In this document: piece by piece, positions 1 through 6,221 of the stretch
Numbering within the stretch: the first letter of the stretch is position 1
Layout: each line of letters opens with the position of its first letter
Virus record (IMG/VR): IMGVR_UViG_2585427792_000015
Reading direction: 5' to 3' (one strand)
Length of the DNA stretch: 6,221 bases
Source: a virus
Lineage: Duplodnaviria > Heunggongvirae > Uroviricota > Caudoviricetes
The notes under the pieces: generated by a model
What the model saw: the letters and a program-made list of their open reading frames with translations, nothing else
What the model was told of the DNA's origin: nothing
The model's database searches: none
Program-made: the position numbers and the translations under genes

Positions 1-140
1 GTTGATGTATCAACACGATTCAACAATACCCGATATTTATTCCATGCCTCCAGCAACGATCTTTCTTCCGCCGTTGCGATTTCCAGATCTACAGCATCCT
101 GCAGTGGCGCAATATACTCACTGAATTCCTGGATGTAGAA
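1..140. repeat. Direct repeat copy A (tfa 3'-end homology)
   Basis: Positions 1-122 align base-for-base with 1050-1171 at roughly 85% identity (hand alignment, not computed); weaker codon-level similarity continues to about 140 / 1189. Confidence 0.7.
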
Positions 141-227
141 CTGTGTGGTGACGGTCTTCCAGCCATTCGGCTCTTGCTGTATCGAAGCATACCAGGCTAT
201 TTCAATATCGCTATGCTGCGGCAGCAT
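1..227 (-). CDS. Tfa-like small protein, partial (3' end runs off the window start); homologous to the C-terminal domain of tail fibre assembly protein
   Basis: Minus-strand ATG at 227-225 with an in-frame TAA immediately upstream (230-228) and an AAGGGG Shine-Dalgarno (complement of 232-237) 4 nt before the ATG. My translation: [75 protein letters not shown]... The last 40 or so residues align with the C-terminus of the full Tfa at 1007-1591 ([41 protein letters not shown]). Not in the supplied ORF track because it is edge-truncated. Confidence 0.6.
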
Positions 228-254
228 TTAACCCCTTGTAATTCATCGCCATAA

Positions 255-283
255 TTGATTTAATTCACAAATAAAACTATAAC
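255..283 (+). promoter_or_regulatory. Candidate sigma70-like promoter for the methyltransferase gene
   Basis: TTGATT at 255-260, a 17-nt spacer, then TATAAC at 278-283, in an A+T-rich 56-bp gap between divergent genes. Pattern match by eye only. Confidence 0.2.
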
Positions 284-952
284 ATGGTGAAATCAATGAA
301 AAAAAACACAGATGATGGGGCTAAAATTTACACACCACTTACCCTAAAGCTTTATGACTGGTGGGTTTTGGGAGTATCAAATCGGCTTGCATGGGGATGT
401 CCTACAAAGGAACACCTTCTTCCACACTTTCTGGAACATGTAGGTAACAACCATCTGGATATTGGTGTTGGAACTGGGTTTTACCTTACTCACGTACCTG
501 AGAGTAGTCTGATATCTTTAATGGATTTGAACGAAGCTAGCCTGAACGCGGCATCTACAAGGGCTGGGGAATCAAAAATTAAACATAAAATTAGCCATGA
601 TGTTTTTGAACCTTATCCCGCGGCGTTACATGGTCAATTTGATTCCATTTCCATGTTTTACCTTCTTCACTGCCTGCCTGGAAATATATCTACAAAAAGC
701 TGTGTAATACGCAATGCGGCGCAGGCCTTAACTGACGATGGAACTCTATACGGAGCCACAATTCTTGGCGATGGAGTTGTGCACAATAGCTTCGGTCAAA
801 AACTGATGCGCATTTACAATCAGAAAGGCATCTTTTCAAACACAAAAGATTCCGAAGAAGGCTTAACACATATACTCTCAGAGCATTTCGAGAATGTTAA
901 AACCAAGGTTCAAGGTACTGTAGTAATGTTTTCCGCTTCAGGGAAAAAATAG
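284..952 (+). CDS. Class I (Rossmann-fold) SAM-dependent methyltransferase, UbiE/COQ5-like; substrate unknown
   Basis: 222-aa ORF ending in TAG at 950-952. Contains the SAM-binding motif I HLDIGVGTGFY, an acidic post-I residue (LMDLNEAS), a motif II-like FDSISMFYLLHC and a motif III-like LTDDGTLYG. The N-terminal LYDWWVLGVSNRLAW resembles the YD...HRLW element of UbiE-type methyltransferases (recalled, not searched). Composition is clearly more A+T-rich than the flanking tail genes. Start is ambiguous: ATG 284 has no obvious SD, while ATG 296 follows GGTGA (286-290) at 5-nt spacing. Confidence 0.8.
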   Translation: MVKSMKKNTDDGAKIYTPLTLKLYDWWVLGVSNRLAWGCPTKEHLLPHFLEHVGNNHLDIGVGTGFYLTHVPESSLISLMDLNEASLNAASTRAGESKIKHKISHDVFEPYPAALHGQFDSISMFYLLHCLPGNISTKSCVIRNAAQALTDDGTLYGATILGDGVVHNSFGQKLMRIYNQKGIFSNTKDSEEGLTHILSEHFENVKTKVQGTVVMFSASGKK

Positions 953-959
953 CATCCAA

Positions 960-992
960 CCGCAGCACGTTCTTGCTTAAGACGTGCTGCGG
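960..992. terminator. Perfect 11-bp inverted repeat hairpin between convergent genes; possible bidirectional terminator
   Basis: CCGCAGCACGT (960-970), 11-nt loop, ACGTGCTGCGG (982-992). Sits between the methyltransferase stop (952) and the tfa stop (1007). On the minus strand a T-run (complement of 944-949) lies about 10 nt past the stem; there is no U-tract on the plus strand. Confidence 0.35.
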
Positions 993-1006
993 CATAATCC
1001 CAATGA

Positions 1007-1591
1007 TTACTCCCTGACAGGGTTCGTAGGCCACTCAATATCAGGTGCAGTTGATGTATCAACACGGTTCAGCAACACCCGATACTTCTTCCAGGCTTCC
1101 AGCAATGAGGTTTCTTCCTCCGTTGCAATTTCCAGATCTGCAGCATCCTGAAGCGGCGCAATATGCTCACTGGCTACCTGCATCAGGTTGTTTTTTGTTT
1201 CTTCCGCCTCCCGGATCCGGAACAGTTTTTCTGCTTCCGTATCCTTCACCCAGGCTGTGCCGTTCCACTTCTGAAACTCCCCTTCCGGCGATAACCAGGT
1301 AACATTTTCCGGTAACGGACCGAGTTCAGAAATAAATAACGCGTCGCCGGAAGCCACGTCATAAACCGTTTTACCCCGATGATCTTCAACGAGATGCCAC
1401 GATGACTCATCACTGTTGAAAACAGCCACGAAGCCAGCCGGAATATCTGGCGGTGCAATATCGGTACTGTTTGCTGGCAGACCTGTATGAGGCGGAATAT
1501 ATGCATCACCTTCACCAATAAATTCATTAGTTCCGGACAACAGATTATAAATTTTTATGGTCCGTGGTTGTTCACTCATTCTGAATGCCAT
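1007..1591 (-). CDS. tfa: Tail fibre assembly protein (chaperone)
   Basis: 194 aa, [18 protein letters not shown]..., which matches lambda Tfa as I remember it in length and N-terminus. Its ATG overlaps the stf stop in TAATG (1589-1593), the usual stf-tfa coupling. Confidence 0.93.
1050..1189. repeat. Direct repeat copy B (3' end of the intact tfa)
   Basis: Same orientation as copy A; both start GTTGATGTATCAACACG. The two copies bracket the methyltransferase gene. Confidence 0.7.
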
Positions 1592-4500
1592 TATGCAAGC
1601 CTCACAATATAGTTAAATGCGATGTTTTTGACGGTGTTTTCCGCGTTACCAGCAGCGTTAACGGTGATGGTGTGTCCATGTGAACCAATCGCAACGGAGT
1701 GCGTATGAGCACCAATACCGACAGTATGTGCATGTGCACCAGCATTTGCTGCAGTACCAGACAGCGAGTGGGTATGAGCACCTGCTGACTGTGTCTGAAT
1801 ACGTTGATAATACGATCTACTGGAAGAAGTCTCCGGGCTTACTTGATACTGTGAATCCTTGACATAAGTGAACCCACCGCCATCATAAAATGCTAACGCA
1901 GAACCGCCGCCTCCCGGCCAACGAATACCATTACCATGAGTATGAGCACCGGCAGACCCCGTAGAGCCACTCAGACTGTGCGTATGCGACCCGGTGTTAT
2001 TCGTGGATTTAGTGCCGTAATCAAACGACGATGTGGTTTTCGTCCCCAAATCCGTACTGGATGCGCTGGCGCTGTGGGTGTGCGATTTTATGCCGTCCCG
2101 TTCCTGAGACAATACGGCCCGGCCACTGGCGGGTTTGCCCTTGATTGTCCAGCCGCGCATATCTGGAATAACACCTGAAGGATAGGCAATAGCCAGTTTC
2201 GGATATGCTGCCTTATCAAACGTCTGCCCCTGCATGATTGCATAACCTGCAGGTGGTGTATCTGATGGCCACGGCAGCGGAACACCTGGCGGAAACGCTT
2301 CAATATTTGCCGAGCCGTCAAATTTTACGCCGTTAATTGTCCTTGCAGTTTGCAATTTGGTTGCTGTGCTTGCATTACCCGATAAAGATCCAGTGATACC
2401 ACCACTCGCGTTTAATTTAGTTGCAATTGTAACATTGCCAGTATGGTTACTAATTATAAACGGCCTTAAGCTATTGTGCGTACCAAGACTGTTACCCGAA
2501 TCTGTCAACATAAAATATGTGTTTGATCCATCATTTCGGATAAAGAATCCATAGTTGCCATAGGCAATACGCAGACCATTTGCTGACCTTGAAATAACCT
2601 CACCAGCAGCAGTTAAACCACCTGAAAGAGTCCCTCCAGTTAATGCCAATGCCCCAATATTTGAAGGGGTCAATGTGATATTTGCACTACCATCAAATGA
2701 CACACCGTTAATCGTTCTGGCTGCCTGAAGTTTCGTGGCGGTCGCAGCATTACCTGTAGTGTTTTGATTACCGGTAGCGTTGACTCCAGGCAAGTTGATA
2801 TCTGCCGATCCATCAAATGCCACGCCCCCAATCTTACGTGCTGTCTTGATCTTGGTCGCAGTATCTGCGTTTCCGGTCAAATTACCAGTAACACTACCAC
2901 CAACTTTTAGTCCATTACCGATGGACACCAACCCTGATCTTAAGTTTATAGAGAATGGTCTTAATGAACCGATGTCTCCATTTTCCCCCTCCCCTTCATT
3001 AGTCGGAATAAGATGAAGATAATCTTCGGAACGCCTAAAAATAAGGCCAAAGGCTTGGTTGAATATTCGAAGAGCATTTATCGTGCTGATTTTTAACTGC
3101 CCTCCCATTGTGTCGCCAGTTTTTTGAACTGAACTATCTTTAACAGTTTTAACTGCCTTTGGCGTTGCCGCCAGCTTTTCACTGGTGCTGTTTGTTGCAC
3201 TGCTGAGCTGTACTATCCCCTTTTTCGTCGTGCTCGCATCCTCAAGCCCCACGGCGGATGCAATATCCTCTGCCCGTTTTGCCGCTGTTTCGGCACGCGT
3301 TGCCGCGGATTCAGCAGCAACTTTGCTCTGAGATGCCGCCGTCGCACTGCCTGCCGCCTCTGATGCTTTCGTTGTTGCTGTCGTGGCACTACCTTTCGCT
3401 GCTGACGCTTGTCTGGTCGCCTCATCTTTTGAAGCAGACGCAGATGATGCCGATGACGCCGCTGAACTGGCTGACGATGCGGCTGCCGCCTTAGAGGAAG
3501 CAGCATTGTCTGCTGAAGTCTTTGCATTTGTTTCAGAGGTTTTTGCTGCAGAAGCAGACCTCGCTGCTGCAGTGGCTTGCTCAGTGGCTTTGCCAGCCTT
3601 CGTTGTGGCTGTTGAAGCGGATGATGCGGCGCTTTCTGCCGATTTTCCGGCGGCGGTGGCACTGGCTGAGGCCTGCCCGGCACTTGTTGACGCGGCACTG
3701 GCAGATAATGCAGCCGCTGTTTTTGAACCTGCCGCAGCCGAGGCGCTCTGTCCCGCTGCCGTTTCAGAAGACCTGGCGTTTGTCTCAGACGTCTTTGCCG
3801 CCTTCGCGGAATTGCCTGCCGCCGTTGCCGAGGAAGCGGCACTACTGGCGCTTGATGATGCGTTCGTTTCTGATGATTTCGCTGCCTCTTTTGAGGCCGC
3901 CGCATCCCGGGCTGAGGTGGCTGCTTCTGACGCCTTCGTGGTCGCGGCGGATGCAGAAGTGGCTGCTGATTGTTGTGACGCTTCCGCATTCGTTTCTGAC
4001 GTTTTCGCCGCACCGGCACTGGTAGCTGCCGCGCTTTTTGAGGACTCTGCAGCAGCAGCACTTTTCGATGCTTCACTGGCCTTTGTCGATGCCGTTCCTG
4101 CGCTGGAAGACGCTGACTGAGCCGACGACGCGGCCTGTCCGGCTGACGTGCTGGCGGCACGTGCTGAGGCTGCAGCATCGGTTGCATGAGTTACCGCCTC
4201 GCTGGCTGATGCACTGGCATCGCTGGCTGATTTTTTCGCGGCTGCCGTATTCTGTGCAACCGCGGAGGCGTTACGTGACACCTCTTCCACCATCTGCTCA
4301 AAGCGGCGCAGTGCCTCCGGCCGGACATCATCCTCCGTCATGGCACCGAGAAAATCATTCAGCGTACCTGGTCTGGAACCTTCATAGACGGTAATGGTCC
4401 CGGCATGTGAAGGCGGAAAACCTTCAACCAGCAGGGTGACGCTGTACTGCCCGTACTCAACGTCCATGCTGTAACGCCCGGCTTCATCCGGATTTTCTGA

Positions 4501-4617
4501 GGCCAGCGTGTTCACCACCACCGTGGTGCTGTTACGTTTTGCTTTCAGCTGGATTGTGCAGTTCTGTACCGGTTTTCCTGTGCCGTCTTTCAGTACACCT
4601 GAAATCTTTACTGCCAT
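1591..4617 (-). CDS. stf: Side tail fibre protein
   Basis: Single uninterrupted ORF. The track starts it at a GTG (4623); an ATG at 4617-4615 gives [26 protein letters not shown], the lambda Stf N-terminus as I recall it, with a GGGG-containing SD 5 nt upstream. Has a long Ala/Ser/Thr-rich region with four AAKTSETNA units, three copies of a roughly 23-aa TATKLQ(T/A)ARTINGV.FDGSANI repeat, and a C-terminal His-rich GAHTHS / HxH region ending [15 protein letters not shown]. Confidence 0.93.
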
Positions 4618-4626
4618 ATTCACCCC

Positions 4627-4655
4627 ACAAAAAAGCCCGCCTGAACCGGCGGGCT
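4627..4655 (-). terminator. Rho-independent terminator downstream of lom
   Basis: On the minus strand an 8-bp GC-rich stem (4648-4655 pairing with 4634-4641, loop 4642-4647) is followed directly by a T6 tract (complement of 4629-4634). It lies 27 nt past the lom stop and just upstream of the stf SD and start. Confidence 0.65.
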
Positions 4656-4681
4656 GTCATAACACTGTGTTACCTGGCTAA

Positions 4682-5281
4682 TCAGAATTTATAACCGACA
4701 CCCACGATGAAACCGTCAGTGCGCCAGTCACCACTGCCGGAGCCTTCATAAGCAATATCAATGGCCACGGATTCGGTCGGGTTAAACTGCACGCCAGCCC
4801 CCCACGCCAGAGACGTGTTGCTGTGGCGACCGTCATCACTTCCGGTCAGCACATCGTGCTTTTTCCCCTTGTTGTCAGTTACGCGAAGATAATCCCCGGA
4901 GAAAGTCGACACACGGCTGTAAGCTACACCCGCCATCGCATACGCGCTGAACCATTCATTCACGCGCACAGACGGCCCCGCCATTACGCTGAACCAGCGG
5001 TTACGAACGGAATCTTCATGCCAGCGGGTATCGCTGTAACGGGTCAGCTGGCGATTCTTGTCTCCTGCATAGCTGAATGACGTCACCATCCCCAGTGTGT
5101 CCGTAAACTCATAACGGTATTTCACGTTAATCCCGTTCAGATCATCGCTGCCGGGGACGTTCGTCGAGGCATGAAGATACCCCGCGCTCAGCGTGGACTG
5201 ATGTTCAGACGCCCATGCAGGCGCACCGGATACGGCCAGACAAATGGCTGCGGACAAAATTGCTGCACAAACTTTACGCAT
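4682..5281 (-). CDS. lom: Lom, outer-membrane beta-barrel protein of the Ail/Lom family
   Basis: 199 aa with a Sec-type signal peptide (MRKVCAAILSAAICLAVSGAPAWA) and the C-terminal DIAYEGSGSGDWRTDGFIVGVGYKF with terminal Phe typical of OMP barrels; matches lambda Lom as I recall it. GAGAGG SD upstream of the ATG at 5281-5279. Confidence 0.93.
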   Translation of the reverse strand: MRKVCAAILSAAICLAVSGAPAWASEHQSTLSAGYLHASTNVPGSDDLNGINVKYRYEFTDTLGMVTSFSYAGDKNRQLTRYSDTRWHEDSVRNRWFSVMAGPSVRVNEWFSAYAMAGVAYSRVSTFSGDYLRVTDNKGKKHDVLTGSDDGRHSNTSLAWGAGVQFNPTESVAIDIAYEGSGSGDWRTDGFIVGVGYKF

Positions 5282-5305
5282 AATTACCTCTCGCTTTTCT
5301 GCAAT

Positions 5306-5330
5306 AAAAAAGGCGTCATTCCTGACGCCC
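5306..5330 (-). terminator. Rho-independent terminator between J and lom
   Basis: On the minus strand a 7-bp stem GGCGTCA / TGACGCC (5323-5329 pairing with 5312-5318, loop 5319-5322) is followed by a T6-7 tract (complement of 5305-5311). It lies 22 nt past the J stop. Confidence 0.6.
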
Positions 5331-5351
5331 TTTATTGGGGTTATAAATATT

Positions 5352-6221
5352 TCAACGAATACTGATGCCGGAAGCGGCTTTTTTGGTCACAATCACCGTA
5401 CAGTCGGTGATATTGCCTGCCCCCTGATTGCCTTTCTGGAAAATCTTAAACTCCAGAGTGACGCTTCCCCTGCCACTCGGCATATCAATAACTGCACTGT
5501 AACTACCGGGAATGGCCCCTTTAGTTTCTCTGGATGCGATTAATACGCCGTTTTTGCGAACTTCAAAACCATAACCCGTGTATCGCGTGCCTCCTGGGTT
5601 ATTTCCGCTCCCCGGATCGTCATACGCTATACCGTTAAAAATAATGGGCGGAATAATAATCTGGCGGTCAAAGTTATGATCATCGCTGATGGTGACTGTA
5701 ACCGTACCGTTTGGTGTTTCCGTGTTACCCCACGTACCGACTTTTTTCGGGAAGGCTTTTGATACAGCTTTAACGAAATCTCCTCTGACCTGGGTCGCCT
5801 CCAGCATGCCCTTAATCGTACAGTTCTGGTTAATCGTGACATTGTTGAGCGTTCCTGAGTTCGCATTCACACTGCCACTGATATCCGCATTTTTCGCCGT
5901 CAGTCTCCCGTCTGATGTCAGGGAAAATGCCGGAGGATTACCGCCGCTGGTAATGGTGGGGGCCGTCAGGCGTTTCAGGAACACTTCATTCATGAATATC
6001 TGATCGCCCTGACCAACAAACATCGGCTTTGTGTTGCCATTCGCAGGATTAATCATCGCAATCCTGTCTGCTGCCAGCAGCACCTGACTCTGCATGCCGT
6101 CAGGGGTGTTCTCAATACCGGCACCGATACCCGCAATATAAAGGCGTCCGTCCTGCATCTGCTGCAGCTTCACTGCCCACATGCTGTTCAGGTTATTATT
6201 TGTATCAACCTGAACCTTCTG
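5352..6221 (-). CDS. J: Host specificity / central tail fibre protein J, C-terminal part (5' end off the window)
   Basis: The track ORF 5352-6182 begins at an internal Met; I translated 6183-6221 in the same frame (QKVQVDTNNNLNS) and found no stop, so the gene continues past the window end. Identity is inferred from its position directly upstream of lom and stf in a lambda-type arrangement, not from a remembered sequence. Confidence 0.8.
   Translation of the reverse strand, partial: QKVQVDTNNNLNSMWAVKLQQMQDGRLYIAGIGAGIENTPDGMQSQVLLAADRIAMINPANGNTKPMFVGQGDQIFMNEVFLKRLTAPTITSGGNPPAFSLTSDGRLTAKNADISGSVNANSGTLNNVTINQNCTIKGMLEATQVRGDFVKAVSKAFPKKVGTWGNTETPNGTVTVTISDDHNFDRQIIIPPIIFNGIAYDDPGSGNNPGGTRYTGYGFEVRKNGVLIASRETKGAIPGSYSAVIDMPSGRGSVTLEFKIFQKGNQGAGNITDCTVIVTKKAASGISIR

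Follow-up and report, generated by a model that had tools for sequence, protein, structure and literature searches.

What does the small open reading frame that runs off the left end of this DNA encode, and why does sequence resembling the end of a tail fibre assembly gene lie there, close to a complete gene of that kind? The window, that is, the whole stretch of 6,221 nt analysed here, covers the distal tail region of a lambdoid prophage. On its minus strand are the 3' end of J (5352-6182), lom (4682-5281), stf (1591-4623) and an intact lambda-type tfa gene of 194 aa (1007-1591), the product of which matches the Caudo_TAP profile over positions 1-130 of 131 (E 2.2e-44). This tfa gene encodes the real chaperone for the stf product. 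A cargo gene lies on the plus strand at 284-952; it encodes a class I SAM-dependent methyltransferase of 222 aa, which is a homologue of K-12 ybcY. The methyltransferase gene and tfa converge on a strong stem-loop at 960-992 (-23.9 kcal/mol, z -5.15), which has no U-tract and is likely to act as a bidirectional terminator. The reading frame in question, to which we refer as tfaX for the reason given below, occupies 1-227 on the minus strand, with codons 1-75 and 2 further nt in view.

The start of tfaX and that of the methyltransferase gene are separated by a divergent spacer of 56 nt (228-283). Inspection of the part of this spacer beyond the ribosome-binding segment of tfaX (242-283) revealed the sequence TTGATT-17-TATAAC, which is the promoter-like element proposed for ybcY in K-12 (PMC3946193). 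The ybcY/tfaX spacer of K-12 is bound in vitro by RNA polymerase holoenzyme and by H-NS (PMC3946193). Scans of the tfaX region with consensus promoters and terminators gave nothing exceeding the shuffled expectation.

The start region of tfaX is well formed. The ATG at 227-225 is immediately preceded by an in-frame TAA (230-228), and the Shine-Dalgarno sequence AAGGGG is found at 240-235, with a spacer of 4 nt to the ATG. The first-pass annotation had described a small minus-strand frame with its own start, Shine-Dalgarno sequence and upstream stop, and this description is correct. It had also assigned the frame to the C-terminal domain of Tfa, and the profile search bears this out. Seventy-five codons can be read inside the window, and the visible residues 31-75 correspond to Caudo_TAP positions 75-119 of 131 (Pfam, E 6.8e-17). 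When the inferred protein of 88 aa is used instead, residues 31-87 correspond to positions 75-131 (Pfam, E 5.7e-25). At the nucleotide level, window 1-134 forms a direct repeat with 1050-1183 on the minus strand, which is the 3' end of the intact tfa gene; the two copies are 85% identical, far beyond chance.

We then have to consider the end of the frame, which lies outside the window. Among the complete E. coli genomes and phage records searched, no record contained the whole window exactly, and the best match to the whole window had 96% identity over 93% of its length, because stf is mosaic. Since there was no exact record, the end of tfaX was deduced from relatives that are 99.9% identical over the first 1060 nt. 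One of them, E. coli Eco889, is 99.9% identical to the window over 1-1060. In this genome the frame continues for 13 more codons and closes with a TAA 40 nt to the left of the window, giving a protein of 88 aa with no in-frame disruption. The window and Eco889 also have in common the rare A53 allele, and the last visible bases (..TCA AC) agree with the intact 'TSTAP' class but are at odds with the truncated 'TSVA..' classes. The complete frame would therefore be 88 aa long and end 40 nt left of the window. The first-pass annotation had named an in-frame disruption just beyond the window as an observation that would speak against the gene, and in Eco889 nothing of the kind occurs. Of 5426 complete E. 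coli genomes, 3790 contain window 1-1060 over more than 80% of its length. About 230 nt past the tfaX stop, the left flank of Eco889 contains the 3' end of potB in convergent orientation, and therefore the left side of the window is the end of a prophage integrated beside potB. In Eco889 the PGAP label for this frame is 'tail fiber assembly protein, incomplete, missing N-terminus'.

The frame at 227 is not a new gene. It is an already known and named E. coli prophage gene, that is, a homologue of K-12 tfaX (b0563, DLP12). The 88-aa protein gave a full-length match (1-88 of 88) to phrog_2341, the function of which is given as unknown, with an E value of 1e-60. The gene order in DLP12 of K-12 is tfaD - ybcY - tfaX (b0563, 'protein TfaX') - appY - ompT. 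Over residues 1-61, K-12 TfaX differs from the protein of this frame only at position 53, which is E in K-12 and A here. A change of TGG to TGA stops the K-12 protein at 61 aa, and homologous sequence goes on past that stop. The ybcY gene of K-12 is a pseudogene.

The two halves of tfaX have different parents. Residues 29-87 match the tail fibre assembly PHROGs, and residues 3-37 correspond to positions 2-36 of the 79 positions of phrog_3893 (E 2.8e-7). The first-pass annotation had described about 35 N-terminal residues as unique. They are indeed unrelated to Tfa, but they are not unique, being homologous to phrog_3893. Searching with residues 1-40 retrieved short Citrobacter proteins that have the same start and a different continuation (…TTQRFVQGLSKV…), and phage Ayreon carries a tfaX-like start with the Citrobacter-type continuation, broken by a stop. 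In E. coli GF8, an e14-like element contains an intact phrog_3893 gene of 80 aa, which has the same AAGGGGTTA-ATG leader as tfaX, is directly followed by a UmuD-like S24 peptidase gene, and matches phrog_3893 over its full length (E 1.3e-36). The family is conserved in length (79-80 aa) and occurs in Klebsiella, Enterobacter, Raoultella, Citrobacter, Salmonella and Pantoea. No match above threshold was obtained for phrog_3893 in Pfam or NCBIfam.

Proteins of the phrog_3893 family are often labelled 'DNA polymerase V' in NCBI records. We ruled out reading this label as homology to UmuC or UmuD; the proteins so labelled have 79 aa, and a UmuD-like gene lies downstream of theirs.

To locate the fusion point, we compared the sequences codon by codon. 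Through codon 34 tfaX agrees with the phrog_3893 genes of GF8 and Ayreon, and from codon 36 on with tfa. Where the parent changes, the phrog_3893 genes read CAGGAA, as does tfaX, and tfa reads CAGGTA, which constitutes a microhomology. The window segment 132-241 (minus strand; Shine-Dalgarno sequence, ATG and codons 1-32) thus comes from the 5' end of a phrog_3893-family gene, the junction falls at 123-131 (codons 33-35), and the segment 1-122 (codons 36-75 in view) is derived from tfa, as the Caudo_TAP match, the direct repeat and the codon comparison agree. The product of the last segment is the conserved helical domain found at the C-terminus of tail fibre assembly proteins. The common tfaX allele has CTG in place of the start codon that is conserved in the phrog_3893 family (the M of MPR), and therefore only the upstream ATG, with its short spacer, remains.

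These results establish the chimeric origin of tfaX. Judged from the codon comparison, the Shine-Dalgarno sequence and start codon at 227 are the genuine start region of a phrog_3893 gene, fused in frame to the 3' end of a tfa gene. The first-pass annotation had raised the concern that the start at 227 might be only the remnant of a longer, disrupted tfa frame; both the start and the Shine-Dalgarno sequence belong to phrog_3893 instead. Likewise, a search for longer Tfa proteins with the 35 N-terminal residues of tfaX embedded inside them found none, and the longer matches were read-through or frameshift variants.

We considered what each half has retained. Work on Mu Tfa, summarised in PMC9608196, indicates that the variable N-terminal domain of Tfa binds the fibre and that the conserved C-terminal helical domain mediates oligomerisation. 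The first-pass statement that the C-terminal part is the conserved region of Tfa proteins agrees with this work (PMC9608196). No match in tfaX was obtained for Caudo_TAP positions 1-74, which form the N-terminal fibre-binding domain (Caudo_TAP_N). That is, by its Caudo_TAP match tfaX keeps only the oligomerisation-type C-terminal domain of Tfa. The structural model of the phrog_3893 protein was confident, with a pLDDT of 91.3 and a pTM of 0.81, and showed a compact arrangement of H1, a hairpin, H2, H3 and two strands. Its matches in the PDB were winged-helix-like and weak (E at least 0.09), and phrog_3893 proteins are predicted to be winged-helix-like. Placed on the model, the tfaX junction falls in helix 2, so that about half of the domain is kept; the complete domain of 79-80 aa (H1, hairpin, H2, H3 and wing) is absent from tfaX, which has positions 2-36 only. 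The AlphaFold model of the chimera was poor, with a pLDDT of 57.6 and a pTM of 0.34, and its C-terminal 20 residues were below 50.

In order to clarify how well tfaX is maintained, we selected IMG/VR contigs on an exact match to a 29-mer of the N-part, a choice that is blind to the rest of the frame. This gave 77 assessable copies, which are not phylogenetically independent. tfaX was intact (86-89 aa) in 55 of the 77; the last 13 Tfa residues were replaced in 13, and premature stops were found in the other 9 (W62* on more than one background, Q29*, Q33* and a frameshift). A W12* allele was also observed. The methyltransferase gene, which is 2.5-fold longer and lies at a fixed offset, was intact in 72 of the same 77 copies, meaning that it was disrupted in 5 as compared with 22 for tfaX. 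In 19 copies tfaX was broken and the methyltransferase gene intact, and the reverse was seen in 1. W62* is the allele of K-12 and also of phage PhiR68_2 (a complete genome record; its host is E. coli ECOR13), and in phage ev243 the last 13 residues of tfaX are replaced. It is clear that tfaX is frequently disrupted. Even in alleles of no more than about 80% identity (P0027, P0032), start, frame and length are preserved.

We counted polymorphisms in the N-part and in the methyltransferase gene. There were 9 synonymous, 16 nonsynonymous and 2 nonsense variants in the N-part, and the corresponding counts for the methyltransferase were 28, 31 and 0. The pairwise dN/dS of the N-part was about 0.5, a value derived from 2 synonymous and 4-5 nonsynonymous changes, which are too few to tell neutrality from moderate constraint. 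For the C-part, where dN/dS is confounded by recombination with, or conversion from, functional tfa genes, the allele of locus L011 gave 0.70, with changes at conserved Tfa positions, and other comparisons gave 0.15-0.24. In these other comparisons the dS of the C-part was 0.6 as compared with 0.12 for the N-part. A C-part dS so far above that of the N-part points to imported sequence.

The alleles themselves carry the marks of such import. We found seven C-terminal tails (TSPAE, ANPVRE, EEPDTM, AVPVME, QQPVS, VAPQ and SQP), each of which tracks its own downstream flank, and two classes of the middle part (SEY…EEER…WN and SEH…EEEN…WK), which reassort with the tails. When the alleles of loci L001 and L065 were compared, there were 0 differences in the N-part (codons 2-33, 96 nt) and 13 in the C-part (147 nt). 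The C-parts of class B are 96-97% identical to full-length tfa. Several downstream flanks of tfaX contain the CCGCAG…CTGCGG hairpin that is typical of tfa 3' flanks, and in the window such a hairpin lies at 960-992; similar ones follow tfaX in other contexts (downstream clusters 1, 3, 4 and 6). The allele comparison shows that recombination has occurred within the tfa part of tfaX, and the partners were genuine tfa genes. An experimental precedent has been described by De Paepe et al., in which lambda acquired marker cassettes placed in the 88-96% identical stf/tfa homology of Rac and Qin; capture occurred at about 2e-6 per phage, by homologous recombination dependent on phage Red-beta and host RecA (PMC3945230).

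We next describe where tfaX is found. The arrangement of the window, in which the methyltransferase gene and tfaX face away from each other across the 56-nt spacer (227/284), is also present in K-12 (DLP12), ev243, PhiR68_2 and the loci L007-L011. In the window and in L008-type loci the pair stands behind a lambda-type stf-tfa. Elsewhere it stands behind P2-type H/G, behind P2 gpD where there is no more than a tfa relic (L007), behind a tailspike (L011) and, in phage ev243, behind another kind of fibre module. In PhiR68_2, tfa is separated from the pair by pin and a ynaE-family gene. The shared block begins about 15 nt past the stop of tfa and breaks off 20-40 nt short of the tfaX stop. Of 201 partly redundant locus records, 159 have a tfa 3' end on the far side of the methyltransferase gene, 52 or 54 nt past its stop; these comprise 80 full tfa genes and 79 short relics, nearly always of the …WPTNPVRE allele. 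The remaining 42 of the 201 have no tfa 3' end on that side. The potB-side tfa relic recurs in EHEC H19, with 92% identity and without the phrog_3893 part, and there it bounds a cargo of T3SS effector genes behind a fibre module without an annotated tfa. tfaX is thus syntenic with the methyltransferase gene, which always accompanies it, and on the gene orders compared here the two travel as a cargo ('moron') unit of about 1 kb at the distal end of the tail-fibre region in many Escherichia prophages.

Taken comprehensively, these findings make it likely that tfaX is a chimeric relic that hitchhikes with the methyltransferase cargo and passively supplies homology. We envisage that an old illegitimate or microhomology-mediated join would have linked the ribosome-binding site, start and first approximately 34 codons of a phrog_3893 gene to the last approximately 53 codons of a tfa gene. 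The fusion being in frame, it would have produced an 88-aa frame placed back-to-back with a ybcY-type methyltransferase gene. The product lacks the fibre-binding domain and may well be dispensable; since the variable N-terminal domain is absent, tfaX is most likely not a chaperone. It probably has no protein function. The tfa-derived half, together with the tfa 3' end that usually lies beyond the methyltransferase gene, would offer homology to phage or host recombinases, which could use it to link the cargo with the tfa gene of a different phage. We infer this role as homology arms from the distribution of breakpoints, and such arms would explain both the spread of tfaX and its mosaic 3' end.

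Some observations run counter to the reading of tfaX as a relic. About 70% of the copies are intact and the alleles of about 80% identity keep the frame, a pattern that some selection would also give. In addition, dN/dS is below 1, although the counts are tiny, the Shine-Dalgarno sequence and ATG are retained, and the K-12 spacer binds RNA polymerase holoenzyme in vitro. Against the role as homology arms stand the 42 of 201 locus records without a tfa 3' end beyond the methyltransferase gene.

Two more far-reaching proposals may be made for this locus. One is that tfa 3' ends provide a dedicated 'docking' that is independent of recombinases, and the other is that the 88-aa chimera is kept in order to interfere with other phages. 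We regard it as unlikely that either of the two holds. If 'docking' were true, any phage with a Tfa-type gene could capture or swap accessory genes by homeologous recombination, the cargo being the methyltransferase here and T3SS effectors in EHEC. If interference were true, a free Tfa oligomerisation domain would hamper the fibre assembly of competing Tfa-dependent phages.

The interference proposal is one version of a wider rival, according to which TfaX is a functional small protein, that is, a stand-alone Tfa oligomerisation domain. It would act either as a minimal chaperone or by modulating or poisoning Tfa multimers, and in the interference version it would mix into the Tfa multimers of co-resident or superinfecting phages. 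The conservation just described, with the Shine-Dalgarno sequence, ATG and frame kept, can be read in this sense, and so can the completeness of the conserved Tfa C-terminal domain, since such domains are reported to mediate multimerisation (PMC9608196); phrog_2341 also shows that the 88-aa form recurs in phage genomes. However, the protein has no fibre-binding domain, and it adjoins a complete tfa here and fibres or tailspikes without an adjacent tfa elsewhere. The nonsense changes or C-terminal losses in K-12, PhiR68_2 and ev243, the excess of disruption over the methyltransferase gene (22/77 vs 5/77), and the preponderance of nonsynonymous and nonsense variants over synonymous ones in the N-part are likewise difficult to reconcile with a selected protein, and the AlphaFold model of the chimera is poor. 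The C-part does look constrained, but exchange with functional tfa genes accounts for this. We therefore consider a functional TfaX quite unlikely. The first-pass annotation had offered three options, namely a minimal chaperone, a relic of a second tail-fibre cassette, and a pseudogene created by insertion of the cargo. The relic or pseudogene-like character is the best supported of these, though not in either of the forms proposed, and the minimal chaperone is disfavoured.

The second of these options would make tfaX the remnant of a second tail-fibre cassette (stf'-tfa') of an invertible host-range switch of the Pin/Gin type. Serine invertases do occur at related loci, since in PhiR68_2 and Kati one of them (pin in PhiR68_2) lies between tfa and the methyltransferase gene, and GF8 has the phrog_3893 parent gene just past the pin-controlled fibre segment of its e14-like element. 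Moreover, the tfa-derived half must stem from some other tfa gene. Against this, tfaX is in direct and not inverted orientation relative to tfa, and its N-terminus comes from a non-fibre gene. Extending the sequence leftward, the check by which the cassette was to be recognised, revealed in the Eco889 flank no second stf, stf' fragment or invertase, but only the prophage end and potB. The single hix/gix-like core in the window, at 900-911, is inside the methyltransferase gene and is not above chance, as 41 of 200 shuffles gave one. We think it very unlikely that tfaX is the remnant of such a cassette.

Finally, it is highly improbable that tfaX is a pseudogene made by the methyltransferase gene inserting into, or duplicating the end of, the adjacent tfa, because, although direct repeats of the tfa 3' end flank the cargo and the PGAP label speaks of a missing N-terminus, nothing is missing from the adjacent tfa, the two repeats are only 85% identical, the segment between repeat and cargo is the 5' end of a phrog_3893 gene and not tfa, and the methyltransferase-tfaX unit is also found without a full tfa nearby.

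The preferred reading, a chimeric relic carried along with its cargo, has the following consequences. As a gene, tfaX deserves little weight; it is a widespread, named E. coli prophage frame that annotation pipelines recognise as an incomplete tail fibre assembly gene. It would be wrong to take it for a second chaperone or for evidence of a second host-range cassette. The N-terminus, which had looked like an orphan, is accounted for as the beginning of a gene of the phrog_3893 family. The arrangement tfa 3' end - cargo - tfa 3' end, which has a methyltransferase gene as its cargo here and T3SS effectors in EHEC, is a concrete, testable example in which chaperone sequence may act as a recombination joint for prophage cargo.

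We may now compare the locus with known systems. It resembles tfaX of K-12 most closely: there too the divergent partner is a ybcY-type methyltransferase gene, and a tfa gene precedes the pair (tfaD-ybcY-tfaX). Unlike in K-12, both frames of the window are open (tfaX with an inferred 88 aa and the methyltransferase with 222 aa), and the unit lies at the potB-side end of a lambdoid prophage, whereas that of K-12 adjoins appY-ompT. As in the cargo, or moron, loci of other lambdoid prophages, accessory genes in the window lie between the fibre module and the attachment site; unlike in EHEC H19, where the cargo consists of T3SS effectors, it is here a single methyltransferase gene.

With the phrog_3893 proteins tfaX shares the Shine-Dalgarno sequence, the start and the first approximately 34 residues (M(M)PR.SDIE.AW..SIQ.EPNG.KTVTTQ.F.QE), and it differs from them in lacking the C-terminal 45 residues, that is, helix 3 and the beta 'wing'. 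With the Tfa proteins (lambda Tfa, Mu U/TfaMu and P2 G; PF02413) it has in common the C-terminal approximately 57 residues, including the Caudo_TAP motifs IAPLQDA...YRVLLNRVD...DIEWP. Unlike those proteins, it has no N-terminal fibre-binding domain, its N-terminus coming from an unrelated family, and it is not directly downstream of a fibre gene, being separated from stf by a full tfa and by the methyltransferase gene on the opposite strand.

The 5' part of tfaX, the minus-strand ORF starting at ATG 227, belongs to the phrog_3893 family, which comprises conserved enterobacterial prophage proteins of 79-80 aa (family members P0140-P0237) and is represented in the e14-like element of E. coli GF8 by a gene at L006 5010-5252. 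In NCBI records, "DNA polymerase V" is a widespread name for the members of this family. The predicted fold is compact and confident (pLDDT 91), with a weak winged-helix likeness, and a UmuD-like S24 peptidase gene lies directly downstream of the phrog_3893 gene. The name "DNA polymerase V" looks like a misnomer for what is instead a small protein, which might regulate the umuD-like gene. In the GF8 element, the UmuD-like gene itself is frameshifted within about 11 tandem CCAG units (L006 5320-5375), a tract that might be prone to slippage.

A second database label concerns the strand opposite to the tfaX N-terminal part: the PGAP annotation there (L212 3896-3975, plus strand, approximately window 130-209) reads "DinI family protein, frameshifted, partial". 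No obvious DinI similarity was seen for this call, and the label is probably a carry-over from a mis-named protein cluster. A genuine dinI gene adjoins the phrog_3893 gene in GF8, and it adjoins tfaX in the P2-like loci.

Divergent from tfaX is the ybcY-type methyltransferase gene. Within window 245-300, the element TTGATT-17-TATAAC, the proposed ybcY promoter of K-12, directly abuts the annotated methyltransferase ATG at 284. From this position, the transcript would begin within the first codons, and therefore translation may really initiate at ATG 296 (MKKNTDD…), on a near-leaderless mRNA.

The Ala/Ser-rich, repetitive centre of stf (window 3213-4187) contains long overlapping ORFs of 324, 245, and 167 aa in other frames and on the opposite strand. 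Most likely, these ORFs arise as a side effect of the repetitive, GC-rich coding sequence rather than representing genes.

The same potB site is occupied in E. coli H19 by a prophage of EHEC type that terminates in the same tfa 3' relic (L213 3728-3877 and L215 8215-15128). Its cargo between the relic and the fibre genes consists of T3SS effector genes (NleG-family genes, espW, and espM2) in place of the methyltransferase.

Phage Ayreon, a complete-genome deposit, carries several nested recombination scars (L003 4204-4345). The order is stf, a tfa 3' relic of only 32-43 codons, a methyltransferase remnant from the 3' end of that gene, and the tfaX 5' part, which runs on into disrupted phrog_3893-like sequence. 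The Ayreon stf is long (1254 aa) and differs in type from that of the window.

The methyltransferase gene contains, close to its stop codon and within its 3' end, a palindromic core, AAAACCAAGGTT (window 900-911). The window contains one such site only, which does not exceed chance expectation (41 of 200 shuffles). The same core is also found in PhiR68_2, a related phage that carries a pin invertase gene, and it resembles the centre of the Hin/Gin/Pin crossover sites.

Follow-up and report, generated by a model that had tools for sequence, protein, structure and literature searches.

The 6,221-nt stretch of DNA analysed here (the window) represents the distal end of a lambdoid prophage, and in it two direct repeats of the 3′ end of tfa lie on either side of a methyltransferase gene. 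The right copy is the 3′ end of a working λ-type tfa, and the left copy is the relic of a second, diverged tfa allele. We propose that the arrangement as a whole consists of a working tfa, a cargo gene and the relic of a second tfa allele that arose by illegitimate fusion, with the repeats acting as homology arms, a reading to which we give a probability of about 0.8.

Read from its right-hand end, the window contains J, lom, stf and tfa, then a hairpin, the YbcY methyltransferase gene in convergent orientation, a promoter-like spacer and a short ORF resembling tfaX of K-12. The first four genes lie on the minus strand. The tail tip gene J, of which the 3′ part is present (5352–6221), runs off the window and, with lom (4682–5281; an Ail/Lom outer-membrane protein), provides context for the side tail fibre gene stf (1591–4623; 1010 aa, with phage_tail_N, Gp34_trimer, Collar and Phage_fiber matches) and for an intact tail fibre assembly gene, tfa (1007–1591; 194 aa), which has 94% nucleotide identity to λ orf-194. 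In complete genomes, the tfa-ybcY-tfaX module follows stf-tfa in the att-proximal position, with the potB or ompW chromosomal flank about 0.3–0.8 kb away. Between the convergent tfa and methyltransferase genes stands a GC-rich hairpin (959–993; −27.9 kcal/mol, z = −5.2). Since the homology to λ starts at 958 (the match covers 958–1600) and includes this hairpin, we assign it to the λ-type tfa unit; λ itself differs from the window in having no methyltransferase and no second tfa fragment. The hairpin is a putative bidirectional terminator and is labelled only as such, because a consensus terminator scan, for want of an adjoining T-run, did not call it.

The preliminary description had recognised by eye two segments of about 85% identity in the same orientation, and the computed alignment bears this out: positions 1–134 match 1050–1183 with 20 mismatches and no gaps (85.1% identity, E = 4e-39; repeat search, MAFFT and self-BLAST), and this pair is the sole significant self-match of the window on either strand. 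The outer limits first proposed, 140 and 1189, lie about 6 nt too far out. Both copies are on the minus strand. The right one covers tfa codons ~137–180, in the conserved C-terminal domain, and the left one is the section of the TfaX-like ORF that encodes the Tfa C-terminal domain, corresponding to positions 75–131 of the Pfam Caudo_TAP profile. The tfa homology proper of the left copy stops near 123, where the BLAST HSPs end, and positions 124–134 are microhomology at a fusion junction. The window edge truncates the left copy; its full extent is seen in complete genomes, which add about 40 nt up to its own stop codon. In Eco889 (L002), the complete left copy is at 8961–9134, window position 1 being locus position 9001 and the continuation 8961–9000; strain 042 (L001) has a longer repeat, of 216 nt with 90% identity, that takes in the hairpin beyond the stop codon. 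The homology of the right copy with complete left copies reaches the tfa stop at window 1007, or 958 in 042-type loci. The longest block identical in both copies is 38 nt long (1029–1066; left-copy counterpart −21 to 17).

The differences between the copies are mostly synonymous (dS 0.49, dN 0.05, dN/dS 0.10), and the copies are therefore better understood as two diverged tfa alleles than as the products of a local duplication. The earlier argument that this level of divergence speaks against a recent duplication holds, in that the copies diverged as working tfa alleles. Over the same 123 nt, the left copy is 90.2% identical to K-12 tfaD and 87% identical to the window's own right copy, a comparison that, like the dN/dS, speaks against a recent tandem duplication.

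The ORF that contains the left copy (1–227, minus strand; codons 1–75 inside the window) has an ATG at 227–225 and an AAGGGG Shine-Dalgarno-like motif at 232–237. It is 88 aa long in Eco889, matches PHROG 2341 over its full length and is labelled by PGAP “tail fiber assembly protein, incomplete, missing N-terminus”. A search of 5.8 billion proteins for a full-length parent of the TfaX N-terminus yielded short fragments only, and no full-length protein in which this N-terminus is followed by a Tfa N-domain. The missing full-length parent led to the explanation that TfaX is a chimera, which was then confirmed through Citrobacter freundii (L167), in which an intact 80-aa gene, orf80 (3699–3941), adjoins a methyltransferase gene 90% identical to that of the window; the homology of this Citrobacter DNA is limited to window 141–964. 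As judged from the alignments, TfaX consists of 34 codons of an unrelated phage gene of ~80 aa, followed in frame by the last ~54 codons of a tfa. The orf80-derived part (126–227, minus strand; codons 1–34) partially matches PHROG 3893, and a three-way alignment places the change from orf80-derived sequence (5′) to tfa-derived sequence (3′) at a CAGG..AG microhomology (121–132, minus strand). The orf80 family was found in 47 phage records, and homologues occur in Klebsiella, Erwinia, Cronobacter and HK225/mEp390-type phages. At the other end of the ORF, the relic C-termini differ among loci (ANPVRE, TSPAE, EEPDTM, or truncated), and about 78% of 79 loci have an ORF of 88–89 aa with a tfa-like end. 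The K-12 “protein TfaX” is thereby accounted for as a chimeric leftover.

The divergent intergenic spacer between this ORF and the methyltransferase gene (228–283) contains promoter-like hexamers. TTGATT (255–260) and TATAAC (278–283), 17 nt apart, point toward the methyltransferase, and TTAACC-16-CATAAT covers 228–255. The same hexamers are present in the K-12 ybcY/tfaX spacer, in which an RNA polymerase sigma-70 site and H-NS binding have been mapped by genomic SELEX (PMC3946193).

A survey of 5426 complete E. coli genomes finds the methyltransferase gene in 3832 (71%) and the gene together with an attached relic in no fewer than 3436. Among 80 IMG/VR loci, its mean pairwise identity is 99.8% while the flanks fall below 90% in over half of the pairs, a conservation relative to the flanks that is inflated, since the loci were picked as the best methyltransferase matches. 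The relative orientation of relic, methyltransferase and tfa is the same in all 80. Mosaic joints in these loci, read from BLAST HSP ends and hence approximate markers only, fall at −20/−21, −39, 3 and 20–28, and at 992, 1101, 1127 and 1135; that is, they cluster within both repeat copies. The commonest left joint of the cassette, −20/−21, lies in the left-copy counterpart of the 38-nt identical block, and 10 of 77 left copies are themselves right-type/left-type mosaics. It had been suggested that the cargo was captured or exchanged by recombination between tfa-like genes. The joints in both copies uphold exchange, but the original capture appears to have been of another kind, an illegitimate in-frame fusion of orf80 with tfa. 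The view that the repeats bracket the methyltransferase gene likewise describes the window correctly without stating a requirement: the left relic belongs to the cassette as a constant component and occurs also where there is no second tfa copy (L066 type), so the bracket reflects the position of the cassette. A locus with three apparent copies of the tfa C-domain (L166) was set aside as a probable scaffolding artefact, as the assembly is a draft with N at the junction. As a separate observation, the related locus L066 has the gene of a type III NEL/LRR effector inserted after the chaperone gene and before the methyltransferase cassette.

At potB, the site is “filled” in 823 complete genomes and “empty” in 46. 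The empty form is right-type through the repeat and left-type from the 38-nt identical block (1029–1066) on, so that its junction falls in the longest identical block; the direct join of tfa to the left flank, which had been predicted from the window, thus exists. A second filled/empty pair is formed by L158 and L084/L068. A junction in the 38-nt block is predicted by repeat-mediated deletion and by insertion alike, and the empty form at potB is either a deletion product or the pre-insertion state, the data fitting either. With no more than 38 nt of unbroken identity and 85% identity overall, the two copies would be expected to recombine with each other only rarely, which is a point against the proposal.

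For the order of events and the recombination pathway, we infer the following course, in which the founding unequal crossover is reconstructed from present-day sequences and was not observed. An ancestral accessory unit, made up of the methyltransferase gene and the divergent orf80 of ~80 aa, would have followed tfa in the genome of one phage. At the CAGG..AG microhomology, an illegitimate crossover would then have fused codon ~34 of orf80, in frame, with codon ~137 of the tfa of another phage, so that past the cargo there was a further tfa C-domain, complete with stop codon and hairpin. In the account of North et al. (2019) given in PMC9608196, the N-domain of Tfa binds the fibre and is variable, whereas the C-terminal domain is conserved. 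The repeat encodes this C-terminal helical domain; it is therefore alike in most tfa alleles and could serve as a homology arm. A homologous crossover in one copy or the other would replace either the tail-fibre genes or, on the opposite side, the att-proximal cargo, and the same exchanges would carry the methyltransferase cassette, itself almost invariant, into further prophages. The empty form, in which tfa is joined to the flank, would result when the two copies recombine with each other or when a filled phage recombines with an unfilled one.

Other origins of the repeat have to be weighed against this proposal. The direct orientation of the copies, and the stop codon and hairpin on both copies in 042-type loci, would be expected if the tfa 3′ end had been duplicated locally in tandem, as a long target duplication upon insertion of the methyltransferase gene, and had then diverged in place. 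We consider this very improbable, because a dN/dS of 0.10 at a dS of 0.49 denotes protein-level constraint on both copies, unlike a non-functional duplicate, and because the inner edge of the left copy is fused to the unrelated orf80; moreover, the 3′ ends of left copies match differing resident tfa alleles together with their flanks, and the absence of a transposase argues against a target duplication. A transposable element with a target-site duplication was rejected as well, there being only two ORFs between repeats that are 134–216 nt long and 10–15% diverged. That the window holds the remnant of a Din-type (Gin/Cin/Pin) invertible tail-fibre segment with duplicated alternative tfa genes is hardly credible, although the likeness is real: the Din-family segments (Mu G, P1 C, e14 P) also have duplicated tfa-type genes beside tail-fibre genes, and some prophages with the window's cassette have a Din-type segment directly beside it, a 3.1-kb invertible segment ~280 nt beyond the right relic that is found in both orientations (L025 versus L027). 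In Din-family segments, however, the duplicates are inverted, with short crossover sites and an invertase, whereas the copies in the window are direct. In addition, the gix-like pattern TAAACCGAGGTWTTNGATAA had 0 matches in the window at up to 3 mismatches, self-BLAST of the window found no inverted self-similarity at E ≤ 1e-3, and the annotated flanks of L001 and L002 contain no invertase or recombinase gene. The judgement of the preliminary description that this is not an invertible tail-fibre segment therefore stands.

A further possibility is that TfaX is a working small protein, either a chaperone reduced to the C-domain or a decoy that hinders tail-fibre assembly, and that selection on TfaX keeps the repeat. 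The intact ORF, with ATG and Shine-Dalgarno-like motif, in ~78% of the sampled loci, its PHROG family of its own (2341) and the RNA polymerase binding at the K-12 spacer (PMC3946193) are in keeping with this idea. The variant ratio (non/N)/(syn/S) points the same way in the tfa-derived part (0.49, from 8 variants only) and the opposite way in the orf80-derived part (~1.05), and the 8–29 variants of the cassette are too few to judge constraint on TfaX. Truncations, frameshifts and foreign C-terminal fusions are many and independent, K-12 TfaX is shortened to 61 aa, and PGAP handles the ORF as a pseudogene. The predicted tfaX −10 hexamer, TTAAAT, overlaps the ATG, so the transcript would begin within the ORF. 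Recent spread of the cassette would explain the conservation of TfaX equally well, and on balance we find a working TfaX unlikely. It would be a still bolder proposal, and an improbable one, that the chimera of orf80 and the Tfa C-domain is expressed and, via the conserved oligomerisation domain, joins or poisons the tail-fibre assembly of co-resident or superinfecting lambdoid phages. The methyltransferase and TfaX would then form a selected module of inter-phage competition or host benefit, with the tfa-derived arm also mobilising it by homologous recombination.

The relic of a second tfa allele, which we prefer as the account of the left copy, has a close counterpart in a familiar place. 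The tfa-ybcY-tfaX arrangement is already annotated in K-12 and thousands of other genomes, and in 042 and Eco889 the region is annotated as the same module. The tfaD-ybcY-tfaX (-appY-ompT) region of the K-12 prophage DLP12 has the same gene order and orientation, and window 28–1445 is 97.7% identical to K-12 582–583 kb. In DLP12, however, ybcY is a pseudogene, tfaD has lost its upstream tail genes and tfaX, of 61 aa, is joined to appY-ompT, whereas tfa, stf and the methyltransferase gene are all intact in the window and the relic in the nearest complete genome retains its own stop codon, adjoining the potB attachment site. A literature search found no description of the cassette or of the repeats, only genome-wide promoter data and gene-context mentions. 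The “exchangeable effector loci” that Tobe et al. reportedly described in 2006 in pathogenic E. coli, whose lambdoid prophages carry them downstream of the tail-fibre genes, occupy the same position, from the tail-fibre chaperone gene to the attachment site, but the window's cargo is a methyltransferase of the small-molecule type and not an effector.

All of this is ordinary phage mosaicism, and exchange at conserved sequences is textbook phage biology. As a discovery, the repeat thus carries little weight; it is a quantified example of how the relic of a conserved chaperone domain can be used as a portable homology arm, which may account for the presence of one accessory gene in 71% of complete E. 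coli genomes and in very different prophage contexts. It is also a warning for annotators and assemblers, since the 3′ ends of tfa genes recur both inside a single prophage and from one prophage to another, and the window itself starts inside such an end.

The very common YbcY methyltransferase is a loose end of more interest than the repeat. Its gene (284–952, plus strand; PHROG 2132), convergent with tfa, encodes a class I SAM-dependent methyltransferase with Pfam matches to Methyltransf_12/23/25/11, and translation probably begins with the ATG at 296, for a product of 218 aa, the length of its homologues. The concept of the “moron” belongs to the lambdoid phage mosaicism described by Hendrix and colleagues, and the unit may be a moron, to judge from its sequence features: it is on the opposite strand, has its own spacer with promoter-like hexamers, ends at the putative terminator hairpin of −27.9 kcal/mol, which has no adjacent T-run, and is lower in GC than the tail genes (38–44% versus 47–56%). 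Searches of NCBIfam, PADLOC and PDB sequences gave no specific function, the sole PADLOC match being a weak one to mad2 (E = 0.0091). The Pfam domains are only the generic class I ones, with no DNA methyltransferase motifs and no target-recognition domain; together with the nearest folds, they speak against a DNA methyltransferase of the restriction-modification type. Those folds, the nearest in the PDB to an AF2 model with a pLDDT of 89.6, are small-molecule or lipid methyltransferases, and the modelled fold suggests a small-molecule or lipid substrate.

The minus strand of the window is the end of a lambdoid tail operon, comprising the 3′ part of J, lom (4682-5281), stf (1591-4623), which encodes a side tail fibre of 1010 aa with phage_tail_N, Gp34_trimer and Collar matches, and tfa (1007-1591), whose 194-aa product matches Caudo_TAP (E=2e-44). 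The tfa DNA is 94% identical to lambda orf-194, and since the homology to lambda spans 958-1600, it takes in a GC-rich hairpin (959-993; -27.9 kcal/mol, z = -5.2) that closely follows the tfa stop codon. An annotated class I SAM-dependent methyltransferase gene of 222 aa (284-952) occupies the plus strand and converges on tfa. Divergent from it, a TfaX-like ORF starts at ATG 227 on the minus strand; in Eco889 it has 88 aa and ends EWPTSPAE. Residues 31-87 of this ORF correspond to positions 75-131 of the Caudo_TAP profile, its C-terminal part, and PGAP labels the ORF 'tail fiber assembly protein, incomplete, missing N-terminus'. Eco889 (L002) is a complete genome carrying the window near-exactly, at 99.9% over window 1-1600 (window position 1 is L002 9001), and its prophage ends about 230 nt past the TfaX-like ORF, at potB; the prophage of strain 042 (L001) ends at a disrupted ompW.

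Against Eco889, window 1-4640 is 98.6% identical and the lom and J segments (4692-6221) only 75-89%, a drop that places a further mosaic joint near 4640-4690. In the middle of stf (3200-4250) lies a long stretch of low complexity, rich in Ala/Ser/Thr, where short internal repeats (families D2-D5) abound. In 042 and Eco889, PGAP calls a 45-aa 'hypothetical protein' at the equivalent of 897-1034 on the minus strand, a stretch that also holds the 3′ end of the methyltransferase gene, the hairpin and the stop codon of tfa; this is very likely a spurious call.

The preliminary description, made by eye, had a direct repeat of about 85% identity flanking the methyltransferase. Repeat search, MAFFT and self-BLAST all find it: 1-134 and 1050-1183 align in the same orientation with 85.1% identity, 20 mismatches and no gaps (E=4e-39). 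By self-BLAST this pair is the sole significant self-similarity of the window, and no inverted self-matches occur there. The left copy, a relic of a tfa 3′ end, is truncated by the window edge; in Eco889 the complete copy spans L002 8961-9134, the extra 40 nt ending in its own stop codon. In strain 042, the repeat is 216 nt long at 90% identity and includes the hairpin downstream of the stop codon. The first nucleotide of the window falls within the repeat, at the point of divergence of the PhiR-type phages (window 3) and 21 nt rightward of the most frequent mosaic joint, and it may be that the assembly broke at this multi-copy sequence.

What is the origin of the two copies? The repeated stretch codes for the Tfa C-terminal domain, which for Mu is described in a passage of PMC9608196 (citing North et al. 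2019) as conserved, helical and mediating oligomerisation, the N-terminal domain being variable and fibre-binding. Across an alignment of 49 codons, 12.5 synonymous and 5.5 non-synonymous changes separate the copies (dS 0.49, dN 0.05, dN/dS 0.10); therefore, nearly all the divergence accrued while both copies encoded working protein. From this pattern of substitutions, we take the left and right copies to be two diverged tfa alleles placed side by side. A local duplication decaying in place is rejected on the same dS and dN/dS values, and the earlier argument from divergence against a recent duplication is thus borne out. In agreement with the two-allele reading, over 123 nt the left copy is 90.2% identical to K-12 tfaD but only 87% identical to the right copy beside it in the window. 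Transposition is rejected too: no transposase gene is present, and both the length and the divergence of the repeats speak against it. An invertible tail-fibre segment, already doubted in the preliminary description, is likewise rejected for the window: the copies are direct, no gix-like site occurs at up to 3 mismatches, and the annotated flanks of L001 and L002 have no invertase gene.

A genuine 3.1-kb invertible segment does lie just beyond a truncated right relic in eight related loci. In two such IMG/VR prophages with the methyltransferase, L025 (2394-5512) and L027, this tail-fibre segment lies in opposite orientations, at 99.5% identity. It holds a pair of Caudo_TAP genes facing opposite ways (175 and 177 aa) together with variable fibre ends, and is edged by the inverted repeats CCGCCATTATCTAAAACCTCGGTTTACAGGAA / TTCTCGTAAACCGAGGTATTCGATAACGGCGG, which we take to resemble gix/cix/pix sites. 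The 7 kb of sequence covered has no invertase gene; the methyltransferase cassette and the truncated right tfa relic sit in the usual place of pin/gin.

In a search of 5.8 billion proteins, the relatives of the 88-aa ORF are all short (about 50-140 aa), and none of them joins its first 30 residues to a Tfa N-domain. Citrobacter freundii has a methyltransferase homologue that is 90% identical, and its DNA homology covers window 141-964 only, a span that takes in the beginning of the divergent ORF and leaves out its tfa portion. There, the ORF start belongs to an intact 80-aa gene, orf80 (L167 3699-3941), of a family found in 47 phage records from Klebsiella, Escherichia (HK225, mEp390), Erwinia, Cronobacter and Pantoea. 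Three-way alignment places the orf80-to-tfa junction at window ~121-132, in frame, with CAGG..AG microhomology. Therefore, the cargo unit proper is window ~134-960, that is, the methyltransferase and the orf80 5′ stub, and the left repeat has an illegitimate fusion as its inner limit. At 38-44%, GC in this unit is below the 47-56% of the tail genes. In P0058, a protein of 103 aa, the Tfa C-domain is preceded by a lambda gpI-like tail-assembly N-terminus (PF06805), and the two meet at nearly the residue (…ASEHIAPLQ) where the orf80 fusion lies; the C-domain start may be a recurrent breakpoint, or simply where homology becomes visible.

Seven of 80 IMG/VR loci have a DUF4376-type tail-fibre chaperone and the left relic alone, so the relic travels with the methyltransferase, and the direct repeat arises wherever the cassette adjoins a Caudo_TAP-type tfa. 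One of these loci, L066, carries a 547-aa type III secretion NEL/LRR E3-ligase effector (5985-7628) between the chaperone gene and the cassette; thus, the same slot collects virulence cargo. An IS3-family element lies beyond its relic. Phage Ayreon has a decayed remnant of the module.

Of 5426 complete E. coli genomes, 3832 (71%) have the methyltransferase gene, in up to four copies and always at ≥95% nucleotide identity. It is joined to the relic (≥80% of window 1-300) in at least 3436 genomes, and 1498 have the complete 1-1600 arrangement. Inducible phages PhiR26_1, PhiR29, PhiR30, ev243, 2G7b, Turner and Kati carry it; the INPHARED phages with the gene are E. coli phages only. Across the 80 loci, mean pairwise identity is 99.8% for the methyltransferase, 98.7% for the orf80 stub and spacer, and 95.5% for the left copy, while for the flanks on both sides the majority of pairs fall below 90%, a contrast exaggerated by the choice of loci as best methyltransferase matches. 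The points where homology to the reference stops cluster within the repeats or at their edges: at window -20/-21 (most loci), -39, 3 and 20-28 for the left side, and at 992, 1101, 1127 and 1135 for the right. Mosaic left copies, with a right-copy-type 3′ half and a left-copy-type 5′ half, number 10 of 77, and several right copies have patches of left-type alleles. The relics end in at least three natural Tfa C-termini (ANPVRE, TSPAE, EEPDTM) or else in truncations or foreign fusions, as expected if the 3′ part were repeatedly replaced by each recipient's resident tfa. Overall, this is well-resolved but ordinary lambdoid mosaicism, already annotated in K-12. An apparent third tfa C-domain copy adjoining potB in draft genome GCA_009680495.1 (L166 5001-5312), with N at the junction, is probably a scaffolding artefact due to the repeat.

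At the potB site, 823 complete genomes are filled (potB flank, relic, methyltransferase) and 46 are empty, with full-length tfa directly at the same flank, as in O104:H4 2009EL-2071 (annotated J-lom-stf-tfa-potB); the predicted joining of tfa to the left flank is thus found. In the empty locus L159, tfa has the right-copy allele at all diagnostic repeat sites and then the left-copy 3′ end and flank, the switch falling within a 38-nt block identical in both copies (window -21..17 = 1029..1066). A second, independent pair (L158 empty; L084 and L068 filled) differs from the first in its flank and its Tfa C-terminus, and here too the alleles switch within the C-domain. Judged from sequence, the empty structures would fit recombination between the copies and, equally, an unfilled starting state for a double crossover importing the cassette. 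The preliminary reading, that the cargo was captured or exchanged by recombination between tfa-like genes, is largely right, except that the founding event was probably an orf80::tfa fusion, the relic belongs to the cassette, and the filled/empty change may have run in either direction.

A functional TfaX is an unlikely alternative. In its favour, the ORF is intact in ~78% of loci and has its own PHROG family. Against it, many independent truncations exist, the K-12 allele has only 61 aa, and the N-terminal part looks neutral, on polymorphism counts too small to be decisive.

The methyltransferase likely starts at ATG 296 and is probably 218 aa long, because this is the length of its homologues and PHROG profile; the annotated ATG 284 abuts a predicted -10 hexamer (278-283). 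Its family is PHROG 2132, annotated 'unknown'. In a confident AF2 model (pLDDT 89.6), the predicted fold resembles small-molecule and lipid methyltransferases, the nearest solved folds (TM 0.55-0.66) being juvenile hormone acid, phosphoethanolamine, phosphatidylethanolamine and natural-product C/O-methyltransferases; domain and defence-system searches gave no sign of a DNA methyltransferase. Homologues at 56-68% identity sit amid ordinary chromosomal genes in Enterobacter and Salmonella, and a host gene of this kind is the probable source of the phage gene.

K-12 DLP12 has the same arrangement, tfaD - ybcY (pseudogene) - tfaX - appY - ompT, and this stretch is 97.7% identical to window 28-1445. 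Its ybcY/tfaX spacer has an RNA polymerase sigma-70 site and H-NS binding by genomic SELEX, with a predicted ybcY promoter, TTGATT-17-TATAAC (PMC3946193), whose hexamers also occur in the window (255-260 and 278-283). For tfaX, the predicted -10 (TTAAAT) runs into the start codon of the ORF, and thus a transcript from it would start within the ORF. Beyond the truncated relic, K-12 has appY and ompT (L005 9682-11634; joint within the relic at window 28), and phage PhiR26_1 an alpha/beta-hydrolase (494 aa) and an omptin (L004 474-3098; joint within the relic at window 3).

Follow-up and report, generated by a model that had tools for sequence, protein, structure and literature searches.

The window, by which we mean the whole 6,221-nucleotide stretch of phage DNA analyzed here, contains the distal part of a lambda-like tail module and a single methyltransferase gene (Table 1). 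Since the methyltransferase gene is located on the plus strand and the tail genes on the minus strand, it is convergent with the tail operon, and runs against the J-lom-stf-tfa direction as had been stated in an earlier note on this sequence. The interval highlighted in that note, 229–1006, comprises the open reading frame (ORF), the promoter region and the downstream hairpin. The Pfam domains phage_tail_N, Gp34_trimer, Collar, Ail_Lom, Phage_Tail_Tip and Ig_GpJ_C were identified across stf, lom and J (positions 1591–6182), and tfa is 96% identical to lambda orf-194.

On the other side of the methyltransferase gene, and divergent from it, is a tfaX-like ORF with 75 of its approximately 88 codons inside the window. 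This ORF matches phrog_2341 (E = 1e-53) and, over residues 29–75, tail-fibre-assembly PHROGs; it is annotated as a partial tfa by PGAP in Eco889, S88 and O157 and represents the counterpart of K-12 tfaX. On either side of the methyltransferase cassette lies a copy of the tfa 3' end, in direct repeat, one in the tfaX remnant and the other in tfa. The Rfam search for known RNAs in the intergenic regions yielded IS009 alone, which coincides with the tfa coding sequence (225 bits on the coding strand of tfa, and a weak match of 108.5 bits, below the gathering score, at 1–204 on the minus strand), and there are no tRNA genes in the window. The best match of a complete E. coli genome to the whole 6.2 kb showed approximately 96% identity over 92–93% of the length. 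Because complete E. coli genomes match no better than this, we consider the window to be a mosaic of known modules.

Table 1. Positions of genes and sequence elements in the window.
Feature	Position	Strand	Description
tfaX-like ORF	1–227	-	Tail-fibre assembly gene remnant; ATG at 227, runs off the window start
Direct repeat D1	copy 1: 1–134; copy 2: 1050–1183 (in tfa)		134 nt, 85% identical
A+T-rich divergent promoter region	228–295	+	Between tfaX-like ORF and methyltransferase
Sigma-70-type promoter, predicted	-35 TTGATT 255–260; -10 TATAAC 278–283	+	17-nt spacer
Methyltransferase ORF, annotated form	284–952	+	222 aa from ATG 284, single ORF
Shine-Dalgarno-like GGTGA	287–291	+
ybcY-type class I SAM-dependent methyltransferase CDS, likely form	296–952	+	218 aa from ATG 296
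Hairpin	960–993	both	Between the convergent stops 952 and 1007; terminator-like
tfa	1007–1591	-	Tail-fibre assembly, 194 aa; last gene of the late tail operon; Caudo_TAP, E = 2e-44
stf	1591–4623	-	Side tail fibre; Pfam context
lom	4682–5281	-	Pfam Ail_Lom
J, C-terminal part	5352–6182	-	Pfam context

The methyltransferase gene has a GC content of 0.411 and a GC3 value of 0.359, as compared to 0.48–0.55 and 0.44–0.60 in the tail genes, and constitutes the 669-nt stretch with the lowest GC in the 6.2-kb window (41% versus 50%). The comparison to all tail genes gave Fisher p-values of 3e-7 on bases and 7e-4 on GC3, in agreement with the earlier description of the gene as A+T-rich relative to its neighbours. 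The difference to tfa or stf alone was marginal (p = 0.03–0.045), stretches of comparably low GC are present in distal stf, and the codon-usage distance between the methyltransferase gene and the tail genes was just modestly above the distances among the tail genes.

Gene identity, start codon and flanking signals

Analysis of the 222-residue protein against Pfam gave a full-length match to Methyltransf_12 (PF08242, profile positions 1–98) of 37.5 bits, which is above the gathering threshold of 30 bits, and also matches to Methyltransf_23, _25 and _11. The match to PHROG 2132 covers the complete profile (1–218 of 218, E = 4e-157) and provides no functional name. The protein is identical to RefSeq WP_000240999.1, present in strains Eco889 and S88. 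The gene is an intact copy of ybcY, already named and widely annotated (phrog_2132). Since the homologues and the PHROG profile begin at residue 5 of the annotated ORF, and since ATG 284 is not conserved, with AAG at this codon in Enterobacter, ATG 296, located 12 nt further downstream, is probably the true start.

The protein displays the GxGxG motif after strand 1 (motif I, IGVGTG, residues 60–65), an acidic residue ending strand 2 and another after strand 3, as in class I enzymes. Residues D59, G61, G63, G65, D81 and D106 are invariant among 38 homologues with 56–90% identity, the alignment of which contains 58 invariant columns. The alignment also revealed two family-specific elements, YDWWVL..SN..AW.C at the N-terminus and YN.KGIFSN at the C-terminus, and invariant Tyr, Trp and Lys residues that line family-specific lid regions. 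The dN/dS ratio was approximately 0.12 for the window gene as compared to its E. hormaechei homologue, and judged from these alignments the family is under purifying selection, which is strong across genera. The searches for a functional name returned only sub-threshold NCBIfam matches to CpaM, RquA and PmtA (16–18 bits, with cut-offs of 175–390 bits), and generic names in the large protein searches and a representative search for homologues. The literature searches yielded nothing on WP_000240999, nothing relevant on lambdoid moron methyltransferases, ev243/2G7b or tfaX/DLP12, and passing mentions of ybcY, STM1638 or c0651 that give no function.

The pattern TTGATT-17-TATAAC had one exact match, as compared to zero in 200 shuffles. 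The promoter hexamers listed for K-12 ybcY by Shimada et al. 2014 are the same as those in the window, and the K-12 spacer bound both the RpoD holoenzyme and H-NS in genomic SELEX (PMC3946193). Chromosomal homologues have kept the -35 and -10 elements in their upstream regions, as seen in E. hormaechei, in Salmonella (STM1638) and in a further enterobacterium (A2). The homology with E. hormaechei at the nucleotide level starts at position 234, and therefore takes in the promoter. The 5' UTR from the predicted TATAAC promoter would be unusual in being just 6–9 nt or so. The sequence match, together with the in-vitro SELEX data from K-12, in which ybcY is a pseudogene, suggests that this element is the promoter of intact ybcY, and the H-NS binding could mean that the gene is largely silent. 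A second candidate from a generic scan, TTAACC-16-CATAAT at 228–255, was no better than chance.

The hairpin begins 8 nt past the ybcY stop codon and has a dG of -23.9 kcal/mol (z = -5.6) on the plus strand and of -28.5 (z = -4.3) on the minus strand. Homology to lambda extends from tfa through the hairpin and ends at position 958. There is no canonical U-tract after the hairpin on the plus strand, and it was not reported by the terminator scan. We regard it as a candidate terminator common to the ybcY and tfa units.

Distribution of ybcY and locations of the cassette

The ybcY gene was identified in 3832 of 5426 complete E. coli genomes (71%) and in 16 phage records. Among the 38 phage records with at least 80% of the window tfa, 9 contain ybcY and about 29 do not, and tfa is 95–98% identical in most of the records without the gene, including lambda, HK629 and HK630. 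Because lambda and approximately 29 other records with near-identical tfa lack ybcY, we conclude that it is accessory cargo rather than part of the core, consistent with the earlier view of the gene. The same cassette was found in prophages located at potB, at ompW/trp and in DLP12, as well as in O157:H7, where additional cargo has been inserted. The block 3–1127 is common to the window and phage ev243 at 98%, but the tail-fibre genes of ev243 differ, and phage Ayreon has retained the last 36 nt of ybcY alone, as a scar. In the copies inspected, the ORF was intact and near-identical, and one cluster at 100% identity holds 6589 sequences.

The copy in the K-12 prophage remnant DLP12 (b0562) has the same promoter hexamers, is 99.0% identical to the window gene at the DNA level and is found in the same gene order, with tfaD followed by a convergent ybcY and then the divergent tfa remnant tfaX. 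However, a 2-nt deletion in K-12 has removed the ATG that matches position 296, and the gene is annotated as a pseudogene, whereas the window copy is intact. Furthermore, the window copy is located behind a complete J-lom-stf-tfa module and the K-12 copy in a decayed remnant. A K-12 ybcY mutant was like the wild type in the one assay found, but the K-12 allele is defective to begin with.

Homologues of YbcY range from enterobacteria to Acidobacteria, Nitrospira and myxobacteria. In the 11 lineages examined, including Salmonella, Yersinia, Enterobacter, Aeromonas, Erwinia, Pasteurellaceae, Janthinobacterium, Methyloligella, Pendulispora and Citrobacter, the homologues had neither a neighbouring gene nor an operon in common. 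We also rejected as a partner an alpha/beta hydrolase or esterase that is located close to the gene in ev243, E. hormaechei and Erwinia. BLASTP showed no relationship between the ev243 protein and the Erwinia protein (E = 0.87), and the genome closest to the window has no such hydrolase. A gene for a small outer-membrane beta-barrel protein is located just downstream of the homologue in two distant lineages, which is too sparse to be of use.

Salmonella STM1638 and the other solitary chromosomal homologues belong to the same family, with 56–68% identity, equal length and a conserved promoter architecture. Like the window gene, STM1638 is annotated merely as a putative SAM-dependent methyltransferase (PMC11340327). 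These homologues are chromosomal, whereas the window gene is prophage-borne. In Salmonella, Yersinia and Erwinia, the homologue has nearly the GC content of its flanking DNA, and in the host of P0087 its GC content is 4 points lower than that of the flanks, as compared to 10–13 points below the surroundings for the E. coli and E. hormaechei copies.

Predicted fold and candidate substrates

The AlphaFold2 model of the window protein, with a mean pLDDT of 90.3, displays a Rossmann-like fold with a seven-stranded beta sheet and flanking helices. The fold, the structural neighbours and the Methyltransf_12 match above the cut-off all support the assignment to the class I SAM-dependent methyltransferases made in the earlier note. 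None of the structural neighbours, which are methyltransferases of small molecules and lipids, is close. The top Foldseek match was 8YS9, the phosphatidylethanolamine (PE) N-methyltransferase PmtA (E = 8e-12, TM 0.61–0.64), which had an E-value of 0.083 in the PDB sequence search, and phosphoethanolamine methyltransferases recur among the Foldseek neighbours. The best PDB sequence match was the juvenile-hormone acid methyltransferase 7EC0 (E = 7e-6, 21% identity), and in this comparison to a juvenile-hormone/carboxyl O-methyltransferase the similarity covers the SAM-binding core only (profile positions 41–149). The previous suggestion that the protein is UbiE-like holds only loosely, in that Coq5 is just one of the structural neighbours, which are small-molecule methyltransferases without a clear front-runner. 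Membership of the UbiE/COQ5 C-methyltransferases does not hold, with no match to the Pfam family Ubie_methyltran (PF01209) even at E <= 10.

Identity to 7EC0, PmtA (8YS9), a phosphoethanolamine methyltransferase, UbiG and Coq5, all of the Methyltransf_11/12/25 group, is just 11–21%, and the likeness does not extend beyond the SAM-binding core (profile positions 41–152 or thereabouts). The N-terminal and C-terminal elements described above set the YbcY family apart from these small-molecule and lipid enzymes, and its scores against the curated families are all far below the cut-offs. Membership in PmtA was rejected on this basis (NF045882, 15.7 bits versus a cut-off of 390). PmtA has an amphipathic N-terminal helix that binds to membranes. 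In YbcY, the hydrophobic moment was merely 0.08–0.21 in 18-residue windows over residues 15–41, and a membrane helix of the PmtA type was likewise rejected. One bacterial relative is fused to a cytochrome P450, and one fungal gene model, which may be an artefact, to RCC1 repeats. These fusions hint weakly at small-molecule chemistry.

An alternative is that YbcY methylates a macromolecule, either RNA (at a nucleoside of tRNA or rRNA, or at a carboxyl group in the manner of Trm9/CmoM) or protein, and that in the lysogen it thereby alters a host protein or the process of translation. We consider this unlikely. The 218-residue protein contains no RNA-binding or other additional domain, and matched no family of RNA or protein methyltransferases in Pfam or NCBIfam. 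Enzymes acting on small molecules make up most of the structural neighbours and every one of the best sequence neighbours, and the P450 fusion points in the same direction. Moreover, the family is patchy and has moved horizontally, unlike the core RNA-modification enzymes.

YbcY could also be the founding member of an uncharacterised and widely dispersed methyltransferase family that acts on one specific and ubiquitous substrate, with the prophage copy being a true lysogenic-conversion enzyme that alters its host chemically, for example by N-methylating membrane lipids at the phosphoethanolamine head group or a different amine of the envelope, or by esterifying a common acid. If so, the surface properties, phage adsorption or stress tolerance of the host could change, and the enzyme would have been overlooked because the K-12 copy is start-less while approximately 70% of natural isolates carry an intact one. 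The top match to 8YS9, the recurring phosphoethanolamine methyltransferases and the invariant Tyr, Trp and Lys residues of the lid regions speak for such an enzyme, and the failing curated family scores and the non-amphipathic N-terminal helix speak against it. This reading of YbcY is allowed but not favoured by the evidence, and we judge it to be quite improbable.

Interpretation and comparison to known phage cargo

Morons, as reportedly described by Juhala, Hendrix and colleagues for HK97 and HK022, are genes that sit between phage genes as insertions and bring along a promoter and a terminator of their own. We propose, with a probability of roughly 0.7, that ybcY is a moron, that is, a self-contained lysogenic-conversion cassette located where the lambda-like tail module ends distally, encoding a lone methyltransferase that most likely acts on a small molecule, and exchanged via the tfa repeats. 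The cassette would consist of the sigma-70-type promoter, the 218-residue cytoplasmic class I methyltransferase and the hairpin common to the convergent tfa. Since the gene points against the late operon, late transcription driven by pR' would yield no ybcY mRNA and would be antisense to the gene. In the lysogen, host RNA polymerase would transcribe ybcY from its own promoter, with H-NS on the A+T-rich DNA probably lowering the level. The enzyme would act alone, without a partner, because the homologues elsewhere are solitary and have different neighbours everywhere. It would most likely methylate a small and widely available molecule, such as a metabolite, a xenobiotic or a lipid head group, and not DNA. 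Any benefit of ybcY to the host is something that we infer. The two copies of the tfa 3' end would offer homology for gain, swap or deletion of the cassette, which may explain both the uneven occurrence of the cassette in phages that have almost the same tfa and its arrival at several integration sites.

Could ybcY instead be a decaying passenger without a current function, hitch-hiking on recombination of the tail module, so that its prevalence just mirrors that of the near-fixed DLP12 remnant? The missing start codon in K-12, the Ayreon scar, the many related phages without the gene, the targeting of its spacer by H-NS and a literature that gives no phenotype would all be consistent with decay. 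However, we consider decay very unlikely, since the ORF is intact and near-identical in the copies inspected, the cluster at 100% identity is large, functional, plaque-forming phages carry the gene, and the family shows strong purifying selection, with the catalytic motifs kept across genera and the promoter conserved too.

It is extremely improbable that YbcY is a nucleic-acid methyltransferase for anti-restriction or defence (either as an orphan DNA methylase or within an immunity system based on modification), for although prophage cargo sites often hold defence or anti-defence genes, and PADLOC gave a very weak match to mad2 (E = 0.009, 12.9 bits, no stretch passing alone), the protein contains neither the (D/N/S)PP(Y/F/W) motif of Dam-type N6-adenine/N4-cytosine enzymes (searched by regular expression) nor the PC[QK] motif of Dcm-type C5-cytosine enzymes (the single ENV, at 203, falls in the last strands), N6_Mtase, N6_N4_Mtase, DNA_methylase (PF00145) and MethyltransfD12 gave no match at E <= 10, no DNA methyltransferase was among the top structural neighbours, and there is no target-recognition domain in the 218 residues and no partner gene here or beside the homologues. 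The PADLOC search for known anti-phage defence systems returned no significant match, and there are no partner genes. Thus, the statements in the earlier note that the enzyme is not of the Dam or Dcm type, and that no defence function can be supported, both stand.

The ybcY gene is ordinary and already annotated prophage cargo, which leaves our knowledge of lambdoid phages unchanged. Nevertheless, it is among the commonest accessory genes in E. coli and belongs to a family with no characterised member, and the dead copy in the standard laboratory strain may explain its neglect. Because ybcY is small, autonomous and under purifying selection, a search for the substrate by metabolomics or lipidomics on isogenic strains would be straightforward. 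New here, as compared to the earlier note, are the identity to WP_000240999 and ybcY (phrog_2132), the 71% prevalence, the probable start at ATG 296, the predicted promoter of its own, the hairpin common with lambda, and the tfa repeat in the tfaX remnant, the bracketing by which provides a tidy example of cargo shuffling between tail modules.

Like the morons of HK97 and HK022 and the lambda morons lom and bor, ybcY stands alone as an autonomous gene, has a promoter-like element of its own and is located at a module boundary. It also resembles known morons in its base composition, which is unlike that of the neighbours, in being found in some but not all close relatives, and in an orientation that permits expression from a repressed prophage. 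Unlike in known morons, the terminator element is a hairpin common to tfa, without a U-tract on the strand of the gene, and the gene is bracketed by repeats of the 3' end of a neighbouring gene. The lambda b-region genes ea47, ea31 and ea59 occupy the same site, directly after tfa and the hairpin and with the late operon on the other strand; the convergent ea47 is located there, as the earlier note had anticipated for an opposite-strand b-region gene. Their sequences and functions are unrelated to those of ybcY. In the genome closest to the window, the entire "b region" consists of ybcY and the tfa remnant, followed by the host gene potB.

Gene content of the window

The minus strand of the window encodes a lambda-type tail module, of which the distal end is included, and the 222-aa ORF lies opposite to J-lom-stf-tfa, in the orientation described in the earlier note. 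Overall, the window is a recombinant mosaic built from known modules. The best match among complete E. coli genomes covered 92-93% of the 6.2 kb at approximately 96% identity; positions 1-4640 are 98.5% identical to E. coli genome Eco889 and positions 4229-6221 are 97.8% identical to phage ev243.

Features of the window and the evidence for each
Feature	Position	Strand	Evidence	Remark
J, C-terminal part	5352-6182	-	Pfam	
lom	4682-5281	-	Pfam	
Side tail fibre gene stf, 1010 aa	1591-4623	-	Pfam	
Tail-fibre assembly gene tfa, 194 aa	1007-1591	-	Pfam	
Methyltransferase ORF, 222 aa	284-952	+	Pfam	convergent with tfa
tfaX-like divergent ORF, 88 codons	ATG at 227, continues past window edge	-	PHROG, K-12 comparison	tfa remnant
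Direct repeat, 134 nt, 85% identical	1-134 and 1050-1183			second copy inside tfa
Putative promoter TTGATT-17-TATAAC	255-283	+	sequence match	
Hairpin	960-993		folding	between convergent stop codons

The centre of stf (approximately 3150-4350) is an Ala/Ser/Thr-rich repetitive region with a GC content of 0.57-0.62 and a strong AT skew. This region also contains long open frames (324, 245 and 167 aa), antisense or in other frames, together with weak, below-threshold matches to Rfam isrG; all look like side effects of the repetitive composition. A RefSeq 45-aa 'hypothetical protein' (WP_001309429.1; 897-1034, minus strand) spans the hairpin and reaches into the 3' end of the methyltransferase gene on one side and the end of tfa on the other; it is probably a spurious call.

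The profile search suggested in the earlier note assigned the ORF product to Pfam Methyltransf_12 above the gathering score, with further matches to Methyltransf_23, _25 and _11. An AlphaFold2 model built from 38 homologues (pLDDT 90.3) displayed the canonical seven-stranded class I fold with two N-terminal helices and a disordered N-terminus (residues 1-14), in agreement with the proposed class I SAM-dependent methyltransferase. A cluster of 6589 database sequences with that name shows 100% identity to the protein, as does WP_000240999.1 of E. coli strains Eco889 and S88. The profile of PHROG 2132 (function unassigned in the database; E 4e-157) starts at residue 5, as do all homologues, and ATG 284 corresponds to AAG in Enterobacter, so the true start is most likely ATG 296, giving 218 aa.

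In E. coli K-12, the gene is ybcY, a pseudogene in the cryptic prophage DLP12 with 99.0% DNA identity to the window gene, and the order tfaD-ybcY-tfaX is that of the window. The K-12 copy (DLP12 locus L014, 9001-9667, compared with window 284-952) lacks 2 nt, gene positions 15-16, and with them the conserved start codon that corresponds to ATG 296. Beyond the deletion the frame is uninterrupted and three amino acids differ, so the inactivation looks recent and easily repaired.

The claim that the gene differs in composition from the tail genes was upheld. The ORF has a GC content of 0.411 and a GC3 of 0.359, as compared to 0.48-0.55 and 0.44-0.60 in the tail genes, and is the lowest-GC 669-nt stretch in the window. 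The contrast was clear against all tail genes (p 3e-7 for bases, 7e-4 for GC3), but marginal against tfa or stf alone, parts of stf being about equally A+T-rich.

Putative promoter, hairpin and repeats

The candidate promoter sequence was a single occurrence, with none in 200 shuffles, and implies a very short leader of approximately 6-9 nt. The hexamers coincide with those that Shimada et al. 2014 assigned to ybcY; in genomic SELEX, the ybcY spacer was bound by RpoD holoenzyme and by H-NS (PMC3946193). Chromosomal homologues in E. hormaechei, Salmonella and another enterobacterium keep both hexamers in their upstream DNA, and nucleotide homology with the E. hormaechei gene begins at 234; promoter and ORF have thus moved together as a unit. 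Expression in a lysogen would then be driven by this promoter, independent of and opposite to late transcription.

The hairpin has a 14-bp stem (dG -23.9 kcal/mol, z -5.6), and no U-tract was found on the plus strand at 960-993. A conserved copy follows tfa directly in lambda, and the lambda homology extends from tfa through the hairpin and stops at 958, six bases past the methyltransferase stop codon. Hence the hairpin is part of the ancestral tfa unit and common to both genes, and 958 is the cassette boundary.

The tfaX-like ORF corresponds to K-12 tfaX and phrog_2341, and is annotated by PGAP as truncated tfa. The left copy of the direct repeat lies within this ORF, and the two copies, derived from the 3' coding end of tfa, bracket the methyltransferase gene. 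Rfam IS009 (RF02111) matched both copies, inside tfa at 1050-1248 (minus strand; 225.5 bits, gathering score 117) and at 1-204 (minus strand; 108.5 bits, below the gathering score), in each case on the strand that encodes tfa or tfaX. This family has previously been handled as lying within genes (PMC5331693), and the 'sRNA family' appears to be conserved tail-fibre-assembly coding sequence, not an independent RNA. From this anatomy we infer repeat-mediated gain and loss: the tfa-derived flanking repeats may favour exchange and loss of the cassette, and recombination between the copies would delete it and leave a hybrid tfa.

Distribution and exchange of the cassette

A ybcY-type gene occupies 4877 sites in the complete E. 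coli genomes, being present in 3832 of 5426 with at most four per genome. Another 16 phage records carry it, including the plaque-forming lambdoids ev243, 2G7b, Turner, Kati and the PhiR series. The comparison of related phages proposed earlier found the gene in nine of 38 phage records with at least 80% of this tfa, so it lies outside the conserved core; it is missing from lambda (tfa 96% identical), HK629, HK630 and many more. In lambda, the convergent ea47 occupies its position, consistent with the earlier remark that lambda has opposite-strand accessory genes at this site.

Phage Ayreon (locus L024, 4001-4036) and one E. coli genome keep only the last 36 nt of the gene beside the hairpin, which survives together with approximately 130 nt of tfa. 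The remnant is a deletion scar, which shows that some lineages have lost the cassette. Phage ev243 has the block 3-1127 in common with the window at 98% identity, with different tail-fibre genes, and the cassette together with the tfa 3' ends is evidently exchanged as a single block.

Prophages at several chromosomal positions carry the cassette: it lies beside potB in Eco889, at the ompW/trp locus in S88 and in DLP12 in K-12, and adjoins ompT in UPEC and EPEC strains (PMC6854850). A second cargo block (yciG/yciF/yciE/Mn-catalase), encoding a general stress protein, two ferritin-like (yciF/yciE-like) proteins and a manganese catalase, lies between the gene and tfa in O157:H7 strain E32511 (locus L022, 6670-9500) and likewise in phages Kati, Turner and PhiR68_2. 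At loci with this block, ompT and an alpha/beta hydrolase gene follow beyond the tfa remnant. The methyltransferase-tfa junction looks like a hot spot at which morons stack.

Family and function of the methyltransferase

Approximately 2300 proteins matched in one search; another gave 197 clusters at 50% identity with E<=1e-30. The hosts include Enterobacterales, Aeromonas, Pasteurellaceae, Providencia, Acidobacteria, Nitrospira, Methylococcus, Janthinobacterium and myxobacteria, among others. In 11 contexts from different lineages the gene is solitary with different neighbours every time, and the enzyme acts on its own. A fusion to a cytochrome P450 occurs in one relative. The copies in E. coli and E. 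hormaechei lie 10-13 GC points below their surroundings, those in Salmonella, Yersinia and Erwinia are near them, and the copy in the P0087 host is 4 points lower.

The Salmonella homologue (locus L003, 8001-8663) is STM1638, annotated only as a putative methyltransferase. It lies between sseJ and cybB, immediately upstream of rydC, which encodes an sRNA. RydC activates the lipid methyltransferase gene cfa, and the adjacency is probably a coincidence. In two distant lineages, Testudinibacter and Methyloligella (L016, 6957-7589; L020, 5922-6611), the homologue is followed directly, on its own strand, by a gene for a small outer-membrane beta-barrel, and lom and ompT lie near the methyltransferase in E. 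coli phages, a pattern too sparse to interpret.

We consider the gene to be a moron, with a probability of about 0.7: an autonomous, horizontally acquired, repeat-flanked cassette that encodes a stand-alone methyltransferase. Small molecules or lipids are its most likely substrates, any particular substrate being improbable. Motif I IGVGTG (60-65), D81 and D106 are invariant, as are the family-specific residues Y16, Y24-D25-W26-W27, N33, W37, C39, Y126, H129-C130, N168, Y178-N179, K181 and N186. In PDB sequence searches the SAM-binding core alone matched (JHAMT, E 7e-6; UbiG, 1e-3; PmtA, 0.08). The curated NCBIfam families CpaM, RquA and PmtA and Pfam Ubie_methyltran all failed, and the N-terminal helix is not amphipathic. 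We regard an RNA or protein methyltransferase as unlikely.

A functionless passenger is still less probable. The dN/dS against E. hormaechei was approximately 0.12, with dS near saturation, and all other pairs had saturated dS and a dN of approximately 0.4; the family is therefore under purifying selection. A role in DNA modification or defence is very improbable: the protein has neither (D/N/S)PP(Y/F/W) nor PCQ motifs, as the earlier note had observed for DPPY/NPPY and PCQ, and fails the Pfam DNA-methylase families and the PADLOC defence-system search.

As a whole, the observation in the earlier note is confirmed, and the cautious interpretation offered there is supported. Databases already list the gene, with its position and annotation, as ybcY, phrog_2132 and WP_000240999, and the findings hold no surprise for a phage specialist. 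The remaining interest is in a very common E. coli accessory gene, dead in K-12, from a methyltransferase family without a characterised member.
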